Shown: in pieces, positions 1 through 64,000 of the stretch
How positions within the stretch are numbered: position 1 is the stretch's first letter
How the letters are laid out: the number at the start of each line of letters is the position of its first letter
Virus record (IMG/VR): IMGVR_UViG_3300027896_000014
Span: 81,244 to 145,243 of that record
Direction: 5' to 3' (one strand)
DNA length: 64,000 bases
Origin: a virus
The notes under the pieces: generated by a model
The model's database searches: none
Told to the model about the DNA's origin: nothing
Seen by the model: the letters and a program-made list of their open reading frames with translations, nothing else
Position numbers and translations under genes: made by a program

Positions 1-628
1 CTTTCAATTTCTCTGGATCAGTTGTTGTTCCAGGAGGGAAAAAGTCTCCCTTCAATTCTTTTCGGCCTTCCTCACCTATATATTTTCCGAACGGAAGCTG
101 AGATTCTACCATTTCCAATGCGGTAGCTGGAATAGCAGCCAGATAGGGATGACGAGCAGCAAATGGAGAAGTGACAACTTTGGGTTCAACAACGGGAGGC
201 ACCTTGAGAGTCGGCCTTACTGGCTCATGAGAAGGGATGGGTTCCTCTTTCGGAAACCCCGACAAATCAACTCCTGGTTGTGCAGGTGTTTCACGTGCCA
301 CTTCAGCTGGCACTGGAGAAGGCTTCGGTCTCTCCATCGGTCTCATGAGATTCGGGTTAATCAGACCGGGAGGGGTGATGGGTGACACTGTTCGTTCCGG
401 GACAAGAGGGGTAGGGGACTTCTCAACAATCGGTTTAGGCAAGGCTTCCTGTACGGTAGGCTTTGCTTCGACACTCTTTTGAGGAGCGAGGTAGTTAATG
501 ATATCCTTGTGTGAGAATCCTGCTTTTATATGTTTTTGGAGGTCAAAATTTCTCGTCGAAGCAAGGTATTCTGCTATCTGCTCATCGGTTGCACCTTTAT
601 CTCGTGCCCACTGTATATCGTATGGCAT
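1..628 (-). CDS. Internal virion/ejection protein, N-terminal part (partial, runs off the window)
   Basis: ATG overlaps the stop of the 695-aa gene (TAATG); my translation MPYDIQWARDKGATDEQIAEYLASTRNFDLQKHIKAGFSHKDIINYL... stays open to position 1; Pro-rich. Confidence 0.75.
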   Translation of the reverse strand, partial: MPYDIQWARDKGATDEQIAEYLASTRNFDLQKHIKAGFSHKDIINYLAPQKSVEAKPTVQEALPKPIVEKSPTPLVPERTVSPITPPGLINPNLMRPMERPKPSPVPAEVARETPAQPGVDLSGFPKEEPIPSHEPVRPTLKVPPVVEPKVVTSPFAARHPYLAAIPATALEMVESQLPFGKYIGEEGRKELKGDFFPPGTTTDPEKLK

Positions 629-2715
629 TACCGTTCTCCACCAGAAAGATCGAGCGAAGACCGTTCCCGCTGTATTGCTCCAGGCATCGTGGGTTCAGTC
701 GTTCCTAACCCAAGACCAGGAGGCAATATCTTTCTTGTTTCGGTTGGGACATTGCCTTTCCTATTTAGTAAATCTACATTTGCATGTGTTCCCGCTATAG
801 CGGCAGATTTTATGGCATTGGTAAGAATATCCTTAATCAGAGGAGATTTTTGAATTCCCGTTGTCATATATCTGAATCCAGAAGGAGAAGTCATAAATTT
901 AGCAACGGCATAAGGACCTCCAAACAAAAAAACAACCCCCATTGCCGTAGAAGCAGGACGGTTCTTCCATGCTCCATAACTGACCAGCCCTCCTCCGGTA
1001 ATTATTTGGATCGTATGAAGTGTTTGAGCTGTGCCGGATGGATTCCCTGCTATCTTCTCAGCCATTCCAATATGTCGAGATAACTTTCTAAAGTCATCAA
1101 TCATTTTAAATTCTTTTTCATTAAATAAAGTTTTTAGGTATTTATCCCCAAATTTGTCTAACTCTATTCCCGTGGATGGGGCATCAAGAATTTTTACGAT
1201 ACCCGCCGGTGTTGTTAAATTTCTTTGGTGGCGGCTAAATAAATCAGTCAACCAAGCCTGCTTAACGCTCTGGAGTGTCGATTCCGGCAATACCTTTTTG
1301 ATGTCTTGTAATTCCGTAAGATTGCCCTTTGATATGATGTTTAAAAAATCCTCATTTTGAACCGTTGAAATTCTGCTACCTATGGAAGGTTTGCCTAAAG
1401 GTGTTTTCCCTTTAAATACCCCGAATATCTCTTCCCTCTGCCATTTCCGTGCATCATCAAGTGCAGATTTGGCAAGTGTTCCCGCTTGAGTGGCCGCTAA
1501 GTCCATATCTTTATCTATTGCTTTAAGCACTTGAGCAGCAATCCTATTCCCTACATCCCCAGATATTTCTTTATGGAAAGATAATTTAGATATAGCCCTT
1601 CTGATAGACTCAAGCTCAGAGAAATCCATTGTTTTTGCTATGCCCTGGCCTTGTAATTTGGCCAGAACATCTATGGGCATTCCTCCATATCTCGTGCCTG
1701 CCGTAACATTTGGAATCGGGCTAATATCTGAGAAAATCTTTTTCAGGACTGACTTTATTGGGGCTGGCAAATATTGAAAGTCTTTAGAATTTCTAATTTC
1801 ATTTACCAACTTGCTGGTGCTGGTTACCGTTGTCGGAGTCCCCGTCGCTTCCTTAGCGGCAATGTCATAGAGGTTATTTCCAAACTTTTCTATTGGGTCA
1901 AATTTTACTGCCATTCCTTCTCTCGCCACCTCACCCATAACGGTCTTGTCAAATGGACCTCCAAGACCAGCCAAAACTCTTTCACTATAAGCATTCATGT
2001 CTTGAATAGTTTTTGCTGCGGCTTTTTGGGTCACTCCTGCCCCCCCTATTGCCTTATCAGCCGCATTAAAAAGTAGAGCCTGTGTCTTATTCCCCGTGAT
2101 ATCTGGAGCAAGAACCGATACGTTCTCTCTCTTCGCCAAATCAATGATTCCTTGCATCTCCTTGGTCGTAGCTTTTGCGGTTCCAGGCAAAAGCTTATTA
2201 ATAAAACTTTGTCCAGCCTCTATTGCCATAGGAGCTGCTTTTTCTACAGGGATAGTTTTTTCTAAGGTCTTGGCTCCAAAACCAGGAATTATATTTGAAA
2301 CGCCCTTGTAAACACTTTTGGCAAGAGTAGGGACATTATAAGTTGCCCAATCCAATGCTTCTTTCCCTACGGCGGGTGTCAATTTACCTCCCGTTTTCAA
2401 TAATCCAAGAGTTCCCCCGGTCAAAACATTTTGTGCTGTTTCTACTGGATTAAATAAATATCCTTGAGGAAACCCTGGAGGTTCAAGACCAGGTTCCTTC
2501 TTTGGCCCCTCTACCGGAGGAGGAGTGATATATTGTTTCTCTTTGACTCCTAATTTTCCAAGGAGACCGAAAATACCACCAGCGGGTTCCTCTCCAACCT
2601 GAATAGGTGCTTCGGTGGCGGATGTTTTCTTCTCCTCTATCGCTCCACCGGATTTAATATGCTGAGATATCTCGTCCTCAGAAAATCCCGCTTGTCTTAG
2701 CTGTTCAGCATTCAT
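628..2715 (-). CDS. Internal virion/DNA ejection protein (695 aa)
   Basis: Large helical Ala/Gly/Lys-rich ORF after the tail genes; N-terminus LRQAGFSEDEI typical of podovirus ejection proteins. Confidence 0.7.
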   Translation of the reverse strand: MNAEQLRQAGFSEDEISQHIKSGGAIEEKKTSATEAPIQVGEEPAGGIFGLLGKLGVKEKQYITPPPVEGPKKEPGLEPPGFPQGYLFNPVETAQNVLTGGTLGLLKTGGKLTPAVGKEALDWATYNVPTLAKSVYKGVSNIIPGFGAKTLEKTIPVEKAAPMAIEAGQSFINKLLPGTAKATTKEMQGIIDLAKRENVSVLAPDITGNKTQALLFNAADKAIGGAGVTQKAAAKTIQDMNAYSERVLAGLGGPFDKTVMGEVAREGMAVKFDPIEKFGNNLYDIAAKEATGTPTTVTSTSKLVNEIRNSKDFQYLPAPIKSVLKKIFSDISPIPNVTAGTRYGGMPIDVLAKLQGQGIAKTMDFSELESIRRAISKLSFHKEISGDVGNRIAAQVLKAIDKDMDLAATQAGTLAKSALDDARKWQREEIFGVFKGKTPLGKPSIGSRISTVQNEDFLNIISKGNLTELQDIKKVLPESTLQSVKQAWLTDLFSRHQRNLTTPAGIVKILDAPSTGIELDKFGDKYLKTLFNEKEFKMIDDFRKLSRHIGMAEKIAGNPSGTAQTLHTIQIITGGGLVSYGAWKNRPASTAMGVVFLFGGPYAVAKFMTSPSGFRYMTTGIQKSPLIKDILTNAIKSAAIAGTHANVDLLNRKGNVPTETRKILPPGLGLGTTEPTMPGAIQRERSSLDLSGGER

Positions 2716-2718
2716 TTT

Positions 2719-5589
2719 TTACCCTCCAGTCCTTTTCAGATACTGCTGGATGGTTTCTCCGGGTAAACGTGACGCAACTTCTCCCGCCTGCCCTTGCTCT
2801 CCCACTGGATCAATTTTGTTCGCATCAATTCCAATGCCTTTGAGAATTTCACGGGATTTTTGGGATAAAAGTCTAAAATCTTTTGGCTTTCCCATTCCTG
2901 TCTCATATTGTGACTGTAAGGCTCCCAATCTTGATCCCATAAGTTCAATCGAACCGTCAATAAAAGCCTTCCACATTGTAGGAGTTGCAGTCGAGGGGTC
3001 GGTAATGGTATCGGCCCACGCCTTTATTGCCGGATCTGTAGCTCCACTTCTTTTGAATATACCTGCCATTTCATCCTTAACTGCATTAAACTTTGTCTTC
3101 ACACCCGCCACTGTTCCTTGTCTTGCAACCAATCCAGGGGTTACAGGAAAATATTTAGCCAATAAATTTACTGCAGCATTGCCTGTTACCCAATTACTAT
3201 TGGCAAGATCTTTCTGGGCATTAACTAAAGAATTAATATGTCCAACCGCAGTATTTAGGCCCAATATATTTTTTGCAGCAGTCCCAGAAGTAAAATCAAT
3301 CCTCAATCTCTGACGGACCGGATATTGAGTAGAATCGAAACTTGGATCATACAAGGCCGCCCTTGCAATAATATTTTTCCATTGTGGCGACCGTAAGGCG
3401 AACGAACTTGGATATGGGATTTTATAATCCACTAAATTTTTAATCACTGCTGCATCACTGGAGCTAAGCCCTTCCAATGCTGCTTCATTCCTTTGTCCGG
3501 GAAGACCAGGCGGAATTTCTCCAATTTCTGGTACTGCTACTCCTCCGCTTTGAATATCTATCTTCCTTTTTTTCTCGGCATCCAGTGTTCTCTGCGCCAC
3601 AATGGCCTCCGCAGTTGGTTTTCCATCCGGCCCCTTCTCTCCAGCTTTTGCAATAAGACCTAATTCGGTAGGAGATGGAACTGGCCTTTCTGCTCTCTTT
3701 ATTTCTGCTTGTTTGTCTAAAATTTCCTGATAGGTAGGTCTTCTATCAATCCCCTGCCTTTTAAGATCTTCCACGACTGCTCCTTTTGCTAATTCAAATT
3801 CGGTTGGAGATACCGCTCTTCCTTGACCTCTAGCCTCAACCGCAGCAACTCTCTCTTCTGATCCAAAGATTTTTTCTGGTATTCCCGCACTAATCCCGGT
3901 TAGGCGTGCTAACTGTTCCGTGAGCATTGGAATGTTTTTTAATGCCTCATCTCGCTGTATCCTTGCTGTCTTGGGGTTCTGAGACAACCCAAACCCCTGG
4001 GCTATATTTTTGTATTGGTCAAGCGATTTCTGGATTGCATCTATCGAAGGTTTAGTCTCTTCTCTGGCAACATCCATGATGCGCTCTTCAGGATGGACAT
4101 CGTAGTAGGTTGGTTTTGGACCCAATGAAGCCAGAGCTTGCTCTCGTCTGGTTTTTGCCCCCCCCTCTAACGTTGGCCTTAATGTCTCCAATGCCTCTTC
4201 CTGGGTAGGACGAACCCATCCTTTAGGAGTTGTAATTCCACCTTGACCTTCTGCACCGCGTATGGAATAACGGGTTTCTCCAGAGGGAAGAACTTCTTTA
4301 TTAATATCAGAAAGATTTCCCGATATACCGCCCTCTACCGGTTTGGTGGGTTCAGTCCCTGCGATCGGTGTCTGTTCCACCTTTTGAGCCTTGGGAACAG
4401 TCACAGTTGGCACACGAGAAGAAGCAAGAGATTCTATCGGAAACGCTGTTTTTAGCAGTTCCGCACGTCTTTTGCGCTCCTCTTCCGAAAGACCTTCAAG
4501 AGGATCAGGAGAAACTGCTCCTCCCTCTTGCCTTGACAATAGTGGTGTCATGCCAGGAGCCCCCGATGCCGCTTTTAAACGCTCGTATAAATCTGGCTCC
4601 TGAGCAATTCCATACTTCTTATTGTAAGCAGCCAACTGATCGGAACGAAACACGGGGGATCTCGTATTCTCCCTAAATGGAGGAGGATTTAATCCCTCCG
4701 TAACAGCAGGGGGTGGCGGAGGTGGTGGCGTTGCCGTATCGGTATCCGCCTGATCCGCATTACGCTGAGGAGCGTATGAGGCTAAAGAAAGTGTGGATGT
4801 CAGTGGTAGAGGCTTCGGTTCTAACGACTCCAAATTAGAAACCCATGGCGAGACATGGATAGGAGTAGACTTTAATAATGATGTGTTACGTCCCGCTTCA
4901 ATTCCTTGTTGGGTGGAAGCTCCCAAATTTTCATAAGAGGTCTCTTTAAAAAGGCTTGGATTAACTTCTCCACCCTCTTGCTTCGGGACAAGTGGAATTG
5001 TTGATCCAGCTTCCGTAGGGGTTGTCGTTAATGTTTGCTTCCCTTCCGGGGCAAAAGAACTCAACCCTCCCTCCGATGGGATATATTTACCCCCCTCCCA
5101 CCTACCAGCTTTCATTCCGGGTCTATAGTATATTGATTGATCGCTGAAAGACGGGTGCCCTGGTAACTTATAGGTATCTGGTAAATGTTCCGTTATACTC
5201 CTATGCCCTTTTAGCCAAGCTCCTCGGGTGTCATAAAAGTGTCTCGGATCATCTGGGTTTGGATTAAGTCCCATATTCTTTGCACGCTCTGCATACCATC
5301 CCTGGAAATTCTGCTCCATTTCAGGTGTAAACAAAGATTTCCAGTCCGGGGGTTGCCCTCCAGGGCTTACTTCTCCCCCGTCTTGTCTTGATTCCAACGG
5401 TATGACATTACCTTTTTTTGCAGGGAAGTATACTCCAGGGGCCGTCACTACTTCCGGCGCCCTCTCGGCTATCGTATAACCATGTGTCGGCTTCTGCACT
5501 TTCGGAGATCTTGGCTCCTTCAGGATATCCGAGAGGATATCAACCAGCCTCACATTCGTCCGTTTGTGCCAATCCTGTGATAGTTCCAT
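2719..5589 (-). CDS. Internal virion/ejection protein (956 aa)
   Basis: Position; long low-complexity N-half with three (R/K)QxGGxV motifs; helical C-half. Confidence 0.65.
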   Translation of the reverse strand: MELSQDWHKRTNVRLVDILSDILKEPRSPKVQKPTHGYTIAERAPEVVTAPGVYFPAKKGNVIPLESRQDGGEVSPGGQPPDWKSLFTPEMEQNFQGWYAERAKNMGLNPNPDDPRHFYDTRGAWLKGHRSITEHLPDTYKLPGHPSFSDQSIYYRPGMKAGRWEGGKYIPSEGGLSSFAPEGKQTLTTTPTEAGSTIPLVPKQEGGEVNPSLFKETSYENLGASTQQGIEAGRNTSLLKSTPIHVSPWVSNLESLEPKPLPLTSTLSLASYAPQRNADQADTDTATPPPPPPPAVTEGLNPPPFRENTRSPVFRSDQLAAYNKKYGIAQEPDLYERLKAASGAPGMTPLLSRQEGGAVSPDPLEGLSEEERKRRAELLKTAFPIESLASSRVPTVTVPKAQKVEQTPIAGTEPTKPVEGGISGNLSDINKEVLPSGETRYSIRGAEGQGGITTPKGWVRPTQEEALETLRPTLEGGAKTRREQALASLGPKPTYYDVHPEERIMDVAREETKPSIDAIQKSLDQYKNIAQGFGLSQNPKTARIQRDEALKNIPMLTEQLARLTGISAGIPEKIFGSEERVAAVEARGQGRAVSPTEFELAKGAVVEDLKRQGIDRRPTYQEILDKQAEIKRAERPVPSPTELGLIAKAGEKGPDGKPTAEAIVAQRTLDAEKKRKIDIQSGGVAVPEIGEIPPGLPGQRNEAALEGLSSSDAAVIKNLVDYKIPYPSSFALRSPQWKNIIARAALYDPSFDSTQYPVRQRLRIDFTSGTAAKNILGLNTAVGHINSLVNAQKDLANSNWVTGNAAVNLLAKYFPVTPGLVARQGTVAGVKTKFNAVKDEMAGIFKRSGATDPAIKAWADTITDPSTATPTMWKAFIDGSIELMGSRLGALQSQYETGMGKPKDFRLLSQKSREILKGIGIDANKIDPVGEQGQAGEVASRLPGETIQQYLKRTGG

Positions 5590-5606
5590 GATTTTCTCCT
5601 TTAACC

Positions 5607-7328
5607 CTATGTGCTGGATATGGTCTCAGTCGCACTCGCACTGTCGCTACGGCTCATTGATGCAGCCGCATGGATACTCGACAATGCACCGGCCACTTCT
5701 TGGGCAACGATGGCTCCCATAGCCTTGACAACCTCAATCCTTAATCCGGTGAGAGCTTCGTACTCGTTGATCTGGATTTCAGCATTTTTTTGATAGAGCC
5801 CTGCCCTCGAAATGGCAAGATTCGTTTGCGTCTTCAAGATCTCAATCGCAACGCTACTTAATGCCTGATATGCCTGAATATTAGCCCTGTATGCATCAAC
5901 TTCCGCATTAAAGGTCTTAACCAAGGCATCAATTCTGGCCGATTCTGCCTCAACCCCTACTCTAAACGCCGTTACTTCAGCCACATATGAATCCACAAGG
6001 GTTCTGGCTTCAGCTATCTTTACGTTTGAAACGGCTTGATACACTTTTATGGGAGCGTCTACCCTCGCTATCTCTGCATCGACCCCTACTCTGTACGCTC
6101 CCACCTCAGCTACGTATGTATCCACAAGGGTTCTGGCTTCAGCTATCTTTACGTTTGAAACGGCTTGATACACTTTTATGGGAGCGTCTACCCTCGCTAT
6201 CTCTGCATCGACCCCTACTCTGTACGCTCCCACCTCAGCTGTATAAATATCGACAGAATTCTTTGCTTCAGCTATCTTCACGTTTGAAACCACTTGATAA
6301 ATATCGGTCATAATTCGATATTTTCCGATTTCAATATTATAAACTTGAATTTTGGCCTCAACGGTCGCTCTCGAGGCCTCAAAAAGTCTCTGCTGAGTCG
6401 TTTGAAGGAAGTTCATCAAAATGCTTTCGAGTTGGGTAGCCTGAGCGATTGCTGACTGCCGAACCTGGATGGCAAGGTTTGACTCTTCAATTGCAATTTG
6501 GCCGCTTCTGTCATCATACGCATTTGCATATCTGATGTCCTCAGATTCAACTGCTGCCGATAAAGCTCCATCCGGCAAAGGTAAACCGCTCTTGGACCAC
6601 TCGGCACGTTTCTGGGCCAACATATCCTGATGGAGCAGTAAATCCCTTGCTCTCGCCCTATTCCACTTTGCGGTTTCGACAGATGGTCTATCTATGTCCG
6701 TCTGGACATCAGCTAATAAACGTGCCTTGAGAGCTGTCAGCAATGGTGATTCATACGTTACCGCAGCAGGATTGATGGGATCGGTTTGAACAACAAGGCC
6801 ACTGATGTCTGGAATGGCTAAGCCGCTGAGATCAATGGTTTTAAGATTACCTTTATCCGGGGGCAATCCAATGTTAAAAGTTATATCAGGAGCAGGCAGA
6901 TCAAGACTAAAAGTTTGTCTGACCGGAGGCGATCCAAAATTCATCGTGCTGTCAGGAACAGACAGATCAAGACTAATGGCTTGTCTGACCGGAGGCGATC
7001 CAATGTTCATCGCGCTATCAGGAACAGGCAGATCAAGACTAAAGGTTTGTATGACCGGAGGCGATCCAATGTTCATTGAGGTATCAGGTTTTGTAGGTGT
7101 CGTCTCGGTGAATGGAGTAATGGAATAATCGGCACCCTCAAGCGCGACGTTTGTATCAATTTGCTTGATTTGACCGGAGATGGTCGCAAGATTATTCAAG
7201 AGTCCTTCAGCCAAATTTCTTGCCTGCGTCACATAGTCTCGGGCCAGATCGAATTGTTTTTCAACCTCGACCATCGCCACTTCATAAATAGGGACACCGC
7301 CAACGGTGCCAGGGGTGCCATTAGACAT
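5607..7328 (-). CDS. Virion coiled-coil protein with 20-aa and 39-aa tandem repeats
   Basis: 573-aa ORF with visible repeats; lies between tail and ejection genes. Confidence 0.6.
   Translation of the reverse strand: MSNGTPGTVGGVPIYEVAMVEVEKQFDLARDYVTQARNLAEGLLNNLATISGQIKQIDTNVALEGADYSITPFTETTPTKPDTSMNIGSPPVIQTFSLDLPVPDSAMNIGSPPVRQAISLDLSVPDSTMNFGSPPVRQTFSLDLPAPDITFNIGLPPDKGNLKTIDLSGLAIPDISGLVVQTDPINPAAVTYESPLLTALKARLLADVQTDIDRPSVETAKWNRARARDLLLHQDMLAQKRAEWSKSGLPLPDGALSAAVESEDIRYANAYDDRSGQIAIEESNLAIQVRQSAIAQATQLESILMNFLQTTQQRLFEASRATVEAKIQVYNIEIGKYRIMTDIYQVVSNVKIAEAKNSVDIYTAEVGAYRVGVDAEIARVDAPIKVYQAVSNVKIAEARTLVDTYVAEVGAYRVGVDAEIARVDAPIKVYQAVSNVKIAEARTLVDSYVAEVTAFRVGVEAESARIDALVKTFNAEVDAYRANIQAYQALSSVAIEILKTQTNLAISRAGLYQKNAEIQINEYEALTGLRIEVVKAMGAIVAQEVAGALSSIHAAASMSRSDSASATETISST
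5930..6300. repeat. 117-bp (39-aa) coding tandem repeat, about 3 copies
   Basis: VYQAVSNVKIAEARTLVD.YVAEV.A.RVGV.AE.AR.DA units; two copies nearly identical at DNA level. Confidence 0.9.
6860..7090. repeat. 60-bp (20-aa) coding tandem repeat, 3-4 copies
   Basis: gaccggaggcgatccaa and cagatcaagactaa recur every 60 bp (MNIGSPPV.Q..SLDLP.PD). Confidence 0.9.
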
Positions 7329-7338
7329 TGTAGCCTCC

Positions 7339-7839
7339 TTATTTTAAACCCGTATCGGTTATTGTTTTTATTCCCATATCGGCCTTCATTCCACCTTGCC
7401 AATCTGGATTCGCTTCAGACATTCGCTGTACCATAAACATTTCTGATTTCTCCGTTTTAAACCCACATCCCATCGGTTTTCCTGTAAAAGGCCCAAATTC
7501 TTCGCATGAATACATCGTATGATACTTTCCTCCTTCTGAATCAGTACAAGATGGACATATAGATTTAAGTGATAATCCACCCTTACGTCCACATTGAGGA
7601 CAGTCCTTACGAGGGATAATAAATTCCCCAGTCTTTTCGTTCACCATTTCATGAGGTGCCGGCAATCTGGCCGTTTGCGCAGAATTTATCTGTTTTACGA
7701 AAACACCCAAAATCGGTGCGGTTTCATTAAAAAGAATCGTAATATTCTTTTCCTCTGGCAGTCCCTTAGCCTTTCGGATTTCTTTCGCCGCTTCAATCAC
7801 AATCTGTCTAATTTGATGATCACAAGCATCAAAAACCAT
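7339..7839 (-). CDS. Hypothetical Zn-finger protein
   Basis: CPQC, CPSC and further Cys; coupled to neighbours. Confidence 0.6.
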   Translation of the reverse strand: MVFDACDHQIRQIVIEAAKEIRKAKGLPEEKNITILFNETAPILGVFVKQINSAQTARLPAPHEMVNEKTGEFIIPRKDCPQCGRKGGLSLKSICPSCTDSEGGKYHTMYSCEEFGPFTGKPMGCGFKTEKSEMFMVQRMSEANPDWQGGMKADMGIKTITDTGLK

Positions 7840-7850
7840 TTCTTCTTCCT

Positions 7851-9818
7851 TTAAGAATAGGGTAATCCAGTTAACGGATTAAGTGGACAGCACCCGTTTT
7901 GTTTCATAGCATCCGTCCGTGCATCAACTATTGAACCGCATGGAATTGCACAGTCTGAACCTGAATTACAACCCCCTCCCTCCGCCCTGCAACCAATCCA
8001 AGGGCTACTCCCAGTTCCAGGCTCATCACACAACTTGCACGGACATCCAGAATCACATCCCTGACCATCACCAGAATAGAAACAAGTCATCTGTTTTGTT
8101 CCACAATCTTGGTTAAAGCTGGAAAGAAGTGTTCCATCACAACTCCACTCTTTTCCGTTATATATTATTTTACAATAATTTGCATAACCACACTCAGGAA
8201 CCCATCCAGTGCTTACAGTACATGGTATACATAAGGTCCAATCACCCCACCCAAGAGCATATGCGGTTGAAGGAGGATAACAATTAATCGCCAAACTTAT
8301 TGAGGCGCTATTTCCGCAACAATCTGTAACCGTAATGGTCGGGTTATCTACACAATTTACATTTGTGGCTGGAGCCGTATATATTACCGGATTACCACGT
8401 GCGTTTTCTACCGTTAATGTACCTCCCCCACTGGTTATTGCCCATGTATAGGGACCACATCCTTGTTCCGCCATTAATTCCTGGCTTGTGCCACACCCCA
8501 TAAGAAGGGAGGTATATAGAATATACATTCCCGATACTATCCCGCAACATGGGGCAGCATGAACCGTAGCAACTGTCCCACACCGATCCGTAACGTCGAT
8601 AGTAATCTCACTGTGACAGTCCGCCTCCGCACAGTTATAATACCCAATTTCAGAAAAATTTCCCCCAGTTGTCCACCTTCCAGGACCAATTAGCTCCCAC
8701 TTATACGGAAGACAGCTTCCGTTAATTTGGGGAAGAACATAAAATCCAACTGGCTTCACTGGAGTACACGCCATTGTGAGCAAGTCGTCAAGTGATATTT
8801 CAGACGGAACCTCACACATCTTCATGGCTCCGTAATTCATAAAAGGCTGATTAAAACAATTTTGAGGAAAAGAACCTGATTCTGATTCCCACCACAATCC
8901 AGACATACCTGGTCTATCTGGTTGCTTTATACTTCTTCGACTTATATCCTTTTTACAGCAATCTACCTTTACAATAGATTCAAACTTACAAAGGTCTCTT
9001 CCTTGAAATTGAACGAATGCCTTTAAAAAAAGATATCCTAATCCAGTCCTTGAAAAGGTGATAGATGTAGGAGGATATACCCCCCACTCTGTATAGGCTT
9101 TCCATAGAAAATACGAACCTTGGGAATCTGAACCAAACCTTATAATCTCCGCCTGACCAGAATCATATAAACTATAGATAAGATGATTCTTGGGATCAGG
9201 GAGTACCGGAGGAACCTTTAATGGAAATCCCTGAAAATAGGGAACAGGCTCGCCCAGGTAAAGAAGTTTCGTAGCATCGTAGGTATACGGATGGCATATA
9301 GGTAAGGCTAATTCATCTGATTTACAAATTGAAAAATCAATAGGGGCACAATCATTGCAATCCCTTAAATTCAATCTATAATAAGTCTTGATATAGTCAA
9401 CACCCTCTACCTCAGGTTTCCCATCGGGTGCCGTTATTACCCATCCACCTCCAACTTTTGTAAACGTTTCTTTTCCGAGAGCGTACCATTTCATTGGTGG
9501 AATAGCATCAGGAAGATCAAGGATTGTAATCGAACAGGAAGGGAGTCCTGCCCTACCTGCATCAATTTCAATAAAGTCCTGACCAAATATTGAACTCACA
9601 ATGATAGTTGTTCCAGGTACGGGCGAACGTTTGTCTTGAAGCGATTTCAATTTTGGAACAGCTATGTTCATCCTGTTTTTCAACTGATAGAGCATATTCT
9701 TGGCTTCCCCAACAAACTGTTGGCAATAGGCCGGATCTCCGGTAAGGTTCCACGAGACTTCTGCGGAAGGGTATCTGTATCTCCAATCATCTAACTGCGT
9801 ATCGTCTTTCTTTGCCAT
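7851..9818 (-). CDS. Cys-rich tail-region protein with Ig-like repeats
   Basis: 655 aa; GPY.W.I..GG...Y.AP...ITVTD.CG Ig-like segments; very Cys-rich C-terminus. Confidence 0.55.
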   Translation of the reverse strand: MAKKDDTQLDDWRYRYPSAEVSWNLTGDPAYCQQFVGEAKNMLYQLKNRMNIAVPKLKSLQDKRSPVPGTTIIVSSIFGQDFIEIDAGRAGLPSCSITILDLPDAIPPMKWYALGKETFTKVGGGWVITAPDGKPEVEGVDYIKTYYRLNLRDCNDCAPIDFSICKSDELALPICHPYTYDATKLLYLGEPVPYFQGFPLKVPPVLPDPKNHLIYSLYDSGQAEIIRFGSDSQGSYFLWKAYTEWGVYPPTSITFSRTGLGYLFLKAFVQFQGRDLCKFESIVKVDCCKKDISRRSIKQPDRPGMSGLWWESESGSFPQNCFNQPFMNYGAMKMCEVPSEISLDDLLTMACTPVKPVGFYVLPQINGSCLPYKWELIGPGRWTTGGNFSEIGYYNCAEADCHSEITIDVTDRCGTVATVHAAPCCGIVSGMYILYTSLLMGCGTSQELMAEQGCGPYTWAITSGGGTLTVENARGNPVIYTAPATNVNCVDNPTITVTDCCGNSASISLAINCYPPSTAYALGWGDWTLCIPCTVSTGWVPECGYANYCKIIYNGKEWSCDGTLLSSFNQDCGTKQMTCFYSGDGQGCDSGCPCKLCDEPGTGSSPWIGCRAEGGGCNSGSDCAIPCGSIVDARTDAMKQNGCCPLNPLTGLPYS

Positions 9819-10696
9819 TACGATTCCTCTGTCACATTCTTAAGGCGGACCCTTTGATAAGCAAAACTTCCCTCTGGCGCTTGATCTGGCATCTTTAAGG
9901 AGGTTTTCTCATAAGCAAAATCTCCTTCTTTTCCAGGTTCACCAGGTCTCAATTTTAAAAATTGATATCCGAATTTCTCTAGAACTTTCGCTTTGACCTG
10001 AAATACGCTAATTGCATCAATTCTATGAAGGTGTTGAAGTGCCTGGACGATAAGAAAATGGTTTTGAGATAAATCTACTGTCCCCAAAGAATGGCTATGG
10101 ATTAGATCCTCTACCACCAAAATGAATGAAATAAGAAGAGCAACATTCCCTATCCCGTGAGCGTGTGCTAAACTATCCACAAGAAGGTTATGAACCTGGG
10201 AAAGGCTAACTCCACCCAAGGCGTGTGAATGATTTATGGCTTGGACGACAAGCTGATGGATCTGTGTCAGCGTAGGTGCATCGATAGAGTGGGTGTGGGA
10301 GAGAACTTGGACAATCAGATTATGGATCTGCGTAAGCGCAATATTATCGATCGTATTCGCGTGGGCAAGGTTCGCCACCGCAAGGTTATGAACCTGGGAA
10401 AGGCTAACTCCACCCAAGGCGTGTGAATGATTTATGGCTTGGACGACAAGCTGATGGATCTGAAATAAGGTCAGTCCACCATCAATGGCATGCGCATGGG
10501 AAAGAGCCTCCACTACCAAGAGATGAATCTGGGTTAGAACAATATTGTCAATGGCGTTGGCGTGGCTTAGAGCATCAACCGTAAGATTATGGACCTGCGT
10601 GAGCGCAACACCATCAATAGCGTTGGCATGGGCTAAATTGTCCACGGCCAACTGAAACTCTCCGCAAATAATAGGAACTATCCAATTAGGAAGCAT
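9818..10696 (-). CDS. Tail-associated repeat protein (22-aa His-rich repeats)
   Basis: Start moved to the ATG overlapping the upstream TGA; Q.H.L.V..L.H.H.ID.V.L repeats; 81 bp identical at 10184-10264 and 10382-10462. Confidence 0.65.
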   Translation of the reverse strand: MLPNWIVPIICGEFQLAVDNLAHANAIDGVALTQVHNLTVDALSHANAIDNIVLTQIHLLVVEALSHAHAIDGGLTLFQIHQLVVQAINHSHALGGVSLSQVHNLAVANLAHANTIDNIALTQIHNLIVQVLSHTHSIDAPTLTQIHQLVVQAINHSHALGGVSLSQVHNLLVDSLAHAHGIGNVALLISFILVVEDLIHSHSLGTVDLSQNHFLIVQALQHLHRIDAISVFQVKAKVLEKFGYQFLKLRPGEPGKEGDFAYEKTSLKMPDQAPEGSFAYQRVRLKNVTEES

Positions 10697-11181
10697 CAGA
10701 TTGGCTCCACATATATCGTAACGGTTCCAGAAGAAATACTTTGTACCAGAGGCCAAACCCAGTTCGCCTTGCCGCAGTCAAAAATGTATCGGGCCGAATA
10801 ATATCGAGTTCCGTCTGTAAGTGCTGAATCTCCAATAAATGTAATTGATTCAGTTAAGCCAAGGGCAATCGGAGTACCAGCCGCATCATGCATAACCAAG
10901 CAGATTTTAGCATTTGCTGAGGCCACCGAGAAGGTCGCATAAACCTCAACTAAACTTGAATTTCCGAGAGCCTTTGCCGAACCATTTTTGGTATGAACGT
11001 CTCCACTATCTGCCGAAGCAACAGCGGATCGGAGGGCAGCACCATAATTGGCCTTCTTGCTAACCATGTACCCTGCGGGGGAAATATTGGCAGTCGCTGA
11101 TACCAGATTATTTTGGATTGCCAAAATATCTACCCCAGCATCAGCCGCAAGCGTGTGAAGTACCTCATCTCCTACTGCCAT
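10696..11181 (-). CDS. Putative virion structural protein
   Basis: 161-aa beta-rich ORF in the tail block, good RBS. Confidence 0.55.
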   Translation of the reverse strand: MAVGDEVLHTLAADAGVDILAIQNNLVSATANISPAGYMVSKKANYGAALRSAVASADSGDVHTKNGSAKALGNSSLVEVYATFSVASANAKICLVMHDAAGTPIALGLTESITFIGDSALTDGTRYYSARYIFDCGKANWVWPLVQSISSGTVTIYVEPI

Positions 11182-11183
11182 AA

Positions 11184-13010
11184 CTACCTCCTTCTGCCAT
11201 ACGCATGAACAGGTTGTGTTCTTGCAAGAACTCCCCTCCTATTCATTGCCGAAATGTTTGGATAGTGAATCAGCTTAAAGTTTTCAGATGAATATTTATC
11301 CTCATATGCCCCAAGGCCCAGTGGGAGTGATTTCGTAGGGTCCCATGACGCACTCAAGGCTGCTCCAGGCTTATAGGCCCAAGCCCCCGTATATTCCCAA
11401 CGAGTAGCAAATTCCGTCTGGAGAGTTGTATCAAGGAATGCACTGATATAAGCCACATTCCCAGAAACTCCCCCACCCGATATCGCTCCATAGAGCGGAG
11501 TCCTAACTGTCGGGGTTGTATACGCAAAGGCAGTCGGATAGACCAAATTTATATGAGTACCATCTGGAATGGAGAAAATTCTGTTTAGCTCCCTATGGGC
11601 GGCATCTCCGATGCAAACTATTTCCCATTGTACAAATGGAGCACTGCTTGTTACCGGAATTGATGTTACTCCGGCGGCAACGCTGCTCGCCGCAGTCGTC
11701 TTGGTTGCATCATTTGCAATTATTGGGTTGGATGGATCTGGCGTAAAATTTTTCCAATCTCTTGATCTATATATTCCCGTTTGATAAACCCCTCCAGATT
11801 TCTCCCCTTGACCATAGAGGGTAATTTCTCCTCTCTGAACAAAAATATCTCCTGGTGCTACTACTGTATCGTTCCACGATCCACCTGCACCAACTAAAAT
11901 TATCGGGTTAGCTGGATCTGCAACCCAGGGACCAGAGACAGAGCCCGATGTAAAATGTCCAATTTGCCATACCGATGATACATTGACCCCCCCAACATAC
12001 ATATGCCATGTTCTTGAGGCCAAATCATAGGTAACGGCAGAAAATCCATGTCCATTAACATCCCATGTCCCCGCAGCTCCCGGGGTATCCATATAGCCCA
12101 CATCGGTAAATGTCGCCCCAAGATCTGCCGAGTAAGCAAGGCGAATTCTATATTTTGCATCACCGTTCCGGTAGGCTGTGTAAAAAAGATAAATCTTTCC
12201 ATTGAACCAAATAGGATTAGGAGCATAGACCGTATTTTCTCCACTCAGGGCAGCAATCGAAGCATTATATCCATCCCATCGGTGAAATTTAACTCCGCTA
12301 TCATAAGAAAGCGCTCTAAAAATATATTGAGTTGTGCTCACCTGCCCGTTGTAAAAAGCAATCATCACGGGGTCATTCGAAAATTTGCAAAAGTCGGTTT
12401 TCATTGAAGTAATATAATAATAATCCGTCCATGGTTCACCCCAGTAAAGATAAAGGGTTGTATAGGCTTTTATACCTGAAAAGGCAACGGGGAGAGTTTC
12501 AGCTATTGACATGGTATCCCCAAATGCCCTAATAGAAATTCTAAAGGAGCCTCCCTTGACAATTAATGAAATGTCTATCCAATAAGCCTGTCCTATGGAA
12601 AAACCGGTAGAAGATGTGCTCCAAGTACTACCGGTCCAATAATAAACCGTACCGGTAGTTACCTGTTTATATTCTATGTAAACTTTCCCAGCGCTCTGAA
12701 CGTAGTAAACCACAACGGGAGTTTTTGCGTTTTGATTAGTAAATGTGTCACATGCCGGGGTTCCATCTTCGAGACAGAGCAAATGGACATAGCCATTAAC
12801 CGTGCCATCCATCAAATGCCGCATCGTGTAGACAAAATCCTTTGTCGTGTCTATGGCGGACTTGACATAAACCAATGCCCCGTTAGCTGCTGCAGCGGAC
12901 ATTGTAATATTACACGAACCCCCAGCATTGGAGACAGCTCCATCTCCGGCTACGGATGTTCCGAAGACATTGGTATCGAGTGTGCTATCAAAATTATCAA
13001 GCCAACTCAT
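11184..13010 (-). CDS. Tail spike/receptor-binding protein with five-bladed beta-propeller glycosidase-like (GH32/43/130-like) domain
   Basis: YAPNPIWFNGKIYLFYTA, LAYSADLG, WHMYVGG, W..DP.NPII blade motifs. Confidence 0.65.
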   Translation of the reverse strand: MSWLDNFDSTLDTNVFGTSVAGDGAVSNAGGSCNITMSAAAANGALVYVKSAIDTTKDFVYTMRHLMDGTVNGYVHLLCLEDGTPACDTFTNQNAKTPVVVYYVQSAGKVYIEYKQVTTGTVYYWTGSTWSTSSTGFSIGQAYWIDISLIVKGGSFRISIRAFGDTMSIAETLPVAFSGIKAYTTLYLYWGEPWTDYYYITSMKTDFCKFSNDPVMIAFYNGQVSTTQYIFRALSYDSGVKFHRWDGYNASIAALSGENTVYAPNPIWFNGKIYLFYTAYRNGDAKYRIRLAYSADLGATFTDVGYMDTPGAAGTWDVNGHGFSAVTYDLASRTWHMYVGGVNVSSVWQIGHFTSGSVSGPWVADPANPIILVGAGGSWNDTVVAPGDIFVQRGEITLYGQGEKSGGVYQTGIYRSRDWKNFTPDPSNPIIANDATKTTAASSVAAGVTSIPVTSSAPFVQWEIVCIGDAAHRELNRIFSIPDGTHINLVYPTAFAYTTPTVRTPLYGAISGGGVSGNVAYISAFLDTTLQTEFATRWEYTGAWAYKPGAALSASWDPTKSLPLGLGAYEDKYSSENFKLIHYPNISAMNRRGVLARTQPVHAYGRRR

Positions 13011-13363
13011 GTCGGGTCCGCTATTTCTTCTTTAAAGGCCGGGATTGTGACGGTATTGCCGGCTGTTAAGACTTGGGATGTGCAGGTGGTTGTAAGTTTG
13101 ATCACACCGCCCAAACTTAAAACAATGTGCAGAGCAGTTCCGCTCCCCGTCACAGATACGCCAGCCTTTTGTGCCGTAGTTATTTTACGGCCAGATGAAT
13201 CCCCTTCTGCGATTGCATAATCCCCAGGGGCCATCGCAACATAAGCGAGGGTATTAGTTAAGTCGGTTGGAGTAGTTACATCACTGGTTACATCCACACG
13301 AGTGCAGGCTTGGACTACGCCAAGAGCTGCATCCAATACAGCATCTGCTACCGATTTACCCAT
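13007..13363 (-). CDS. Conserved small tail structural protein
   Basis: MGKSVADAVLDAAL...GDSSGRK...GNTVTIPAF..EIADP; RBS GAGGAGG. Confidence 0.6.
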   Translation of the reverse strand: MGKSVADAVLDAALGVVQACTRVDVTSDVTTPTDLTNTLAYVAMAPGDYAIAEGDSSGRKITTAQKAGVSVTGSGTALHIVLSLGGVIKLTTTCTSQVLTAGNTVTIPAFKEEIADPT

Positions 13364-13466
13364 TTTCTTCCTCCTCAATTTTTATTCCGTGACTGATGAT
13401 TACGTCCTGGACCTCAAGGACGATATCCTTTTTCTCCTCTTTCTTTTCCTCTTCCATCGAATCCTC

Positions 13467-14609
13467 CTATCGTTTTCTATGTGTTATTGGATCAACCATT
13501 GCCCTGAATGATTCTAGGTCAAAGTCGGCTCCATCAAGGTTTCTTATCACGAAGGACATAAATCTGTTCTTCAATCCCCGTGGAAATTTGACCCTTTCTT
13601 CCCCGGAAAAAGTCCCATTTGTATTCAGGACCCTTGTTATCGGATCTATTCTTCCCTCATCAAGGATAAGTTGTATGGAAATTGGCCCCCCTCTTTTTAC
13701 GATCCATCCTTCTCGAAGTCGCTTTATGACATCCCTCCACAAATCCTCAGTCCCAGTTTGGATTGCGCTATCAATCCTGACCCCAGCATCATCATCTCCA
13801 TCTAAAAGAAAAATCCCTTGCTCAGAGGCTCCAATGTACATACCGAGTCCATGATAGTCGCAAAAGGAGTTAAAAGAATATCCAGAGTAGTCTGTAACCC
13901 CAAAATGGCTCAAATTCATCACAAATCCCTTTCGAGTCGAAACAAATGCCGGGATGTCAAGTGCGACATTGAATGCCTGAAACTCCTTTATTTCAAGCCA
14001 TGGGTCAATAAATGGGATATCCAGGGCAAATACCAGTTGATTCTGGTGAACAAAGGTAGCAGAAAGCGTTAGGGCAGGAATTTCAATCGCCCCACTGAGA
14101 ATACCACCAGATATTAAGGTTCCTGATAATTCTAAAGTTGGAACCTTAATCGCTCCACTGACTAAACTCCCCGATATAACGGTTCCAGATAATTTCAGGG
14201 CCGGGATGTCAATCTCTCCCCTGAATATATTTCCAGATTTAATGCCCCCAGATAATCTCAGGGCTGGAATGACAAGTGCGGCATCAATCTTAGTATGAAT
14301 AATCTGAAGAGAAACCTCTATTGCCGGAATGTCAAGCGAGGCATCCATCTCGTTACGAGGAGCAATCCTAAAAGAAAGCTTTACTGCCGGCATGGGGAGA
14401 GAAGCAGATAGCTTCTCCCCGCTTTTTATGGTAGCAGAGACTTCCAGAACAGGGACTTCAAGTGGAAAGTTGAGTACCGCTCCCTGCGAGATACTGGCAC
14501 CCAATTCTATGGCAGGGATATCTAGATTAACCGAAATGACACTCCCACTAATATCAAGTTCGGTCTCTATGGCAGGTAAATTAAGTGCAAACCACAGGGT
14601 ATTGGCCAT
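13467..14609 (-). CDS. Tail structural protein with L.IPA(I/L) repeats
   Basis: About 21-aa beta repeats, then Y.FNSF...YIGA...GIFLLDG.DD tail-nozzle-like C-domain. Confidence 0.6.
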   Translation of the reverse strand: MANTLWFALNLPAIETELDISGSVISVNLDIPAIELGASISQGAVLNFPLEVPVLEVSATIKSGEKLSASLPMPAVKLSFRIAPRNEMDASLDIPAIEVSLQIIHTKIDAALVIPALRLSGGIKSGNIFRGEIDIPALKLSGTVISGSLVSGAIKVPTLELSGTLISGGILSGAIEIPALTLSATFVHQNQLVFALDIPFIDPWLEIKEFQAFNVALDIPAFVSTRKGFVMNLSHFGVTDYSGYSFNSFCDYHGLGMYIGASEQGIFLLDGDDDAGVRIDSAIQTGTEDLWRDVIKRLREGWIVKRGGPISIQLILDEGRIDPITRVLNTNGTFSGEERVKFPRGLKNRFMSFVIRNLDGADFDLESFRAMVDPITHRKR

Positions 14610-14618
14610 TCACCCACC

Positions 14619-15410
14619 TTATGTCTTGGAAGTGGGTAACGTCAGTGAGAACGTATTGACGGTTGAGACGGCCGCAGCGGTAATCGTCGATGGATCAATC
14701 GTTGCGTCTCCACCCACGGTAGCAAGTGTTCCCTGAACCCGTTTGAGAACGTAGGTTGAGTCAAGAGCTCCGGTATCGTCTGGCGTACAGACGGTGAAGT
14801 AGCCAGCGACGCCAGTGGCCAGATTGCTTGAGCACTGCCAGGTATCTCCGGTAGGTTTGGAAATCACGCCCGCAACCGGTGCGCCGAACTGAAGAGTATT
14901 CACTCTTGCGGCACTGACCTTCGCTGTCACGGTGATGGCGTAACTGTTACCTCCCAATGTTGCATCAGCAATCGTTAGGGCAAGTCCAGCGATCCGACAT
15001 TGTGCCCAGATATTTACGGAGTCACCTTCACAAATAGCTTGAATCTGAGGAATGTCGTTGAGCATTCGAGCAACCCCGACTGCAACTGTCTGATCCGATT
15101 CAGCTGCCCCACATGTGTAGGTGTGAAGCGTAAGCACACTCTCCACCGTTACGTTGATATTGATGGTATAGCCTACCGCGTGACCAGTCGCAGGAACAAG
15201 CTTGTAGACTCTTGGGGTACTTCGGTCAGTTACGGCAACAGTACCCCCCGAGAGGGTGTATCGTGCCAGTTTTGTCCCGGTCCGTGCGTCCTCGGGATTC
15301 GTTGGACAAACCCCCTCATAAGCATCAAGCACGAAGTCCTCGAGGTTCCCTCTTACCCCTCTTCCTCCCATGATTGCATTCAAAAAAGCCTGCGAATATT
15401 TTACTGTCAT
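14619..15410 (-). CDS. Virion structural protein
   Basis: MTVKYSQAFLNAI...YEG..P...E...TGT.L...ATG.AGYF...RVQG conserved pattern. Confidence 0.55.
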   Translation of the reverse strand: MTVKYSQAFLNAIMGGRGVRGNLEDFVLDAYEGVCPTNPEDARTGTKLARYTLSGGTVAVTDRSTPRVYKLVPATGHAVGYTININVTVESVLTLHTYTCGAAESDQTVAVGVARMLNDIPQIQAICEGDSVNIWAQCRIAGLALTIADATLGGNSYAITVTAKVSAARVNTLQFGAPVAGVISKPTGDTWQCSSNLATGVAGYFTVCTPDDTGALDSTYVLKRVQGTLATVGGDATIDPSTITAAAVSTVNTFSLTLPTSKT

Positions 15411-15441
15411 CTTCCTGTCCTCCTTTACGCAAATGCGTGAT

Positions 15442-16443
15442 TTAAGTTGTGGTTATACGCCCACTGACCTCTATTGCCGGAATTTCTAATGCTATCTCTG
15501 TTCCACCATAGCCAGGTATTAGGTCATAGGTCCCTAGAAATTGCCGGATCTTTACCTGATTCTTAAGGATCCGGTAAAGAACTATCGCTCTTCCTCTAGC
15601 CGCTCCATCTATCCAGAAATGATCTCCCGTAACTCGATTGACTTGCCCACCCGGAAGTCCCATGTAGCAACCGTCTTGCGTAGCCCAGAGCACGATCTTC
15701 TCTGTCCGCCCACCGACGAGGGCCGTTCCAGATGTCTGGTGTACGATTGAGATGGCCATTCCCTCGATGGCCGGAAAATCGCACACTTCGGTATAATTGA
15801 ATTTAGGTGGATCTCCCGCACCTCCCTGAAGGAATCCGCATCGCTTGGTATCACTTACATAAAGGCCATCTTTAACCGCCTTCAACATCCTTCCCCTTCC
15901 TACGAACGAGACAAAATTATGCCTTTCGTCCCTGACCCATGGTTCCGTAGCATCGGAATAAATAAGAAGACCGTTCTGAAACACCCAGAGTCGGGAATCC
16001 CAATATTCCATCAGGTGTCCGGCTACCATTCTTTTTTTGAATTCCTGATCAACTTCTGGAATACCATGAGCCACGTGTTCTCTGATGTATCCAAATTTCT
16101 CGACGTTTGAGAAAAATACCATGTCCCCAACATCCTGGAAGATCATCTCTGTATCACCCACATTTGAAAGAATGGTGGTGTAGGTGAAGGTCATGGTGTT
16201 AAAATTTAGAGTCGCTTCTTTAAGATCTCCCGCCTGTACGCAAAGGCAAATGGAGGCGTTTGACCACATGCTGTGGGTGCTTTCGTCATCAAGTAGCGTC
16301 CTTCCTCTGCGCCGATGCAATTTCTTGTCATTATCGGAATCGATGTTCATGGCATAAGGCACATAGCCAGCTGGGATCCTGGTTGGATCCCGCTTCTTCG
16401 AAACACCCACAATATTTTTATATTCAAAATTTGGCTGAGGCAT
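15442..16443 (-). CDS. Tail nozzle/stabilisation (tubular B-like) protein
   Basis: Follows the adaptor; A.NID.D...L.RR.G N-terminus, propeller-like. Confidence 0.6.
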   Translation of the reverse strand: MPQPNFEYKNIVGVSKKRDPTRIPAGYVPYAMNIDSDNDKKLHRRRGRTLLDDESTHSMWSNASICLCVQAGDLKEATLNFNTMTFTYTTILSNVGDTEMIFQDVGDMVFFSNVEKFGYIREHVAHGIPEVDQEFKKRMVAGHLMEYWDSRLWVFQNGLLIYSDATEPWVRDERHNFVSFVGRGRMLKAVKDGLYVSDTKRCGFLQGGAGDPPKFNYTEVCDFPAIEGMAISIVHQTSGTALVGGRTEKIVLWATQDGCYMGLPGGQVNRVTGDHFWIDGAARGRAIVLYRILKNQVKIRQFLGTYDLIPGYGGTEIALEIPAIEVSGRITTT

Positions 16444-16452
16444 CGTTTATCC

Positions 16453-17433
16453 CTAATAACTCTTCCAGATTCCAGATCTACCGGATCGAACCTGCCTTTC
16501 CGATCGATCCAAGAAGATCAGGTCTTTCTTGACCTTCGCCTTAAGCAATTCGAACCGTTTCCCGTTTTTATCTGACGATGCTGGGTCGAGAGTCTGTGTA
16601 TCTTCTTTCAGAAAGGCCTCCCTGCCTATTCCATAGATCAATTCCCGGTGATATATTGTCTTGATTTCCGGGGCTACAGGAGGATTCGCAGTGATATCAG
16701 CAGTGGTGAATGGAGCCAGGGGTAAGCGATTGACCACCGTAATGAGAGTGTTACAGACCTTCCGAAGCGTAGCGCTCGTCAGGAATTCATCGAACAAAGT
16801 TTGGTTGATGGTGATCTCGGATGCGGTGAGCGAAGCGACCGTTACATAACCATTGTTTTTGACCGTCCCGGAAATATTGATCTCGTCCCCTACATCATAG
16901 TGGGTCGTGAAGTTCCATGGATTTCCGTCTTCATCCACTCCAGTTATTGAAATCTGACTCGTTGCTGCCGTAAATGAAATACTCAAAACCCCTACTACCT
17001 CTCCCTTTCTGTGGTATTTTGGGTATATGTAGAAGTACCCCCTACCACATTCCGGGATATACCGTTCCGGGGTGTGCCATTCCCCTCCATGATGATGCTC
17101 TTCTCTCCAACCCCTTCGGAGTTGATCCATATAAGCCTCAGATGTTCTTATCAAAGTTCTATGACGATGATTTTCATGATGATGCAAGAGGTAGGCACCT
17201 TCTTTGATGTTGAGTATTCGATCATCAATGGTGTACAGGCCCATATTACTGAGCAATTTAAACTGAGTAAGAGAAACCGTAGATCGATCTTCTACCAGTA
17301 ATGTTTCCCGGTAGAGTTCTTCGGTAATAATATTCAGATAATGGATAATCTCATCGTTTCCCCACAAAAAGGGCTCAATTGTATCGTCAAGGACCGTGCT
17401 TCGCGTAAGGTTAATTATTTCACCGACATTCAT
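16453..17433 (-). CDS. Head-tail adaptor protein
   Basis: M...EII...R...LDD...P.LW.N.EII.YLN and EI...YH..L..G....AFLK.D motifs. Confidence 0.7.
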   Translation of the reverse strand: MNVGEIINLTRSTVLDDTIEPFLWGNDEIIHYLNIITEELYRETLLVEDRSTVSLTQFKLLSNMGLYTIDDRILNIKEGAYLLHHHENHRHRTLIRTSEAYMDQLRRGWREEHHHGGEWHTPERYIPECGRGYFYIYPKYHRKGEVVGVLSISFTAATSQISITGVDEDGNPWNFTTHYDVGDEINISGTVKNNGYVTVASLTASEITINQTLFDEFLTSATLRKVCNTLITVVNRLPLAPFTTADITANPPVAPEIKTIYHRELIYGIGREAFLKEDTQTLDPASSDKNGKRFELLKAKVKKDLIFLDRSERQVRSGRSGIWKSY

Positions 17434-17442
17434 GACTTTCCC

Positions 17443-17793
17443 CTACTTCAGACCCTTTTTTGACTTCTCGATCACGCCAATGAGAGTATCTTTTTTGCCC
17501 GAAGGTTCCTGAATCCCAACTTTCTTCAATTGAAACTCCACCGTGTACCTCTTCTTGCCTTCCTTCTGTTCGTTCATCCGAATTTCGGTAACTTCCCCTA
17601 CTCCCTGAATGGTGAGCTCTTCACCGATTTTCACCTTTTCAAGCTGAGGTAGCTTCGCAACCTGTTCGGATTCAAACCGAATTTGAAGGCCATACGGATA
17701 TTTCGGGCCTTCGCCTCCAATAGGGGTAGGCATCGTTTCGGCCTTTAGTTCCTTTTTCGTTTTCTTTGGAAGTTCGAGACTGACCATTTCCAT
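17443..17793 (-). CDS. Capsid staple/gp10-like protein
   Basis: YPYGLQIRF....V.KL...VG......G...V pattern. Confidence 0.55.
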   Translation of the reverse strand: MEMVSLELPKKTKKELKAETMPTPIGGEGPKYPYGLQIRFESEQVAKLPQLEKVKIGEELTIQGVGEVTEIRMNEQKEGKKRYTVEFQLKKVGIQEPSGKKDTLIGVIEKSKKGLK

Positions 17794-17814
17794 TTGATTT
17801 ATCTCCTTTCTTTC

Positions 17815-17843
17815 TTGACAATCAAATTACGCAAATGTATACT
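17815..17843 (+). promoter_or_regulatory. sigma70 promoter TTGACA-17-TATACT with degenerate operator in the spacer
   Basis: Near consensus; ATG at 17851 follows 7 nt after the -10 box. Confidence 0.75.
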
Positions 17844-17850
17844 TATAAGT

Positions 17851-17997
17851 ATGAAAATCAAACTACCTCCTCGGCTAAAGTGCAAACGTTGCGGATACAC
17901 ATGGACTCCGCGACAAACCGACGTAAGAATCTGCCCACGGTGCAAATCGGCTTTGTGGGACAAAGTGAAGAAGGAGAAGCATGAAAACATGGACTGA
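17851..17997 (+). CDS. Small Zn-ribbon protein
   Basis: CKRCGYTW.PR....ICPRCKS..WD. Confidence 0.65.
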   Translation: MKIKLPPRLKCKRCGYTWTPRQTDVRICPRCKSALWDKVKKEKHENMD

Positions 17998-18745
17998 ATC
18001 TGAGTTGGAGATTCTTCGCAAATATTTCCCCACCGATTCCAAGGAGTCCCTTTCTGCTATGTTCAACAGAACCTTTGACACAATCCGCACCAAAGCCACA
18101 AGGATGGGGATTCGTAGAATTCTCGGGGCTCAGTGGACGAAGGAAGAATTTGACATTCTTCGCAAATTTTATCCAACTGGTTCCGAGGATGAACTTGTTA
18201 CATTGCTTCACAGATCGTTCAACACAATCAGTTGTCAGGCTCAGAGATTGGGTATTCGTAGGCTTGGAATCTGGTGCAGACAAAAACTTGAGGATAGATT
18301 TGAAAATTTTGTTATACCCGAACCTAACAGTGGGTGTTGGCTCTGGATGGGAGGAGAAAATAGACAAGGGTATGGACAAATTGGGAATGGTAACGGAAAA
18401 GATGTTCGTGCCCATCGTGTTTCTTGGGAAATTCATAATGGTCCTATTCCACAGGGCTTTTGGGTACTTCATTCCTGTGACAACCCATCTTGCGTAAATC
18501 CTCAGCACCTCTTTCTTGGAACACCTCAGGATAATATGGACGACTGTTGCAAGAAAAAGAGGCAAACTTATGGATCTCGCAATTGTAAGGCCAAACTTAC
18601 TGATGCTGACGTAATCAAAATCAGGCAAGATCCTCGATCCCCAAAAGAAATAGGTATATCCTTTGGTATATCCAGGGCTACGATATACAACATTAAAGAC
18701 AGTAGAACTTGGAAACATATTCCAAGTAACTCCACAATCTCCTAG
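17981..18745 (+). CDS. HNH homing endonuclease with N-terminal Myb/SANT-like repeats and C-terminal HTH
   Basis: CWLWMG...GYG...AHRVSW...VLHSCDNPSCVNPQHL..GT..DN..D. Confidence 0.9.
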   Translation: MKTWTESELEILRKYFPTDSKESLSAMFNRTFDTIRTKATRMGIRRILGAQWTKEEFDILRKFYPTGSEDELVTLLHRSFNTISCQAQRLGIRRLGIWCRQKLEDRFENFVIPEPNSGCWLWMGGENRQGYGQIGNGNGKDVRAHRVSWEIHNGPIPQGFWVLHSCDNPSCVNPQHLFLGTPQDNMDDCCKKKRQTYGSRNCKAKLTDADVIKIRQDPRSPKEIGISFGISRATIYNIKDSRTWKHIPSNSTIS

Positions 18746-19026
18746 GCTCTTCCTTCTAATTCTCATCTTCCCACCTAAATCCACAAAAGGGGCAGCATCC
18801 CGCCCAATCTGGGTCATCGAGGAAGATCTGTCCACACTTTTTACAGTGAATTACATAAGTATTTCCTGGGTTGGGATCAATAGACCCTTCGCTTACGGTT
18901 TGATCGGCCATACCTAATCCTCCTTAATGTGCCCACAGACCTTACACACCTTAAAGGTTCTCCGGCCCTTCTTCACCTTTTTCCAACTGCATTCTCCACA
19001 GGATGGGCATTTATCTGGGGACCCCA

Positions 19027-19509
19027 TTAAACGTTAATACCCATCTCTTTTAGCACGCTTGGTCCCTTGTCTATTTTAGGTCTCCCAGAGGTGCGTTTCG
19101 ACTCCTTAATATCCTTCGGCTTCTCTGCCTTTCCGGTTACCGCCTCAGCCGCTTCCTCTGGCCCCGTGGGCTCCTCATCTTCCATCAATTCGGCTTGTGC
19201 CTGCAGGAACTGAATCTGGACCAGCAATTCCGCCTTTGTCATCTTCTTGCCAGCGGGCGGTGCTTCTTCCTCTTTCCCCACCCCTCCGAATTTCTGATCC
19301 CACCACGCCAGCGCCTTCTGCTTGTGGTAGTCAGGAATAAGCTCAAGAAGTGATCTGTCCTCTACCAGTTCACCGTTCAGAAGAATGTAGTCCCCACCCG
19401 TCGTCTCGAGGACATTGCCTTGTTCCGTCGTGAAATTGTGAATCGTCCAAAACTCCTTTCCGTTCAACACCATTCTCGATCCTTCCGGTACTGCTGGTTT
19501 TGGTAACAT
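19027..19509 (-). CDS. Hypothetical protein (head region)
   Basis: ORF with RBS, acidic/basic tail. Confidence 0.55.
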   Translation of the reverse strand: MLPKPAVPEGSRMVLNGKEFWTIHNFTTEQGNVLETTGGDYILLNGELVEDRSLLELIPDYHKQKALAWWDQKFGGVGKEEEAPPAGKKMTKAELLVQIQFLQAQAELMEDEEPTGPEEAAEAVTGKAEKPKDIKESKRTSGRPKIDKGPSVLKEMGINV

Positions 19510-19553
19510 AAAGACTCTCCTTTCTAATTTAGTTTTGTGTAAATCCTTCTGCT

Positions 19554-19931
19554 CTATCTAAACATAGCAATGAGAGCCGCCCTGGTTTTGCTGCCATCAG
19601 CAAAAATTCCCCAAAGAGATACTCTCGCCCATTCTCCCTGCCCCATGTCAACAAAACCACATGACATAATTCTGTTAACACCGGCCACTTGGTCGGCAGT
19701 CAAAGCCCCCCATTCTCCCCCATCAATACAATTTCCTATTTTACAGGTTGGGATGAGGTTGGCGAATACGGCATCATACGCTTTAATCGAATCCGCCACT
19801 ATCTTGTTTTGAGCCGCATAATACTGAATCACTTCTAATATGTCTGAAGTAACCTTTTTCCCCTCACATAAAGTACAGATTTTTTCTCCAATCAGTCCGC
19901 TTCCTCCACACAATGGGCAAGTTATTTCCAT
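19554..19931 (-). CDS. Protein with DnaJ-type CxxCxGxG zinc motif
   Basis: CPLCGGSG...CTLCEG. Confidence 0.6.
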   Translation of the reverse strand: MEITCPLCGGSGLIGEKICTLCEGKKVTSDILEVIQYYAAQNKIVADSIKAYDAVFANLIPTCKIGNCIDGGEWGALTADQVAGVNRIMSCGFVDMGQGEWARVSLWGIFADGSKTRAALIAMFR

Positions 19932-19945
19932 CTAATCCTCCCTAC

Positions 19946-19979
19946 AAAAATAAAACGGAGGGGACAAAGCCCCCCCGTT
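19946..19979 (-). terminator. Intrinsic terminator after the head genes
   Basis: AACGGGGGG-ctttgt-CCCCTCCGTT followed by TTATTTTT on the minus strand. Confidence 0.7.
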
Positions 19980-19984
19980 AGACG

Positions 19985-21001
19985 TTAACTGCCAACTGCA
20001 GCCGTAGGTATCCTTCCCAATCCACCGCCAGTAGCAGTAATTGGCATGGCAGTAACTACACACTCCCCAGTACCTGCTGCTTGCCAATAAGTATAGCCAA
20101 CTCCAGTACAATTTTCGAGAACGTGACTTTGGGTGGCAATAGAGCTACCCCATTTAAAAACTGATGTGCACTTGTTTCCCCAGTTTGTCCAGAAATTGTA
20201 GAACAGACAATCTTTATATCTTTCCAAATGGTCCGCTCCCCATGTATTGGGTATATAAATCATTGGTACACCAGCCGTTTCAGCCCAGGACTTAAAAATA
20301 CAGTTGCGGAACTCAACCTCTGAAGGACCATTGCCCCCAGCGCCACTGTACAATAAGTGTCCCTGTGTAATAGATGTCCTTGCCCCCCACGCCATCTGTC
20401 CGATTGTGCAATCCTCGAAGATAGAGTAAGCACCATTGGCACCAATTTCGAGTGAAGAACAACCAGCAGTAGCAATCTGGGTAGAGTTCATAATTCCGAG
20501 GAAAGCAGTTTTAAAGAAACTGTTCCCATAGCTGTTTACCTTGACTGGCGATAAACAGGCTGCATTGGCCCCATAATTATTGATACAGAGATTATGGAAC
20601 GTGTTGCGCTTGCCCGTCAGGTTAATGACATAATCAATGGCTATTCCCGTGGTATAGATTGTAGTCCCTAACAGACTCCAATCGCTGAAGAAATTTGATC
20701 CACCAACCCCAACAAGATGGACAAAATTCTTTGTCCAGAGGAGTGTAGCTGTTTCAAGATAATTTCCAGGGAACACACAAATCACATCATTCCTGTAATC
20801 GGTCACGGCAGCATAGGCATCTGCCAAAGTAGCAAAGATGTGAGCCCCATCAACTCCCTGGTTTACCAACCACTGCCGATAATTGCTCGTAGCCGAGGCA
20901 GCCGGGCAGAGATAGAACACATCTCCTATTCCCGGTCCCAACTGAAGGGTACTCATGAGCCACATTTTAAGATCCCTTGCAAGATTTCCTCTTTTTATCA
21001 T
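19985..21001 (-). CDS. Beta-helix (pectin-lyase-like) virion protein, possibly a head fibre
   Basis: FATLADAYAA....NDVI.V.PG.Y.E motif; repeated F.(N/D)C.F. Confidence 0.65.
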   Translation of the reverse strand: MIKRGNLARDLKMWLMSTLQLGPGIGDVFYLCPAASATSNYRQWLVNQGVDGAHIFATLADAYAAVTDYRNDVICVFPGNYLETATLLWTKNFVHLVGVGGSNFFSDWSLLGTTIYTTGIAIDYVINLTGKRNTFHNLCINNYGANAACLSPVKVNSYGNSFFKTAFLGIMNSTQIATAGCSSLEIGANGAYSIFEDCTIGQMAWGARTSITQGHLLYSGAGGNGPSEVEFRNCIFKSWAETAGVPMIYIPNTWGADHLERYKDCLFYNFWTNWGNKCTSVFKWGSSIATQSHVLENCTGVGYTYWQAAGTGECVVTAMPITATGGGLGRIPTAAVGS

Positions 21002-21176
21002 GGTTTTTTCCTCCCATAGTTTTCCCCTACAGAAGTAGGATACTGGTTAAATTGTTAAAGGAATGAAGCGTGTTGCTTCGCCAATTAGCCTCCTTTCTCG
21101 ACCACCCTAAGAGGACACAATTGTCCCGATGAGCATCGGAGATATGGGGAGAGGAAAATCCCCTCCCCAGTTTAGT

Positions 21177-21635
21177 TTATGCACTCTGGAGGAAGTTGCT
21201 GTTGTTAGCCTTGACTTCCGGCCTTGGATATGCCTCGAACCAGGGTCTCCACATCATGGAGCCTCCACCACTATTAGCGGTGAACACCAATTCATCGCCA
21301 GCATTGAGCTTTACGGGAGCAACGACTACTACTCCGGCAACTGTGGAGTGACAATTCTTCCAGACAATCTTCCCTAATGGAGTCAGGGTCGGAATGGTGA
21401 TTACAGCCACCGCCGTTGCCGTTGCATCACCACCGGTGCCTGGAATCAATCTCCTGGTGACGGTAATGATAGCAGCAGCTGTATCAAGTGTAACCAGGAT
21501 CTTGGCCCCGACTGCAAAAAGATCGCAGGCCTGATTTACCCTGCAAAGAACCACTGCGCTTGCGGCAAAAGTGCCAACATCAGCTGATACCACTGCTTCG
21601 TTAATCGCCTGAATTTTTGAATCGGTATAAGCCAT
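21177..21635 (-). CDS. Capsid decoration-like protein
   Basis: Small beta-rich ORF directly after the MCP. Confidence 0.5.
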   Translation of the reverse strand: MAYTDSKIQAINEAVVSADVGTFAASAVVLCRVNQACDLFAVGAKILVTLDTAAAIITVTRRLIPGTGGDATATAVAVITIPTLTPLGKIVWKNCHSTVAGVVVVAPVKLNAGDELVFTANSGGGSMMWRPWFEAYPRPEVKANNSNFLQSA

Positions 21636-21738
21636 TTTTTGTTACCTCCTTGTTTTTGAACTACATTAAATTCATGTTGGGAAATAGGATGGGCCATATT
21701 CGACCCATCCCTATAACTAATCGCTACGCAGATGCGTA

Positions 21739-22698
21739 TTACGAGCTGGAAATATAGCAACCTTTTACCTTACCAGCTGTCGCTGTAAGGGGCCAAACGA
21801 GTCCGAGGCCAATGACTCCGTACCAGGCCGCTGAATTTAATCGCCCATGATCCTGTCCGAAGTTGACCTGCACTCTGACCTCCGGCGTTTCCGCCTCGAT
21901 CATGGCTGCGAAGTCGTCTCCGAAGATGATCCCCTCACCAAGAACCGATCCTGTCCCCTTGTTGTTGGCGAGACAGATCGTATCCTTGATCTCGATACAC
22001 CGGATGCTCTCAATCTTTCCAACCTCGGAGTTGTGGAAGACATCCCCTTCACGGAGATATTGCTTCCAGGTTTCAAAGTTATCGTCATTCTTGACCCCCC
22101 TCATCGCCTTTGTGGCGAGCAACCCAATATAGTCATCACCCTCATAGGGATCGACGATATAGGTGTCAGAAAAGGCATCCCTAATTGCTCCCAGGTGAGC
22201 GATGTTTACGTTCACAAGAGCCGGTGTGTCGGGTGCTGCAACTGCCGAGAAGGCTCCACCAGTCAGAGATGTCGGTTGATAGACGAGGTAGGTGGTCTTC
22301 ATAACGGTTGCCGCAAGTCGGTCCAGAGCCTTTGTCATCTGCTTTCTGAGGGCCTTCTGAATCGGGTCCTGCGGGTCGAATTTTCCAAGTAACTGGCTCA
22401 TGTGGCTAAACGTCACCGCACGGCCATACTCTGCCACGGTAATCGCCGTGGTGGACAAAGCAAAGTCATCCACGGGGATCCGATCGTGCTCCGAAAGAGC
22501 AGCACTTGTGGGCTGGGTCAAAAGATCAGCCCGGGTAAGGGTTTGTGACTCGCCGCGTTTCTTCCCGAAGCCAGGTTCGGTCCTGACGAAATCCATGAAC
22601 TTGGACTCGACAATAGACTGTTCCCGAAGCTTCGCGCTCAAAGCATTATTCTTGTAGACGCCTGTGGGAGCACTGAACTCCCAGGTGAAGTCTGCCAT
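21739..22698 (-). CDS. Major capsid protein (N4-gp56-like)
   Basis: 319 aa after the scaffold; ITV.EYG..V, EVG.IE.IR.IE, FG.D, D.GR....AWYG. Confidence 0.85.
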   Translation of the reverse strand: MADFTWEFSAPTGVYKNNALSAKLREQSIVESKFMDFVRTEPGFGKKRGESQTLTRADLLTQPTSAALSEHDRIPVDDFALSTTAITVAEYGRAVTFSHMSQLLGKFDPQDPIQKALRKQMTKALDRLAATVMKTTYLVYQPTSLTGGAFSAVAAPDTPALVNVNIAHLGAIRDAFSDTYIVDPYEGDDYIGLLATKAMRGVKNDDNFETWKQYLREGDVFHNSEVGKIESIRCIEIKDTICLANNKGTGSVLGEGIIFGDDFAAMIEAETPEVRVQVNFGQDHGRLNSAAWYGVIGLGLVWPLTATAGKVKGCYISSS

Positions 22699-22711
22699 GG
22701 TTTATTCCTCC

Positions 22712-23746
22712 TTATGGTGAGTGACGGAGTTTCCTCCTTTCCAGAGCTGCTCGTTGAGCATCGCCCATCGTATGAGAGGCCTCCGGTTCTTTTTTGGTTG
22801 TTACCTTCGCACCGCGCCCGATAACTTCGAGATTCTCTTGATTCTCCTTTTCCTTACGGGCACGTTCCCTTTCCTCGCCTCTGAGTTCATCAACGAAGTC
22901 TTTGCATAACTTGGCGGTTTCTTTGATCTGGTCTTCCATAGGAAGTGATTTTGAGACGTCCGTCGAGAAGTCCCAGAACAGTCGAAGAATACGTTCCTTC
23001 TCCTTCGGACTGGTCTTGTCAGAAATCAATCCAGCCTCTTCCAGGGCAGTGTCAACAGCGGATATAACGGCCTCCTTGTTTCTCTTGGCTTCTTCACGCT
23101 CCTCGAATGCGAGATTGGCAATCTCGGTTTGTGCATCGGCCCAAACAAGGGCTACCTTTCCGTTATATTCCCCCATCTTCTTCTGGTAGTCGGCCCACTT
23201 GGTATCAAACTCCGGATCCTCTCGATCCTGTGGCGGTACGGGAGATGGTATGGCTGCGGCCTTGGCAATGGTATCATCGGCAATCTTCTGACGTTTCACA
23301 TCCCATGGGTTTTCGGCAGCGGCTGTGACCGGGGCTTTACTGGCGGCTTCGTCCACGCGCTTTTGAAGATCTGAAACAACGGTTTCCAGCTTCTTAGCCT
23401 TTGTGGTAGCCTCCGTCATCTTCTTTTTGGCTTCTTTGACAGCCTTCTCGGCGGCTGCTTGGTCCTTGTACTCGAGCTGGGTTTCTTCGTCTGTCTTTCC
23501 CTTGTCTTCACCTTCCACCTTCGCCAGCTCTTCAGCCGCTCGATCCTCCTCAGCCTTTTTCTGCCTTGCCTTTTTTTCCTCCACTTCCTTTTCGACCGCT
23601 TCTGCGCCTATTTCTCCGTGTTCGGGAGATCCCTTAAACTTGGCTTCGGACGAATCCTCACCGGGGCCCTTGCCAGTCGTGATCTCCTCCTCTTCCTCGT
23701 ACCCGTCGTCCAGATTCAAATCTTTTGCCGTCAATTGCTTTCCCAT
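22712..23746 (-). CDS. Scaffolding protein
   Basis: Acidic coiled-coil ORF directly upstream of the MCP; start moved to MGKQ after GGAGAGGGTG. Confidence 0.7.
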   Translation of the reverse strand: MGKQLTAKDLNLDDGYEEEEEITTGKGPGEDSSEAKFKGSPEHGEIGAEAVEKEVEEKKARQKKAEEDRAAEELAKVEGEDKGKTDEETQLEYKDQAAAEKAVKEAKKKMTEATTKAKKLETVVSDLQKRVDEAASKAPVTAAAENPWDVKRQKIADDTIAKAAAIPSPVPPQDREDPEFDTKWADYQKKMGEYNGKVALVWADAQTEIANLAFEEREEAKRNKEAVISAVDTALEEAGLISDKTSPKEKERILRLFWDFSTDVSKSLPMEDQIKETAKLCKDFVDELRGEERERARKEKENQENLEVIGRGAKVTTKKEPEASHTMGDAQRAALERRKLRHSP

Positions 23747-23863
23747 CGTTTTCACCCTCTCCAAGAATCCCTTTAAGGGGTTGGAGCCTTTCTTGTATTT
23801 CCAAGTGCGAATCCTTATACGCATTTGCGTATTCAGGGGCACTGTGGATGCTGTGTGGGCAAC

Positions 23864-23915
23864 AAAAAAGGCGGTCAAACATGAGTGTCGTGGCACCCAC
23901 GAATGCCGCCTTTTT
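23864..23915 (-). terminator. Terminator/attenuator in the scaffold leader
   Basis: AAAAAGGCGG...CCGCCTTTTTT stem with structured loop. Confidence 0.6.
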
Positions 23916-23984
23916 CCAGTATGTCTGCCCGCTAAGTGATCAGCTTAGGGGGTTGCCTTTTTATTTCCTATCCAAATCTATATA

Positions 23985-24063
23985 TGGTAGCGGGGGTTAG
24001 ATTTGAACTAACGAATTTTCTGGGTATGAGCCAGACGCCCTAACCAGACTGGGCCACCCCGCA
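23985..24063 (-). tRNA. tRNA-Met(CAU), initiator-like, CCA encoded
   Basis: Full cloverleaf; U1xU72 mismatch, anticodon arm TCTGG-CTCATAC-CCAGA, T-loop TTCAAAT, 3' ACCA. Confidence 0.9.
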
Positions 24064-24080
24064 TTTTTCTAAATACTTTG

Positions 24081-24109
24081 TTGACACGTCCCTTCATTAC
24101 TGATATATT
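24081..24109 (+). promoter_or_regulatory. sigma70 promoter of the HNH gene
   Basis: TTGACA-17-TATATT, then AAGGAG RBS. Confidence 0.7.
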
Positions 24110-24136
24110 TAATAAAATCCATAACAAGGAGAATTT

Positions 24137-24730
24137 ATGCTTACACTTAAAGGAAGGCAGCTCGGCGGCAGGGCCGCCAATAAAGTTTGTTACGAACGTG
24201 CCAAAGTACTGTATTACGCCTCTCCAAATCACTGCCAATACTGCGGTAAAATAATTCAAATAGTGAGAGTAATTCAAGAAGCTCGAAGAAAGAAATTTTG
24301 TAATAAGTCTTGTGTGGCTTCCTTTCAGCATGAGAAGTTTAGGAACCGCCCGATTGCCCCTAACCGCATTTGTCCAGATTGCGGAGGTAAAAAGGAAAAA
24401 GCGAGTAACAAAAGATGCTTGGCTTGTTACCGTCTCAGCCACCGTATGAGTCCAGAAAGAACCAAGGCATCTTTGATTTCTGGAAGGAAGACTTGGCAAT
24501 CCTTTAGAAACGCCATCTCCAAACACGCCCGATTGGTATTTCTTGAAGCCAATATTAAAAAGTCTTGCTATGTGTGCGACTATGACAAACATACGGACGT
24601 TGCCCATAATAAACGTGTCTCGGAGTTTCCGGACAGTGCTACGATAGCCGAAATAAATTCCTTGGATAACCTTTTTGCACTTTGCCCGAACCACCATTTC
24701 GAACATGATCATGGTCTCCTAAAACTTTAA
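24137..24730 (+). CDS. HNH endonuclease with Zn-finger repeats
   Basis: CQYCGK...KFCNKSC; CYVC....DVAH...N...N.FALCPNHH.EHD. Confidence 0.85.
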   Translation: MLTLKGRQLGGRAANKVCYERAKVLYYASPNHCQYCGKIIQIVRVIQEARRKKFCNKSCVASFQHEKFRNRPIAPNRICPDCGGKKEKASNKRCLACYRLSHRMSPERTKASLISGRKTWQSFRNAISKHARLVFLEANIKKSCYVCDYDKHTDVAHNKRVSEFPDSATIAEINSLDNLFALCPNHHFEHDHGLLKL

Positions 24731-24739
24731 TCCCGCAAT

Positions 24740-25096
24740 CTATTCTATATTTGGTATTTCCCTTGCCTGCCTTCCCAATCTTATCCGCGTCAACCTTTTG
24801 GCTGCCGCCTCTCCAATCTGGATATCTCGTCCAAGTTTATCAAGCATTCGAATGCATGTCTGAGTTCGAGGATTAGTATTCACAAATTCCTCTATTAGTT
24901 GCTGGAGTTCCTCTTCGACCATAGCCACAAAAAACTTTCCGGCCCTCGTCTTTAGCTTCTGTTCGGCCTCTATGCCAGCAGAGGCATCCGCTTCAAGCTG
25001 GCCCTCCAATAGTTTTTCTCTCTCTGTAGGACTACGATCTCTTGGCCTTCCACTTCTAATATCAACCGCCATCCCGCCAATGATGATATCGCTCAT
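24740..25096 (-). CDS. Hypothetical head-morphogenesis protein
   Basis: Helical 118 aa between portal and scaffold. Confidence 0.5.
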   Translation of the reverse strand: MSDIIIGGMAVDIRSGRPRDRSPTEREKLLEGQLEADASAGIEAEQKLKTRAGKFFVAMVEEELQQLIEEFVNTNPRTQTCIRMLDKLGRDIQIGEAAAKRLTRIRLGRQAREIPNIE

Positions 25097-25338
25097 TTCT
25101 TCCTCTTCTTGGTCGGTGCATACGAACTCAGAGACGATCCCTGACCGATTGATGGAAATTTGGCCTTTACCGCAGCTCTAACCCTACCCGCAACCGGTTT
25201 ACCAGAGGCGCGAGCCAATGCGTTCTTACCATGTGCAATATCAGGAATCGGATAGGACCCTGCCCCTGGAGCCTTGCTCGGTATTGCGAATTGACTCTTG
25301 GAAAGTCTTTTTCTTTCGGAATAACTTAGCTTTGCCAT
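25093..25338 (-). CDS. Small basic protein (DUF6582-like)
   Basis: L...ER..L..SQFAIP.....YPIPD.AH..NALAR. Confidence 0.65.
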   Translation of the reverse strand: MAKLSYSERKRLSKSQFAIPSKAPGAGSYPIPDIAHGKNALARASGKPVAGRVRAAVKAKFPSIGQGSSLSSYAPTKKRKK

Positions 25339-25364
25339 TTCATTCCTCCTGAGGAATATTGAAA

Positions 25365-25658
25365 TTAAACAGGAACTCGCCTCATCCTTTTTTTCGCCCT
25401 CTTTGCCTTCTTGCCTCCCGCCGGCATAAATCCCGCCAAAGGCGTACCCTTCATTTTCATAACCTTTGATCTCCCGGGAGAGACAGGCCCCCCTTTAGCC
25501 CTTGGAGTTAATGGAACATCTCTCCACGGACGTGGACCTATCCATGGACGAGCAACCCCGCCTTGTGCAACACGTTCTCCCTTGCCGTAGGGCACCTTTG
25601 GCTTAGGAGCGGTAATGCCTGCGGCCTCTTCCATTTTTTCAATATAGCTTTTCGCCAT
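25365..25658 (-). CDS. Small basic K/R/P/G-rich protein
   Basis: RBS; C-terminal KMKGTPLAGFMP plus basic tail. Confidence 0.65.
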   Translation of the reverse strand: MAKSYIEKMEEAAGITAPKPKVPYGKGERVAQGGVARPWIGPRPWRDVPLTPRAKGGPVSPGRSKVMKMKGTPLAGFMPAGGKKAKRAKKRMRRVPV

Positions 25659-25680
25659 CGTCTTTTCCCTTCACTTAAAA

Positions 25681-25929
25681 TTAGACTGCAAGCCTCTTCT
25701 GGCCCTTCTTCCCCCGCTTAGACTTGGGTGAAGGCATGAACGCAGAAAGCGGCCTTCCCTTCATCTTCAATGGAGACGTGGTTGCTCTCCTGGTTCCGGG
25801 TGGAGGTCCCATCCCGGGTGCCACAGGTGCCACGGGTGGAATTCCAGTCCTCGGTCCAGGTCCAACCATCTGTTTTGGCATTGACTTCATTTTCTTAGTA
25901 TCAAAAGGATCTCCTTTTCCTCTAGCCAT
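25681..25929 (-). CDS. Small basic K/P/G-rich protein
   Basis: RBS GGGAGG; C-terminal KMKGRPLSAFMP plus basic tail. Confidence 0.65.
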   Translation of the reverse strand: MARGKGDPFDTKKMKSMPKQMVGPGPRTGIPPVAPVAPGMGPPPGTRRATTSPLKMKGRPLSAFMPSPKSKRGKKGQKRLAV

Positions 25930-25931
25930 AA

Positions 25932-26141
25932 TTACCTCCCTTTCTTTTTTTTTGGTGTGAACGAGCTTAATGGAACTCCCCTTTGTTTTCGCCATCCACC
26001 TTTGGGAGTAATTCCATGCTCCTTCATGTTTAAAAGTCTCTCTTGTGCAAGAGCTTTTTTCTTGGTTGTACTCTTGCTTTTTACGCCCGAAGGCGTACTG
26101 ACTCTATACCCATCAATCTTTTTGACTCTAACTGGGCTCAT
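25932..26141 (-). CDS. Small basic protein
   Basis: YRV.TP.G.KSK.TTKKKA.AQ.RLL; C-terminal GVPLSSFTPKKKK. Confidence 0.65.
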   Translation of the reverse strand: MSPVRVKKIDGYRVSTPSGVKSKSTTKKKALAQERLLNMKEHGITPKGGWRKQRGVPLSSFTPKKKKGR

Positions 26142-26636
26142 CAAAAATCCTCCCTGTTTGATTTAGTTCCTTTACTTGTTGCCATAATTTTTCTTCAATG
26201 CCAGTATAGGTATTTTTGCTACTACCCTTCATAAATTTACCCTGACCATCTTTTAAAATAACTTTATTTTCAATCGCTTTTTTTCTAATATCGCAAAATT
26301 CTATAACCAATTGTGCCTGCTTTTTCTTTATCTTTAAATGGGGTTGTATCACTCTTAAAAAGTTCGATACTGTTTTATTCCCGTAAAATCCCCATCTATA
26401 TACAGGCTTATGATTATTATTTTGTGCTTACTTATTCCGTTACTTCCACCGAAAAAAATTCTAATAAAATCAACCGCCTCTGGTTGGGCTTGGGTAACTA
26501 CGACCATCGGCTTATAATTTTCAGTTATACTACCTCTACGTCTATTCTCTTTTTGCCTTCCCAATCCAACATATCCATCACTATCAATAACCCCAGCGAT
26601 GTATCCTAAGTCTTCAGGATTGATCTTTACTGGCAT
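26128..26636 (-). pseudogene. Single-motif LAGLIDADG homing endonuclease, frameshifted near 26425
   Basis: GYIAGVIDSDG motif; -1 frame continues KPVYRW...FLRVIQPHLKIKKKQAQL. Confidence 0.8.
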
Positions 26637-26639
26637 ATC

Positions 26640-26963
26640 TCACCTCGCTTGAAAATTCCTCACTCCAATATTTCCACGACTCACCAACCTCATCGGTCTC
26701 CAGATAGGTAATGACCGCACTTGCCCATCGGTGTTTCGCATCTTCATCACCCGGTCAAATTTTGGTTTCTCTTTGGACAGATTAGATAAATCCTCTTTTT
26801 CCTTTTCCCTTTGGAGCTGAGTAAGAGTAAGAAGCAAACGGTCCAGTTGATTATTGTTCGCCCCGTCCGTGCTTGTCGTGGAGCCGGCGCTCGGCAAATA
26901 AGTGGCCGTGGTCCGGTCCGATGTTACTATGTATAGAGGCACCATCTTCTTCCTCCCCTCCAT
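26640..26963 (-). CDS. Hypothetical protein
   Basis: ORF only; start uncertain. Confidence 0.35.
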   Translation of the reverse strand: MEGRKKMVPLYIVTSDRTTATYLPSAGSTTSTDGANNNQLDRLLLTLTQLQREKEKEDLSNLSKEKPKFDRVMKMRNTDGQVRSLPIWRPMRLVSRGNIGVRNFQAR

Positions 26964-26986
26964 TGGAGTATATTACTTGAAATACC

Positions 26987-27751
26987 TCACTTATAATAAA
27001 TCGTGACGTAGGCCGTGCCACCAATTGGGTAATAATGTGCTGTCACACCCCCGTCGTTCAAATTGGATGTGCCTTCTACAAACCCTCCAGATACCGTTGA
27101 CATCACGGTGACGTATCCCATGTCTGCCGATGATGCCGGGAGAGCTGATAGGGCTGCGATAGCAAGAGCTTCGGAGTCATAACCGGTCCCGTTGGCCGAT
27201 CCAGGGGTTACAGTTATTGTTCCGGCAGCAACGATTGAAAATCTGTAGATACCCCATTTGTTTTGAGGGATAGTCCCTACTGCCAGAGCAGTTCCGGCTG
27301 CCGCACCTTTCGAATATCCCGTTCCTGCAATATTGAAGTTAAAAGCACCATTCGCTACAGTCGTTGTCGGGCTCCCGATAGCCAGAGCGGTCCCTCCTGG
27401 TGCCCCAGCCAAGGTTAGAGTAACCACGCACCCCTCGAAGATTGGATAGTCAGCATCATTCGTCTCACCAGCTTCCCTATCCTTTAGCAAAGCAGGAGGT
27501 GAAATCTGATTTTGCGTTAAAGATGACTTAACATACATCGTGTTACCGTTTGGGTCGGCAACTTTGAATTCTGTCGCAACCGTATTTGCCCAGTTTGGGA
27601 TCTCGATCAGAGTTACGACCGCTTTCCCAGGAGATACCGAATAACTGGGAGGACCGACTCCCCCTTTGATGATAAAGTTTTTTGTGGTGTCAGTCGGAAC
27701 AAACACCAATGCGTGCCTTGGAATATCCCGAAGTCTTTTATTGGCGCCCAT
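26987..27751 (-). CDS. Putative virion structural protein
   Basis: Gly/Ala/Thr-rich beta protein with RBS. Confidence 0.55.
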   Translation of the reverse strand: MGANKRLRDIPRHALVFVPTDTTKNFIIKGGVGPPSYSVSPGKAVVTLIEIPNWANTVATEFKVADPNGNTMYVKSSLTQNQISPPALLKDREAGETNDADYPIFEGCVVTLTLAGAPGGTALAIGSPTTTVANGAFNFNIAGTGYSKGAAAGTALAVGTIPQNKWGIYRFSIVAAGTITVTPGSANGTGYDSEALAIAALSALPASSADMGYVTVMSTVSGGFVEGTSNLNDGGVTAHYYPIGGTAYVTIYYK

Positions 27752-27760
27752 TTTTGCCTC

Positions 27761-28120
27761 CTATTTTATTGAAGCCATACCCTGATTCTTCCCACCATAC
27801 CAATCTTGTTTTCCCCAAAATTGGTCGGCCCTTCCGCAACTAACTATGAACTCTAAAACGTTGGCGATATTGTGAGTAGCATCGGAGAGAAATTTAAACA
27901 GGATACAATGTGTTTTCTTCAAGTCTCCGAGAATCCTACAGATAATAAACCACTCGAACATCTCGTGGACCGCCACACCAATCTGTTTCAATTTCTCCTG
28001 GCCAGGAGTCCATATGTAAATGTCGCCTCCGGATGTCCACCAGCCCATTTCCTCACTGAGCCATGCCTCCTGATATTCGTCCTTGAAGTATTGATCTTGA
28101 TCGGTAAAGATGAATTTCAA
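27761..28120 (-). CDS. HExxE metal-binding (zincin-like) protein
   Basis: AVHEMFE...H..A...E. Confidence 0.5.
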   Translation of the reverse strand: MKFIFTDQDQYFKDEYQEAWLSEEMGWWTSGGDIYIWTPGQEKLKQIGVAVHEMFEWFIICRILGDLKKTHCILFKFLSDATHNIANVLEFIVSCGRADQFWGKQDWYGGKNQGMASIK

Positions 28121-28129
28121 GTTTCCCCC

Positions 28130-29548
28130 CTAAAACCTAAAGTCGTCTCCCTTCATGGCATTCACTTCTTTGATAATTTGAAGCACGTCCGTCTCGAACT
28201 TTGCAGGAAAGGAGCTATTGGCCATTTCGATCTGGGAAGCAATCTTACTGGCCGCATCTACTGCGGCTTTCGGAGTTTTCCCGTATCCCATCGCCGTCGC
28301 TACGACGTGATCACCCGGATCGAACCAATGGTCTCCTGCCTTTTGTACGATACGCCTGAATCCCATGTCTTTTCTTATTTCTTTCGGGAAATGAATCACT
28401 TCCCACGTCTTAATGTCATCGGTATAAACTCCGACCTGGGTGACATAGCCGGGCTCCACTTCCGCTCGGACGTTCTGACCGGCCGCAATCTTATAGGTAT
28501 ATTCTGGAAAGTTCTTTATGTATCTTGACTGAATCGCACCGCAGGGCCAGGCATCACGAGACGTTGGATCGTGGACTCTAACTTTCTTTCCGTCCCAAAA
28601 GAACTCAAAGCTGATATTGCCGTGATAACCGGATTTGATGAGAGAAGGCTTTATTTTGTTTAGGATATGCTCATCGATCCCATTCTCCTCCACCCAAACT
28701 CCGATTGTTCCCTCTCCTTTCACTTCTATCGTGTAGAGGAAAGGCCGGATATAATCCCTTCCATTGAAACCGACATCGACACCCAATTCTTTGCCTGGGC
28801 ATGATCGCTGAATCAAAATCTCAAGGTCCTCACGGAATGGCCCAAAACCGGCCTGTTCGAGCGCCACGGCCATCTGTACTCGATTTTTCACGCCCTTCCC
28901 TGTCTCTTTATTGCCTCTATACTCTCCAACTTTTGGGAAGAAGAGAGTCTTGCCATCGGTGTGTTTATCCATGTACTCAAAAGCCTCATCAAAACCATGG
29001 ACAACATCTCCATCGGGGACGCCGACGCCCATCTCTTGAAGCCGCTGCCATCCCTTCACACGGTTATTTTCATTCTCGGTCCACCAGAAGGAAGGACCAT
29101 AAACGATTTTCCCCTCATCACGCCAGATATCGGCATCCTTCCCGAAACAACAATCCGAGATATAAATAAAATCCTTTTGGGCAGCTTCCATCATGCTGTG
29201 GATCTTGTGAAGCCCCTTAAAGCCATATCCCGAGATTTGGTTCTCGATCGACGGGTAGGCTGCGGCACCGGCAATAAAGTAATACACTTCAAACTCCCTC
29301 ATGAGTGCCAGGGCGTGATCAATCCCTAAATTGGTGTCGATGAAGCCAACGGTCCGTGGCATTCCATGTTCCCGCTTAGGCATAGAAATAGCCTTGGTCG
29401 CTTTTGCCGTCTGATAATTGGCGATTTCTGCATAGGAATATCCCTCTTTGTGTGCCTCTTCGACCTTAAAACCCGTAAATCCAGCGAGATAAAAGGCTAT
29501 CTCCCGGTATGAATGACCCTCTTTTCTTTGGGCCTCGACATCGTACAT
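28130..29548 (-). CDS. PurD-like ATP-grasp ligase with ejection-protein-like N-terminal repeat
   Basis: VYGPS.....ENNR..G...L...GV.VP, F.EA.EY, F.K, ILIQ...PG.E.GV...FNG, GYHG.I, V.D.TSR.AWP. Confidence 0.7.
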   Translation of the reverse strand: MYDVEAQRKEGHSYREIAFYLAGFTGFKVEEAHKEGYSYAEIANYQTAKATKAISMPKREHGMPRTVGFIDTNLGIDHALALMREFEVYYFIAGAAAYPSIENQISGYGFKGLHKIHSMMEAAQKDFIYISDCCFGKDADIWRDEGKIVYGPSFWWTENENNRVKGWQRLQEMGVGVPDGDVVHGFDEAFEYMDKHTDGKTLFFPKVGEYRGNKETGKGVKNRVQMAVALEQAGFGPFREDLEILIQRSCPGKELGVDVGFNGRDYIRPFLYTIEVKGEGTIGVWVEENGIDEHILNKIKPSLIKSGYHGNISFEFFWDGKKVRVHDPTSRDAWPCGAIQSRYIKNFPEYTYKIAAGQNVRAEVEPGYVTQVGVYTDDIKTWEVIHFPKEIRKDMGFRRIVQKAGDHWFDPGDHVVATAMGYGKTPKAAVDAASKIASQIEMANSSFPAKFETDVLQIIKEVNAMKGDDFRF

Positions 29549-31356
29549 TATTGTCCCTCAAATGCGGAAAGGGGTCTACGCGTAGGTTCCCCTTCACCGG
29601 GGGCCAAAGCCCCGGGAACCAAACCAGCTCCACCGGCAGTCGGCGGAGGCGCCTGATCAAGTGCCTCTGCCTGGTCATCCGTCATAATGAAGTCCGGGTC
29701 ATGAAACCCGAACGCATTAACTTCGTGTTTTAGAAGCTTATACGGCTTAAAATACTTACCGAATGTGGAGCTTTCTGCCTGCTTAAGAAAGGCTTGATAC
29801 ATTTGAATAAGCTGACTATTCTTGATTGCGGCAGATATCCCCATGATCTTAATATCGCAATTGGCCTTCAACATCTCCTTGCGTTGTTCAATGGACATCT
29901 GAGCGAACTTTTGAGCATTCGGATTGTTTTTCATAACACGGGAAATACTGGGATCTGAGTATTCATTCCAGTTCAGGACCACTACCTCTAAAGCAGCTCT
30001 AATCGTATTGACCGCACCTTCTTCTATATCCTCACCTATTGAATCGAAGACTGTCATGGACTGACCGAGCAATATCTCAGCCTCTCCCTTTGTTTTTTGG
30101 CTTTTAGTTCCACGTTGGCCAGCTGCTAATTGAGTAAGCATTGAGGAAGCTTCCCGGCGTTGGTCCCAGTGTTGAAGCGTGGCCAGCGTTTCGTTGCTTG
30201 AGGGACTCGTGTAAACCTCCTTAACCACCGGTTGGCCAGGTGGCGCATCTTGCCTACGAAAGACCGTCTTACCAGGAAACATGGCAACATCCGTAGGGTC
30301 CTCGAGATCCATCCGGTTTAGTTCTCGAAGTTTATTGACCCGCCACGAGAGATCGTCGATATGGAGGCTCATTAAGTTGCAGCTATTAAGCCACAGAAGA
30401 AGAGAGGTCTCAATAACTCCGTGTCCCTCAAACGTAAATAAATCTGGAAGGGGGGAAAAAGATATGCCTGGCCATCGCATCGTCACGAAAGGATTTGGTT
30501 CAGGATTTCGGATCAAAACATCTCCTGCCACGGTAAACCTGGCATTATCGAGGAGAAGTTCTCCCGATTTATCCAAAATAACGCCCCAATGCTCGATCAA
30601 CCTCACGGCTTTTCTAAAACTGCTTCGTTGATAATATTGACCTTTCCTGCGGGCCCGTTTTTCCGCAGTTTCCTGGCCCCAGCTCGATTCATTGGCCGTG
30701 ACCTCATTCAACCTCACATACCGTCCACCGAGTTTTTTGACCTTCCATAAATCAAGCCACTCCACATGATCCCAGTAATCTCCCGACCATGGCTCCCGTG
30801 GCGATGCATCCGAATCCCGATAGATCTGCCATGGAGGAACGAGAGAAAAAACCAACCCCTTTCCTGGAACCCACCTCGGAATCATCTCATGGGATTGACC
30901 GATCGCAAAACCGAGTTCTGTTCCATCAGAAAACGCAGTATCTAGGTGGGCGTGTTGAGGATTGAACCAAAACTCAGAAGCATCTCTAAGGAAAGAGGCA
31001 ATCCATTTTTCATTCTCATCATCTGGATTCACCGCCTCGATTTTATACCAATCTGGCTGGCGAAGTGCTTTTCGGATAATCGCCACTCCCTGTTTAACCG
31101 TGGAGGTCATATCCCCAGTTGTCATTTTGGCCTGCCAATCTTCTTTCTCCGAATAATCAATATCTGCCTTGTAAGCCCTATAGCACTGATCCCAGAGATA
31201 TCTAACTTCTAAGTTGGCTTGCTCTGACTCCGTAATGCAGCTATGAGCGAAGTCAACAAATGTGTCAGGATCTTCGACACCATAAGCCGATGCTGCCTCT
31301 TCACGTTCCGCCAGCTCTTGATCATCCCACCCCTGGGTCCCTGCATCATTCGCCAT
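29548..31356 (-). CDS. Portal protein (podovirus type)
   Basis: 602 aa; W...YR.Y, V.PW.IY.D, (L/I).E.WG, G.G..E, T.GE..I pattern. Confidence 0.85.
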   Translation of the reverse strand: MANDAGTQGWDDQELAEREEAASAYGVEDPDTFVDFAHSCITESEQANLEVRYLWDQCYRAYKADIDYSEKEDWQAKMTTGDMTSTVKQGVAIIRKALRQPDWYKIEAVNPDDENEKWIASFLRDASEFWFNPQHAHLDTAFSDGTELGFAIGQSHEMIPRWVPGKGLVFSLVPPWQIYRDSDASPREPWSGDYWDHVEWLDLWKVKKLGGRYVRLNEVTANESSWGQETAEKRARRKGQYYQRSSFRKAVRLIEHWGVILDKSGELLLDNARFTVAGDVLIRNPEPNPFVTMRWPGISFSPLPDLFTFEGHGVIETSLLLWLNSCNLMSLHIDDLSWRVNKLRELNRMDLEDPTDVAMFPGKTVFRRQDAPPGQPVVKEVYTSPSSNETLATLQHWDQRREASSMLTQLAAGQRGTKSQKTKGEAEILLGQSMTVFDSIGEDIEEGAVNTIRAALEVVVLNWNEYSDPSISRVMKNNPNAQKFAQMSIEQRKEMLKANCDIKIMGISAAIKNSQLIQMYQAFLKQAESSTFGKYFKPYKLLKHEVNAFGFHDPDFIMTDDQAEALDQAPPPTAGGAGLVPGALAPGEGEPTRRPLSAFEGQ

Positions 31357-31391
31357 AAATCGTCCCTACGCATTTGCGTATGTTCAGAAAT

Positions 31392-31435
31392 AAAAAAACC
31401 CCTTGCTCAAGGACTTTCGATCCTCAAACAAGGGG
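31392..31435 (-). terminator. Terminator/attenuator immediately upstream of portal
   Basis: CCCCTTG...CAAGGGG-TTTTTTT with nested hairpin. Confidence 0.7.
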
Positions 31436-31467
31436 TCTCAAATATCTCATTGAAATGAGGTTGGAGA

Positions 31468-31710
31468 CTATCCTTTCAGATTAATTCTCTTCCTCAGTCC
31501 CTTTTCGTTTTTCTCGTAATCACTGATCCCTCCCTGATTTAGGTGAATGGTTACTGATCCCGTAAAACTACTTCCGATGATTCCGAGCATTGAGAGAGAA
31601 TTTACGATGTTCTGTTCGTATTCATCTCTCCCATTTTGAATTCTGTGATTTGTATACTCTAAACCAATTGGTTTGTCAAGCCTTTTTTTAATTGGGGTGG
31701 ATTTTACCAT
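31468..31710 (-). CDS. DUF2292/YezD-like small protein
   Basis: FTGSVTIHLNQG.I pattern; internal promoter TTGACA-17-TATACA at 31651-31679. Confidence 0.45.
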   Translation of the reverse strand: MVKSTPIKKRLDKPIGLEYTNHRIQNGRDEYEQNIVNSLSMLGIIGSSFTGSVTIHLNQGGISDYEKNEKGLRKRINLKG

Positions 31711-32170
31711 CGGGGTTCTATCCTATTTCAATGGATCTAATTGATTCTATCCTTCCAACTTCGCCATTAAAAGGTGACATGCTTCTTAAATATTTAGCAT
31801 CGGCAGTCTGTTCATATCTTCGCTTTGACTGCTCATAATAATATTTCACTTTAGCATAGCTTTGTCCTTTCGTAGCTCTCCAAATCTTTCTCGATACCAC
31901 CCATAGCTTGATCCAGCTCATGTTACCCCCTTTCAAACAGCATCCCTTCATCACCGGCATCCGGTTCATGGTTTGAAAGCTGAAAGTCTTTTCGTAACGT
32001 TTAATCCGATCTGCGAGTGACATCTTTGTGCCTAAACCTCCTGCCCTTGTAGGCCTTGCGGTCCCGTAACCGTCTCTCACGCATTAACTTCGTGAATGTT
32101 TTGGCCTCGGAGAGGCAACGACCCACATACTTTTCAGTCTCTCTTTGATTAGACATTTTGCCTCACTCTT

Positions 32171-32455
32171 TTACAACTTTACAATATTCATTGCGATAAA
32201 GGTCAACCCCGTGAACCGAAAAGTCAAGGTATTCGGATCAACCTGGAAGTTCGGAACGTAGGCACACGAATATTTCTTAACCATAGCTTCAAATTCTTCC
32301 TTACAGGCTTGAGACCGCTGCATATCCGAGAGCGCCCCTTCCACTCCCCGGCCTTCGACATTGATAATACCTTCCATGTTCTTACCCTCCTTTTTAATTA
32401 ATTTTAGATGCTTTTTCATTCTCGCATGTTTTCGCCTCTGCGCATTCCTTCCCAT
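32171..32455 (-). CDS. Hypothetical protein
   Basis: ORF with RBS; start uncertain. Confidence 0.45.
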   Translation of the reverse strand: MGRNAQRRKHARMKKHLKLIKKEGKNMEGIINVEGRGVEGALSDMQRSQACKEEFEAMVKKYSCAYVPNFQVDPNTLTFRFTGLTFIAMNIVKL

Positions 32456-32699
32456 TTTCCTTTGCCTCTCCAAAAATGTAAGCCCCACCGGTGGGACAGT
32501 CAGGATCAATTCTAACCACCATTCCATGTACTTCGAGCACCATTTTGTGGTTCCTTCCTTCGGCTCGGTTGACCTCGTTCAATAGGGTCTCATTAGCCAG
32601 AGGAGACAGATATACCCATTTGGGCGTAAGGCCCAAATCTTCCAGCTTTCGTTTCGCTGTTAGGATCGTGTCACGAATTGAAGTTGTCACCTTATGCAC
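32394..32699 (-). CDS. Hypothetical protein
   Basis: ORF with RBS. Confidence 0.5.
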   Translation of the reverse strand: MHKVTTSIRDTILTAKRKLEDLGLTPKWVYLSPLANETLLNEVNRAEGRNHKMVLEVHGMVVRIDPDCPTGGAYIFGEAKENGKECAEAKTCENEKASKIN

Positions 32700-32929
32700 C
32701 GATCACACCTTTTCATGCGTCCTCCATTTTTAGTCGGCCGTTAATGGAATAATTACTTTCATATGACTCGGCCATCCAAAAATAAGCCTCTTCCTAGAAT
32801 TGTACTCCCAAATACAGTCAGAATCTTCTATACGCTCCCATCCTTCAATCCTACGGGCATCTGCGTAAACCTCATCGAGGGAGCGCTTTCTCCTGCATAG
32901 ACGACCAAAGGAAATTCCGAGTCCGAAAC

Positions 32930-33712
32930 TCATTCTTTCCTCTCCGGGATGTGAAGGACGTTCTGGCCACCAAATGCCAGTACGCCAAACCAGGCGATCA
33001 TCGGCATCAATAATCGGAGCTTCGGAGTTTGGACCTCCCTGAATATCAAGCCCTGATCACCGAAAACCACGCCATCACCTGAGAAACAACTTGGATCGGT
33101 ACACTTGATCCAACGAATATTATTATTGGTCTGTCCAACCTCTCCTTGGTACAAAACATCCCCTTCTTTTAGATATTTGCTCCAATTGAAAATCTTGGCA
33201 AACTGCTTGATCCTGCGTATCAGTCTTGAGCCACCGATACCGATGTAACTCATCCCATCGTAGGGTTCTGTTACGGAGTCCATATATCCGGAGACGATAG
33301 CCAGAGTCGCTTCCATCTCGGACCATTTAGCTCGAGGAATCAATCTCTTTATTAAAACTCTGGATCTGGTAATGTCCACGGAACCTAATCTCAAGGCATG
33401 GGCGCAACAACGGTCAAGAACAGTTCTTAGTTGTCGGATCAAGCGCTTTTGTATTGGATTTGCTGAATCAAATACTATAAACGGTGTGAAATTGGCCGGC
33501 AGGTTAAGGCCACGCCCTACCTCAGCTACTTTAATAGGAATCTTTCTTATCCTTCTCGTCGTCTTGTCAAATCGCTTTACCACTTCCTTTTTAGGATCGA
33601 CGGCGGCCGCAAACTGGACTATTTCGGCCTGCCTAATAGCCGCATACCTTAACGCTGAAGATGCAGGATTACACTCAAAATAGCCTTCTCCATATTCCCA
33701 TCTCCAAGTCAT
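32930..33712 (-). CDS. Diverged, shortened paralog of the major capsid protein
   Basis: Colinear motifs shared with 21739-22698 (see finding). Confidence 0.75.
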   Translation of the reverse strand: MTWRWEYGEGYFECNPASSALRYAAIRQAEIVQFAAAVDPKKEVVKRFDKTTRRIRKIPIKVAEVGRGLNLPANFTPFIVFDSANPIQKRLIRQLRTVLDRCCAHALRLGSVDITRSRVLIKRLIPRAKWSEMEATLAIVSGYMDSVTEPYDGMSYIGIGGSRLIRRIKQFAKIFNWSKYLKEGDVLYQGEVGQTNNNIRWIKCTDPSCFSGDGVVFGDQGLIFREVQTPKLRLLMPMIAWFGVLAFGGQNVLHIPERKE

Positions 33713-33739
33713 TTCTTCACCCTCCTCGCACTCCCATCC

Positions 33740-34129
33740 TCAGCTATGCGATCCCTGCGCCCGATATCCAAAGATAAAATTTGGCTTCTCATCAGCACGA
33801 TCACAAAAGGTCTTCCAAAAAGTTATTCTCCAAATCTTTTCGCCCGGAACACCACTTTTATTAACTTGCCAAAGCAATGACACATCACGAACCGGAAGAC
33901 CATAATCATGCAAAGCTGCCAGTGCCCCAAATCCATTCGCATCGTCAGCCGTTGCGATAAGGTCTATCGTCGGCCTATCATAGCTGTGTCCCTTACCTCC
34001 CTGACAAGATTGACATGTCTCAAAACACTTTGCATGGAGAACCCGCACGGCAAATCTAATCCCTTGATCAAGCTCCTGATACCAAGCCTCTGACGCCATA
34101 TGGTCTCTAATCGGAACCTTATTTTCCAT
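33740..34129 (-). CDS. Conserved hypothetical phage protein
   Basis: LD.GI..AV..L....ET..SCQG..GH motif. Confidence 0.6.
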   Translation of the reverse strand: MENKVPIRDHMASEAWYQELDQGIRFAVRVLHAKCFETCQSCQGGKGHSYDRPTIDLIATADDANGFGALAALHDYGLPVRDVSLLWQVNKSGVPGEKIWRITFWKTFCDRADEKPNFIFGYRAQGSHS

Positions 34130-34266
34130 CTTTCACTCTTCTTAAGCTCCCATCCTCAGCCACATAGTATTCCTGACCGTTCATATCAGTCCAGGTTTCT
34201 CCCGGCTTTAAGAACTTACATTTATCCCTGAAGTCCAAGGTGCAACCCTTCTCATGTGGGTCGTGG

Positions 34267-34527
34267 CTATGGGGATGGAATGGCTTTTTGTCCCGTGGTA
34301 GCATGGTTATCCTTCCCTTCGTCCTCTTGTTTAACGATCCTCAGTATTTTTTCTTCGGCAATTCGCATAAATAGGTGAAATTTGGATTCGAAGTCATCTG
34401 CCGGCACTCTCATTTCAAAGTTGTGTTCTATCTTCCCACCAACCTTGGCTTTAACAGAGCAACGTATGTGCCCTGCAGGAAATTCTTCCGGTCTGACTCT
34501 CACGATAATATCATCAAGAATTCTCAT
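34267..34527 (-). CDS. Hypothetical protein
   Basis: RBS AAGGAG, coupled to neighbours. Confidence 0.5.
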   Translation of the reverse strand: MRILDDIIVRVRPEEFPAGHIRCSVKAKVGGKIEHNFEMRVPADDFESKFHLFMRIAEEKILRIVKQEDEGKDNHATTGQKAIPSP

Positions 34528-34536
34528 TTCATCTCC

Positions 34537-34854
34537 TTATAGTAAGACGTTCGCCAAATAGACCAGAATGCTAAGATGGATCGCCTGATCAAAGCCAATG
34601 AGAACAAAGAACCAATGCATCTCTCCTTTTTGCCAGAGGTATGCAGTTCCCCTGGAAGTAATTCCGTCCACGATGAGATGCGTGGCTCCAATGATGATTG
34701 CAAAGAGGACCCCACACCACACAAAGCACGAGGTGTAGACCAACGCATGAAAGCTCAACCACTTAAGGCTCTTGCTTTTGTTCATAGCCATTGTGTGGCT
34801 TTGGAACAGTAGATCTCCCACGAAATGTACCCAAATGAATAGAAGAATAATCAT
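34537..34854 (-). CDS. DUF3307-like membrane protein
   Basis: HFVGD..FQ...MA..K, H..VY, H..VD, GFDQ.IH. Confidence 0.75.
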   Translation of the reverse strand: MIILLFIWVHFVGDLLFQSHTMAMNKSKSLKWLSFHALVYTSCFVWCGVLFAIIIGATHLIVDGITSRGTAYLWQKGEMHWFFVLIGFDQAIHLSILVYLANVLL

Positions 34855-35205
34855 GTTATTGCCTCCTGGCATTCACGATCTCTTCAAGCGTCCCGATCGG
34901 TGGACCGAGCCTTTCTGATACAACCTTGGAAATGTGCTCTACGAACCTAGCATACCACTTATCCCCAAACTTCTCCTTGAATCGTTTAATCATTTTACGC
35001 CTTTGCGTATTACTGTATGACAAACTACTCCTCCAAATATTTTAATGCTCTATCAATTTTATTTCTTTGATTTTCAACATATCCAACAATCCTATTGCAT
35101 TGTGCATGTAAAAGCCCCCTGACTCTTCCAGTTATATGGTCATGATCTATGTGAGTCGAACGGTCTGTCGTAAGTTCTTTATCGCAGATAGGACATAAAT
35201 TCTTT

Positions 35206-36534
35206 CAGAAATCCATCGATGCCCTTGCCAAAGCGATAAGAGATTTGAGAAGTATCTTAGAGGTTATTTCAACCAACCTCCAGCACGTCTCTGGGGCTAT
35301 CGATCGCTCTTCTGGTTCAAAGAAAGAGTAAGGCGCAAAAAAACCGCATCTATCAGATCTAATGTCCCATGAAGGATCTCATATGCATCTTTGGCGTTCA
35401 TCCCATCGAAAAGGGGGGCCAGCTTGTTCTTGATGAAAGCAATTCTTTGTTTGTCTGTCATAATTTTTCTCCTTTCAGAAGATTGAGAAGGTGTAAAACA
35501 TAGAAACTACAATCTGGATCTGCACGGCAATTATTTGCACTGTCATTGGCTTTTTAGCTTACGCAGTAGTCGGTGATATCACTAAAGCCCTGCGTCGTAT
35601 CGAAATAGTGTTGGACGAAATCCTCAAAAATATGATGGATAAGAGATCTCGCATATGAAGATCCTACACACTTTCTATCTCCTTTTTTTAAGTCTGGCTA
35701 TAAATTGATTTAAAAATTTTCGATCAATTTCAAGAGTTCTTGATTTAATGTTTGAGAGATAAATGTCCGCCGCATTCCACATCTGAATTCTGGAAGAGGC
35801 TCCACGGCGAATCCATGAAGCATACATATCGGCGGCTTGTAACGGAGGAAATTGTTTGTCATCCCAATGATCACATTTTCCAAGTCTTGGGAGGTCTGGT
35901 AGTTGCGATTTTATATAGTCATCAAAGATAATCCTAAACCGTCTTCCAACTTTTCCCTGTTCATCGAAAATAAAATCTATCGGATTGGCTCTCTTACCTA
36001 TTCCTGGAAATAAAAACACACATTGAAAACACACCCAAGCAACAACCAAAGCTGCACATATAAAATAAGGATCATTGGACGGGAAGAGAGAATTAAAAGA
36101 GTAAAATTCCTTGATTATCTTAAGATCACTTTTTGAGAGATATGCCGCAATACCATAGCAGTTTTCAGTTGGAATAACGCTTGCCAGCTTAGCAATTTTT
36201 TGATTTCTAACATCCCGGTCAAAATTTGAAAAGCATCGTTTTAGTCCAATCGCATCATTGGTTCTATAGTATCCAATAACTGGAGGCTCCTTACATACAT
36301 TAACCCAATCAGAAGAAAACTTGTCCCATACTATAATCGGTGCTATGAAACCACCCAAGACGAAGGTGCTTTCGTCTCCGCTATCATCTATGACAGCTTT
36401 GAGGGTTATCATTAATCTCCCATTTTTATATTCGGGAGCCAGTCCGCAATAATACCGTTGTATGCAGATCGCAGCAAGCTCTAACTGATCGAGTATACTC
36501 CTTTTCTTGCTGCTTTGTAAAGTTAATAATTCCG
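35206..36534 (-). mobile_element. 1329-bp non-autonomous insertion cassette with 8-bp target duplication
   Basis: AATTCTTT at 35198-35205 and 36535-36542; no transposase inside. Confidence 0.8.
35675..36412 (-). CDS. DUF3800-like (RNase H-fold) protein
   Basis: AVIDDSGD...FVLGGFIA....W..F...W; FIFDEQ; PLQAADM.A...R; true start uncertain. Confidence 0.75.
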   Translation of the reverse strand: MITLKAVIDDSGDESTFVLGGFIAPIIVWDKFSSDWVNVCKEPPVIGYYRTNDAIGLKRCFSNFDRDVRNQKIAKLASVIPTENCYGIAAYLSKSDLKIIKEFYSFNSLFPSNDPYFICAALVVAWVCFQCVFLFPGIGKRANPIDFIFDEQGKVGRRFRIIFDDYIKSQLPDLPRLGKCDHWDDKQFPPLQAADMYASWIRRGASSRIQMWNAADIYLSNIKSRTLEIDRKFLNQFIARLKKRR

Positions 36535-36959
36535 AATTCTTTTGTGAAAGTCTAAGCTCTCCCAAACTTTCGAAGGTCAGCCCATATCTTTTTTTGAGTA
36601 TATGTCTTCTCCGTAAAAGACGCCATCGGTCTGGATTCTTTTCTCTCCACTTTTTCTCCGCTAAGTACGCTTGAGCTTTATGGTTTTGTTTATACTTACG
36701 AGATGCTCTGCGAGCTGATTCCTTGCTCATTCCAAAAGTCGCCTCTCAATCATGCCCAAAAATAGCTCGATAATTCTCCCGATACGCCTCGGAGGCGGTC
36801 TTCCCTGTGCAGGCTGGACACTTACAGAGAGAGTTGGGAGGGCCTTCACTATGGCTGCCGTCGTATTGTGCTCCACAGCCAGTACAGGCAAAAGCCTCAG
36901 ATTCTTTGGTCCGTCTCTTACTTCGGTAAACCGCTTTCCACTTGGACATCTCGTACTCC

Positions 36960-37274
36960 TTAGACTATTAAGCCTGTTTTCCGATATACCCACTCTGAAA
37001 ACTTATGCAACCAGTTATTAAGTGGACAATCCCGACCCCCAATTTCGTAAGCTATCCAATGAATGAGTTCATGTAGTACACCATACCAGCAACTTCTCTG
37101 AAGCCAAATCTCCTTTTTCGGATAATAGTAAAGACCGCGATAACGGCCCCTGATCTCCATAGGTGTACTATAATTAAGTTCTGGAAATTCCCAAACATGG
37201 TCTGGGAACTTGTCACAAAAGAATATTTTAGGGAAAAACCTTCTCCGATAAACTGCCTTCCACCCCTCGCTCAC
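36960..37274 (-). CDS. HExxH metallopeptidase-like small protein
   Basis: GLYY....I.L......VLHELIHW. Confidence 0.5.
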   Translation of the reverse strand: MSEGWKAVYRRRFFPKIFFCDKFPDHVWEFPELNYSTPMEIRGRYRGLYYYPKKEIWLQRSCWYGVLHELIHWIAYEIGGRDCPLNNWLHKFSEWVYRKTGLIV

Positions 37275-37488
37275 TTGTTATCCCCTTTCACGTCCGATAC
37301 CCATTCCCATACCTTCTTTGCCTCGTTCAGAATATCTTTCGTGGTCGGTCTCGGTCGTTTCTCCCTCATAATGTTAACAGCTACGTAGAAACAGTTAAGT
37401 CTCTGCTCTGCCCTTTCCTTTGCCGTCATCATTGGTTATCACCTCCTCCCCTCACCTCTGGCCTATAATTCCAACCCGCCCCATACCT

Positions 37489-37785
37489 CTAAACTTTGAC
37501 ACTTACGTTAACCGTATGAAGTGTTACCATGCCCGGTTCAGAGGGATTTGGCACTACGAACTGTCCGCCGGCGACCATTTCGGCCTCTTTCAGGGTCATT
37601 TTCCGGTAGGCTCGCTCAAAGGTCTCCTTGGGGGACCAAGAGACATATCCGTCTTCGTACCGAACCCGATAACCGACTCGGTTTGGCTGAGTTTCATCCC
37701 AAGCTTGGCCTTTCGAGAATACGAAATCTCTCTCGTCCAGAGGCTCAGCTGCTATGATCTTGGTGCCAATATAGATTTCTTCCAT
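37489..37785 (-). CDS. Conserved phage protein (YIGTK...SWSPK..FE.AY family), candidate anti-defence sponge
   Basis: YIGTKIIAAEP...GYRVRYEDGYVSWSPKETFERAY. Confidence 0.6.
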   Translation of the reverse strand: MEEIYIGTKIIAAEPLDERDFVFSKGQAWDETQPNRVGYRVRYEDGYVSWSPKETFERAYRKMTLKEAEMVAGGQFVVPNPSEPGMVTLHTVNVSVKV

Positions 37786-39366
37786 CAGATCCTCCTTTCA
37801 CAATTTTTTCACGGTTCGTTCACAGTCAAAGCAATAAGACCTCTTCTTTCCATTATCGTCATCAATTACCTGCACATTCCCATGCCTCCCAAGCCGGCAA
37901 CCTGTCTGTCTATACCAATATTTACCAAACGAATCATGCCAGAGGTAGGAATTCTTCCAAAATCTTCGATGGAAGAGCCTCCAGCCACACCAATTACCCG
38001 CGGGGTAACGATGAAACAAACTCCACCAGATATCAGCATTTTCACGACAAGCACCCATGGCCTATCCTCCTCTTGATCCATTCCTTCACCCGGATCAAAG
38101 CAACCCCAACTTTCCTTGTCCAGAATAGCCTAAAAAGCTGCCGATAGGTCGGAGTTGGTCTCTGCATCTGGTAAAGCCGAATCTCATTCTTAATCTTATT
38201 AAACTCCTGCTTTTTTAGTTTGACCCTGACCCGCCTTCCACTCGGGAGAACCAGCTCCATTGATAACATCTTCCCTCCTCAATTATTTTTCAAACCTACA
38301 ATTCTCGAATTTAATGACCTTTATATCCGAGCCAATCCAAAATCCACATTCGCTAAAACAATGTGGACATCTCATAATCTGAGAAATCAATGTATCGAAT
38401 TCCCAACTTTTATTGCAATAACGACAAATCATATGTTGCATTTTTACCATTTTGGAAGTTTCGCCCTCCTCTTCGCCTCCGGTACGACCCGATGCACCAG
38501 TAGGCACTCTATGTCAAGGATCGACCAACCAGAAAGCATCTTCAGGATGCGTACCTCCATCTTGTCGAGTTTGGTAGGTGCCAACCGTTTCTGTTCACTT
38601 GCCGTTGAAATGCTCCGCAAAGCCCCTGCTGTCAATTCGGCTGAGACAGATCCAAGATGTTTCAATGTTCCAGCATTTAGCCTTTTCACTTCACGAGCAT
38701 ATTTAGTAAGCTTCATTTTCTTCTCCCCTGGTAATCCAGATTCACCACATACGACTTTGCCAAATTCTGGGGTTCTACTCGGTCCACCGAGGATGGTACT
38801 TGCCCACACTTCGAACACTTGTAGGGGAATGGATTCTTCTTATCCACCACCAGAGCCTCGAGCTGACCGCCACAATAATTACAGAAGGCTTGAACCTCAT
38901 CGTCCACTCTCAAACTCCTATTTCTCTCCCACAACGCTTGCAGACTAAATAATAATTTTCTGTATCCAACATAGCTTAGATCACAGAGCTACACTTACAC
39001 TTCTTAAGCTCCTTCTCTTTAAAAGCATGGCAGTCTTCGATGGGGAGCGCTATAAAAGTTTTTCCAATCTCTGGATTCCATTCACGAATATGTCCTTGAG
39101 CACAATTCACTCTGTTTTTGTCAAACTTGCATGTCGTGCAATCTCTCATTTAACCCCCCGCTATCTTTCGCCACCTCTTGACCATTTCTAAAACTTTCAA
39201 AACTTCATCATTCCATTCCTTTCTAATGGCTTCTTCACGCCCCCACATTTTAAAGAGCCAGGTAAAGCTAAGATAGTCTTCCTGGTCCTGAATTGGTATT
39301 AATCTCCCAAATAATTGATTGAACCATCGATACGGTGTTCTCCATTTTTTAACGAGAATAACCATC

Positions 39367-40977
39367 TCATCGTCTCCCTTGGCTTTTATGCAATCCGATA
39401 TTGACAGCGTAGGATTGAGCTAATTTTTGGGGCGGCGGCATATCCGCGGGCTTTGTACGCCTTTGCGTAACCATTGAACAATAAACGACCGCCTCACCTT
39501 TGTCGGGGGATCTTCCCAGCCTCCTCTTGAGTCCGGCAATCTTCACCCCATCAGCCCCGATCTTATCCTCTTTTGACTCGATCAGAATCCCCCCAGGAGT
39601 CAACATCCAGAGTGGAGCACATAGATCAGCTTTCAGTTCAGGGTCTGAAGGTAGAGCCACTTTGTCACCCATCAAAGGGTCCAAACTCTCCCGAAATCTC
39701 CACCACATATAGGACCGCATATTACGGAAACGATACTTCTGGGTGGCCTTGTCGGTCTTTCCCTCGAGTCCCTTTGTCCCGCCAGAATCTATTGCAATTA
39801 CTTGTACTTTAACGTTTGTCTTTAGAAAGTCTACCACGGCTCCGCCTACTCCAATTCCATCAACATGGATCGGTGCCCCATCACGCATAGCTTCAATAAC
39901 CTTACCGGCCGCTGATTGGCCATCGGGCGTCTGTACTCCGGGATAGCAGATTAAAGGAGAGTACCAAGTGCCATATCTCGTGGAGATCACGGTTCGGTCA
40001 GTCCCACCTCGAGCCACATCAACCCCTATAGAATCCATGGCCCCCTTCTTCCCATCCTCTTTCCAGCGAGCCTGGGCTGCCTCAACCCATAATGTGGGGA
40101 TGACCTGCCACTCTGAGTCTTTAATACCGGCCTGAAAGTTCCCCTCACGCATTTGGGAACGGAGGGGCTCAGGAGATGCATTGAGCACCACTTCATAGTT
40201 CGTGCCCAGCAAGAAAGGATTATCTTCTAACTTTGAGGGGATAAAGGTTCGAGACATCGGCTTAACCATGACGCCTTTGACCCGGATCGGATTCCCACTT
40301 GGAAGCTCTACGTCCTTCCCATCGATGGTGGTATACCAACGGAGCTCGCCAGGTTTGGCAGGGTGTGGATGCTTTGAATCGATCCAGGGACCCCAAAACT
40401 GGATAACCCACCTTCCTTGTTCGTCCACAGGAGGGTTACCCGTACAAACGATTCGGCAGCGTTGGCCCTGGACGGTTGTTCTAAGCCAAAGGGAAAGGAA
40501 GCGGAACTGATGCTCAATGAAGTTACAAATTTCGTCAAAGCCGAGGAAGTCATGAGGGCGCCCTTGCCATCGTGTCTCATCACCAGGGTCCTTACAGCTA
40601 CCAAATTCTATCTGCCGGTCCGGAAGTCTCCAGATCAGTTGCTGAGAATTCCAACCATCCCGGGTGGCCAAGATCTCTGCCAATCGATCAACCAGTGCCA
40701 CCGTCTGCGTTGCCTCACGCCTAAAGATAATCGACCGCCTATGTTCGGTGAGGCTAAGGCCAAGAAGAAGATCGCTCTTGGACCCGCCGGCAGCTCCCCC
40801 AAAGAATAGGATATCTGCGGGGTTCTCCAGAGCATCCATCTGCGTCCCAGGAATCGGCGTCCACAATGGATGCTTCAGGCTTACCAAAACCTCCCGTTGC
40901 AGATCCTGGAGTTCGTCGGAATTCAACCGCTCTAAAATATGCGAGAGTTCAATTATTTGTTTGGCTGAGGATTGCAA
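39367..40977 (-). CDS. terL: Terminase large subunit
   Basis: Walker A GGAAGGSKS, Walker B FLGFDE, TGNP coupling motif, nuclease GVDVARGG.D and SPD. Confidence 0.95.
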   Translation of the reverse strand: MQSSAKQIIELSHILERLNSDELQDLQREVLVSLKHPLWTPIPGTQMDALENPADILFFGGAAGGSKSDLLLGLSLTEHRRSIIFRREATQTVALVDRLAEILATRDGWNSQQLIWRLPDRQIEFGSCKDPGDETRWQGRPHDFLGFDEICNFIEHQFRFLSLWLRTTVQGQRCRIVCTGNPPVDEQGRWVIQFWGPWIDSKHPHPAKPGELRWYTTIDGKDVELPSGNPIRVKGVMVKPMSRTFIPSKLEDNPFLLGTNYEVVLNASPEPLRSQMREGNFQAGIKDSEWQVIPTLWVEAAQARWKEDGKKGAMDSIGVDVARGGTDRTVISTRYGTWYSPLICYPGVQTPDGQSAAGKVIEAMRDGAPIHVDGIGVGGAVVDFLKTNVKVQVIAIDSGGTKGLEGKTDKATQKYRFRNMRSYMWWRFRESLDPLMGDKVALPSDPELKADLCAPLWMLTPGGILIESKEDKIGADGVKIAGLKRRLGRSPDKGEAVVYCSMVTQRRTKPADMPPPQKLAQSYAVNIGLHKSQGRR

Positions 40978-41121
40978 TAGATATCCCCTATAAGTTGACG
41001 GCCAACAGGAACGATCTCAGAACTCATCTCACTTTGGGTACTATGTCCGGCTTGCATCAGCAGAGGCTATATTTCCCTACTCGGTAATTGATCATTCTTA
41101 TCGACCACTCGACCATTGGCC

Positions 41122-41150
41122 ACCCTACGCATTTGCGTAATACTTGTCTA
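41122..41150 (-). promoter_or_regulatory. Putative promoter upstream of terL with operator in the spacer
   Basis: TAGACA-17-TAGGGT, AT-rich upstream, TACGCATTTGCGTA at 41126-41139. Confidence 0.55.
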
Positions 41151-41380
41151 AAATTATTTTATTTTTAGTTTTACGTTAGGCCACTTCCACATTCCAAGCC
41201 CAACCTTCAATTTCGCCAAAATCAAATTTTGCTCGGTGATAAGTGAGTGAATCATCTTTACCGCTCAACTCTTTATCCCATCCGAGGAATGTCCCTGTCA
41301 TTTCTCCACTCACGCAACAGTCTTCAAATTTGATTAAATATCTTATCCCTATTTGCAAATCTTTAAGTTCCATGATGGTT

Positions 41381-42007
41381 CTACCCATCTTCCCCCTTTT
41401 CCCCCTCAATTTCCTTCTTCCTCTCAACCGCCAGTTTTACCAAATACACTATTTTTGCAGAAAGTTCAAGCGTTGTTAGTACCCTGCCGATCCCCTCCTC
41501 CTCCTCATCCTCGTCCCGGTGCTTCCCGTTGCCGATGATCCCGAGGTGTTTACTGAGAAGTTCGAGGGCTCTAACCTTATCATAGGTACGGACCTTCTTG
41601 GTGTGCCCAATGAGAGTCCGTTTCTTCCCCTTGCCAGTATATTCCTCAAGAACCTCCACACCTGCAACTGCGGCAGCTGCTTCATCTGACCACTCATGAG
41701 GAAGCTTCAAGCTTCCATCTTCATTGTAAAGATTCCGAAGGTCTGAGAGAGCAACTCTGGCAACTTCAGTTAAAACTCTTTCAGAATGGACGCCAATTTT
41801 CTGAAGATGGTGCTCAGTAAGTCTTTCAACCGCAGCCTTCACTTGAGGAACCTTGAGAAGCTGTGACGCCATTTCCCATGCGCTTTGGTCGTCCTTGACA
41901 CGATAGCCAGCTCCCTTTACGGCTTCACCGGCAACCCATCTAACTTTTGGAAGTAAAGCCACAAAAGTCTTCTGTTTTATCGTGAGTTTACGAACTTTGG
42001 TTTTCAT
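41381..42007 (-). CDS. terS: Terminase small subunit
   Basis: LT.KQ..FV...A...AGY....A..LL..P.V; ERVL.E..R.A.SD...L....G.L; DK.RALELL.KHLG. Confidence 0.9.
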   Translation of the reverse strand: MKTKVRKLTIKQKTFVALLPKVRWVAGEAVKGAGYRVKDDQSAWEMASQLLKVPQVKAAVERLTEHHLQKIGVHSERVLTEVARVALSDLRNLYNEDGSLKLPHEWSDEAAAAVAGVEVLEEYTGKGKKRTLIGHTKKVRTYDKVRALELLSKHLGIIGNGKHRDEDEEEEGIGRVLTTLELSAKIVYLVKLAVERKKEIEGEKGEDG

Positions 42008-42136
42008 ATAAGATATCCTTGTAATCACAATTGGGGAAACAGGGAGTTCTGGTCGGTGAGGTATCGTTGGTAGAACCGCCAGTTGCTTTGCTTCCCTTAA
42101 ATAATATCAATATACTCCAAATTGTTTTACTTTAAG

Positions 42137-42760
42137 CTAAATCTGTATCTTCCACTCTTTATCATATCCTGCAATCTTAAAAACCAAAGTGCCAAATTGT
42201 TTATTCACTTTTGCCTGTAAAAGCTCGATGTCACTAAGTTCTTTGTTCGGGCAAATCCAACTACGAAAGATCTGATCCTTATCAACGTGGATCTGAGTAG
42301 ATTCGTCTGACCACTTTTTCGATTTAACCTCTTGAGTTCGCCATTTTAATTCAGTTGGATGGCCTTGCTGCAAGGGAATGCCTGGTTCTATTATAGCGGT
42401 GGATTGTATATCAAGGTTTTGTTGCGTGTCATTTCGAAAGATAATTCTGATTTTAGGCTTGAATGTAACATCTTGTCTTGTAGTATACTCTGGGCGTATC
42501 TCCAATATTGTTAAAAGGATTTTAAACAACGGCTCAGGAATATGCCTTTTGAAAATGTCGTGTAGATATCTTATAAATCCATAAAGAGTGATTCCAAATG
42601 AAACAATAAAAATAACCTGTATTGAGTTCGAGATATAATTCATAATGCTCCCAATTTTAAATTTTTCAATTAGAGTTATTATTCCCGATATCAAATCCCT
42701 GCTCCATAGAAAATCAACCAGTTGCAGTTGATTGCAACTCCACGAGATCTCCGACTGCAT
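42137..42760 (-). CDS. AT-rich membrane-anchored accessory protein (moron-like)
   Basis: Low GC, N-terminal TM helix; start uncertain. Confidence 0.5.
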   Translation of the reverse strand: MQSEISWSCNQLQLVDFLWSRDLISGIITLIEKFKIGSIMNYISNSIQVIFIVSFGITLYGFIRYLHDIFKRHIPEPLFKILLTILEIRPEYTTRQDVTFKPKIRIIFRNDTQQNLDIQSTAIIEPGIPLQQGHPTELKWRTQEVKSKKWSDESTQIHVDKDQIFRSWICPNKELSDIELLQAKVNKQFGTLVFKIAGYDKEWKIQI

Positions 42761-42772
42761 TATTTAAAGGAG

Positions 42773-42802
42773 AAGGCAGGGATTTTTAGCCCTGCCCTTT
42801 TT
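42773..42802. terminator. Hairpin/terminator after the lysis block
   Basis: GGCAGGG-atttttag-CCCTGCC plus T-run. Confidence 0.55.
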
Positions 42803-42925
42803 GTTAATGGTCTTGCTGAACAAATCAGTGTGGACGATTAAGCACCCCCTTAAACGTCCATTACAAGTTAGAAAAAAAATAATTAGAATTGACCTCTTCC
42901 CCTCTGATTGCTTTTGCCCCATTTG

Positions 42926-43369
42926 TTACAAACCCAAAGCCGTAACATATGGCAATATCTTAGCCATTACAGCAGGGAAGAACGTTTGCATGATCTGAGA
43001 CACCCCACTCTTTACCATGCTACCCCAAATCCATCCCCACAGAATAACTGTTTGTCCCATGTCTTGATCTGTAAGCTCCTCGCAAGTAGGAATCCCATTC
43101 ACATCCTTTTTGATACATTTAGCCGCAATGGTGTCAAGAGTTTTAATGTCCGTATCACAGTCACACGGCAGAAGACCCTTAAACTTAACCAGTACGACCG
43201 AAAGAGCACTTGAATTAAGTGGCCATGTAGAGGCAATCTCTCTGGCCGCAATGCGGGTCGTGGCAGCATTTTGCTGATCCATTTGTGCGACATCAATGAC
43301 GGTTTTCTGCCATGCCGCACAGCCCACCAAAAGAAACAGAGCGAGTAAAGAAATCAGGAATAGTTTCAT
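42926..43369 (-). CDS. Lipoprotein (spanin-like candidate)
   Basis: Signal peptide with lipobox LLVG-C; hydrophobic C-terminus. Confidence 0.6.
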   Translation of the reverse strand: MKLFLISLLALFLLVGCAAWQKTVIDVAQMDQQNAATTRIAAREIASTWPLNSSALSVVLVKFKGLLPCDCDTDIKTLDTIAAKCIKKDVNGIPTCEELTDQDMGQTVILWGWIWGSMVKSGVSQIMQTFFPAVMAKILPYVTALGL

Positions 43370-43373
43370 ATTT

Positions 43374-44078
43374 TCACCTCCTTTCAAATGGAATGATGTT
43401 CCCCTCCTCAATCAAAAATCCCTTCAATGGAGATTCATAACCTGCACCGGAATTGTGATTATTTCCAACGTCTTTGAAAGCGTGGGTGTGTCCGTAGAGA
43501 AAATCCCATCCTGGATTTGCGTCTGCAAGTTCCTGTCGCATCTGTTTAACTGCCAGATGTCTATTTGGATTTGAAGGATGAGGAGAGGTTTCTGGGTCAA
43601 TTCCAAGTTTGTCGGCTGCCCTGACAGCGAATCTTCCTATCTTCCAACCCTCGCAATTTGGCCAATCGTAAAGCCAACCATGATCCAGAAATATCTTTTT
43701 ACCAAAACCCTCAAAGACGTAGGCAACCGGACGATCAATTTCTGGAAGATCAAGTCCATCCTTTTCATGGTTTCCAAGAACCCAACAAAGCTCTCCATAA
43801 GAACAGATTGCACTTACTAAATTGGGATGAGCCTTTTCTATGGCTATGGCATCAAAGCCTCTCCAAAGATCGTAGAACTCGCTTCCCAAGAGTGCATATC
43901 CTCTATCCCGATGATCTCTTAAAGTGTCAATAAGTAGTTTTTCATTACCGCTCGACTTGAGAGGGTCATGGTCGTCCCCAGCAGCAGCGTGAAGATCGGA
44001 GAGATTAAGGCATTTCGGAGGTAATGGGAGATGTGGAAGCGTTTTGATTAGATACTCAAACTTTTCTTGAAGGCTCAT
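43374..44078 (-). CDS. Calcineurin-like metallophosphoesterase (LpxH-like motif spacing)
   Basis: SDLH, GNHE, HG, GHTH. Confidence 0.8.
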   Translation of the reverse strand: MSLQEKFEYLIKTLPHLPLPPKCLNLSDLHAAAGDDHDPLKSSGNEKLLIDTLRDHRDRGYALLGSEFYDLWRGFDAIAIEKAHPNLVSAICSYGELCWVLGNHEKDGLDLPEIDRPVAYVFEGFGKKIFLDHGWLYDWPNCEGWKIGRFAVRAADKLGIDPETSPHPSNPNRHLAVKQMRQELADANPGWDFLYGHTHAFKDVGNNHNSGAGYESPLKGFLIEEGNIIPFERR

Positions 44079-44857
44079 GATGTCACCTCCTTTAAATATT
44101 GCTCCAACTTGGGGATATCAAGCGGAGAATTACTCCCAAGCCACTTATCCTTATTGTCTACAACAGCATAAATTTCGTCACAATATTTTTCCAAGAAATA
44201 CCAGCTCATCCACCACTTCATTCCCCATGTCACACATTGAACACCCTCTTTGAAGTAAGCACACAAATAAACGCAGTGTCCACCCCAAGTACCTGGAACG
44301 CCATCTGCCCCACCAATATCATACCAATGGCTCGCAGATTGTAATTGAGAGTAAGCTGAGAGGGGAAGCTGAAGACCGATATAAAGGCCGTTCAGGAGAT
44401 ACATTGCAGCCTTTACCATTTTCAGGTCTTGAACATTTATTGAACCATAGGCATCAATCGTATAGTTCTTTCTGGCCGCCGTCCATCCCTTTTGTCTCCA
44501 CTCATTCAAAGAATCGAGCATGACAAGACCATTATCCTGCCCGCCACTTTCCTTGAAGTATTCGGCCTCAACTTCTTTATCAGAAATCGGGATCACTTTT
44601 CCCTGTTCGTATCCCTCAAATCTCAAGGTCTGATGGGCTCTTCCTGCCATTACACAATCCCCATAAACATCATTCCCAAATATAGGCGTAGGAATTTTCA
44701 GAGACATCAAAGGTTTATTTGTGTCGATAAACCATTTATCGGGTATTGGAGGAAGTACCCTCATAATATCTCTCAACATCAGTGTTCTTGGATCTACCTT
44801 GGCTGGAGCTTTCCCAAGACAAAATTTTGGGTTAGTGTGAATACCTTTTGCCTTCAT
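44075..44857 (-). CDS. Papain-like cysteine peptidase
   Basis: GND.YGDCV.A, GGHCV...Y, VTWG. Confidence 0.75.
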   Translation of the reverse strand: MKAKGIHTNPKFCLGKAPAKVDPRTLMLRDIMRVLPPIPDKWFIDTNKPLMSLKIPTPIFGNDVYGDCVMAGRAHQTLRFEGYEQGKVIPISDKEVEAEYFKESGGQDNGLVMLDSLNEWRQKGWTAARKNYTIDAYGSINVQDLKMVKAAMYLLNGLYIGLQLPLSAYSQLQSASHWYDIGGADGVPGTWGGHCVYLCAYFKEGVQCVTWGMKWWMSWYFLEKYCDEIYAVVDNKDKWLGSNSPLDIPKLEQYLKEVTS

Positions 44858-45870
44858 AATGCATCCTCCTTTCTCTCAAGGAAATACCTTTGGACATCTC
44901 TTCGTAACTGAGGACTTCTGTCGCTTAGGACATAAAGTCCCTGCCAATCCCTCTTTAAATCCGTATCAGGGTTAAACTGACACTTTACCAAAATGTTTTC
45001 TCTGGTTGAATAGTGTCTTTCAGCTTTTGACCCATGCCAGTGATGAAGGCAAACACCCTTTACAACCCCCACATTCCCGCAAATAGCTCTCTCCTGCCAT
45101 AAGCTTTGCTTTGCACGATTCTCCCATTCAAAGAGTCGAGCCGTGAAGCGGGGATGATATTTTCTTTGTAAATAATAATCGAGATGACCAATCAATGCAT
45201 AGGCCATATAACTGTCTCCGGCTCCAAGGATACAGTAGTCAATCAACCCCCCCAACTGATCCCAGGCTTCTCTTCGCATGGCCCACGCAAGACCTGGTGC
45301 TCCAGGATAGAAAGGCTTTCTCTCGATGCCTGGATACGGATAGGGATAAGGATAACCCGTTTTTATGGTATGGATTGTCTTCTCTGGATTTCCGTTCACC
45401 CACCAATCAATAAAGCTCCTAATCGTTCCTTTCAAATTGTAGTCCGAATCAAGATCATGCATTTGAGTCCACATCTGCACAACGGGCCAATGTTGGAGAG
45501 CATGAATCGTCTCATCTGCCCAGTCGGAACGGACGAAGTGAGTATCTGCATCCACCCAGGCCACATAGCTCCAGTCCTGCGGGAGCCTCTGGACTCCAAG
45601 ATTGATAGCATTCTCCTTATACCAAAGCTCATGATGCGTCCTCAGTTGCAGGTGTCGCGGATTGTCGGGTTGCGTGACAGCAAATTCTCTTTCTCCGAAT
45701 GCGATCTCTACCGTGTAGAGGATCGCACCTGTGTTCTCACAGGATAGGCAAAAATCTTCATATAATTTCCAACGAGATCTGTACCTGGGAGAGTTGAATA
45801 CGGTGGTGATAACGTAGAGAGGCTTGCTAATTTTATCTGGTCTTTGGAATAACGTATTGATATGTGCCAT
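44854..45870 (-). CDS. GT-A fold glycosyltransferase-like protein
   Basis: WYKEN.INLG...LP..W.YVAWVDAD; PG.AWA.RR; G.GD; H.WHG. Confidence 0.7.
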   Translation of the reverse strand: MAHINTLFQRPDKISKPLYVITTVFNSPRYRSRWKLYEDFCLSCENTGAILYTVEIAFGEREFAVTQPDNPRHLQLRTHHELWYKENAINLGVQRLPQDWSYVAWVDADTHFVRSDWADETIHALQHWPVVQMWTQMHDLDSDYNLKGTIRSFIDWWVNGNPEKTIHTIKTGYPYPYPYPGIERKPFYPGAPGLAWAMRREAWDQLGGLIDYCILGAGDSYMAYALIGHLDYYLQRKYHPRFTARLFEWENRAKQSLWQERAICGNVGVVKGVCLHHWHGSKAERHYSTRENILVKCQFNPDTDLKRDWQGLYVLSDRSPQLRRDVQRYFLERKEDAL

Positions 45871-45871
45871 T

Positions 45872-46450
45872 TTAACCCCCAAATTTATTCTTAATTCGAT
45901 TCTCATACTTCCATAAAGGCTGTAAATTGCTGTAATGAAAACAAGTTCTCTGTTGTTCTATCTCTTTCAAATTAAAGTGGTAGCATGGAATGACATGATC
46001 TATTTCCCATTCCCCGTAATTTCTCCAAGACATTCCAGTCTTAAACAATTCTTGAAAATGTTGTTTAAGAGCAAATACAGAACAGCCAACCAACTTAAAA
46101 GTTGATTCCGATTTTTGTGTTTTCTGCTGTTGCAACGCTCTCCAAAGCCTTCTTCGCAAATTGTTTTTAATTCTACTGTTTATTTCTTTTCTTTTTTCTC
46201 TCGCAGTTTTAGTATTCCAATACCTTCCTTTCTTCATAAGTTTGTTGGCTCGTTCCATCTCTTTGGCACGTTCTTCTTTTGTAAGTCTTAAACGTCTGTC
46301 TCGTGCCCATTTAGCTTTCCGTAATTTAACTACTTCATCTTTATTCTTTTTTAGAGTACAACATACGCAGTTTCGGCTGGATTTATAGCGTTTGCCGTTA
46401 CCGCACTTTGGGCATTGTTTTCCTATATAAAATAAATTTTGCTTTACCAT
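45872..46450 (-). CDS. HNH-type homing endonuclease
   Basis: LVGCS...LK.H....F..GMSW.NYG.WEIDH..P...CFHYSNLQPLW..EN..K. Confidence 0.85.
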   Translation of the reverse strand: MVKQNLFYIGKQCPKCGNGKRYKSSRNCVCCTLKKNKDEVVKLRKAKWARDRRLRLTKEERAKEMERANKLMKKGRYWNTKTAREKRKEINSRIKNNLRRRLWRALQQQKTQKSESTFKLVGCSVFALKQHFQELFKTGMSWRNYGEWEIDHVIPCYHFNLKEIEQQRTCFHYSNLQPLWKYENRIKNKFGG

Positions 46451-46465
46451 ATAGGATTGATTCTA

Positions 46466-46783
46466 TCAGCCCTCAAAGCTATAAATATGCCAAGACTGTT
46501 CGGGCTTTCCTCCCATGGCCGTCCATTGGGTATGCCAGTAATCCCATCCCTTTACGGGATCACAACGGTTCCCACTTACATCCCAAAAGAAGATGTATGC
46601 AGCCAGACCCAACTGATAGGGGGATAGGGCACTAATACCATCATACGCAGTCAGACCCAACTCAAACAGGATTCTTACGGCCAGTCGTGACTGCCGGACG
46701 AAATCGAGTACAGGTCTTTCCCCTTCGGTGACCATTTGTTGAACTAATGCAGAAATCTTTGACGTAAATTCTACTCTATCCAT
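46466..46783 (-). CDS. Peptidase M15-like protein with substituted Zn ligands
   Basis: R.S......LF..G....DG....SPYQLGLAAY where SxHxxGxAxD is expected. Confidence 0.5.
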   Translation of the reverse strand: MDRVEFTSKISALVQQMVTEGERPVLDFVRQSRLAVRILFELGLTAYDGISALSPYQLGLAAYIFFWDVSGNRCDPVKGWDYWHTQWTAMGGKPEQSWHIYSFEG

Positions 46784-46797
46784 TTTTCTACCTCCTT

Positions 46798-47430
46798 TCA
46801 TTCGATAATCTTGCCAGATTTCAGCCCAGCTTGATATATATGCTCTGGGGCTGTGTTAGAAATATCTACTTCTGAACCAAGAAAGTCTCTATTAGCAGTT
46901 CTGTAACAATATCTTGCAAATTGAGAGCAAAACATACTGTTTCTACCGATGAAGGGATTGGGTTCCCATAGTCGATTAACAGCAATCTTGAGCCAAACTT
47001 CCGCTAAACCAAGAATAGGGAAACTTACCTGCTCATCAACCAATTGCAGAGCTGTGGCCAATACATTGTCCCTCTCCGCTTCTGACAAATTGAAGTCCAC
47101 GACACAGGCTTGATCGGTTTGATTATCACACCAATTTCCTATCCAGTTTTCCTGGACTCCATTTCTTATCTGGGCTGTAGAAGGGTAAATATCAAAACTA
47201 CTTTCAAAAATATGCAGACTTGGGACCATAGAGAAATCATTGGAATCAGGATTATGTCTATCTAACCTCAATCCCCCAAAAATAAGGGCATGACACCATC
47301 GCGAAGGTAGACCATCCAGAGTGAACGATTTCTGTGCCTCCCTAATGGCTCTACCCATCAGATCAGTTGTTCCTACCAAACCGATAGCTCCAGGTTTAAA
47401 ATTTGATGTAAAAAACTCAAGCACATTCAT
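46798..47430 (-). CDS. Permuted papain-like (YiiX/YebB NlpC/P60) amidase
   Basis: PG.I.LV, S.W.HA.I, MFCSQF...CY, P..I. Confidence 0.7.
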   Translation of the reverse strand: MNVLEFFTSNFKPGAIGLVGTTDLMGRAIREAQKSFTLDGLPSRWCHALIFGGLRLDRHNPDSNDFSMVPSLHIFESSFDIYPSTAQIRNGVQENWIGNWCDNQTDQACVVDFNLSEAERDNVLATALQLVDEQVSFPILGLAEVWLKIAVNRLWEPNPFIGRNSMFCSQFARYCYRTANRDFLGSEVDISNTAPEHIYQAGLKSGKIIE

Positions 47431-47597
47431 GGTTTCATTCCTACATTCTTAGATGATGCCCCTAAGTACCCAAGTAGCCCTCCCAAAATCGTGTTAACCA
47501 TTGGAGCGGCTTGCTCTTTTGACATGTAAATCCAGAACGCTGTGATCACTATGACGCCAGCTATTACCAAGGAATCCTTATCAAATATCTTATCCAC
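47427..47597 (-). CDS. Holin-like small two-TM protein
   Basis: My translation MDKIFDKDSLVIAGVIVITAFWIYMSKEQAAPMVNTILGGLLGYLGASSKNVGMKP; RBS AGGAGG. Confidence 0.55.
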   Translation of the reverse strand: MDKIFDKDSLVIAGVIVITAFWIYMSKEQAAPMVNTILGGLLGYLGASSKNVGMKP

Positions 47598-47879
47598 GTG
47601 TCTCGCCTCCTTTCATTGCTCATTCGCTACGGGAGAAGCACTTCAGTTCAAAGCTTCGCCTTGGCATGGTTCCGGATTTTCGCATCCAGTCGAATCAGAT
47701 CCGGACTAATCTTTTCATACAGCGCGAACATTTGAGCAGTGTCTTCCTTATTGCCGACATGGTAAAGTTTCTTCCGCTCGATCCCAAGGAGTGAGATTAT
47801 TAAAATGATAAATCCCCTTTTCCTTGTCATCGTAAAAGTCTCCTTTCAAAAAATTTATACCTCTTTAATTTCCTCATCA

Positions 47880-48308
47880 TTAGCTCTGGAAAACCTCAAT
47901 CCGACTTGGAACATTGAACACGTCGGCGTGAACCCAATCGACCTTGTCCTCGATCCGATTAATCAGGCTAAAAATCTCGTCATCCTTGTGGTCTATAATT
48001 ATCCCTCTCACCTCAACCGCAGACATCCCTTCTACATCAAAATCCATTGCGGCTCCTAAAGAATGGGCGGAGTAAGGGGAATAAATGTTTGTGTCTTTTG
48101 GATTAAGGATTCTTAATCCCCTTTCGGAGAACAGCCCTTTCTCGTGCCAGTTATTCACCGTGATCGGCTTATTAAAATAGTCCCTCATCTTGTCGAGTGA
48201 AATGAGAATGTCGGGGTGGAAAAACTGCCACGCGGCTTCTCCAAATTTAACAAAGGTAGGTTGATCTACGAGTTCAAAGATTCCAAAGTGATGACATTTG
48301 TAAAACAT
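47880..48308 (-). CDS. Endolysin, peptidase M15A
   Basis: F...EL..., LD..R.....P..VN, RGLR, SAH..G.AMD, WVH.D. Confidence 0.8.
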   Translation of the reverse strand: MFYKCHHFGIFELVDQPTFVKFGEAAWQFFHPDILISLDKMRDYFNKPITVNNWHEKGLFSERGLRILNPKDTNIYSPYSAHSLGAAMDFDVEGMSAVEVRGIIIDHKDDEIFSLINRIEDKVDWVHADVFNVPSRIEVFQS

Positions 48309-48329
48309 GGTGACCCGCTATGCCTCCCC

Positions 48330-48451
48330 AAAAAAAGAAAAGGCACACCCATGAATTGCAACTGAGTGCGCCTTATCTACAAAAAAGTCTATTCGGTCTG
48401 AGCGTTTTTATCACTGCCCTAAATCTATACGCAAATGCGTAATCTTGTCAA
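48330..48451 (-). promoter_or_regulatory. Lysis-operon promoter, operator, leader and terminator
   Basis: TTGACA 48446-48451, operator 48428-48441, hairpin AAGGCGCACTCA/TGGGTGTGCCTT plus U-run 48330-48374. Confidence 0.65.
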
Positions 48452-48503
48452 GAAAAATCTTTAGAACATGACCCTCCAAAACCTTCAATTAAAGCTTTCT
48501 CTA

Positions 48504-49205
48504 TCATTGAGGGACTCCTTCTAACCTTTCCAAATTCTTTTTTTGTCGGATCTCAATGCCCTCTTCTCCGAGTGCAGCAATTAACTTTTCGACTTTCCCC
48601 CATGGAGGCTCGACCAAACCATGTCCCTTGCTATCAGCTCCAATGGTGATGAAGTCTGGATTCATCGCCTTAATACATTCAAGAAAAACTTCCAGGTTAA
48701 ACTGCATAATCGGTTCGATGGTTACAAAGATTTTCATTCCAAGTTGACTCAGTTGTGCAATGGTGTCCCCCCTGGATGCAATAGAAGGAGCGTTCGTCTG
48801 AAATCCATTCGGGTATCCGTCTGTTTCTATAGTCGTTCCAAGATAAACAGTGCTTGAATTTCTTAACCAGGGGAGGAATTTTAAGAATCGCGCTGGATTT
48901 TTACTTTGAAAGACATGGGTATTCAGAGGAAACTGGAAGCATCTTCCTAAAACTCGCTCGATCCACTCATCCTCGACCCACGGTCCCCACATATCCCCCA
49001 TCGACCCAACGAAGATAATCCTATCCTTACCCAAATTTGTTGTCAGTTCTTTCTCGTCGAGATAACAGGGAACTTCCCATTTCTTAAATCTATCTATGCT
49101 CTTCACATAGCAGTAAGAACATTCAAATTGACAGCGTCCCTTGATTGGATTCCAAGTAAAATCGACCCACGGATACATATTACCCTTTGATTTGGTTAAC
49201 GCCAT
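48504..49205 (-). CDS. DUF5131 (Gp37/Gp68) radical-SAM-like protein
   Basis: TWNPI.G.CQFECSYCY, IFVGSMGD, QSKNP, GTTIE, IEP. Confidence 0.85.
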   Translation of the reverse strand: MALTKSKGNMYPWVDFTWNPIKGRCQFECSYCYVKSIDRFKKWEVPCYLDEKELTTNLGKDRIIFVGSMGDMWGPWVEDEWIERVLGRCFQFPLNTHVFQSKNPARFLKFLPWLRNSSTVYLGTTIETDGYPNGFQTNAPSIASRGDTIAQLSQLGMKIFVTIEPIMQFNLEVFLECIKAMNPDFITIGADSKGHGLVEPPWGKVEKLIAALGEEGIEIRQKKNLERLEGVPQ

Positions 49206-49449
49206 AATACCTCCTTCTTTTTAACAGGACCTCAATATGATCTCTGGTTAAAGAATGATGGTCATTAGCTCCCAAGTATCCTTCCACGGTTTCCCGCAAC
49301 ATTTGCTCCCGAAAGCTTTTCTTCAGCATCTCTTCTACCAATCGTTGGTTGGATAGGCTGCGTTTATACTCTTCCCAATAGGCAAGAATCTCTTTACGGG
49401 AGAGCTTTTTGCCGATTTCGCGGGCTTCTTCTGTGTTCTTAGGTATGAG
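49180..49449 (-). CDS. Hypothetical protein
   Basis: RBS directly after operator 49467-49480; start uncertain. Confidence 0.5.
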   Translation of the reverse strand, partial: LIPKNTEEAREIGKKLSRKEILAYWEEYKRSLSNQRLVEEMLKKSFREQMLRETVEGYLGANDHHSLTRDHIEVLLKRRRYYGVNQIKG

Positions 49450-49454
49450 CAAAG

Positions 49455-50315
49455 CTAACTCTCCTTTACGCTTTTGCGTATTCTTAGATAAAATCGGCCT
49501 TCAAGGCCGGGAACCGAGGTCTGGGGTGCTTTTCGATAAGCCGCAGGCCTGCTCCATTTGCGATTTAGCTTTTTCCAATCCATCGGGTAAGATTCATTCC
49601 ACTCCGATCGATAAAGCTGAGAGAACGGCAAAAAACCAAGTTCATACACTCTTTCAAGTCTTCTCTCGGCCGCAGAGAGATTTTCCTTGTACCCAATCAT
49701 CACGTAGCAGCGCTTCTTGAGTATCGGAAAATCGGAGAGCAGTTCACTCGCTCTTTCGAGTTGGTGCAGTTGAGCATCGTGATCGCACGCAACCCATATT
49801 TCGGAGAGCCTTATCTTTTTTAACAAATCAACGTGCCACGCCTGAAGAAAACCGATATCGAGACCTCCCTTAAACTCGATCCCCTGCTTTTGTTTGCGGA
49901 GCATTTCAAAGACCTTCTCAATGTGCCCACGAGAGCACGCAAGAAGGTTATTGTCCTGAACGATATGACCCGGCACAATGTAAGACAATTCCCTGATCGT
50001 TCCTTCTCGCCCTGGCACAAAGCACCAGGGACAGGCACGGCGACAACCCCGACTCGTAATCGTTACGCCAAGCTTCAAAAATCGGCCGGCAACGAACTCG
50101 CCTCCCGGATCTCCCCAAGCCGGTCCGCCAATTCTCACGTCTGAATAGAACTGACTCCACGCTCTTCTCAGCCTTTCACCTTCGTGGATATCCCATGTTA
50201 ATGTGACAGAAATAAGAACCGGCCGTTCGGCCGGCCTAAATAGTGGCGGATCTCCGACAAAAACCAAATCATCATCGGGAGTCCATTTGGTTCGTCGAGG
50301 GAAAACTCTTATCAT
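49455..50315 (-). CDS. Radical SAM protein
   Basis: SRGCRRACPWCFVP..EG, DNN.LA, YVMIGY. Confidence 0.85.
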   Translation of the reverse strand: MIRVFPRRTKWTPDDDLVFVGDPPLFRPAERPVLISVTLTWDIHEGERLRRAWSQFYSDVRIGGPAWGDPGGEFVAGRFLKLGVTITSRGCRRACPWCFVPGREGTIRELSYIVPGHIVQDNNLLACSRGHIEKVFEMLRKQKQGIEFKGGLDIGFLQAWHVDLLKKIRLSEIWVACDHDAQLHQLERASELLSDFPILKKRCYVMIGYKENLSAAERRLERVYELGFLPFSQLYRSEWNESYPMDWKKLNRKWSRPAAYRKAPQTSVPGLEGRFYLRIRKSVKES

Positions 50316-50325
50316 CTAAGAACCT

Positions 50326-51096
50326 CTATTTTCTGTAATTCCATCTTTTTTGCCACTCAGAATACATTCTCATTTGGTTATTAGCGAACTTGAAAATGAG
50401 GGCGACTACGGCCTCGGTATCCGGCTTGCTTTCCTCTCCATCCTCAAAGTCCCGAAGAGCCTTTCCAAAAAAGTTTCCCAGTTTTACGTTGAAATGAGTA
50501 AACATTTGGGAGAGATTCAGACGGATGCCTGCGTTTGTAGGACCTTCCTTGTGTGCTTTGATCCATGCTTTAATTTTTTCTTCTGGGATGTTGAGTGCCT
50601 TAGAGACAGCTGGAACTGTAGACCCCCTACTGATAAGATCCAAAACTTCATTTTTCTGTTTATTGATAATTTTCCAGCTTGCGGCTTGATAGCATGCGCG
50701 AATTAGACCTCCTAGAAGGATTTCTTTAAACTCTTCTAAGATTCTCTTCCTTGAATAGTTTTTGTTAATCAGCATCATCATCGTTCGAGTTATATCGTTT
50801 TTGGTTGGAGGAAGTGCACCGCCGACATTTGAACTAAGAGCTAGCTTGATGATCTCAATTGTGCTATCCTCATCAATAACTTGGGCCTCAATGGATTCAG
50901 CACCGCTATCCCTGTATGCCTCAACACGATGCCTGCCGTCGATAATCTCTAAATTTTTTGTAATTTTGATGGGGGGTAGCGGTACTCCTCCATCAATAAG
51001 ACTCCAAAGATACAACTCATGCTCATGGTTAATGATTGTTCTTATTCCAAACTTATCTTTCAACTCTGAGACTTTTACCAAAATGATCTTACCCAT
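50326..51096 (-). CDS. ParB/Srx-like N-terminal domain plus HTH
   Basis: PPI.I.....IIDGRHRV.A; later TVPAVSKALNIP...IK.WI. Confidence 0.75.
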   Translation of the reverse strand: MGKIILVKVSELKDKFGIRTIINHEHELYLWSLIDGGVPLPPIKITKNLEIIDGRHRVEAYRDSGAESIEAQVIDEDSTIEIIKLALSSNVGGALPPTKNDITRTMMMLINKNYSRKRILEEFKEILLGGLIRACYQAASWKIINKQKNEVLDLISRGSTVPAVSKALNIPEEKIKAWIKAHKEGPTNAGIRLNLSQMFTHFNVKLGNFFGKALRDFEDGEESKPDTEAVVALIFKFANNQMRMYSEWQKRWNYRK

Positions 51097-51211
51097 TACC
51101 TTTTCTCCTTTCGTTTAATTTAGCGTATCGTATATTTTAAGCCCTACCACAAAATTATATCTCACCTCCCTTTTTCTCTGATAAGAGTTGCAACTCAATT
51201 GCAAGTCCCCC

Positions 51212-52924
51212 TCAATTCTTCAGGAATAAGGCCTCTCCAGCTTTAACCTTACCATCTCTGGTTTCTGCCAGTCCGTTGCGCCGGAGAGTTCCCAAATAGG
51301 CCCCGAATGTTCCTGAATTCGCTGTAAGCTCTGCATGTTCGGCCAATTCCTCTTTGGGTATCGAGTCGGGATATGCTTCAACCAATATGTCAAGGAGCTT
51401 CCTTTCCCCAGCCCTTAAAGAGTTTCTCCACATATCGATTATTTCGTCAGTCGTTTGAGGAACGGATTTAATCCCTCCATGAACGTAAAGGCCAAGCTCT
51501 GAAACTTGAATCCCATTATGGCCTTCGTCAATAAGATTGGCTCTTTTGAGCGTCCCGTAATAAGCCGAAAAGGTTCCACTGGTAACTCTTAACCTTGAAA
51601 GAGTGGCAAGCTGGGCCTTTGTCAATCGGGCAGGATACCATCGGCACAAAACATCCAGCATCCTACGCTCCCCAAGGCGTAGAGTTTGAGGAGTATCGTC
51701 TTCTTTCACAATCCGTTTATCAAGAATTGGGTTAGTTCTTGGCTCAATCTTTGGCATAGGTTTCGGAGTTAACGTGGAGTATTTCTTAATGGCTTCCGTT
51801 ATTTCGATACCTTGCTTTGCCATCCGATCTACTGGAGCCTCAAGCTGATCACTGATCTTCCTGAGTCTCTCTACAAGTATTTCCAATCTCTCTATCTGAC
51901 TATCTTTAAGGATTGGTACTTCTTTGGTTTTGGTCTCAACGGTTTTAATCGGCATGGGTGTGTTTCGCAACTGTTTTTCAAGTTCCGAAATCTTCTTTCG
52001 GAGTTCCCGGGGATCCTCCTGCTTAACTCTTTCGATCGTGGCCGCAATTCGACCTTTCAACTTCTCAAGATCGACTTCTGCAAGGGATTTCGGAGCAGAC
52101 ACTTTCTCCCCAACTTTCGGAGTGGCACTGCTATCAAACGTCTCTCTGAGTCGAATCGTTACTCGCTTAAAGATATTTCTTGCCGGTGCCCATACCCACT
52201 TCTCTTTTGTGGACAAGGAGGCAAGGGATTCCCAAAAGGCTTCCTTCTGGTGTTCCGTGCCATGGGCATCAATCCAGGCCTGGACCGCCTTACGATCCTG
52301 GGGAGAGATCATCCGACCAACAATCAGGGTAGATGCCTGCGTCAAAATATTTTTATTCAGGGTAGCTGGCCTCTGTGTCACCATCGTAATGCCAATCCCT
52401 CTTGCTCTACCCCGACGTACCAAAACTTCCATGGCTCTCAGCGTTCGAGCCTCTTCCCTGAATGGGCGTTGCGGGGCCCATTCGTCCGCCTCATCTATAA
52501 ATAAATGCATGGCATTTCGGTTCATTTGGAAGAGCCGTGCAAGAAAATCCAGAACAAACCGGGAGGCTTCGCCTTTTGTGAATTCTGAGATATCCAAGAC
52601 CGCCGGCTGCCGTTCACCTACTATCCAGTCCGCAATGACCTTCCCGGCCATTGACTCGAGAGGGACATCTCCGTGAGCTCCACCCAGGATCACAATAGGC
52701 AGGCCTGGCGATTTACCGTCTATTGAGGAACGCAAGCCCCAACACACTCCCATGGTGTCTATGACGACCGCAGGAAGGTTGCGTTTCACCATTTCCTCAA
52801 CCAATGTAAGGAAGGCATAAGTTTTCCCAGATCCCTTTATTGCCAATATCCCAATGGTATCAGTCACTATGTCTAAGGGAAGTGCCAAACTATCCGATAT
52901 CCGAAGCTCGTTTCCTTTTTCCAT
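51212..52924 (-). CDS. HerA/FtsK-like ATPase (DUF87) with two C-terminal winged helices
   Basis: A.KGSGKT, VVID..G, FIDEADE, RGRARGIG....TQRPA. Confidence 0.85.
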   Translation of the reverse strand: MEKGNELRISDSLALPLDIVTDTIGILAIKGSGKTYAFLTLVEEMVKRNLPAVVIDTMGVCWGLRSSIDGKSPGLPIVILGGAHGDVPLESMAGKVIADWIVGERQPAVLDISEFTKGEASRFVLDFLARLFQMNRNAMHLFIDEADEWAPQRPFREEARTLRAMEVLVRRGRARGIGITMVTQRPATLNKNILTQASTLIVGRMISPQDRKAVQAWIDAHGTEHQKEAFWESLASLSTKEKWVWAPARNIFKRVTIRLRETFDSSATPKVGEKVSAPKSLAEVDLEKLKGRIAATIERVKQEDPRELRKKISELEKQLRNTPMPIKTVETKTKEVPILKDSQIERLEILVERLRKISDQLEAPVDRMAKQGIEITEAIKKYSTLTPKPMPKIEPRTNPILDKRIVKEDDTPQTLRLGERRMLDVLCRWYPARLTKAQLATLSRLRVTSGTFSAYYGTLKRANLIDEGHNGIQVSELGLYVHGGIKSVPQTTDEIIDMWRNSLRAGERKLLDILVEAYPDSIPKEELAEHAELTANSGTFGAYLGTLRRNGLAETRDGKVKAGEALFLKN

Positions 52925-53100
52925 ACCCGTTTACCTCGACTTCTCCTTAAAGATATCCTCTAACTTGTCCTCTTGTGCCTCAGTGAGATCCCCGTGAGCC
53001 TTGAAATACCTCTCTACAGATTCAACAAACTTTTCTTCCCAATCGCTGAGGGTATTGAAATCGAGACCCGAGATAATCCAACTAAGTCTATCCTTCGTCA

Positions 53101-53859
53101 TTATTCAAACATCACCGTTTGATCGGGGTTACCTTTGCCGCCACCCCTGGAAGACAACCACCATTCAAACATTTCCTTACCAGATTTCCATCTTTGCATA
53201 GAAGGTCTACCATGATTTTTTTCATAGAGCTTTATGAACGCTTTCTCAAAAGCTCCCTTCATCCTCGGCCAGCGTTCGGCTTCCCTTGCCCTCGAATAAT
53301 TGTATGGACACATCACGCAACCAATCCGCTTGAATCCCTCATCATAGAGACAACAATATGGAAGATTTCTCTCCTTGATAAATGCCCAAACGTCCTGCTC
53401 GGTCCAATCAATAATTATGTTTACATAGGTTTTGGATGAATCCCTGTAACATTGTTCGACCATTTTACGACCCGCTCGCTTCTGGGATTCGTCAGATCTG
53501 ATGCCAGTCAGAACCCTTCTACCAGATCCAGAATTCTCTTTATACTCCTGGCAGCACCATCGGTTGATACGCATCGGGAAGCCTTTTTCAACCATTCTCG
53601 CAAGGAAAGGCTTTTCTGGTCTTTCCCAAACCACATCGGAATGATGCTTACGAATGAAATAAATCAATTCAGGCGGATCAATGGTGGTCACGTTGTAATG
53701 CCAATCGACCTTAACTCCGACCATTTCAGCCAATTCTTTAATCACACAGGAGTCCTTACCTCCAGAAAAAGCACCAAAGTATCCTTCAGGCGGCTCAAAT
53801 ATCCTCAACCGTTCAATTGTTTCTTTAACCTTGTCGTGGCCGAATAGATCTCTGCTCAT
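53101..53859 (-). CDS. PAPS reductase family (PP-loop) protein
   Basis: AFSGGKDS, RWCC...K, GIR.DES..R, RIGCVMCP. Confidence 0.85.
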   Translation of the reverse strand: MSRDLFGHDKVKETIERLRIFEPPEGYFGAFSGGKDSCVIKELAEMVGVKVDWHYNVTTIDPPELIYFIRKHHSDVVWERPEKPFLARMVEKGFPMRINRWCCQEYKENSGSGRRVLTGIRSDESQKRAGRKMVEQCYRDSSKTYVNIIIDWTEQDVWAFIKERNLPYCCLYDEGFKRIGCVMCPYNYSRAREAERWPRMKGAFEKAFIKLYEKNHGRPSMQRWKSGKEMFEWWLSSRGGGKGNPDQTVMFE

Positions 53860-54320
53860 TTAAACTCCAAGTCTCCAGGCGGCGTCCAGTTCCAGAGACC
53901 CAGGGCACCCTTTGCGGAAATCGGTTCTTTCAGTTTCCGGACATTTTCCAAAAACCACATGAAACGACCCAAGGTATAGTCTCCGAAGGCCTTCTCTTGG
54001 TCTGAGATCAAAAGCGGCCCCTCGTGGATTGGGAAGACAGTCTCAAGTTCACAGATTGCAATGATGTCTCCCCTGGGAAAAGGAAAATAAGCATCAATAA
54101 AAGAAAGATCTGGCGAGTTAAAATAATTTATGATGACCGAATCGAATGGCTCCTTATCGCAGACGTAATACTTCGATCTCATGTCAATATACTTTCTTTC
54201 CTGGCTCGCATGGATAGCCAGTGGACCTCGATACCTTGTTGGCCACGATCGAGTCTCAATTTTCTTCTCTGAAATTGAGATTAGGGTTGCCCAAGGCTGA
54301 TAAAGAGTAAGTGCCTTCAT
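53856..54320 (-). CDS. ASCH domain protein
   Basis: MKALTLYQPWATLI....K.IETRSW.T.YRG.LAIHA; G.LGLW. Confidence 0.85.
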   Translation of the reverse strand: MKALTLYQPWATLISISEKKIETRSWPTRYRGPLAIHASQERKYIDMRSKYYVCDKEPFDSVIINYFNSPDLSFIDAYFPFPRGDIIAICELETVFPIHEGPLLISDQEKAFGDYTLGRFMWFLENVRKLKEPISAKGALGLWNWTPPGDLEFK

Positions 54321-54501
54321 GCTCGGTATGGTCCTTTCAGAGTAAGCGCTTCGAGGAATTTCTCAGGATCTAATTCACTGTCGAGAATCGTACTCCATAT
54401 TTTCCCACCCATGGAGACAAGCACAATGGTGACTTCGGGGGCCTTCGTATCACCAGCAAGGTAGACACCGGGATTCTTAATCATGTGCTCAACTTCTTTT
54501 C

Positions 54502-54765
54502 TCATTTTGGCACCTCTCCGTTTTCATCCATGCAGATATCTACGGCAAACCTCATCCCCATTGCGGCAATCTGAATGGCCTCTTTGAACATCTTTCCATG
54601 GTCTCGCGCCTCTCTTTTCTTTTTAATCTCATCCCATAGTTCATCGTACTCTTCTTTGATAACGGCGATTCCTTCATGAGCTGAATGAAATGAACCATTG
54701 GACAGGACCGCTTCGTTGTATTCCTTCAAAATGGCTTGGATGACAGTATCTTCCGCTAAAATCAT
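54502..54765 (-). CDS. MazG-like small helical protein
   Basis: HEG.AVI.EE.DELWDE.K...EA.QIAAM..RF. Confidence 0.55.
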   Translation of the reverse strand: MILAEDTVIQAILKEYNEAVLSNGSFHSAHEGIAVIKEEYDELWDEIKKKREARDHGKMFKEAIQIAAMGMRFAVDICMDENGEVPK

Positions 54766-55157
54766 TTTGAACCTCCTCCGAATATCACCACCACGTCAAC
54801 CACCTCGATCTTCAACTCATTCCGTTCAACTGCCTCATGATCCTCAATACAGAGTGTAATCGCGTTCCCAGGTGTATCACTTCCAAGCTGAGACCTTTTG
54901 ACCAGATGGTGCGGCGTGAGGGCCTGTCTGGCTCCGCAATGCCGGCACGCCCAGCTATCCCGGGTAAAGATGGACTGGACAAACTTCTTGTACTCGTCGC
55001 CCTCAAGTTTCTCGCGGTGTGTTTTTGGAAAAGATTTATTCGGATGAGGATCAAAACACTCTATTTCACCGTTCTTAACCCGAAGGGCCTTGTGCCCGAC
55101 CTTGCGTTCCACTTTGTCTTCCTTCCTCCTTATTGGTAAAAAATTTCCATTTCCCAT
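54762..55157 (-). CDS. HNH endonuclease
   Basis: RD...CRHCG....L.PHH...RSQ.G.D...N..TLC..DH. Confidence 0.75.
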   Translation of the reverse strand: MGNGNFLPIRRKEDKVERKVGHKALRVKNGEIECFDPHPNKSFPKTHREKLEGDEYKKFVQSIFTRDSWACRHCGARQALTPHHLVKRSQLGSDTPGNAITLCIEDHEAVERNELKIEVVDVVVIFGGGSK

Positions 55158-55791
55158 CTTCCTTAATCACCTTGATCCCCTCGATCTTTCCCGCCTCGGC
55201 CCATTTGGGAATACAGGATCTTGCCGTGGCAGTGGAGGCGTAATGATGTTTCACATTGTTCAGCACATCTTTGAGACTGCAACCCTCGTTTACCTTCACA
55301 TACCGATAGATTTGGGAGCACGTTTCCTTGAAGGGAGACCAATGCCGGCCCTGGGCATTCCCTGCCTCGGCATAGGTTTTGTGGCCCTCACTCAAAGCAT
55401 TCAAGACGTAGGTCCGTGCATTTCCTGTGTGTCTTCGGAAAGCTGGGTGTTCTACCTCGGCGACGGGAGAACTCCAGTCAAACTCATACTGATTAACCTT
55501 CAAGAGACCTATGCCATAAGTTTTGAGAACACGCCCTGCAAACCCGATACCTCTTTTCCCAGCTGGGACAGCCACAGATACATAGTTGGCCCATGGCAGC
55601 CATTCGTAGGCTTGCCCAATAACTGAAAGGCTGAGGGTCATTTTGGTTTCGATCACCCAGCATACAGGACCTTGTCTGGCCACAATATCGGCGATAGCGC
55701 CACCCGGGAAAACTTGGACTTCCGAATAGCAATCCCACTTTTGGTCATCAAGCCAATCAATTACCTTTTTGGCAAGATCGACTTCCTTCAT
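55075..55791 (-). CDS. PD-(D/E)XK nuclease-like (MmcB-like) protein
   Basis: E..L...V..W.....W..Y.EV.....IADIV......VIETK.....V..QA. Confidence 0.65.
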   Translation of the reverse strand: MKEVDLAKKVIDWLDDQKWDCYSEVQVFPGGAIADIVARQGPVCWVIETKMTLSLSVIGQAYEWLPWANYVSVAVPAGKRGIGFAGRVLKTYGIGLLKVNQYEFDWSSPVAEVEHPAFRRHTGNARTYVLNALSEGHKTYAEAGNAQGRHWSPFKETCSQIYRYVKVNEGCSLKDVLNNVKHHYASTATARSCIPKWAEAGKIEGIKVIKEDGKWKFFTNKEEGRQSGTQGRAQGPSG

Positions 55792-55963
55792 CCGATCTTT
55801 CTCTCCAACTCGGTCCACTCCTCATCCGTCAGTGGTTTGCATGGAGGAGTATGGTCGCACTCCAAAATAGACCAGGCTCCAAATTTGAGATCTCTTTTAA
55901 GAGCGTTCAATTCTTCATCTGATTGAAGTGCTTTTCTAAACCGACAAATTGAGATGGGGATGC

Positions 55964-56953
55964 TCATTTTTCCCCCTCCACAAGAATCTCTCCGGTTTCT
56001 ACGTCGATCACCTCTCCTATGAACTTCACCTTGAGCGCCGCCTCAAGACTCGTCAGTATCCGGTGTAACACCTGGGCTTTCGGCATTGTCAAGTCGTCAG
56101 ACCCCGATGGATACGTGGATAGGAATTCTGGGCAAATAACGCCAGCAAGGAGATGTCCGTCCTTGTCTGAATTAACCATCTTTCTGGCGACATCCAGGGC
56201 TATTTTGACAATCTGCTCTTGTTCTGGGAAGAGATGGAAGGTCATCTTTTTGGTTTGGACTTTTACTTCTTCCGGTGTCTTTTTGCCCAAGGCAACCTGA
56301 ACTTTTCCCCACAGCATATGGACCGTCGTTTTCTTGTTGCGGGCCACATCAATCCAGTGGTCCCTATTCTTCTTCGTAACCACCGGACCAATCTCTTTAA
56401 GCCGGGACCACCCGATTTCTCCGGCAATCTCTCTTCCGATACCGACCTCATCACACTTTTTGCGGGTCATTCGTAAATAATCAATCGCTCTCCACTTGAG
56501 CTCGAGGGGGCCCAAAGCTACTTCACAGAAATCCTTCCAGTTTGTGTAGCCCAAATCGATGTAATGCCGACCCTCGAAGATCTCCTCGAGTATCTTGCCG
56601 AGATCGAACCAACGAACCTCAATTTCAGCCTTTAGGGAAAGGACCTGATCGTAAAGCTGTTGAGCCTTGCTCCTCATCCCCGTGATCGCTAATTGAGCCA
56701 CCAAAGAAGGGAGTGGAGACGGCGGCCTTTCGGTGATTTCTCCCTTAACGTCAGTATCATCACTCTCCTGTACCTGGGGGATATTGGGTTTCACTTCCTC
56801 CTTCTCGGCGGGTCCCGGGGTCTGTTCTGTCCTCACTTTATTGACCGCTCTGTTGAAGGGTTCACACTCCCACTGAATATCACATGGCTTGAGGCATATT
56901 TCTAAATCGACCTTTTTATTATCCCGTTTTGGACATATTACAAATGAGTGCAT
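55964..56953 (-). CDS. Hypothetical DNA-binding protein
   Basis: N-terminal Cys cluster; LG..L..I.....Y..LGY..W..F. Confidence 0.55.
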   Translation of the reverse strand: MHSFVICPKRDNKKVDLEICLKPCDIQWECEPFNRAVNKVRTEQTPGPAEKEEVKPNIPQVQESDDTDVKGEITERPPSPLPSLVAQLAITGMRSKAQQLYDQVLSLKAEIEVRWFDLGKILEEIFEGRHYIDLGYTNWKDFCEVALGPLELKWRAIDYLRMTRKKCDEVGIGREIAGEIGWSRLKEIGPVVTKKNRDHWIDVARNKKTTVHMLWGKVQVALGKKTPEEVKVQTKKMTFHLFPEQEQIVKIALDVARKMVNSDKDGHLLAGVICPEFLSTYPSGSDDLTMPKAQVLHRILTSLEAALKVKFIGEVIDVETGEILVEGEK

Positions 56954-56989
56954 TCTCCCTCCGAGTTGCAGTTGAATTGCAACTTTCAG

Positions 56990-57577
56990 TTAAGCCCGCC
57001 CCTCTCCCTTGATCGTGGCACTATGCCCACCCGAAGAGATTGTTACGCTCTCCCCTGGACCAAGGTTTTTCTTCATGTCGTCGTGAAATTCTTTAGCTAT
57101 CTCCTTTAAACCCTGCTCTTTGTTCACAAACAGCTCTCCCTGCGCTCGAATACCGTTAATGTAGTCTTCGGCTTCAGAAATCAGGTCTTCCAGGCGTTGA
57201 ACGCAGTCTTCTGATAGGCACTGCGACTTATCGCCATCCTCAGAATAGGGTTCGGACGGTTTATGAGGGGTATTTAGGTTCAAATTGACATTTGACAGAT
57301 TTAGGGACATTTGGGAAATGATCGTGGCCCCAAGAATTTCTGCTTCTCCGCCATAGGAAAATGAAACACCGGTCACCATGATTCGTTTTCGGTAGTCCTC
57401 CGGCAATTCGCACATAAAAATCACGTCTTCGGAGAGTGCCTGGAGTACGACCTGGAATTCGGGTTTTGGTTCGTTCGAACAAGCCAAAGAGAACTGATCC
57501 CAATCCTTGAGCTTATTTCGGAGTTCGTACTCTATCTTGACCTTCCCTTTACTGTACTTAATCTTTTGAAATCTCAT
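56990..57577 (-). CDS. Conserved hypothetical phage protein
   Basis: RBS AGGAGG; I.VTGVS.S...G..I pattern. Confidence 0.6.
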   Translation of the reverse strand: MRFQKIKYSKGKVKIEYELRNKLKDWDQFSLACSNEPKPEFQVVLQALSEDVIFMCELPEDYRKRIMVTGVSFSYGGEAEILGATIISQMSLNLSNVNLNLNTPHKPSEPYSEDGDKSQCLSEDCVQRLEDLISEAEDYINGIRAQGELFVNKEQGLKEIAKEFHDDMKKNLGPGESVTISSGGHSATIKGEGRA

Positions 57578-57892
57578 CGCTGACCTCCTTTTCAAATAAA
57601 AGACCAATTATTGTCTCATCCTCTTCCGAAAGTTCCTGGGAAAACGTGACGCTTTTGACGTACCTGGCTGAATCATCCTTGAGTAAACCTCCAAGTCTAA
57701 GGCCGTCAATCGCGGCTTTAGCACTGATCCCATCGGGATCTGCGAGCCTCCGGCGTCTTGAATGCACATGGATACGACATTTCTGATCCATTTCTTTATC
57801 CTCATCCGCTCCTGTAATCTCATGGAAAACAGTTGGTTCCATGTCGGGAGTTTGAACGGCAAAATAACCGTGATTTGTTTTACCTCAGCCAC
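57558..57892 (-). CDS. RusA-like Holliday junction resolvase split over two frames
   Basis: Frame A: LP..LPTWN...; frame B: R.R..D.DG...K..IDGL..GG.L.DDS..YV. Confidence 0.6.
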
Positions 57893-58217
57893 TATTGATC
57901 CTCCTCCCTTCCCCGCTCCTGGCCGATGTCCTCAATCACCGGCCTCCAAGGCCGGGAGCGGTCGGCCCATAAAATCACTCCTTAAAAATAGCCTTCCGCG
58001 GTCGGTTCCGGTGAATGTGCCGCTCCGGAAAGTACCTCCGAACGAACCATCCCAGAAATTCTGCCCTCTGGTCCTGCGTCATCAACCAGTCAAAATCCTC
58101 TCGCTTAAAAATCCACTCGATAATCCTCTTTCTCATACGTCCTCCTTATCTCAACCCCTCACCGGGGTTAAAGTCTTGTCTTGACGCTATTGCGTAAAGC
58201 GTGGCGTACCTTTATTA

Positions 58218-58790
58218 TCATTCCCCTACCCTATTAAGGGGTCCCCTTGCCAATTCCAACACCTTCTTTGGCTTCCCGATACTAATTGCTTTGGGGATAT
58301 CTTTTTCAAGACCCTTCGCAGCGTTCTCGCCTTCAAATAATCCGATTAGCTTTACGGGTTCAGTGTTTCCAAATCTTAGGTTTGCCAGATATAAAGCATC
58401 AAATTCCTTCTTCCTAAACTTCCACTCTTCGATTGTCCATCGGCTTATCTCAATCCACCCCCCCATCGTCTCAACAGCCCTCCCGATCGCTCCATCTTCG
58501 AAAATAACCGTATCATAATAGCCATGATCTCGAAGGGCGTTCATTAGGGTTTGGTAGGCAATAGCAACCTTATCTTCTGGTTTACCTTGAATTGCTTCTT
58601 CGATCTCGCCCATATTCGGAAGTCCTTTATACTGGCGAGTGCTCATCACCATCTGGCAGGCTGCTTCAAAGTCCTTAAATTCCCAGGATTGGAAAGCATT
58701 AAAATAGACCTTTGTTAGACCGGCCGATGGTTGAGCTCCAAAGTATTCTGCCATAATCCCAAAGGTTGCTGAGAACTCCTCAAGCGTCAT
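58218..58790 (-). CDS. Helicase-loader-like protein (DUF6475-like)
   Basis: Follows the initiator; G.Y.TV.FED..I...VE.MGGW...F..K.F...Y. Confidence 0.65.
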   Translation of the reverse strand: MTLEEFSATFGIMAEYFGAQPSAGLTKVYFNAFQSWEFKDFEAACQMVMSTRQYKGLPNMGEIEEAIQGKPEDKVAIAYQTLMNALRDHGYYDTVIFEDGAIGRAVETMGGWIEISRWTIEEWKFRKKEFDALYLANLRFGNTEPVKLIGLFEGENAAKGLEKDIPKAISIGKPKKVLELARGPLNRVGE

Positions 58791-59667
58791 GCTTTCCTTC
58801 TTTCCTTTTCTCCGTATCATAAAAATCGGCAATTCCAGGTTGAGGCTTAAAAAGTGGTGCCCTATCACTTCTTGTTGTATATTTACCCTCAAGAACCTTT
58901 AAGGCATTTGTATCATTCTTAATCAGCCAGTCGATATCTGGAGACCACGATTTCCTACCATCTTTTTCGGGAATCAAGACGAGATCTGACATTTCAAAGA
59001 CTTCCTTCCACCAGGTTATATTCGGGTGTTCTTTAATCCTTACCGTTAAGGAATCTCTCCTTGATTTATTTAACTCTTTCGGCCGCCTGAGATTTTTACA
59101 GGTTTCTAAAAACAGGCGGAATAGGTTATCCGGCGTTGCGAGATCTTCGGGATCAGGTAGAGGATTAGGCAGAGGTTCAGGAAGAGGAAGAGGAAGAGGG
59201 ATTCCAGAAGTCTTTAATAAAGGCTTCTGGAAGGCTTGTTGAAAGGCTTTATCAAAGGCTTCTCCGAGATTCTTTATAAATTCTTCTATTATTTGGTAGT
59301 ATTCTACCTTTAATTCGCATTCCGGAATTTGATCAAAATCTTTCGCCCATTTCTTGATCACATTGGGAGATTGTGGATCATCATATCTTAAAACATTAGG
59401 AATTACAATAACTTTTGACTTCCAATCTGCTTTAACCATGCCTTTCTCTAAGAGTTCGGCAAAGACTTTACGAAAGGCTTTAATTGGCCAATTAAGGTTC
59501 TCACAGAGACCCATTTCTCCGATATGAAAGATTCCAGGACAGCCAGTTGAATGAGGGCCAGTTAAGAGATATTGCCACAGGCTTTGACCGTTGGGTTGAG
59601 CCTTTGATAGGGCGCAAAATTTCTCATCTCCCCACATTTTCACGTCGATTTTTCGGTATCTGCTCAC
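58780..59667 (-). CDS. Phage replication initiator
   Basis: YRKI...MW.D.KF..LS...L..YLLT.PH...G; C-terminal DIDWL......KVLEGKY. Confidence 0.8.
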   Translation of the reverse strand: MSRYRKIDVKMWGDEKFCALSKAQPNGQSLWQYLLTGPHSTGCPGIFHIGEMGLCENLNWPIKAFRKVFAELLEKGMVKADWKSKVIVIPNVLRYDDPQSPNVIKKWAKDFDQIPECELKVEYYQIIEEFIKNLGEAFDKAFQQAFQKPLLKTSGIPLPLPLPEPLPNPLPDPEDLATPDNLFRLFLETCKNLRRPKELNKSRRDSLTVRIKEHPNITWWKEVFEMSDLVLIPEKDGRKSWSPDIDWLIKNDTNALKVLEGKYTTRSDRAPLFKPQPGIADFYDTEKRKEGKHDA

Positions 59668-59730
59668 GGTGTGGCCCTCTTTTCCCCAATATTTTTTCGT
59701 CCCGTCAACACTTTAAACACTCAACCCAAC

Positions 59731-59867
59731 AAAAAAGGGGCCTCCGGTTGGGACGATCACTTTTGAGGCGATCCCGGAGAACCCCTAATCTGTTGAGTTT
59801 AATTTTGTCGTCTCGTCCCATAAACCGCCCAGAAACCAATCTTACGCAAGCGCGTAGAAGATGTCAA
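59731..59867 (-). promoter_or_regulatory. Replication-operon promoter, operator, structured leader and terminator
   Basis: TTGACA(59862-67)-17-TAAGAT(59839-44); operator 59843-59856; stem plus U6 at 59731-59786. Confidence 0.7.
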
Positions 59868-59870
59868 GCC

Positions 59871-60098
59871 TTATTTTTGTTCGGGCTCCAGCTTTTCATA
59901 TTTGAACCCGCCGTTCTTAATAAGCTGGTTAAAAGACTTCCCAATCGAGTCAGCCTCCATAAGATCGGAATGGACCTGGGGTGGCACCCCAAAATGATGA
60001 TAGATGTGCCCGGATCTGAATTCGGTCTCAAGAGTCTGCGTAGGTTCTTCGTATCCGATCGACGCGATATTCGATGACTTTACTGGCGTTCTTTCCAT
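59871..60098 (-). CDS. KTSC domain protein
   Basis: PV.SSNIASIGY......LE.EF.SG..Y....VP......LM.A.S.GK.FN..IK. Confidence 0.9.
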   Translation of the reverse strand: MERTPVKSSNIASIGYEEPTQTLETEFRSGHIYHHFGVPPQVHSDLMEADSIGKSFNQLIKNGGFKYEKLEPEQK

Positions 60099-60113
60099 GG
60101 TTTTCCCCTCCCT

Positions 60114-60617
60114 TTATGTCTTCTCTGTTTTAGCGTAATATCCCCACTTTAATTTCATCCCTAATCGAAGGCCATATTTAGCGAGCCCTCCCTCTAATTC
60201 AGTGAGTGATTTTTTGCCAAAATTACGGATGTCCAAAATTTCCCTGCGTGTCTTCTGCACCACTTCGCCAAGCGTTCTTAGATTCTGGTTTCGCAAGGCA
60301 CTGGCCGATCTTACGGTTAATTCAATGTCCCAGACAGGAGTATCGTAGAGTACCTTATCGATTTGATCGTAGACTTCACCTCGATTGGTATCATCAATTT
60401 GAGGATAACGATTCTTGATATAAGAGATCTTCTCAAGAAACTCTTTAATAAAAGCCTGTTTTTTTTCCTTGTCTTTAAATAACCAAAGTGCTTTTGCTTC
60501 GATCTGCCGTATCCTTTCGAAGGATAGCCCGATCATCGCCGATATCTCCCGTAGCGTTTTCCCCTTCTCTCGTTGTTCCAAAATAAATGTGGCTCTAACC
60601 AAATCAAATGTTTTCAC
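60114..60617 (-). CDS. sigma70 region-4 HTH fused to RNAP alpha-CTD
   Basis: TLREI....GLS.ERIRQIE.KAL plus LTVRS..AL......LGE......EIL.IRNFGKKSL.E....L...GL.LGM. Confidence 0.85.
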   Translation of the reverse strand: MKTFDLVRATFILEQREKGKTLREISAMIGLSFERIRQIEAKALWLFKDKEKKQAFIKEFLEKISYIKNRYPQIDDTNRGEVYDQIDKVLYDTPVWDIELTVRSASALRNQNLRTLGEVVQKTRREILDIRNFGKKSLTELEGGLAKYGLRLGMKLKWGYYAKTEKT

Positions 60618-60824
60618 CTCCGTGCTCCCCTCCTTTTCATTGGCGGGAACCCCCCGGTTATTTTTTCCCCTCCATGATCAATTCTCACGGGTTGACCTCA
60701 TTCCTCTCTTTTAATCTTATAACTACCATCTTCCTGTTTTTCCCAAGACAGAACAACCTGGTAGTGGGTCAGTTTGAAAATATTCTCTCTTGCAATGCTT
60801 AACCAGTCATGCTACGTTTAGGGC

Positions 60825-61064
60825 ATGATCAAGAAGAAAAGAAACCCCTCTGACATAAGTGTACTTGCTTATCAGATCGTAAAAGACGCCACCGAAGAAG
60901 TCAAAGAAGAAATCCCGATCAAAGAAAAAAACCCTGCTGCTGTTGCTCTTGGTCGCCTTGGAGGGTTAAAGGGTGGGAAAGCAAGGGCGGAAAAGCTTTC
61001 CAAAAAAGAACTTCGAGAATGGGGTCGAAAAGCTGCAAAAGCTCGATGGTCTAAAAAATCATAG
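60825..61064 (+). CDS. Small basic protein (KNPAAV.LGR.GGLKGG type)
   Basis: Motif typical of companions of IS1-like transposases; leaderless after TTGCAA-17-TACGTT. Confidence 0.8.
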   Translation: MIKKKRNPSDISVLAYQIVKDATEEVKEEIPIKEKNPAAVALGRLGGLKGGKARAEKLSKKELREWGRKAAKARWSKKS

Positions 61065-61424
61065 TTTTATATCGACCTAAGGGTTATTCCTTCCCAATTA
61101 GAGTTCTAATTTGTCCCGCATTTAAATAATGGAATGTTCGCCAATGTCCTAATCTGAGTTCAAATTAGGACATTACTTATTTCTCTATATTAAGCATCCG
61201 TTATTTAGAGATACAAACAAATTGAAAAATATGATTATCTAAGTCGTTAATCATAAGTATCTAATAATATTAAATAATACCACATTCAATAAACCACATG
61301 AAGTTATGCGTATGACGGTTGAAGGCCAAGTCTAAAATATTCCTTGACATTTGAATATCTATTGTGCCAAAATAGAGTTAAGTGTAATAAGTAATAAGAA
61401 TCCACGTAAAAGGAGGGGCTGAGG

Positions 61425-61973
61425 ATGAGCCAAAAAGATAGACTCTTTGTAGATGCAATTAAAAAGATTGAAGACGATATAGGTGAATTGATTCAAGAGG
61501 TAAATAAAAAAAAGCGGGCAATCAATGCGATTTATGAAACCTTAGGGGAAAAAGCGCCATATGAGATTGAAGGGGAACCGAAGAGTTTTCAATTTAAACG
61601 GTCTCAGTTTTATGGTAAAAACTTTGCAACTGCTGTTCAAGAATTTTTGAAAATTAAGGGAGATGCGTGCACGTCAGAGGAAATTTATAATGGCCTTAGT
61701 GAAGGTGCTTTTGATTTCCCTTGGAAACCAAAAGATCGTCTTCGTATGGTTGCCATCTCACTTTCGACAAATCCGGCAGTGTTTCATAAGTTACCTAATA
61801 ACACATTTGGATTATCGGCTTGGTATTCAGAAATGCACCCAATACGGAAGAGAACCACAAAAGCAAGGAGGAAAAGAATTTCAAAAAATGAAGATCAATT
61901 GAAGGAAAAAGGATCGCCTAAACATATAAAGACAAATCCTGAAGATAGTGAAGTGAAAGGAGGGGATGTATGA
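61425..61973 (+). CDS. Coiled-coil plus winged-helix (HARE-HTH-like) regulator
   Basis: A...FL...G......EI...L..G...L..N...F..L....FGL..WY; RBS AGGAGG. Confidence 0.65.
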   Translation: MSQKDRLFVDAIKKIEDDIGELIQEVNKKKRAINAIYETLGEKAPYEIEGEPKSFQFKRSQFYGKNFATAVQEFLKIKGDACTSEEIYNGLSEGAFDFPWKPKDRLRMVAISLSTNPAVFHKLPNNTFGLSAWYSEMHPIRKRTTKARRKRISKNEDQLKEKGSPKHIKTNPEDSEVKGGDV

Positions 61974-62112
61974 TGCCACCAAAATCCAGCGCCGCAGCAA
62001 AAATTGCTGAGGGGCGGCGCTAAAACATAAATAAAAAAATGAGGGGAAGCATTCTGCTTGCGAGGCTCTATGCTTCTCCCTCATCCCCAAAAATTTATTT
62101 GGGATATATGAT

Positions 62113-62185
62113 GCCCCTGTAGCTAAAAGGATATAGCAAATGGTTGCTACCCATTTTGTTCCCGGTTCAAGCCCGGGCAGGGGCA
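62113..62185 (+). tRNA. tRNA with GCU (Ser) anticodon but class-I, Arg-like body
   Basis: All four stems perfectly paired; 5-nt variable loop; no encoded CCA. Confidence 0.85.
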
Positions 62186-62280
62186 CACCTATTTACAAAT
62201 GGCACAGATAAACTTTTTTGTCAAGCAAATAATGCTTAACCGGTCACGCAAGTTTTTCTTTTCACAATCTAAAATAATGC

Positions 62281-62309
62281 TTGACAATGCTTATGCGGAC
62301 AAGTATAAT
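62281..62309 (+). promoter_or_regulatory. Perfect sigma70 promoter for a leaderless transposase mRNA
   Basis: TTGACA-17-TATAAT, ATG 6 nt after the -10 box. Confidence 0.8.
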
Positions 62310-62315
62310 GTCATT

Positions 62316-63143
62316 ATGAATAAGCTGACGAAAGAGAAACAGAGGCAAGTGGTGGCAGCACTCGTCGAGGGTACTTCGATCCGGGCAACATGCCGAATGA
62401 CGGGCGTTGCTAAGAATACGGTCGTTAAGCTCTTGGTGGATCTCGGTAAAGCTTGTGCAGAATATCAAGATAAAGCTTTCCAAAATCTTACCTGTAGTCG
62501 TATCCAGGTCGATGAAATTTGGGCCTTCTGCTATGCCAAAGAAAAGAATGTACCAGAAGACAAAAAAGGTCAGTTTGGATATGGCGATGTTTGGACTTTT
62601 ACGGCGTTGGACGCTGAAACTAAGTTGGTTCCCGTTTTCTCCATCGGAAGACGTGATCTTGAATGTGCCACTGACTTTATGAAAGATTTAGCAAGTCGTC
62701 TTAAAAACCGCATCCAATTAACTACGGATGGGCATAAGATGTATTTAGAGGCTGTAGAAGAAGCTTTCGGTTCTGAAATTGATTTTAGTCAGCTTGTCAA
62801 AATATATGGGAATAGCGAAGAGAGTCAGAAACGATATAGTCCCGCTCAATGTATTGGTATAGAAAAAATAAAGATTAACGGCACCCCTAAAGATGAAAGT
62901 ATCTCAACAAGCTATGTAGAGAGGCAAAACTTAACAATGCGGATGAATATGAGAAGATTTACAAGACTGACAAATGGATTTTCAAAAAAGGTTGAAAATC
63001 TTTACTATGCGGAAGCCTTGTATTTCATGTATTATAATTTCTGTAGGATTCATCAGACCCTAAGAGTAACCCCGGCAATGGCAGCAAAAGTAACGGATCG
63101 GCTTTGGGACATTAAGGATATTATTGCTTTGTTAAAAGGATAA
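62316..63143 (+). CDS. IS1-family DDE transposase (single ORF, HTH plus DDE)
   Basis: EG.SIRA..R.TGV..NTV; IQVDEIW; TTDG...Y; STSYVERQNLTMR...RR..R.T..FSKK. Confidence 0.92.
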   Translation: MNKLTKEKQRQVVAALVEGTSIRATCRMTGVAKNTVVKLLVDLGKACAEYQDKAFQNLTCSRIQVDEIWAFCYAKEKNVPEDKKGQFGYGDVWTFTALDAETKLVPVFSIGRRDLECATDFMKDLASRLKNRIQLTTDGHKMYLEAVEEAFGSEIDFSQLVKIYGNSEESQKRYSPAQCIGIEKIKINGTPKDESISTSYVERQNLTMRMNMRRFTRLTNGFSKKVENLYYAEALYFMYYNFCRIHQTLRVTPAMAAKVTDRLWDIKDIIALLKG

Positions 63144-63202
63144 ATTATGGTAGTGTGTATCGATTTGAAATTTAGAAGAGATAGCAGTATGCTTATTGTC
63201 TT

Positions 63203-63730
63203 TTATATTTGGATTGGTTCCTCGTAGTCCTTTATCTTTGACAATGATTCATAGTAAGTAGTATCTAACCACTTTAGAAGCAAACTAATATATTCTGTGC
63301 AAAGTTTAGACTCCGTGCAGGGAACTTCAATTGTCAGACGAGTCCCTAAGGTGGTAAATAGCGAAGGGACTCGACCACTAAATAGTTGTTTTTCCTTATT
63401 CTCTAAGTCGCTTTCCTTGCTTAATTTTATAATGAGACCGTCGTATAAAACCGCTTTTTCTACTTCAATAAAATAGATAGTCTTATCTGTCGCTGGGCTT
63501 GCTGTAATCTTGGTCTTACCCAAATTCTTCAGGTTTCTTTCTACCGTGCCAGTCGCTACCCCAAAACGTATCTTGAGCAGGTCCCAAGCTTTATCCATAG
63601 TTGTTCCCATAGCTATAATTTTGTCCCGTATATCTGACAATTTGTCACTAACGTCTTTACGAAAGCCCGATAAACCAAAATATACAGCTACGGCTATTGC
63701 TAATAAACCTACAAATAGTCCCCACTCCAT
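63203..63730 (-). CDS. Membrane-anchored hypothetical passenger protein
   Basis: N-terminal TM helix and coiled segment; RBS GAGG. Confidence 0.7.
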   Translation of the reverse strand: MEWGLFVGLLAIAVAVYFGLSGFRKDVSDKLSDIRDKIIAMGTTMDKAWDLLKIRFGVATGTVERNLKNLGKTKITASPATDKTIYFIEVEKAVLYDGLIIKLSKESDLENKEKQLFSGRVPSLFTTLGTRLTIEVPCTESKLCTEYISLLLKWLDTTYYESLSKIKDYEEPIQI

Positions 63731-63792
63731 TGCTTTTACCTCACCGATTTTGTTTCGTCTGAGTAAATTATACCAATCTTGACCATATTAAA

Positions 63793-63822
63793 CTACCACC
63801 ACCACCACCACCAATCATCCAT
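63793..63822 (-). CDS. Putative micro-ORF MDDWWWWWW
   Basis: AAAGGAG-6nt-ATG GAT GAT (TGG)6 TAG. Confidence 0.45.
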   Translation of the reverse strand: MDDWWWWWW

Positions 63823-63963
63823 AGATTACTCCTTTTTATTAATTTGTCAAGATTTTTTAAACTGACCCACTACCAAATTCTCAACAGAGTTGACTGTTTA
63901 TCAATTTCTTATAAAATAAATATATTGTCCGGGGGCCAATGGAATGATAGAAAGGGGGCATCC

Positions 63964-64000
63964 GTGGAAGACCGAATTTTGATTGTAGATGATGAAGAAG
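63964..64000 (+). CDS. Response regulator receiver domain, partial (host gene)
   Basis: GTG start after AAAGGGGG; MEDRILIVDDEE. Confidence 0.75.
   Translation, partial: MEDRILIVDDEE

Follow-up and report, generated by a model that had tools for sequence, protein, structure and literature searches.

A short C-terminal motif on exchangeable tails of small basic phage head-block proteins, a possible docking tag

Four small basic proteins encoded in the head-gene block of an uncultured freshwater phage, here called microproteins A–D, carry a common short motif (m1) near their C-termini. The motif recurs in a large 956-aa protein of the same phage and lies on a conserved tail module that is exchanged among N-terminal domains across phages. 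We propose, with a probability of roughly 45%, that m1 is the core of a docking motif on a portable, disordered C-terminal module whose carriers bind one head partner. In this short linear docking motif, m1 would be the hydrophobic core and would allow unrelated small basic proteins and the disordered N-terminal half of the 956-aa protein to bind a single phage-encoded component of the head, which may be the portal or core, the scaffold, the capsid interior or an adjacent 118-aa protein. Binding would load the tagged proteins into the particle or hold them there, with the basic tail then lying against DNA or an acidic surface. The tag would follow the head machinery, with N-terminal payload domains swapping tails between phages.

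The phage genome is complete at 145 kb, and the window analyzed here is a 64-kb stretch of it (Table 1). Microproteins A–D lie between the portal gene on one side and the scaffold gene on the other, in a gene block with several homing endonucleases. A Shine-Dalgarno site and an ATG were identified for all four small genes; for B, the ATG at 25929 behind AGGGAGG was preferred to a start at 25995. Microprotein A was disordered in the AF2 model (mean pLDDT 60, no fold), with a short N-terminal helix at residues 5–12 as its only secondary structure, and its N-domain is conserved (EKMEEAAGI...WTGPRPW). The N-domain of C matched phrog_16160. Neither Pfam nor PHROGs gave a match for A, B, D or the 956-aa and 118-aa proteins, and a tblastn search with A returned nothing from 50,697 phage records. 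A search of sequencing runs found no RNA run with this sequence and one DNA run, probably the source sample. Composition and gene position suggest that A–D may be present in the virion, and the same two properties make protamine-like DNA condensation a candidate role.

Table 1. Positions of the genes and motif copies in the window.
Feature	Position	Strand	Remarks
956-aa protein	2719-5589	-	largely disordered; tail/ejection gene block
m1 copies of 956-aa protein	5047-5064 (LSSFAP), 4768-4785 (LASYAP)	-	
m2 copies of 956-aa protein	5359-5403, 4957-4998, 4507-4545	-	
HNH gene	24137-24730	+	
118-aa protein	24740-25096	-	helical, conserved; directly downstream of microprotein cluster
Microprotein C	25093-25338	-	81 aa, net charge +16
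C m1 variant, LSSYAP	25114-25131	-	then TKKRKK
Microprotein A	25365-25658	-	97 aa, net charge +19
A C-terminal tail module, full form	25368-25517	-	m2 + m1 + Lys/Arg tail
A m1, PLAGFMP	25422-25442	-	
A m2, VPLTPRAKGGPVSP	25476-25517	-	
Microprotein B	25681-25929	-	82 aa, net charge +17; Pro/Gly/Met-rich
B m1, PLSAFMP	25732-25752	-	then basic tail
Microprotein D	25932-26141	-	69 aa, net charge +17; ATG at 26141
D m1, PLSSFTP	25953-25973	-	then KKKKGR
LAGLIDADG homing-endonuclease remnant, decayed, plus first 37 codons of D	26029-26638	-	
Portal gene	29548-31356	-	ends RRPLSAFEGQ
Partial copy in portal, PLSAF	29560-29574	-	five residues short of C-terminus

The motif m1 was written as PL(S/A)x(F/Y)xP, with an extended form MKx[KR]GxxL[AS]x[FY]xP followed by a Lys/Arg-rich tail, and lies 10–25 residues from the C-terminus in A–D. 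A second motif, m2 (PLxP[RK]xxGGxVxP), precedes m1 in A. Every motif copy quoted in an earlier note on this DNA was present where that note had placed it, and its observation of a shared motif was borne out. Compared to 300 within-protein shuffles of the 92 window proteins, PL[SA]x[FY]xP was observed 3 times (0.04 expected) and L[SA][SAG][FY]xP 6 times (0.13 expected); m2 was observed 4 times (0.13 expected). These figures overstate the significance because the patterns were drawn up with the data already in view. In the complete 145-kb genome, m1 and m2 were confined to the microproteins and the 956-aa protein, and L[SA][SAG][FY]xP had no further copy in the 220 ORFs, including those of the remaining 81 kb. 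An unbiased all-against-all blastp-short comparison of the window proteins returned the A and B tails as the top between-gene match (E 7e-7). Paralogy between A and B extends over their last 35–45 residues, so their motif copies are not independent. Two known motif classes were rejected: the AT-hook, as the place of the Arg in its GRP core is variable here (T, R, V or S), and for m2 the SH3 ligand (PxxP), as only one of the three m2 copies of the 956-aa protein keeps the second Pro.

In the 956-aa protein, the motifs lie in the disordered N-terminal half (Atlas model pLDDT 0.52), and its m1 copies stand without a basic tail and without the upstream MKxKG, a point against the docking-tag view. 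Gene position suggests that this may be an internal or ejection protein. A complete relative (G001), with a portal 71% identical to that of the window, encodes a 1014-aa ortholog with m2 twice and m1 once in an N-terminal half that is otherwise unalignable. In the same relative, m1 was also found in B and in a protein with the A tail on a different N-domain, which carries m2 as well.

Tails and N-domains were found in many combinations across phages. The A N-domain occurred with at least six tail types, and the type-1 tail of the window was present on other N-domains in P0040, P0184 and a protein of L008. The D N-domain carries a type-1 tail in the window and a type-3 tail in L019, and in L003 and L017 the C tail follows a different N-domain. 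In L018, A has the C-type variant of the motif, which indicates that FMP and YAP can replace each other. Groups of two to four small proteins with one common tail were found in single loci, in about nine loci for type 1, in L020/21/52, L022, L023 and L057 for type 2 (...A[KQ]PL) and in L019 for type 3; types 4 and 6 were represented by one short locus each (L053 and L037), where no second protein had the same tail, and no genomic context was recovered for type 5. The MCP, portal, TerL and scaffold of the type 2, 3 and 6 loci had no BLAST likeness to those of the window. Shared payload domains with different tails beside unlike head genes fit a tag tied to the head machinery. Searching a word index with only the A tail turned up no new N-domains outside the clade, and no comparable small-gene cluster is annotated in HMO-2011, the nearest cultured portal relative (22% identity).

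The tail could instead be a working part with no address function, its L..F pair and polybasic stretch binding DNA in an SPKK- or protamine-like manner, an anionic membrane after ejection or, by mimicry of a short binding motif, a host hub protein. We consider this unlikely. The net charges of A–D (+16 to +19) are in its favor, as are TPKKKK and SPKKSKR directly after the motif, which we take to resemble SPKK DNA-binding units. Also favorable is the precedent of T7 gp6.7 and gp7.3, which are ejected and act in the envelope channel (PMC11784390). However, the other tails found on these N-domains differ widely in their chemistry, being neutral (...SPAKPL), acidic (GEGGEDVxVNK) or helix-like, and consequently one shared physico-chemical job cannot explain the exchange pattern. 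The m1 copies of the 956-aa protein and its ortholog, moreover, do without a basic tail. As a host hub, the beta-clamp was rejected: its consensus QL[SD]LF needs Gln at the first position and a hydrophobic residue at the fourth, where m1 has Pro/Ala/Ser/Gly and Gly/Ala/Ser, respectively.

Conservation of the tail bears on a second alternative, that the tails are related by ancestry only. They would then be copies of one mobile coding segment with no common receptor, spread through duplication, recombination and homing-endonuclease co-conversion and kept for solubility or charge. Tail sharing within one genome could stem from duplication or recombination among neighboring small genes, which counts against the docking-tag view. 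The paralogy of the A and B tails, the near identity of the L008 tail DNA to that of L002 (pS 0.09) and the homing endonucleases of the gene block all agree with such a history. So does the LAGLIDADG cassette, which moves the D N-terminus between phages: it is 79% identical in DNA to positions 6786-7397 of L019, an otherwise unrelated phage, and the likeness stops where the type-1 and type-3 tails begin. Against this, the G, L, F/Y and P positions are conserved while the flanks and codons vary, and the motifs recur in a large disordered protein without tail homology, where they are kept in a diverged ortholog. In family B, the only invariant residues among eight orthologs were K..G.PL..F.P, one Met and one Pro, and in family A, 12 tail positions were invariant over 21 sequences. 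Codon choice differs among the motif copies of the window (6–14 of 21 nt identical); the likeness is thus maintained at the protein level, and recent gene conversion among the window tails was ruled out. With pN/pS values of 0.1–0.35 and pS of up to 0.7, the tail module is under purifying selection. The type-1 loci all belong to one clade, and their conservation is thus in part shared ancestry. Taken together, we regard ancestry without a common receptor as quite improbable.

The portal did not behave as part of a conserved system, which also counts against the docking-tag view. The earlier note had listed it with the microproteins and the internal protein as a carrier of the motif; the copies in the microproteins and the 956-aa protein stood, but the portal copy is partial, without the xP and without a basic tail, on a variable, acidic Gly/Ala/Pro-rich tail. 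It was restricted to the window and L001, whose portal is 93% identical. Portals at 71–80% identity end differently, with the ...SAFEGQ of the window aligned to ...TAPEGQV in L002 and L005, so the portal copy appears not to be a conserved signal. Over a longer stretch the portal tail weakly resembles B (E 0.07), and PL[SA]x[FY] outside the microproteins was seen 3 times against ~0.6 expected, which alone is not striking.

Overlapping the portal stop codon is the gene of a 472-aa protein with a predicted ATP-grasp fold (Atlas TM 0.72–0.83, to GARS/biotin-carboxylase-like and phage T4_Y16D (PF26092) clusters), which by sequence reached a RimK structure only at E 0.6. An ATP-grasp gene behind the portal was found in the window and L001 only, and the HExxE gene downstream of the portal in the window only. 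Neither gene was present in the covered DNA of seven other motif-bearing relatives, of which L002, L003, L007 and L008 cover the stretch behind the portal and L016-L018 are shorter loci; this speaks against the suggestion that the motif marks substrates of the pair. No match to the prohead protease families S78 (PF04586) or ClpP type (PF00574) was found in the complete genome; the PF03420 search lacked a working control, so a divergent prohead protease could still be present. A modification or cleavage tag, read by the ATP-grasp ligase and HExxE protein or by a maturation protease, is therefore highly improbable, since the pairing of the neighboring ATP-grasp gene with the PLSAF portal tail, which together with the fold and the gene overlap speaks for this reading, is confined to a single lineage, the ligase is GARS-like and unlike RimK-type or graspetide ligases, the seven relatives carry the motif with neither gene in their covered DNA, and neither protease type was found. 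Of the common docking or cleavage signal first suggested, the cleavage part is not supported; the motif behaves like a putative functional short linear signal in being conserved, under selection and carried on an exchanged tail, and it may serve in docking.

For the docking reading, a partner was sought among the head proteins. Wherever a tail-type-1 locus extends far enough, the 118-aa protein adjoins the cluster; it was not found in the searched records of other tail types, most of which are incomplete. Its gene has an ATGA start/stop overlap with C and lies upstream of the scaffold gene, with the HNH gene between them here. This co-occurrence, which is confounded by phylogeny, makes it a candidate partner. 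The MCP belongs to the N4-gp56 family (PF25209). A complex prediction of MCP, scaffold and 118-aa protein with the A tail gave a score of 0.00, which counts neither for nor against binding.

By analogy, the closest known case is that of T7 gp6.7 and gp7.3. These proteins are 88–99 aa long, are encoded beside the portal gene and are ejected along with the core proteins; in the virion they are visible only as short loops that dock onto the portal barrel, gp15 and nozzle, and the basic C-terminal residues K84/K85 of gp7.3 touch DNA (PMC11784390). Microproteins A–D are likewise small (69–97 aa) and near the portal in the head module, with A disordered (pLDDT 60), and the ...RKSAFGGKK ending of gp6.7 loosely resembles the ...LAGFMPAGGKK of A. 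Unlike A–D, the T7 proteins have no motif common to several proteins and no known tail exchange, and they are far less basic; a virion location has been shown for T7 only, and no Pfam or PHROG match links A–D to gp6.7 (DUF5476) or gp7.3. The analogy to the T4 capsid-targeting sequence (IPI-III) drawn in the earlier note was apt in one respect, a short, transferable peptide by which basic internal proteins with no other relationship enter the prohead. However, in T4 the signal lies at the N-terminus and the prohead protease gp21 cleaves it off, whereas m1 is C-terminal in A–D or internal in the 956-aa protein. C-terminal shell-binding peptides include encapsulin cargo-loading peptides, the HK97 protease tail and the C-termini of the 80alpha scaffold and SaPI CpmB; they are common to different proteins and bind one site on an HK97-fold shell, and CpmB copies the tail of the 80alpha scaffold. 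The m1 consensus differs from these peptides, and the phage's own scaffold lacks the motif at its C-terminus.

A wider, more doubtful extension of the docking reading is that podophages with unrelated head genes use swappable, lineage-specific C-terminal zip-code peptides to load common small payload domains and a large disordered protein into the capsid. The payloads would be the A and D N-domains, DUF3008 and others, the large disordered protein would be ejected, and each tag would fit a receptor belonging to the head machinery of its own lineage. If true, this would be a natural modular cargo-loading system, with tags usable to load chosen proteins into phage heads. To our knowledge, the choice of minor and internal head proteins is understood in few model phages, through the targeting sequence of T4, scaffold-dependent loading in P22 and the core stack of T7. 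In the present case, sequence comparison by itself provides a defined peptide motif pair, a cargo set and a natural swap experiment (the same payload domains with different tails in phages with different head genes), which makes the question directly testable. If abundant in the virion, A–D would be candidate DNA-charge-neutralizing proteins in a tailed phage; a literature search on protamine-like phage proteins returned no tailed-phage case.

DUF3008 (PF11450) was identified in the same gene cluster of relatives (L002, 2e-7; L008, 1.5e-9). It has no known function, a literature search returned nothing on it, and A–D did not match PF11450 even at E 10. A neighboring family of 59-aa proteins ends in ILKMSGxALxxFASTP followed by KKKK, and hhalign paired this ending with VMKMKGxxLAGFMP (P 4e-4 and 4e-3, over 18–20 columns only and at a probability of 9–35%).

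The motif PL(S/A)x(F/Y)xP (m1) and the tails that carry it are real, non-random, conserved and modular. All motif sequences quoted in the earlier note were confirmed where it had placed them, with the start codon of microprotein B assigned to the ATG at 25929 (82 aa) rather than 25995 and that of D to the ATG at 26141 (69 aa). A Shine-Dalgarno site lies 5–8 nt before the ATG of all four microprotein genes (A–D), and the products carry a net charge of +16 to +19 over 69–97 residues. The protamine-like DNA condensation proposed earlier would be suggested by this charge. Among the 92 window proteins, PL[SA]x[FY]xP was observed 3 times against 0.04 expected from shuffles and L[SA][SAG][FY]xP 6 times against 0.13, both patterns having been picked after the fact. 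All six copies of the latter fell in A–D and the 956-aa disordered protein, with no further copy in the remaining 81 kb of the genome. The A/B tail was also the top match between different genes (E 7e-7) in an all-against-all blastp-short comparison of the proteome that was blind to the motif.

The virus record of 145,243 bp, of which the window is the right-hand 64 kb, was rated complete by CheckV, and a 127-bp direct repeat connects its beginning with positions 144991–145117, close to the other end. Nearly all genes of the head-gene region lie on the minus strand and are listed in transcription order.

Genes of the head region and the 956-aa protein, in transcription order
Feature	Coordinates	Strand	Position and remarks
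Portal	29548-31356	-	Distant likeness to HMO-2011 and CRP roseophage portals
ATP-grasp protein, 472 aa	28130-29548		Next after portal
HExxE protein, 119 aa, and 254-aa protein			After the 472-aa ATP-grasp gene
Conserved 107-aa protein	26640-26963	-	After 254-aa protein, before decayed LAGLIDADG gene
Decayed LAGLIDADG gene	26355-26636, 26128-26352 (two ORFs)		Between 107-aa gene and microprotein D
Microproteins D, B, A, C		-	After LAGLIDADG remnant, in this order
Conserved 118-aa protein			After microprotein C
HNH gene		+	Between 118-aa gene and scaffold
Scaffold	22712-23761 and upstream		After HNH gene
Major capsid protein (MCP)	21739-22698		After scaffold; named N4-gp56 family capsid protein, PF25209, in the sources
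956-aa protein	2719-5589	-	About 20 kb downstream of this block, among tail and presumed ejection genes

The motif proved to be part of a longer module. In family A, the 21 sequences with this kind of tail share 12 invariant positions in the last ~50 residues, which run from a second motif, m2 (PLxPRAKGGPVSP), through a spacer of about 10 residues to MKx[KR]GxxL[AS]x[FY]xP, that is, m1 with a conserved Met and Gly upstream, and end in a Lys/Arg run. Across the eight orthologs of family B, K..G.PL..F.P comprises almost the only invariant residues, and the Met/Gly/Pro-rich N-terminal part drifts freely. The 956-aa protein also has three m2 copies, which alternate with its two m1 copies, so that it shares two independent motifs with A. 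Genome-wide, four m2 copies were found in 46,276 residues against 0.13 expected. Residues 95–171 of the 956-aa protein (NPDDPRHFYD...HLPDTYKLPGHPSF) look folded and are 39% identical to proteins of two unrelated viral contigs (L012, L013); they would form a separate small domain inside the disordered region.

A, B and often C keep the motif in the related loci L001–L008, whose portals are 71–93% identical to that of the window, and in L016–L018, relatives found via A. The A protein of L018 bears the C-type variant SSLSAYAP followed by TKKK; thus, the FMP and YAP forms share one position. Tail pN/pS was 0.1–0.35, with pS up to 0.7. The 956-aa protein has a 1014-aa ortholog in G001, a relative with a complete genome; the N-terminal half of this ortholog could not be aligned, yet it retains two m2 copies (PL[IV]PRQAGGxVDP) and one m1 copy (KPLGGYAPK). 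A scan of the whole G001 proteome placed the motifs in the same protein classes as in the window. The only extra matches lay in a conserved stretch of the folded MCP, which fits the m1 pattern, and in an unrelated 238-aa ORF, which fits the short GGxV pattern. The motif copies of the window are identical to one another at 6–14 of 21 nt, with differing codons, so their likeness is kept at the protein level. Disorder was indicated for A (AF2 mean pLDDT 60) and for the 956-aa protein (Atlas model, pLDDT 0.52). Short linear motifs usually show such a pattern of conservation and disorder.

The earlier expectation of conservation in orthologs held for the microproteins of relatives and failed for the portals. 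The portal, which had been counted as a motif carrier, matches only at PLSAF, with neither xP nor a basic tail, and this match sits on an acidic tail that is variable and rich in Gly, Ala and Pro. The orthologous portals that are 71–80% identical have other endings; in L002 and L005, AEMTAPEGQV stands opposite the window's RPLSAFEGQ in the alignment. The portal PLSAF may have arisen by chance, on a tail that evolves fast, or may be a recent mimic specific to this lineage; the portal end also resembles B weakly over a wider stretch (E 0.07).

The main new point of the analysis is the exchange of tails among N-domains. The N-domain of A (EKMEEAAGI...WTGPRPW) occurs with at least six different C-terminal tails: type 1, the module of m2, spacer, MKx[KR]GxxL[AS]x[FY]xP and Lys/Arg run; type 2, short and ending in ...SPAKPL, ...STA[KQ]PL or ...ASPL; type 3, GNALRxAVMGSSxAxTRVA followed by KKK; type 4, GSPPF[ST]xAELKQGYRKV; type 5, W[LM]K[IV]QDxL[KR]NI; and type 6, Y[KQ]GEGGEDVxVNK, which recalls m2 and is often doubled. 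The reverse also holds: the type-1 tail occurs on other N-domains, for example in proteins P0040, P0184 and one of L008. The tail DNA of this L008 protein is nearly identical to that of L002 (pS 0.09), although the two genomes are far more distant. In L003 and L017 the C tail is joined to an N-domain other than that of C. Within a genome, one tail type is common to several small proteins with different N-domains. Type 1 is shared by 2–4 genes per genome in about nine loci, type 2 by four adjacent genes in L023 and by 2–3 genes in L020/L021/L052, L022 and L057, and type 3 by the A and D orthologs of L019. The type-2 peptides (...SPAKPL, ...STAQPL, ...ASPL, ...SEPL) close 2–4 adjacent small genes upstream of TerL in the loci with an A N-domain (L020, L021, L022, L023, L052, L057), and such "PL-COOH" peptides form a separate tail family. 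No ORF of at least 300 aa ends in PL in the whole 66-kb genome holding L023, and the L023 type-2 protein resembling DUF3008 had no Pfam match.

Window positions 26029–26638 (minus strand) and L019 6786–7397 share 79% DNA identity over a decayed LAGLIDADG gene, split into three ORFs in L019, and the first 37 codons of D. This similarity breaks off precisely at the start of the two tails, type 1 in the window and type 3 in L019. Such sharing between two phages whose head genes are otherwise unrelated suggests that the element homed and co-converted the gene beside it. The 107-aa protein that precedes the microprotein cluster (core ...KFDRVMKMRNTDG...GRDNIG.RNF) is kept in type-1 loci and in one type-2 locus (L024); its VMKMRNT resembles the VMKMKGT just ahead of m1, which may be chance.

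The MCP, portal, TerL and scaffold of the type-2, -3 and -6 loci had no BLAST likeness to those of the window; tail type therefore appears to follow the genome and its head-gene set, not the N-domain. Such a pattern would be expected of an address tag that pairs with a receptor specific to the lineage. In the best-supported reading, to which we assign a probability of roughly 0.45, m1 (with m2 where present) would be a docking motif on a portable disordered tail and would tie the set of basic microproteins, along with the 956-aa protein, to a single partner in the head encoded by the phage, with the basic run resting on DNA or an acidic surface. The receptor might be the portal or core, the inner face of the MCP, the scaffold, as P22 would suggest by analogy, or the neighbouring 118-aa protein, whose co-occurrence with type-1 tails is confounded by phylogeny. 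The tail could instead do the work itself by binding DNA, membrane or a host hub, which we consider unlikely. Shared ancestry and recombination without a common receptor seems improbable.

A modification or cleavage tag, as the earlier note had also proposed, is very improbable. The 472-aa protein has an ATP-grasp fold of the phage "biotin carboxylase / T4_Y16D / GARS-like" kind, but only in the window and L001 does its gene come after the portal, and an HExxE gene was seen there in the window alone. Neither was found in the available DNA of seven other motif-bearing relatives, four of whose loci (L002, L003, L007, L008) cover the stretch behind the portal. As for cleavage, searches of the complete genome found no S78 or ClpP-type prohead protease, and the S77 search had no working control. 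Two relatives lacking the ATP-grasp gene have behind the portal a 197–234-aa protein with a long SPSxSPS repeat tail (L002 12680–13273, L008 12687–13391). The ATP-grasp protein starts with two GxSYxEIAxY-like units (29412–29548), and a 695-aa protein (628–2715) starts with a similar one (...AGFSEDEISQH).

Short capsid-loading or docking peptides are already known as a kind, from the T4 targeting sequence, the T7 small core proteins and the shell-binding tails of encapsulin and HK97. The closest solved analogue of the proposed docking is T7 gp6.7 and gp7.3. Both T7 proteins are resolved only as short loops, which dock on the portal barrel, gp15 and the nozzle; DNA is contacted by K84/K85 of gp7.3, and both proteins exit with the core proteins at infection (PMC11784390). 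What we count as a new variant is the C-terminal two-motif module common to several microproteins and a large disordered protein, together with the swapping of whole tails between phages in step with the head-gene set.

In L008 (16483–17574 and following), the MCP reads as a 363-aa ORF ending abruptly after ...AAWYGV, followed by unrelated small ORFs, which suggests interruption by an intron or a homing-endonuclease insertion. The folded MCP (31704–32795 in G001) contains a conserved segment, LL[GS][KR]FDPQDP, that fits the loose m1 pattern in relatives; this is probably coincidence, but would be relevant if m1 bound the shell by imitating one of its strands or segments.

Follow-up and report, generated by a model that had tools for sequence, protein, structure and literature searches.

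Enzymes that are made late in infection and packaged for the next one have tested precedents in T4 Alt and the N4 virion RNA polymerase. The T4 capsid targeting sequence is about 10 residues long and is removed by the prohead protease; it is an N-terminal element common to unrelated proteins of one phage, the internal proteins as well as the enzyme Alt, which acts in the next host. In T7 (gp14, gp15 and gp16) and P22 (gp7, gp20 and gp16), the ejection proteins are encoded by a three-gene cassette that ends the structural operon (PMC8954989). The polyvalent proteins and their solo versions are encoded among late structural genes and have been argued to be packaged and injected (Iyer, Burroughs, Anand, de Souza and Aravind, 2017; PMC5512222); in word searches of that text, amidoligase, lactamase (MBL) and DNA ligase did not turn up, and the ATP-grasp proteins it mentions are all RNA ligases. 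Virion-delivered enzymes as such are already known, and what is new in the locus described here is a PurD-like enzyme class together with an undescribed, widespread N-terminal module.

The window analyzed (the whole stretch of DNA under study) covers the right-hand 64 kb of one virus contig, which is 145,243 bp long and has 45% GC. Almost all genes of the window lie on the minus strand. The open reading frame at 28130-29548 (minus strand) encodes a protein of 472 aa, referred to here as the ligase. The ATG of the ligase and the stop codon of the preceding portal-like gene (29548-31356, minus strand) overlap in the sequence TAATG, with GAGGGA 8 nt upstream, and the translational coupling of ligase and portal claimed in a preliminary description of this DNA is therefore real. 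The 602-aa product of the upstream gene is called portal-like on the basis of its position and of weak PHROG portal/adaptor matches (phrog_1216, E = 2.7e-6; phrog_332, E = 8e-9). In the closest relative, G001, a 93% identical homologue of this protein is likewise encoded directly upstream of the ligase. In order of transcription from position 31356, the portal-like gene and the ligase are followed by genes for a 119-aa protein, a 254-aa protein and a run of small basic proteins (microproteins at 25093-26144), then by an inserted HNH gene on the opposite strand, a 394-aa protein, a 319-aa major-head-like protein, and a connector among further structural proteins. The order ends with three large proteins, which measure 956, 695 and 2409 aa, the last of them extending beyond the window. 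The other half of the contig encodes a 428-aa paralogue of the ligase (24% identity), which directly follows another giant protein and does not carry the N-terminal tag described below.

Searches of Pfam and PHROGs, which covered the ligase, the portal-like protein, the 119-aa and 254-aa neighbors and the cassette proteins, gave no match in the 472-aa ligase (no GARS at E <= 0.1), and tblastn of the ligase against 50,697 isolated-phage records returned none either. A database search recovered 24 homologues, two of them named phosphoribosylamine-glycine ligase by JGI, and the family alignment built from these (A1) was used as input to AlphaFold and for profile searches. The resulting model (pLDDT 91.4) comprises an N-terminal module (aa 1-48, 29405-29548), a linker (aa 49-63, 29360-29404) and the enzyme body (aa 64-472, 28130-29359), all on the minus strand. 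The linker is predicted to be flexible, with pLDDT falling to 66 and to below 50 at residues 59-61, and most ligase homologues in A1 start downstream of it. In a Foldseek comparison with the PDB, GAR synthetases (PurD) made up the top ten matches and biotin carboxylases came next; the best match, 2yw2, had E = 5.6e-21 and TM scores of 0.67 (query) and 0.74 (target) over about 430-450 columns. Identity to PurD is 12-16%. Profile A1 searched against the PDB also recovered PurD (2yw2, E = 8e-11; 2yrw, E = 3.4e-10), while phmmer with the single ligase sequence gave only noise there (E = 0.4-0.8). One relative, L008, reached 27.2 bits against the GARS_A cut-off of 27, and the viral structure library BFVD yielded generic ATP-grasp proteins only (TM <= 0.55). 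The PurD-like ATP-grasp fold that had been proposed for the ligase body from its letters is thus upheld by the model, the structural match and the family profile.

Residues K206, R211, G212, E215, E254, D258, E275, K277, E315, D327 and R331 are invariant in the family alignment. Of these, K206, the R211-G212 loop, E254, E315, D327 and R331 align with PurD positions that include the ATP-binding lysine, flexible glycine-rich loop, acidic magnesium ligand and arginine (2yw2, 3lp8, 1vkz), and the Foldseek alignment covers nearly the full PurD length. The phage ligase differs from PurD in its low identity, its additional N-terminal module, its location in a virion gene module and the loss of the Asn of the E-x-N magnesium motif, which in the ligase family is replaced by T, C, S or A, so that magnesium binding may differ. 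Neither matches to the Pfam GARS_N, GARS_A and GARS_C models nor the purine-synthesis context that mark a bona fide GAR synthetase (EC 6.3.4.13) were found for the ligase, whose gene lies between the portal and head genes. Given the 12-16% identity, the missing GARS match and the structural gene context, the protein is read here as something other than a GAR synthetase, and its substrate surely differs from that of PurD. Based on the modeled fold and the conserved residues, the 472-aa protein is probably an active, divergent carboxylate-amine ligase of the ATP-grasp superfamily, and neither Pfam nor PHROGs has an entry for the ligase family.

The N-terminus of the ligase had been said to align with that of the 2409-aa protein, the first 209 residues of which are encoded at 2-628 (minus strand) with the module (aa 1-48) at 485-628. 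Residues 2-45 of the ligase and 3-46 of the 2409-aa protein indeed align without gaps, with 16 of 44 positions identical (BLASTP E = 6e-10). The module measures about 48 aa and consists of two tandem units of about 22 aa with the consensus FDVEGARKAGYSDEEIAxYLA; AlphaFold predicts four helices arranged as two helix-turn-helix-like units (pLDDT 82-94). An independent HMM was built from 149 database carriers only, with no sequence from the window, and run over the 743 ORFs of the contig. It detected the ligase N-terminus (residues 1-50) at E = 1.8e-17, where two units of the form FD[VL]xxAxKxG[YF]Sxx[ED]Ixx[YH]L are present, and the 2409-aa protein at E = 1e-22. The shorter motif G[YFHAW][ST]..[ED]I occurs five times in the six reading frames, compared with 0.74 times in shuffled sequences, and four of the five occurrences fall in the first ~45 residues of the ligase, the 2409-aa protein and the 695-aa protein. 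Beyond these three proteins, no copy of the repeat was found among the 743 ORFs of the 145-kb contig, and a word-based search with the 50-aa module returned the ligase itself only.

The copy reported at the start of the 695-aa protein (628-2715, minus strand) fared less well. A single degenerate unit at aa 3-20 (2656-2709) is marginal by both measures (BLASTP E = 0.27; independent HMM E = 0.013) and covers half a domain. It is nonetheless plausible as a decayed copy of the module, since the C-terminal part of this protein is homologous to the full carriers P0150 (E = 1e-11) and P0114. The module of the ligase is under purifying selection, which acts on the protein: comparison with G001 showed six synonymous changes and one non-synonymous change in codons 1-50, and 126 synonymous and 50 non-synonymous codon changes in the enzyme body. 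The arrangement recalls T4, where one N-terminal element likewise links an enzyme to phage proteins with which it has nothing else in common. In contrast to the short T4 targeting sequence, the present module is a folded, 48-residue, two-repeat domain found in hundreds of phage lineages.

The genes for the 956-aa (2719-5589, minus strand), 695-aa and 2409-aa proteins form a three-gene cassette that ends the structural operon, as in T7 and P22. The whole ORF of the 2409-aa protein spans positions 74642-81871 of the contig and includes an LPD1 domain near the C-terminus (aa 2288-2363, E = 9.6e-20); the protein is homologous to the giant module carriers P0026, P0027, P0031 and P0034. The C-terminal 240 aa of the 956-aa protein match, at E = 1e-33, the product of the gene that in other viral contigs immediately precedes the module carrier. 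The label 'ejection proteins' given earlier to the trio is supported by this comparison, as its members are homologues of carriers and of their upstream neighbor. Neighbors of carriers in other contigs are also annotated as DNA ejection, as released upon infection or as internal virion protein. The difference from T7 and P22 is that no sequence match to their ejection proteins was seen, and that an N-terminal module of this kind is undescribed for either phage.

A search of 1.84 billion representative proteins with a profile (A3) made from five double repeats gave 828 clusters at E <= 1e-3, of which 19 reached E <= 1e-10. Of the best 149 carriers, 130 have the start of the module within their first 12 residues. 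Carriers range from 49 to 4452 aa, and at least 60 groups without relationship to one another can be told apart by the C-terminal parts. Giant carriers are polyvalent proteins of the classical type: some combine an Eco57I-type methylase with an SNF2 helicase and LPD38, others have DUF6908 together with a methylase and a helicase, and others contain ART-PolyVal. Mid-size carriers mostly belong to no Pfam or PHROG family, with a few matching tape-measure, DNA-ejection, endolysin or internal-virion families, and single carriers hold zeta-toxin kinase, GNAT, DnaJ or FtsK-gamma domains. No ATP-grasp protein was present among the best 150 carriers. The module itself has no Pfam family, DUF7626 and HTH_38 (E = 0.048) appearing only below threshold, and tblastn with a consensus-like natural module found no match in 50,697 isolated-phage records (INPHARED).

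A scan of viral contigs with a narrower module alignment (A6) confirmed 145 instances, of which 80 were kept. In all 80 loci the module begins a protein of either 500-950 or 1800-2700 aa. In 27 loci, a protein family encoded 2-3 genes before the carrier matches phrog_598 ('DNA ejection'). The gene immediately before the carrier matches phrog_2534 ('released from the phage upon host infection') at 11 loci and encodes an internal virion protein with an endolysin domain at 6, and other neighbors are virion or tail-fiber proteins. In the 80 viral contigs, and in prophages, the carrier is the last gene of an ejection-protein cassette. Twelve instances were found in bacterial genomes (Burkholderiales, Moraxella, Campylobacter and others) within the same cassettes, which places these bacterial carriers in prophages; Pseudorhodoferax sp. 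Leaf274, Acidovorax delafieldii 2AN and Moraxella osloensis are among the hosts. Judged from these sequence comparisons, the module is a real, unannotated, widespread and portable N-terminal unit typical of ejection-cassette and polyvalent proteins. The preliminary description had asked whether the repeat is common in non-virion proteins; among the carriers it is not, apart from small membrane-anchored or exported proteins that account for about 9% of carriers.

This minority comprises 14 of the best 149 carriers, in which the module is internal; in 11 of the 14 a hydrophobic signal or membrane segment precedes it. Those with the module placed after a signal peptide, lipobox or membrane helix are small proteins. 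One example, a 255-aa protein in the regulatory region of G001 (L014:1342-2109), combines a lipobox, a double repeat and a C-terminal membrane helix, and is encoded among HTH regulators adjoining an integrase-like ORF. The exported copies should therefore be exposed to the periplasm, and two readings suit them: the module works in the envelope, or they are decoys against incoming ejection proteins.

The genomic setting of the ligase was followed through 10 viral and 26 metagenome loci of its family. Wherever the neighbors could be named, the ligase follows the portal at a distance of 1-4 genes or the large terminase at a distance of 2-3 genes, always on the strand of that gene (G001, L004/L109, L005/L112/L115, L007, L129, L008-L010 and L011). 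In L009 it forms the C-terminal part of a 1320-aa protein that also contains an MBL-fold hydrolase and an ATP-dependent DNA ligase, and in L008 and L010 the MBL and DNA ligase domains are encoded by a separate gene just upstream of the ligase. A single ORF directly after the portal in L011 encodes MBL, a Dam-type methylase and ATP-grasp. The order in L004 is portal, GNAT acetyltransferase, ligase, a 98-aa partner and a 1259-aa protein that contains an intein as well as a DRAT-like ADP-ribosyltransferase; here the N-terminal peptide Y..[IV]KDISSE[VI]L, which differs from the 48-aa module, is common to the ligase, the GNAT protein and two further proteins. Taken with the 48-aa module of the present contig, this peptide shows that the ligase family has twice gained an N-terminal element common to its own virion-module proteins. 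A third N-terminal extension (…DVDPLF[IV]SLVKHGANQQPF…) was found in P0005, P0007 and L108. Most members of the ligase family have little or no N-terminal extension and no tag, which, together with the lack of ATP-grasp proteins among the best 150 carriers, indicates that the fusion with the module is rare and lineage-specific.

These loci resemble the polyvalent proteins (PMC5512222) in several respects. The giant module carriers hold LPD1, LPD38, ART-PolyVal and the methylase-SNF2 pair, the relatives of the ligase include multi-enzyme fusions encoded beside the portal, and the same logic of late synthesis and delivery with the DNA would apply. With at least two disparate catalytic or effector domains in one protein and virion genes nearby, L009 and L011 would themselves be classed as polyvalent. 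The ligase of the window differs in having one catalytic domain, and its 48-aa module lies outside the Pfam LPD families.

The small gene that follows the ligase (27761-28120, minus strand) encodes a conserved 119-aa protein with an invariant HExxE...H...N..E signature; H52, E53, E56, H83, N87 and E90 are invariant in the family alignment (A7). At seven loci it recurs downstream of the ligase, 1-4 genes away, and it is absent from G001, the closest relative. The AF2 model reached a pLDDT of only 60, and a fold search with it returned unrelated helical matches (VIA-align, best Z 4.0), with scores of 0.88 or lower against the ESM Atlas. From the conserved motif, the protein may be a small metal-binding partner, and a minimal zincin-like arrangement of a beta sheet, an HExxE helix and a helix with H83, N87 and E90 is our guess. 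A partnership between this protein and the ligase, as suggested earlier, gains from its recurrence in seven loci, but is evidently not obligatory.

To account for the presence of one module on an amide-type ligase and on ejection-cassette proteins, we consider that the ligase may be packaged in the virion and act as an ejected enzyme, a reading to which we give an even chance. The enzyme in this lineage has gained the double helical-hairpin module of 48 residues by way of the flexible linker. In podovirus-type ejection cassettes the same module stands at the very N-terminus of the largest protein, and giant polyvalent proteins begin with it as well. The ligase, synthesized late along with the portal, would enter the procapsid with the ejection proteins via their common module and leave with them at the next infection. 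On meeting ATP in the new host, it could then couple a carboxylate, such as an amino acid, to an amine of some target in the host or the phage, with DNA, the basic microproteins and a host target, all proposed earlier, as candidates. We infer the loading into the capsid, the ejection and the type of target from the genomic and structural observations above: the late co-expression with the portal, a module of the ejection and polyvalent type, the fusions to DNA ligase and Dam methylase and the GNAT and ADP-ribosyltransferase neighbors make the ligase fit the picture of an injected enzyme. Of the earlier proposal that an ejection-type module is carried by a packaged enzyme, comparison thus favors the first part, through the cassette and polyvalent carriers and the portal-proximal ligase clusters with effector-type enzymes. 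Against this reading count the rarity of the fusion, the untagged state of most family members, the envelope-type copies, the replaced Asn of the E-x-N motif and the lack of a match in isolated phages. A more general proposal, in which the module is an 'ejectosome address' that would bring any protein beginning with it in and out alongside the ejection proteins, varied injected enzymes included, and the exported prophage copies are decoys that block superinfection by phages whose ejection proteins match, is put forward only tentatively, as we consider it somewhat doubtful.

Other explanations of the same observations were weighed. The ligase might stay unpackaged, with its module docking or oligomerizing with the ejection proteins, or with other carriers of the module, late in the producing cell so that the enzyme modifies them or other virion parts, for instance the basic microproteins, before assembly. 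This would agree with the finding that two cassette proteins encoded in the operon of the enzyme have the module in common with it, with late co-expression with structural genes, and with the availability of ATP, which is present in the cytoplasm and in neither capsid nor periplasm; the untagged majority of the family, which remains in the head module, is also accommodated. We nevertheless consider it unlikely, because the DNA ligase and Dam fusions and the GNAT and ADP-ribosyltransferase neighbors fit a set of effectors better than a morphogenesis enzyme, and at least 60 unrelated module-bearing groups would be odd for the substrate-recognition domain of one rare enzyme. Alternatively, the module could be a docking domain for the cell envelope (periplasm, peptidoglycan or inner membrane) that serves after ejection rather than for capsid loading and places the ligase at the entry site or membrane. 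The hydrophobic segments that precede the module in 11 of 14 internal carriers and the lipoprotein-type copy in the G001 regulatory region (L014:1342-2109) point in this direction, and ejection proteins of the T7 and P22 types do act in the envelope (PMC8954989). However, an ATP-dependent enzyme would find no ATP in the periplasm, 87% of the best 149 carriers have the module at residue 1 and no signal peptide, and the exported copies are also readable as decoys that bind incoming ejection proteins; this envelope reading seems to us quite unlikely.

The helix-turn-helix-like shape of the modeled units, the weak HTH_38 similarity (E = 0.048) and the relatives fused to DNA ligase and Dam methylase could also be taken to mean that the module binds DNA and that phage DNA, or one end of it, is modified by the ligase either ahead of packaging or once inside the host. 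We regard this as improbable: the HTH match falls far short of the threshold, DNA is out of reach for the exported and membrane-anchored copies, and base-modification genes were not recognized beside the ligase. A role as an ordinary auxiliary metabolic PurD that boosts purine synthesis is suggested by the JGI names of two homologues and by PurD being the best structural match. This reading was rejected on gene context and on divergence from PurD, and we hold it to be very improbable indeed, with no Pfam GARS match, no further pur genes seen nearby, and a ligase that is always found in the virion module accompanied by a tag, a small partner or DNA-enzyme fusions.

Injected phage proteins are hard to read from sequence, and a recognizable module would give annotators a handle on such cargo. 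Experimenters might also use it as a tag to bring foreign proteins into particles, and the exported copies of the module hint at a decoy type of superinfection exclusion. Cultured strains with module-bearing prophages make these ideas testable. If the ligase is indeed packaged and ejected, a PurD-like cargo would add ATP-dependent ligation of amino acids or other carboxylates to the ADP-ribosylation, acetylation, methylation and transcription that injected phage enzymes bring into the host.

Contig G000:C1 (145 kb), of which the window covers positions 81244–145243, has the appearance of two related phage genomes in series, a layout that may reflect tandem prophages or an assembly join. Genes lie mostly on the plus strand over ~0–61 kb and on the minus strand from 61 to 145 kb. 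The two halves have a module in common (genome positions 100–5707 and 61241–66540, protein identity 70–94%), and a protein of 515 or 536 aa is present in both (genome 17706–19253 and 120610–122220, 57% identical). The related phage G001 is 88 kb in size.

A second ATP-grasp protein of the ligase family (428 aa, 24% identical to the ligase) is encoded outside the window on the plus strand (genome 53136–54422) and has no N-terminal tag. Its gene lies directly 3′ of that for a giant protein of 2139 aa, which is homologous to the carriers of the double repeat yet itself lacks the repeat. Residues 866–907 of this giant match the plant BRX domain model (PF08381) above the cut-off (E = 2.1e-7), and the same model is matched by residues 1587–1629 of the repeat-carrying 2409-aa protein, outside the window (E = 3.4e-5). 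At these matches the two proteins have a 110-aa stretch in common that is 59% identical.

Two genes split the head module: one encodes an HNH-type endonuclease and runs on the plus strand, opposite to the module (window 24137–24730); the other is a LAGLIDADG-like ORF of 93 aa on the minus strand (26355–26636). Each of them is absent or different in G001. The 780-aa ligase homologue P0008 carries a LAGLIDADG_3 (PF14528) insertion that is probably an intein; inteins usually occupy conserved sites of important phage proteins.

At L004:5336–13084, a locus in another phage, four proteins encoded 3′ of the portal (a GNAT protein of 264 aa, an ATP-grasp protein of 440 aa, and proteins of 293 and 120 aa) have the N-terminal peptide Y..[IV]KDISSE[VI]L in common, followed in three of them by GGPGSG[HN]WGHxGRPG. 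In a 1259-aa neighbour in this cluster, a DRAT-like ADP-ribosyltransferase occurs together with HEAT repeats and an intein. In the window, four or five small Lys/Arg/Pro-rich proteins of 70–104 aa (25093–26144, minus strand) have in common KMKG.PL[SA].F.P, with a basic tail after it, and the portal ends at its C-terminus in RRPLSAFEGQ (near 29551–29580). This may be a cleavage, docking or modification site that they share.

The repeat HMM gave weak matches at about residues 58–69 of small proteins (208–236 aa) encoded upstream of the terminase in MBL-ligase-ATP-grasp phages (L008:292–918, L009:2464–3174 and L010:1733–2359). In G001, a 255-aa lipoprotein-type protein (L014:1342–2109, plus strand) carries the double repeat together with a lipobox signal, and has a membrane helix at its C-terminus. 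Its gene is set among HTH regulators and adjoins an integrase-like ORF, and similar exported carriers were found (P0028, P0042, P0044, P0048, P0056 and P0081). The 255-aa protein is a candidate superinfection-exclusion decoy.

Follow-up and report, generated by a model that had tools for sequence, protein, structure and literature searches.

A short, optional paralog of the major capsid protein in the terminase-to-portal island of a phage

Gene content of the locus

The window, i.e., the whole 64,000-nucleotide stretch of viral DNA analyzed here (positions 81,244 to 145,243 of IMG/VR record IMGVR_UViG_3300027896_000014), encodes two related capsid-type proteins, both on the minus strand. One is the phage's own major capsid protein (MCP; 319 aa; pI 5.35; positions 21739 to 22698), which matches PF25209 (Phage_capsid_4; 28.3 bits against a cutoff of 27) and phrog_1357 ("major head protein") and has a weak, below-cutoff match to TIGR04387 (N4-gp56 MCP). 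The other is a short MCP paralog with a predicted HK97 fold (260 aa; pI 9.8; positions 32930 to 33712). A Shine-Dalgarno-like GAGGAGG (positions 33721 to 33727, minus strand), read directly from the sequence, lies 8 nt 5' of the paralog's ATG, and the paralog's stop codon overlaps the start of the 67-aa gene downstream (ATGA). A promoter scan gave no signal above the shuffled expectation.

The original prediction had the coordinates, strand, and lengths of both ORFs right and described the shorter one as colinear with the MCP. BLASTP bears this out, aligning residues 1 to 248 of the paralog with residues 4 to 299 of the MCP (E value, 1e-25; 25% identity). All of the motifs listed in the prediction are present in this alignment (PY.G..YIG, W..YL.EGDV...EVG....IR.I, FGD.....E..TP..R, and AW[YF]GV), and gaps fall at the two loops that it had described as missing from the paralog (NNKGTGSV and NFGQDHGRLNS). 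A profile alignment of 19 short relatives (alignment A1) against 16 MCPs (alignment A2) was also highly significant (probability, 100; E value, 1.3e-56), and phmmer searches with the short paralog matched MCPs of 312 to 328 aa as well. The 260-aa ORF is a full-length homolog of the phage's own MCP.

Searches of Pfam, PHROGs, NCBIfam, and PADLOC gave no match for the paralog and none for its small neighbor genes, and all 19 short family members lack a Pfam match at an E value of 0.01. Among 50,697 cultured-phage records, tblastn returned zero matches for the paralog and 34 records for the MCP, with a single matching place in each.

The paralog is part of an accessory island whose upstream end is the large terminase gene (TerL; 536 aa; positions 39367 to 40977, minus strand), named by way of a 57%-identical paralog elsewhere in the contig (PHROG terminase families) and by synteny with TerS. 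A terminator-like hairpin with a 20-bp stem and a T run (positions 31395 to 31439, minus strand) closes the stretch from TerL through the island before the portal gene (602 aa; positions 29548 to 31356, minus strand), so the placement of the paralog upstream of a portal terminator is correct. Its distance from the head operon had been put at about 10 kb; 11 kb separate the start of the paralog from that of the MCP gene, which lies downstream. The slot that it occupies is bordered by two conserved genes, one of 61 aa on the left (positions 34119 to 34304, minus strand) and one of 67 aa on the right (positions 32730 to 32933, minus strand). A 129-aa ORF between the left border and the paralog (positions 33740 to 34129, minus strand) is confined to this phage among the loci compared; it was considered as a possible capsid-like protein and ruled out by comparison, being not MCP-like.

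The gene order in relatives is TerS, TerL, small genes, the 61-aa gene, the paralog, and the 67-aa gene, then a Thg1-like gene (in many relatives, not all), followed by the portal, other genes of the head module, and finally the MCP, immediately preceded by a head-module protein (394 aa) that is a putative scaffold judging by its position. The slot is syntenic in the TerL-portal island of at least eight related contigs, and the relatives' islands and surroundings carry Thg1-like, DNA methylase, PDDEXK, and Acb2/Tad1-type genes. The left-border gene adjoins the paralog in relatives and adjoins the right-border gene where the slot is empty. A two- or three-gene module made up of the paralog and its small flanking genes was rejected, since the flanks are kept when the paralog is absent; these flanking genes are conserved within this phage group alone and not in more distant contexts. 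The distant short paralogs sit outside head modules: P0019 and P0020 adjoin AAA_24 and AAA_25 replication or recombination genes, and P0018 lies directly after an Acb2_Tad1_hairpin gene.

Several other features of these contigs were recorded. Genes of the Acb2_Tad1_hairpin type, a family of cyclic-nucleotide sponges, immediately precede a distant short paralog (L011:90-323) and also occur upstream of TerS in a close relative (L005:1378-1614). A 120-aa ORF in the window (positions 31718 to 32080, minus strand) aligns over just 44 residues (68 to 77% identity) with the 228- to 251-aa Thg1-like genes of relatives, so the Thg1-like gene appears truncated or degraded in this phage, as does that of L054 (68 aa). 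In the 67-aa right-border gene and its homologs (L032:14572-14757, L003:10804-11016, L005:10801-11004, and L007:10729-10992), the first ~21 residues (MSFGLGISFGRLCRR...) are nearly invariant, and the C-terminal halves are of two unrelated types, one in the window and L007 and the other in G001, L003, and L005. A 73-aa Zn-ribbon protein (positions 38713 to 38934, minus strand), with homologs in L003, L005, L007, and L059, ends in ...PQNLAKSYVVNLDYQGRRK, closely resembling the C terminus of TerL (...PQKLAQSYAVNIGLHKSQGRR). The terminase frame of L007 (L007:2253-6017) spans 1254 aa, ~312 aa of which align with the TerL of the window (84% identity); this points to a large in-frame insertion that may be an intein or a homing element. 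Two tRNA genes were also noted: tRNA-Met (CAT; positions 23985 to 24063, minus strand), within the head module just upstream of the gene preceding the MCP, and tRNA-Ser (GCT; positions 62113 to 62186, plus strand), close to the window end.

The 145-kb record from which the window was taken is composite. Outside the window, at 5000 to 66900 of the record (G000:C1; L048 to L051), the opposite strand carries a second complete head and packaging module, at about 7.5 to 61 kb, whose TerL is 57% identical and which also encodes a phrog_156 portal, a different major head protein (phrog_334), and internal virion proteins (phrog_511). On either side of this module stands a copy of SbcC-like and RecT-like genes, the two copies being 86% identical, and the 88-kb relative G001 matches the record outside the second-module block alone. 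Two phages have been joined in this record, either by chimeric assembly or as a true cointegrate, and the phage that owns the paralog is probably ~85 to 90 kb long. An association of the paralog with larger genomes (145 kb versus 88 to 94 kb), considered with regard to capsid size, was dropped, since the 145-kb contig is a composite that includes the second module. An exact 127-bp direct repeat lies near, not at, the record ends (G000:C1:1-127 and 144991-145117); its length is a common assembler k-mer, and it may be an assembly trace of circularity.

Predicted fold and trimmed loops

The AlphaFold2 model of the paralog, built with alignment A1, is confident (pLDDT, 88.5; pTM, 0.85), and that of the MCP is weaker yet usable (pLDDT, 76.8). 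Foldseek searches of the PDB with the paralog returned exclusively HK97-fold phage capsids and encapsulins (E value, ~1e-6), and VIA-align gave a Z score of 13.6 and an rmsd of 3.7 with 223 of the 260 residues aligned, in agreement with an HK97-like fold. T4 gp24, the HK97 prohead, and encapsulins were tied within one Z unit; of these, T4 gp24 (1yue) had the most aligned residues (Z score, 13.2; 234 residues). The ESM Atlas and BFVD returned just ordinary capsid proteins for the paralog, the top BFVD match being an N4-gp56 family MCP (1.3e-10).

In the models, the paralog retains the spine helix, the cores of the A and P domains, and an N-arm made up of a helix and two short strands. Its losses are concentrated in loops. 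The E-loop hairpin, which spans approximately residues 51 to 97 of the MCP (~47 residues), is reduced to residues 46 to 64 of the paralog (~19 residues); this is the biggest deletion (~27 residues) and was absent from the loops originally listed. According to the profile alignment and the models, the paralog also lacks ~9 residues of the A-domain loop (NNKGTGSV) and ~9 residues of the P-loop, at the turn of the long P-domain hairpin (NFGQDHGRLNS). In HK97-type shells, the long loops (E-loop tip, P-loop, and A-domain loop) tie subunits and capsomers to one another. A family-specific basic tail with a conserved NVLHIPERK motif takes the place of the MCP's C terminus. In the syntenic subfamily, conservation is lowest in the E-loop remnant and highest in the C-terminal strand and this tail.

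This architecture would suit an optional vertex (penton) subunit, or a modifier of capsid geometry, that replaces the MCP at fivefold positions and changes the stability, size, or shape of the head. The N-arm and the full HK97 core are kept, T4 gp24 is among the tied top structures with the most aligned residues, and short E-loops are known in pentamer-only encapsulin shells, which were also matched structurally. The paralog is shorter than the MCP, as is the Jabs penton paralog MCPp (257 aa), and its 25% identity to the MCP resembles that of the satellite protein Ccm to its capsid protein (24%). Its gene also lies between the terminase and portal genes on the same strand, and a change of head shape could matter if this group, with its SU10-type portal, has prolate heads. 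We nevertheless consider a vertex role, the main rival of the explanation preferred below, somewhat unlikely in light of the distribution of the paralog among relatives.

Distribution, exchange, and age of the paralog family

Relatives were retrieved from metagenome and virus collections with the portal as the query, i.e., independently of the paralog. Of the loci that carry the two border genes, four have the paralog (the window, L072, L077, and L008) and three have an empty slot (G001; L059, with a 137-bp gap; and L073, with a 190-bp gap). G001 (88 kb) is the closest relative according to the MCP (MCP, 94% identical; portal, 93%; TerL, 84%) and has the same island, in which nothing separates the 59-aa and 61-aa border genes, their ends overlapping at ATGA. 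Another relative, G002 (93.8 kb; CheckV, 100%; MCP, 86% identical), has no paralog, and there the island is absent, with ~1.5 kb from TerL to the portal. As the MCPs of these relatives, where available, are 86 to 94% identical to that of this phage, the empty slots imply that the MCP must build complete shells, including its own pentons, without the paralog. The paralog is a dispensable, optional accessory gene in a fixed slot. The empty slots exclude an essential penton role, and their occurrence in relatives with a 94% identical MCP contradicts the suggested minor capsid component insofar as it would be obligatory.

Where it is present, the identity of the paralog is uncoupled from that of the backbone. 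The window and L054 share a portal at 95% identity and a paralog at 45%, and the corresponding values for L052 and L055 are 98% and 41%; the pair L007 and L008 has a 90% identical portal and a 96% identical paralog. In nucleotide sequence, the window and L054 share ~85% identity beginning at the portal and patchy similarity in the island, with no detectable similarity across the paralog ORF. Divergent versions of the paralog are exchanged between backbones and replace one another in a conserved slot, rather than just changing quickly by point mutation.

These patterns weigh against the vertex subunit introduced above. An otherwise intact slot lacks the paralog in relatives with a 94% identical MCP, and versions of 41 to 45% identity within backbones of 95 to 98% portal identity are hard to fit to a near-invariant hexon lattice. 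In cultured phages with this MCP family, each genome has a single MCP-like place, and distant members of the paralog family lie in replication modules. Phage SU10, whose portal family (PF23899) was seen in one relative here, uses a single MCP for both the pentamers and the hexamers of its prolate head (PMC9509320).

The near identity of the relatives' MCPs also bears on interference. A factor that co-assembles with and poisons the capsids of co-infecting relatives or of capsid-hijacking satellites would show the accessory, diversifying behavior typical of conflict genes, its MCP-like core could enter foreign capsomers, and Ccm provides a case of an MCP homolog used as a weapon. However, the relatives' MCPs are 86 to 94% identical, so the producer would be poisoned too. 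The dominant-negative action against related phages that had been proposed is unlikely for the same reason, their MCP being nearly the same as that of this phage, and we regard interference as a whole as very unlikely.

A scan of 1.84 billion representative proteins gave 40 matches, of which ~16 clusters at 50% identity are short forms of 239 to 284 aa and the remainder are mostly MCPs of 312 to 328 aa. The paralog has at least 19 intact relatives (239 to 284 aa); the 19 aligned short forms all have uninterrupted frames despite a divergence of up to 70%, and their alignment contains 17 invariant columns. Omega for the paralog is 0.16 to 0.20 in pairs with unsaturated dS (dS is saturated in most pairs), compared with 0.06 to 0.09 for the MCP, portal, and TerL of the same genomes. 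The 96% identical paralogs of L007 and L008 give an omega of ~1, from very few changes. The paralog is under purifying selection (dN/dS, ~0.2) and is not decaying. That the gene is optional and that the L007/L008 pair has an omega near 1 are what one would expect of a decaying duplicate without function, but full-length frames in 19 of 19 members at up to 70% divergence, the low omega over longer distances, the invariant columns, the confident AlphaFold model (pLDDT, 88.5), and the strong ribosome-binding site make this explanation extremely improbable.

A branch with 100/100 support divides the short forms from the MCPs in a maximum-likelihood tree, so the paralog did not arise by recent duplication of this phage's MCP. 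It belongs to an old family that separated from the MCP lineage before the sampled MCPs diverged. Along the path between the window and L003, the tree gives ~1.2 substitutions per site for the paralog versus 0.11 for the MCP. The two lineages also differ in charge: the syntenic subfamily is strongly basic (pI, 8.5 to 9.9; net charge, +3 to +18), the MCPs are acidic (pI, 5.0 to 6.4; net charge, -2 to -14), and the more distant short forms are acidic.

The basic character of the syntenic subfamily, set against the acidic MCP, could point to another nonvirion role acquired after duplication, such as that of a regulator or chaperone of the acidic MCP or of a scaffold, or that of a nucleic acid binder acting through its positive charge. 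Conservation along the protein is greatest in the helix of the N-arm and in the family-specific C-terminal tail, and the strong ribosome-binding site together with the translationally coupled downstream gene suggests real expression. The acidity of the distant members, however, means that the charge is not family-wide, and one would not expect a housekeeping assembly regulator to be missing from half of the close relatives or replaced by versions of 41% identity. We consider such a role unlikely.

A possible capsid mimic and comparison with known systems

The explanation that we prefer, with less than even confidence, is that the paralog mimics the capsid in soluble form and engages a variable partner, a host capsid sensor being the likeliest. 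Having kept the HK97 core and the N-arm and trimmed the long loops that tie the lattice together, the paralog would stay outside the shell as a soluble look-alike of the capsid and would bind a variable partner that would otherwise meet the real MCP. This partner would most likely be a host capsid-sensing defense protein, which the paralog would block or occupy. We favor the mimic because the gene is optional, is swapped between versions, lies in an island rich in counter-defense genes, and has kept its core with the lattice loops trimmed, all of which are usual features of conflict genes. The non-head contexts of the distant members and the reversed charge of the syntenic subfamily are further points in its favor. 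The decoy role raised in the original prediction fits this accessory, allele-swapping behavior within a counter-defense island; the solubility of the protein, its binding partner, and its anti-defense effect are our inferences.

Several points count against a mimic. The weakest point is that a protein with 25% identity and the opposite charge is a poor surface copy of a near-invariant MCP, when one might expect a decoy to follow the surface of its model. The paralog shares its strand with the terminase gene upstream of it and could be expressed late, together with the MCP, and the argument from its neighborhood is one of guilt by association. Moreover, the characterized MCP paralogs found in the literature (T4 gp24, Jabs MCPp, and SaPIbov5 Ccm) are all pentons built into the capsid, and our literature search found no phage-encoded capsid-fold decoy or capsid-fold anti-defense protein.

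In a broader form of the mimic explanation, which we regard as possible but doubtful, phages would draw on a pool of interchangeable, stripped-down capsid look-alikes that serve as a counter-defense by occupying or blunting host immune sensors triggered by the MCP, and the deep allelic diversity of the pool would mirror the diversity of the sensors. If true, it would be the first case in which a protein serves as a decoy for a structural-protein trigger.

Second capsid genes in tailed phages have hitherto been explained either as parts of the capsid (T4 gp24 and Jabs MCPp) or as a satellite weapon (Ccm). The paralog family differs in that it has no Pfam or PHROG model, is optional among near-identical shells, is exchanged as deeply divergent versions, and is placed among accessory or replication genes, a behavior typical of conflict genes. 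If its members are capsid mimics, capsid-sensing immunity would have a phage-encoded countermeasure; if they are optional vertex subunits, capsid composition can vary between near-identical phages.

With the phage's own MCP (PF25209; N4-gp56-like), the paralog shares the N-arm, the spine helix, the A- and P-domain core, and most of the invariant residues. It differs in being 59 aa shorter, ~11 times faster evolving, reversed in charge, and equipped with a new C terminus, and in being optional and encoded outside the head module, with no family member passing any Pfam model. Like encapsulins, which are among its tied top structures (Z scores of ~12 to 13), it is a protein of ~260 aa with an HK97 fold and a short E-loop. 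The similarity is in structure alone, the sequence kinship being with the MCP lineage of this phage; the paralog has no Pfam encapsulin match, and no cargo gene was recognized next to it, its neighbors having no family match.

SaPIbov5 Ccm is 24% identical to the helper capsid protein, takes penton positions, and redirects assembly from prolate to isometric heads (PMC8569155). Like Ccm, the paralog is an accessory MCP homolog with ~25% identity that is unneeded for normal capsid formation. Ccm has a cleaved N-terminal delta domain, which the paralog lacks, and Ccm is satellite borne and used against the helper, whereas the paralog occupies a syntenic slot of the genome of the phage itself.

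T4 gp24 and Jabs MCPp resemble the paralog in being second, shorter HK97-fold MCP paralogs encoded by the phage itself. T4 genes 23 and 24 are adjacent. In the Mycobacterium phage Jabs, MCPp (257 aa) and the hexon MCP (594 aa) are encoded by a pair of consecutive ORFs (72 and 73), and Jabs MCPp, like T4 gp24, is a phage-encoded, penton-specific MCP paralog (Jabs, bioRxiv 10.64898/2026.07.24.740622). Unlike these two proteins, which are regular parts of the capsid, the paralog described here is encoded 11 kb from the MCP gene and is hypervariable, and, contrary to what would be expected of a penton paralog, it is not kept wherever its partner MCP is kept, the MCPs of the relatives being 86 to 94% identical.

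Follow-up and report, generated by a model that had tools for sequence, protein, structure and literature searches.

The DNA analysed here, a 64-kb stretch (the window) of an IMG/VR virus record of 145 kb, encodes terminase, portal and virion proteins on its minus strand. On the plus strand, at 62113-62185, lies a class-I tRNA gene with the anticodon GCU (G34, C35 and U36) and an arginine-type body, as characterised by its sequence, ARAGORN, Rfam and its fold. The acceptor stem of 7 bp (GCCCCTG/CAGGGGC) encloses a D arm (GCTA-AAAGGATA-TAGC), an anticodon arm (AATGG-TTGCTAC-CCATT), a variable loop of 5 nt (TTGTT) and a T arm (CCCGG-TTCAAGC-CCGGG) in a 7/5 layout; A73 is followed by CACC, and CCA is not encoded. 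The gene scored 63.5 bits with Rfam RF00005, whose gathering score is 29 (E 2e-11, model positions 1-71), and its minimum-free-energy fold was the full cloverleaf (-28.9 kcal/mol, z -2.3). All positions that shape the L were present (U8-A14, G18, G19, A21, A15-U48, G53-C61, T54, T55, C56 and A58). The intact cloverleaf of the original prediction was confirmed letter by letter, with agreement among ARAGORN, Rfam and the predicted fold, indicating that this is a real, intact tRNA gene.

ARAGORN labelled 62113-62186 as tRNA-Ser(gct). Bacterial SerRS needs a long variable arm, which is its main determinant, together with G73. The window tRNA lacks both of these class-II tRNA-Ser features, having a variable loop of 5 nt where a long arm exceeds 10 nt and A73 instead of G73, as the original prediction had stated. 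ArgRS recognises A20, C35, U or G at position 36 and a purine at position 73, and does not read position 34. The arginine elements that had been predicted, namely A20 (in the D loop, AAAGGATA), C35, U36 and A73, were all found and proved to be conserved across the family described below. The GCU anticodon itself pairs with AGC and AGU and not with any arginine codon (read by NCG or YCU). Since tRNA finders label such genes tRNA-Ser, annotation would be affected if they are charged and used as arginine tRNAs.

The tRNA gene sits inside an IS1-family cargo transposon of about 3.1 kb, bounded by a left terminal inverted repeat (GGTAGTGGGTCAGTTTGAA) at 60760-60778 on the plus strand and a right one (TTTAAACTGACCCACTACC; the minus strand reads GGTAGTGGGTCAGTTTAAA) at 63856-63874 on the minus strand. 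The same pair brackets transposase relatives in loci L002-L022 and L103-L107 and is present in most related loci, where the IS1-type ends read GGTAGTG(T/G)(C/G)TCAGTTTGAA and lie about 2.8-3.7 kb apart. The tRNA was therefore rightly predicted to be IS-borne, as it lies between terminal repeats that recur around transposase relatives. The flanks of the window element (AGAACAACCT at 60750-60759 and AAATTCTCA at 63875-63883) form no target-site duplication.

The left end is followed on the plus strand by a conserved core gene for a small basic protein of 79 aa (60825-61064), which has homologues in 99 related loci; it matched no Pfam or NCBIfam family, and its Atlas neighbours are auto-named 'histone H1 family protein'. 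After it come a degenerate internal copy of the right-end repeat (61159-61177, minus strand, 5 mismatches), a passenger ORF of 182 aa that belongs to no family (61425-61973, plus strand), and a strong hairpin, read from the sequence, between this ORF and the tRNA (62040-62083, plus strand). Downstream of the tRNA, a sigma-70-type consensus promoter for the transposase (TTGACA, 17 nt, TATAAT; 12/12 matches) occupies 62281-62309 on the plus strand and is overlapped by an operator-like near-palindrome, ATGCTT...AAGTA, at 62287-62305. The DDE transposase gene (62316-63143, plus strand) encodes 275 aa from the ATG at 62316. IS1 is its best family: Pfam DDE_Tnp_IS1 was matched at 24.7 bits against a threshold of 24.1, and the best NCBIfam match was NF033558 IS1 at 60.2 bits, under the curated cut-off of 100. 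Just past the transposase stop lies a degenerate internal copy of the left-end repeat (63149-63169, plus strand, read from the sequence), which together with the right end encloses a 0.7-kb insert; the insert contains an ORF of 175 aa (63203-63730, minus strand) with no family and no homologue among the related loci.

The internal end copies divide the element into three modules, namely the left end with the 79-aa gene, the cargo with the tRNA and the transposase, and the 0.7-kb insert; comparable internal copies were seen in L025, L107 and L123. A near-palindromic motif of the type ATGCTTGACCGGTCAAGCAT occurs after the left end (60795-60812), after the tRNA (62232-62249) and over the transposase promoter (62287-62305). 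The motif is kept in relatives and, from its sequence, resembles an operator for a regulator encoded by the element.

The element shares with the IS1 family its ends, which begin with GGTAGTG (GGTAATG/GGTGATG in IS1), a DDE transposase that best matches IS1 models, and passenger genes between the ends. It differs in a transposase score under the curated cut-off, the lack of a target duplication, a tRNA linked to the core and nested end copies. IS1-family insertion sequences with passenger genes include the single-ORF and ISMhu11-like groups of the ISfinder classification.

Only two tRNA genes are present in the record. The second, tRNA-Met(CAU), lies at 23985-24063 on the minus strand among phage structural genes (Rfam 59.3 bits). 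The window also contains two separate ORFs for the terminase large subunit, at 39367-40977 and 51212-52924, both on the minus strand, with matches to PHROG 979 at 1e-37 and PHROG 2666 at 7.5e-22. Just outside the element, an ORF of 167 aa (60114-60617, minus strand) encodes a fusion of sigma-70 region 4 and the RNA polymerase alpha C-terminal domain (Pfam scores of 29.7 and 57.6 bits), which is unusual for a phage gene. The element has phage genes on one side and, on the other, the beginning of a response-regulator gene (63964-64000) at the very end of the record, a position that may mark a prophage-host junction or a rearrangement.

Comparison with the nearest elements, found in Thermodesulfobacteriota MAGs and encoding transposases 78-90% identical to that of the window, showed that DNA homology begins 0-7 nt from the 5' end of the tRNA and continues through the transposase, while the DNA 5' of the tRNA differs between elements. 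Because homology starts at the tRNA, the gene is part of the core and not of the variable cargo, and the alignment places it in a conserved module of tRNA, promoter and transposase. A promoter scan found no consensus promoter directly 5' of the window tRNA, and the sequencing runs listed for the stretch included no RNA run. The family tRNAs are repeatedly preceded by weak -10-like motifs and a hairpin, and T runs directly follow many members.

The comparison covered 21 viral, 80 metagenomic and 79 genomic loci encoding transposase relatives and retained 160 of about 1100 matched transposase loci. A plus-strand tRNA was located 40-400 nt before the transposase ATG in 42 of the 166 loci with enough upstream DNA; no tRNA was present at this slot in 119 of 157 informative related elements. 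Two tRNA bodies share the slot. The class-I body, to which the window tRNA belongs, has an acceptor stem starting GCCCCYG, a GGAUA D loop and A73, and its distinct members carry the anticodons GCU (11, window included), ACU (6), CGA (1) and CGG (1); UCU or CCU was found in none of the 19. The class-II body is serine-like, with a long variable arm, G73 and a GGAG-type acceptor, is accepted as tRNA by Rfam, and carries UAU (9), UAG (6), CAA (2) or GUA (4). Examples lie at L025:2173-2263, L033:2227-2320, L031:1951-2043, L117:2337-2427 and L142:2126-2215, among others, and in L025/L106 tRNAs of both bodies stand in tandem, class II with UAU and class I with GCU. The transposase tree requires at least 28 changes of tRNA class and at least 5 between GCU and ACU. 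Carriers of the element include Thermodesulfobacteriota, Acidobacteriota, Nitrospirota, Aminicenantes and phage DNA. The finding is thus larger than the single gene of the original prediction: the window tRNA belongs to a family of arginine-type tRNAs that is conserved and mobile, has AGY anticodons and is linked to an IS1-family transposase module.

A BLAST search of phage records and E. coli genomes with the tRNA as query found no match, and viral contigs contained no instance of its exact pattern when the anticodon was left free. A pattern combining acceptor and anticodon loop gave 9 matches in 401 genomes of the nearest host's phylum, one of them a real tRNA (G208, ACU), with the reversed-pattern control matching about as often. 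Other tRNA genes were seen close to related elements. In the viral contig L012 (3864-3961), the right end of the element is separated by 2 nt from a host-type tRNA-Pro(CGG) gene that runs on the other strand. In L181 (3419-3597), 3' of the transposase, ARAGORN found a tRNA(gct) of 79 nt and, after it, one of 87 nt with the ochre-reading anticodon UUA.

The 19 class-I members from IS1-type elements were aligned over their full length. Double compensatory changes occurred in 14 of the 17 predicted stem pairs, with up to 5-8 pair types in the anticodon stem. Against these drifting stems, C35 (17/19), U36 (17/19), A37 (19/19), A20 (17/19) and A73 (16/19) were conserved, a combination that corresponds to the ArgRS identity set; the D-loop neighbours of A20 (positions 16, 17 and 20a) varied freely. 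The tertiary and elbow positions U8, G18, G19, T54, T55, C56, A58 and C61 were invariant or nearly so. Position 34 was G in 11 members, A in 6 and C in 2, the last being the CGA and CGG variants. The sequence of the acceptor stem was conserved, which is also the case for chromosomal tRNA-Arg(CCU) genes across unrelated phyla. The near-universal U33 was replaced by C33 in 4 of the 19 members (L104, L098, L134 and L165) and in the peat relative from runs X2, X5 and X8, which is unusual for a decoding tRNA. The anticodon loops of these members read CCGCUAA or CCACUAA, and the X2/X5/X8 contigs reach a loose end before the position of window 62157. Since GCU/ACU recurs and the stems covary, the tRNA appears to be selectively maintained, and the alignment argues that the window copy is a functional gene.

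Ten genomes from several phyla, all hosting related elements, were searched with a covariance model of the class-I family, termed R1. With the IS-borne copies set aside, the top chromosomal matches were tRNA-Arg in all ten genomes (69-83 bits). The highest scores were reached by the UCU (up to 83.5 bits), ACG (79.5) and CCU (76-77) isoacceptors, with UCG, CCG and GCG also ranked, and Trp, Ile, His and Met tRNAs scored below tRNA-Arg. The acceptor stem of the host tRNA-Arg(CCU), GCCCCTG, is identical to that of the window tRNA. E. coli argW scored 61 bits with R1 and has its D arm in common with the window tRNA, which bears out the predicted likeness to E. coli tRNA-Arg(CCU).

The window tRNA thus resembles the chromosomal tRNA-Arg(CCU)/(UCU) of E. 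coli (argW) and Thermodesulfobacteriota MAGs in the acceptor sequence GCCCCUG (host CCU), the GGAUA D loop with A20, C35, U36, A37, the purine at 73, the class-I size and the short variable loop. It differs from them in G34 (A in some relatives), which reads AGC/AGU and not AGG/AGA, in being carried by a transposon, in the lack of an encoded CCA and, in some family members, in C33. Taken together, these comparisons make derivation of the tRNA body from a bacterial tRNA-Arg of the CCU/UCU type the best explanation of its sequence.

The codons of the transposase were examined for traces of Ser-to-Arg decoding. AGY makes up 8 of the 13 Ser codons in the window transposase, and in tRNA-bearing elements it stands mainly at conserved Ser columns (23 Ser versus 6 Lys/Arg), which argues against wholesale recoding. 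Avoidance of AGY was not seen either, as it accounted for 46% of Ser codons in tRNA-bearing elements versus 44% in the others. With AGY not avoided and prevalent among the window serines, any Ser-to-Arg decoding must be weak or absent; efficient decoding of this kind would damage the element itself, and the element's own codon usage thus argues against strong mistranslation. For the class-II tRNAs, no ATA, CTA or TTG codons were found at conserved Ser columns of the transposase.

AGY at conserved Lys/Arg columns was found at 8 of 493 sites with the tRNA versus 10 of 4292 in the others (naive Fisher p 2e-4), and in 8 of 15 tRNA-bearing elements versus 10 of 142, with five of the eight cases falling in one column of one clade. 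The excess comes from about four independent events. An independent-pairs test on the transposase tree gave p about 1 with only 6 usable pairs, and the excess is a lead, not evidence. In the clearest case, transposase codon 61 (62496-62498), five residues before the catalytic Asp-Glu, the window has AGU where 121 of 165 sequences have Lys and 15 have Arg. AGU at this residue is common to the window, L103, L025/L106 and L107, all with GCU or ACU tRNAs; L079, with an ACU tRNA, has AGA. Five genomes with AGY at Lys/Arg columns and no adjacent odd tRNA contained no arginine-type GCU/ACU tRNA elsewhere.

From these observations and the established synthetase identity rules, the following course of events is proposed. 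The host arginyl-tRNA synthetase would charge the tRNA with arginine, reading A20, C35, U36 and the discriminator and not position 34; with the identity elements present, arginylation is to be expected, and decoding of AGY would follow from the purine at position 34, through which the anticodon would pair with AGC/AGU. On the ribosome, the charged tRNA would compete at a low level with the host class-II tRNA-Ser(GCU), so that arginine would now and then replace serine at AGY codons. Of the mechanisms considered, arginylation with subsequent low-level Ser-to-Arg decoding has the best support, and we give it a probability of about 0.45. A bolder form, in which IS1-family transposons spread a purpose-built AGY-to-arginine decoder coupled to their own activity, seems to us improbable. 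Under it, the transposase might be fully active only when the element's tRNA inserts arginine at Ser61, and the slots with arginine-type GCU/ACU and serine-type UAU/UAG/CAA tRNAs may be mobile carriers of codon reinterpretation.

A single base change at position 34 separates the window tRNA from tRNA-Arg(CCU/UCU), as would be seen if an ordinary arginine tRNA had suffered a sequencing or assembly error or a one-off mutation. The Logan contigs of run X1, however, have the same GCU letters at depth 216 without any variant, X1 being probably the source sample and this second assembly hence not fully independent. Homologues, moreover, keep GCU or ACU, and CCU or UCU did not appear: GCU/ACU was found in 17 aligned family members and in three further sightings. 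Peat, wetland and soil runs contain a relative of about 92% identity, and the diverged 5' half of its tRNA ends in a GCU anticodon loop. Decay to a pseudogene, already doubted in the original prediction, is contradicted by the compensatory changes in the family stems, and charging by SerRS as a genuine tRNA-Ser by the missing long variable arm and G73, given the established identity rule. Error, decay and a true tRNA-Ser are therefore essentially excluded. The tRNA might instead serve in conflict, either as a toxic mistranslator held in check by an RNA or protein antidote, or as a decoy for nucleases with which toxin-antitoxin or defence systems attack anticodons. Irregular tRNAs have been found close to toxin-antitoxin genes, and two variants were lethal to E. 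coli (Mukai et al, PMC5389517). At the window locus and in 19 relatives, however, flanks of up to 500 nt paired with the tRNA no better than shuffled sequences, and the reverse complement of the anticodon arm had no other copy in the 64-kb window with up to 3 mismatches; an antisense-RNA cassette is not part of the window locus or its IS1 clade. The passenger genes vary and include no recognisable toxin or nuclease family. The neighbouring 182-aa ORF was considered as a dedicated partner protein and rejected, since it occurs in only 3 other loci, none of them with a tRNA, and is thus variable cargo. A conflict device is less likely here than either decoding or a non-decoding role within the element, and we regard it as unlikely.

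The tRNA may also be made, and perhaps charged, and yet act outside decoding as a part of the element, as a structured terminator or insulator or an RNase P/Z processing site between passenger transcription and the tightly controlled transposase promoter, or as a regulatory RNA that the element senses; a regulatory RNA had also been offered in the original prediction. This alternative, which we hold possible but less probable than low-level decoding, would account for the fixed place of the gene 75-160 nt 5' of the transposase ATG in 42/166 loci, at the border of variable cargo and conserved core, and for the two unrelated tRNA bodies at the same slot. It is also in line with the T runs after many members and the hairpin before them, with C33 in some members, and with the finding of neither a recoding footprint nor AGY avoidance; the same suggestion was made for allo-tRNA(UAU) by Mukai et al (PMC5389517). 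A purely structural role leaves unexplained why C35, U36, A37, A20 and A73 stay fixed while the stems drift, why UCU and CCU are missing from the arginine body and why the full set of tertiary positions is kept, and 119 of 157 informative related elements do without a tRNA there. Low-level decoding of AGY as arginine hence remains our preferred reading.

Natural tRNAs with a mismatch between anticodon and identity are rare and known mainly from the allo-tRNAs and the tRNAProX/ProRSx pair. The present family adds a canonical-looking arginine tRNA with a serine anticodon that is apparently under purifying selection and spread by an insertion sequence across phyla. If it is charged and used, mobile elements would change the reading of sense codons locally, with consequences for the evolution of the genetic code; proteome stress could be a strategy of mobile elements, and code engineering would gain an AGY decoder of natural origin that ArgRS charges. 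Should the tRNA have no part in translation, it would show clearly that a transposon can recruit a tRNA fold as one of its parts.

In the full-text literature, no description of an IS-borne arginine-type GCU tRNA was found, the closest being the allo-tRNAs and tRNAProX. The allo-tRNAs with mismatched anticodons were reported from Acidobacteria and Proteobacteria living in soil and sediment (Mukai et al, 2017, Nucleic Acids Res, PMC5389517). Like the window tRNA, they are natural bacterial tRNAs whose anticodon is at odds with their identity, and some lie beside genes related to transposons or to toxin-antitoxin systems. Their variable arm is long, their acceptor and T stems follow an 8/4 or 9/3 layout, and their identity is Ser, Ala or Cys, whereas the window tRNA folds as a canonical class-I cloverleaf of the 7/5 type, has a variable loop of 5 nt and carries arginine identity elements. 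An arginine-type GCU tRNA is not described in that study, whose GCU species has U73 and an extra loop. The class-II tRNAs at the slot probably belong with its allo-tRNA(UAU) group, for which translation activity could not be shown with six amber-anticodon (CUA) variants and a non-translational role was suggested (PMC5389517). A 2024 review of mistranslating tRNAs (PMC11415595) covers tRNAProX, Sec/Cys hybrids and 'additional tRNAs with mismatched identities' and lists no arginine-type GCU tRNA. tRNAProX/ProRSx of Streptomyces and Kitasatospora, thought to cause deliberate mistranslation (PMC10404621; PMC11415595), resembles the present case in being a conserved tRNA with one identity and another anticodon. 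tRNAProX has its own synthetase paralogue, whereas no match to a synthetase family was found among the four ORFs of the window element, for which the host ArgRS should suffice. Unlike with tRNAProX, the substitution would be Ser to Arg, and the gene rides an insertion sequence.
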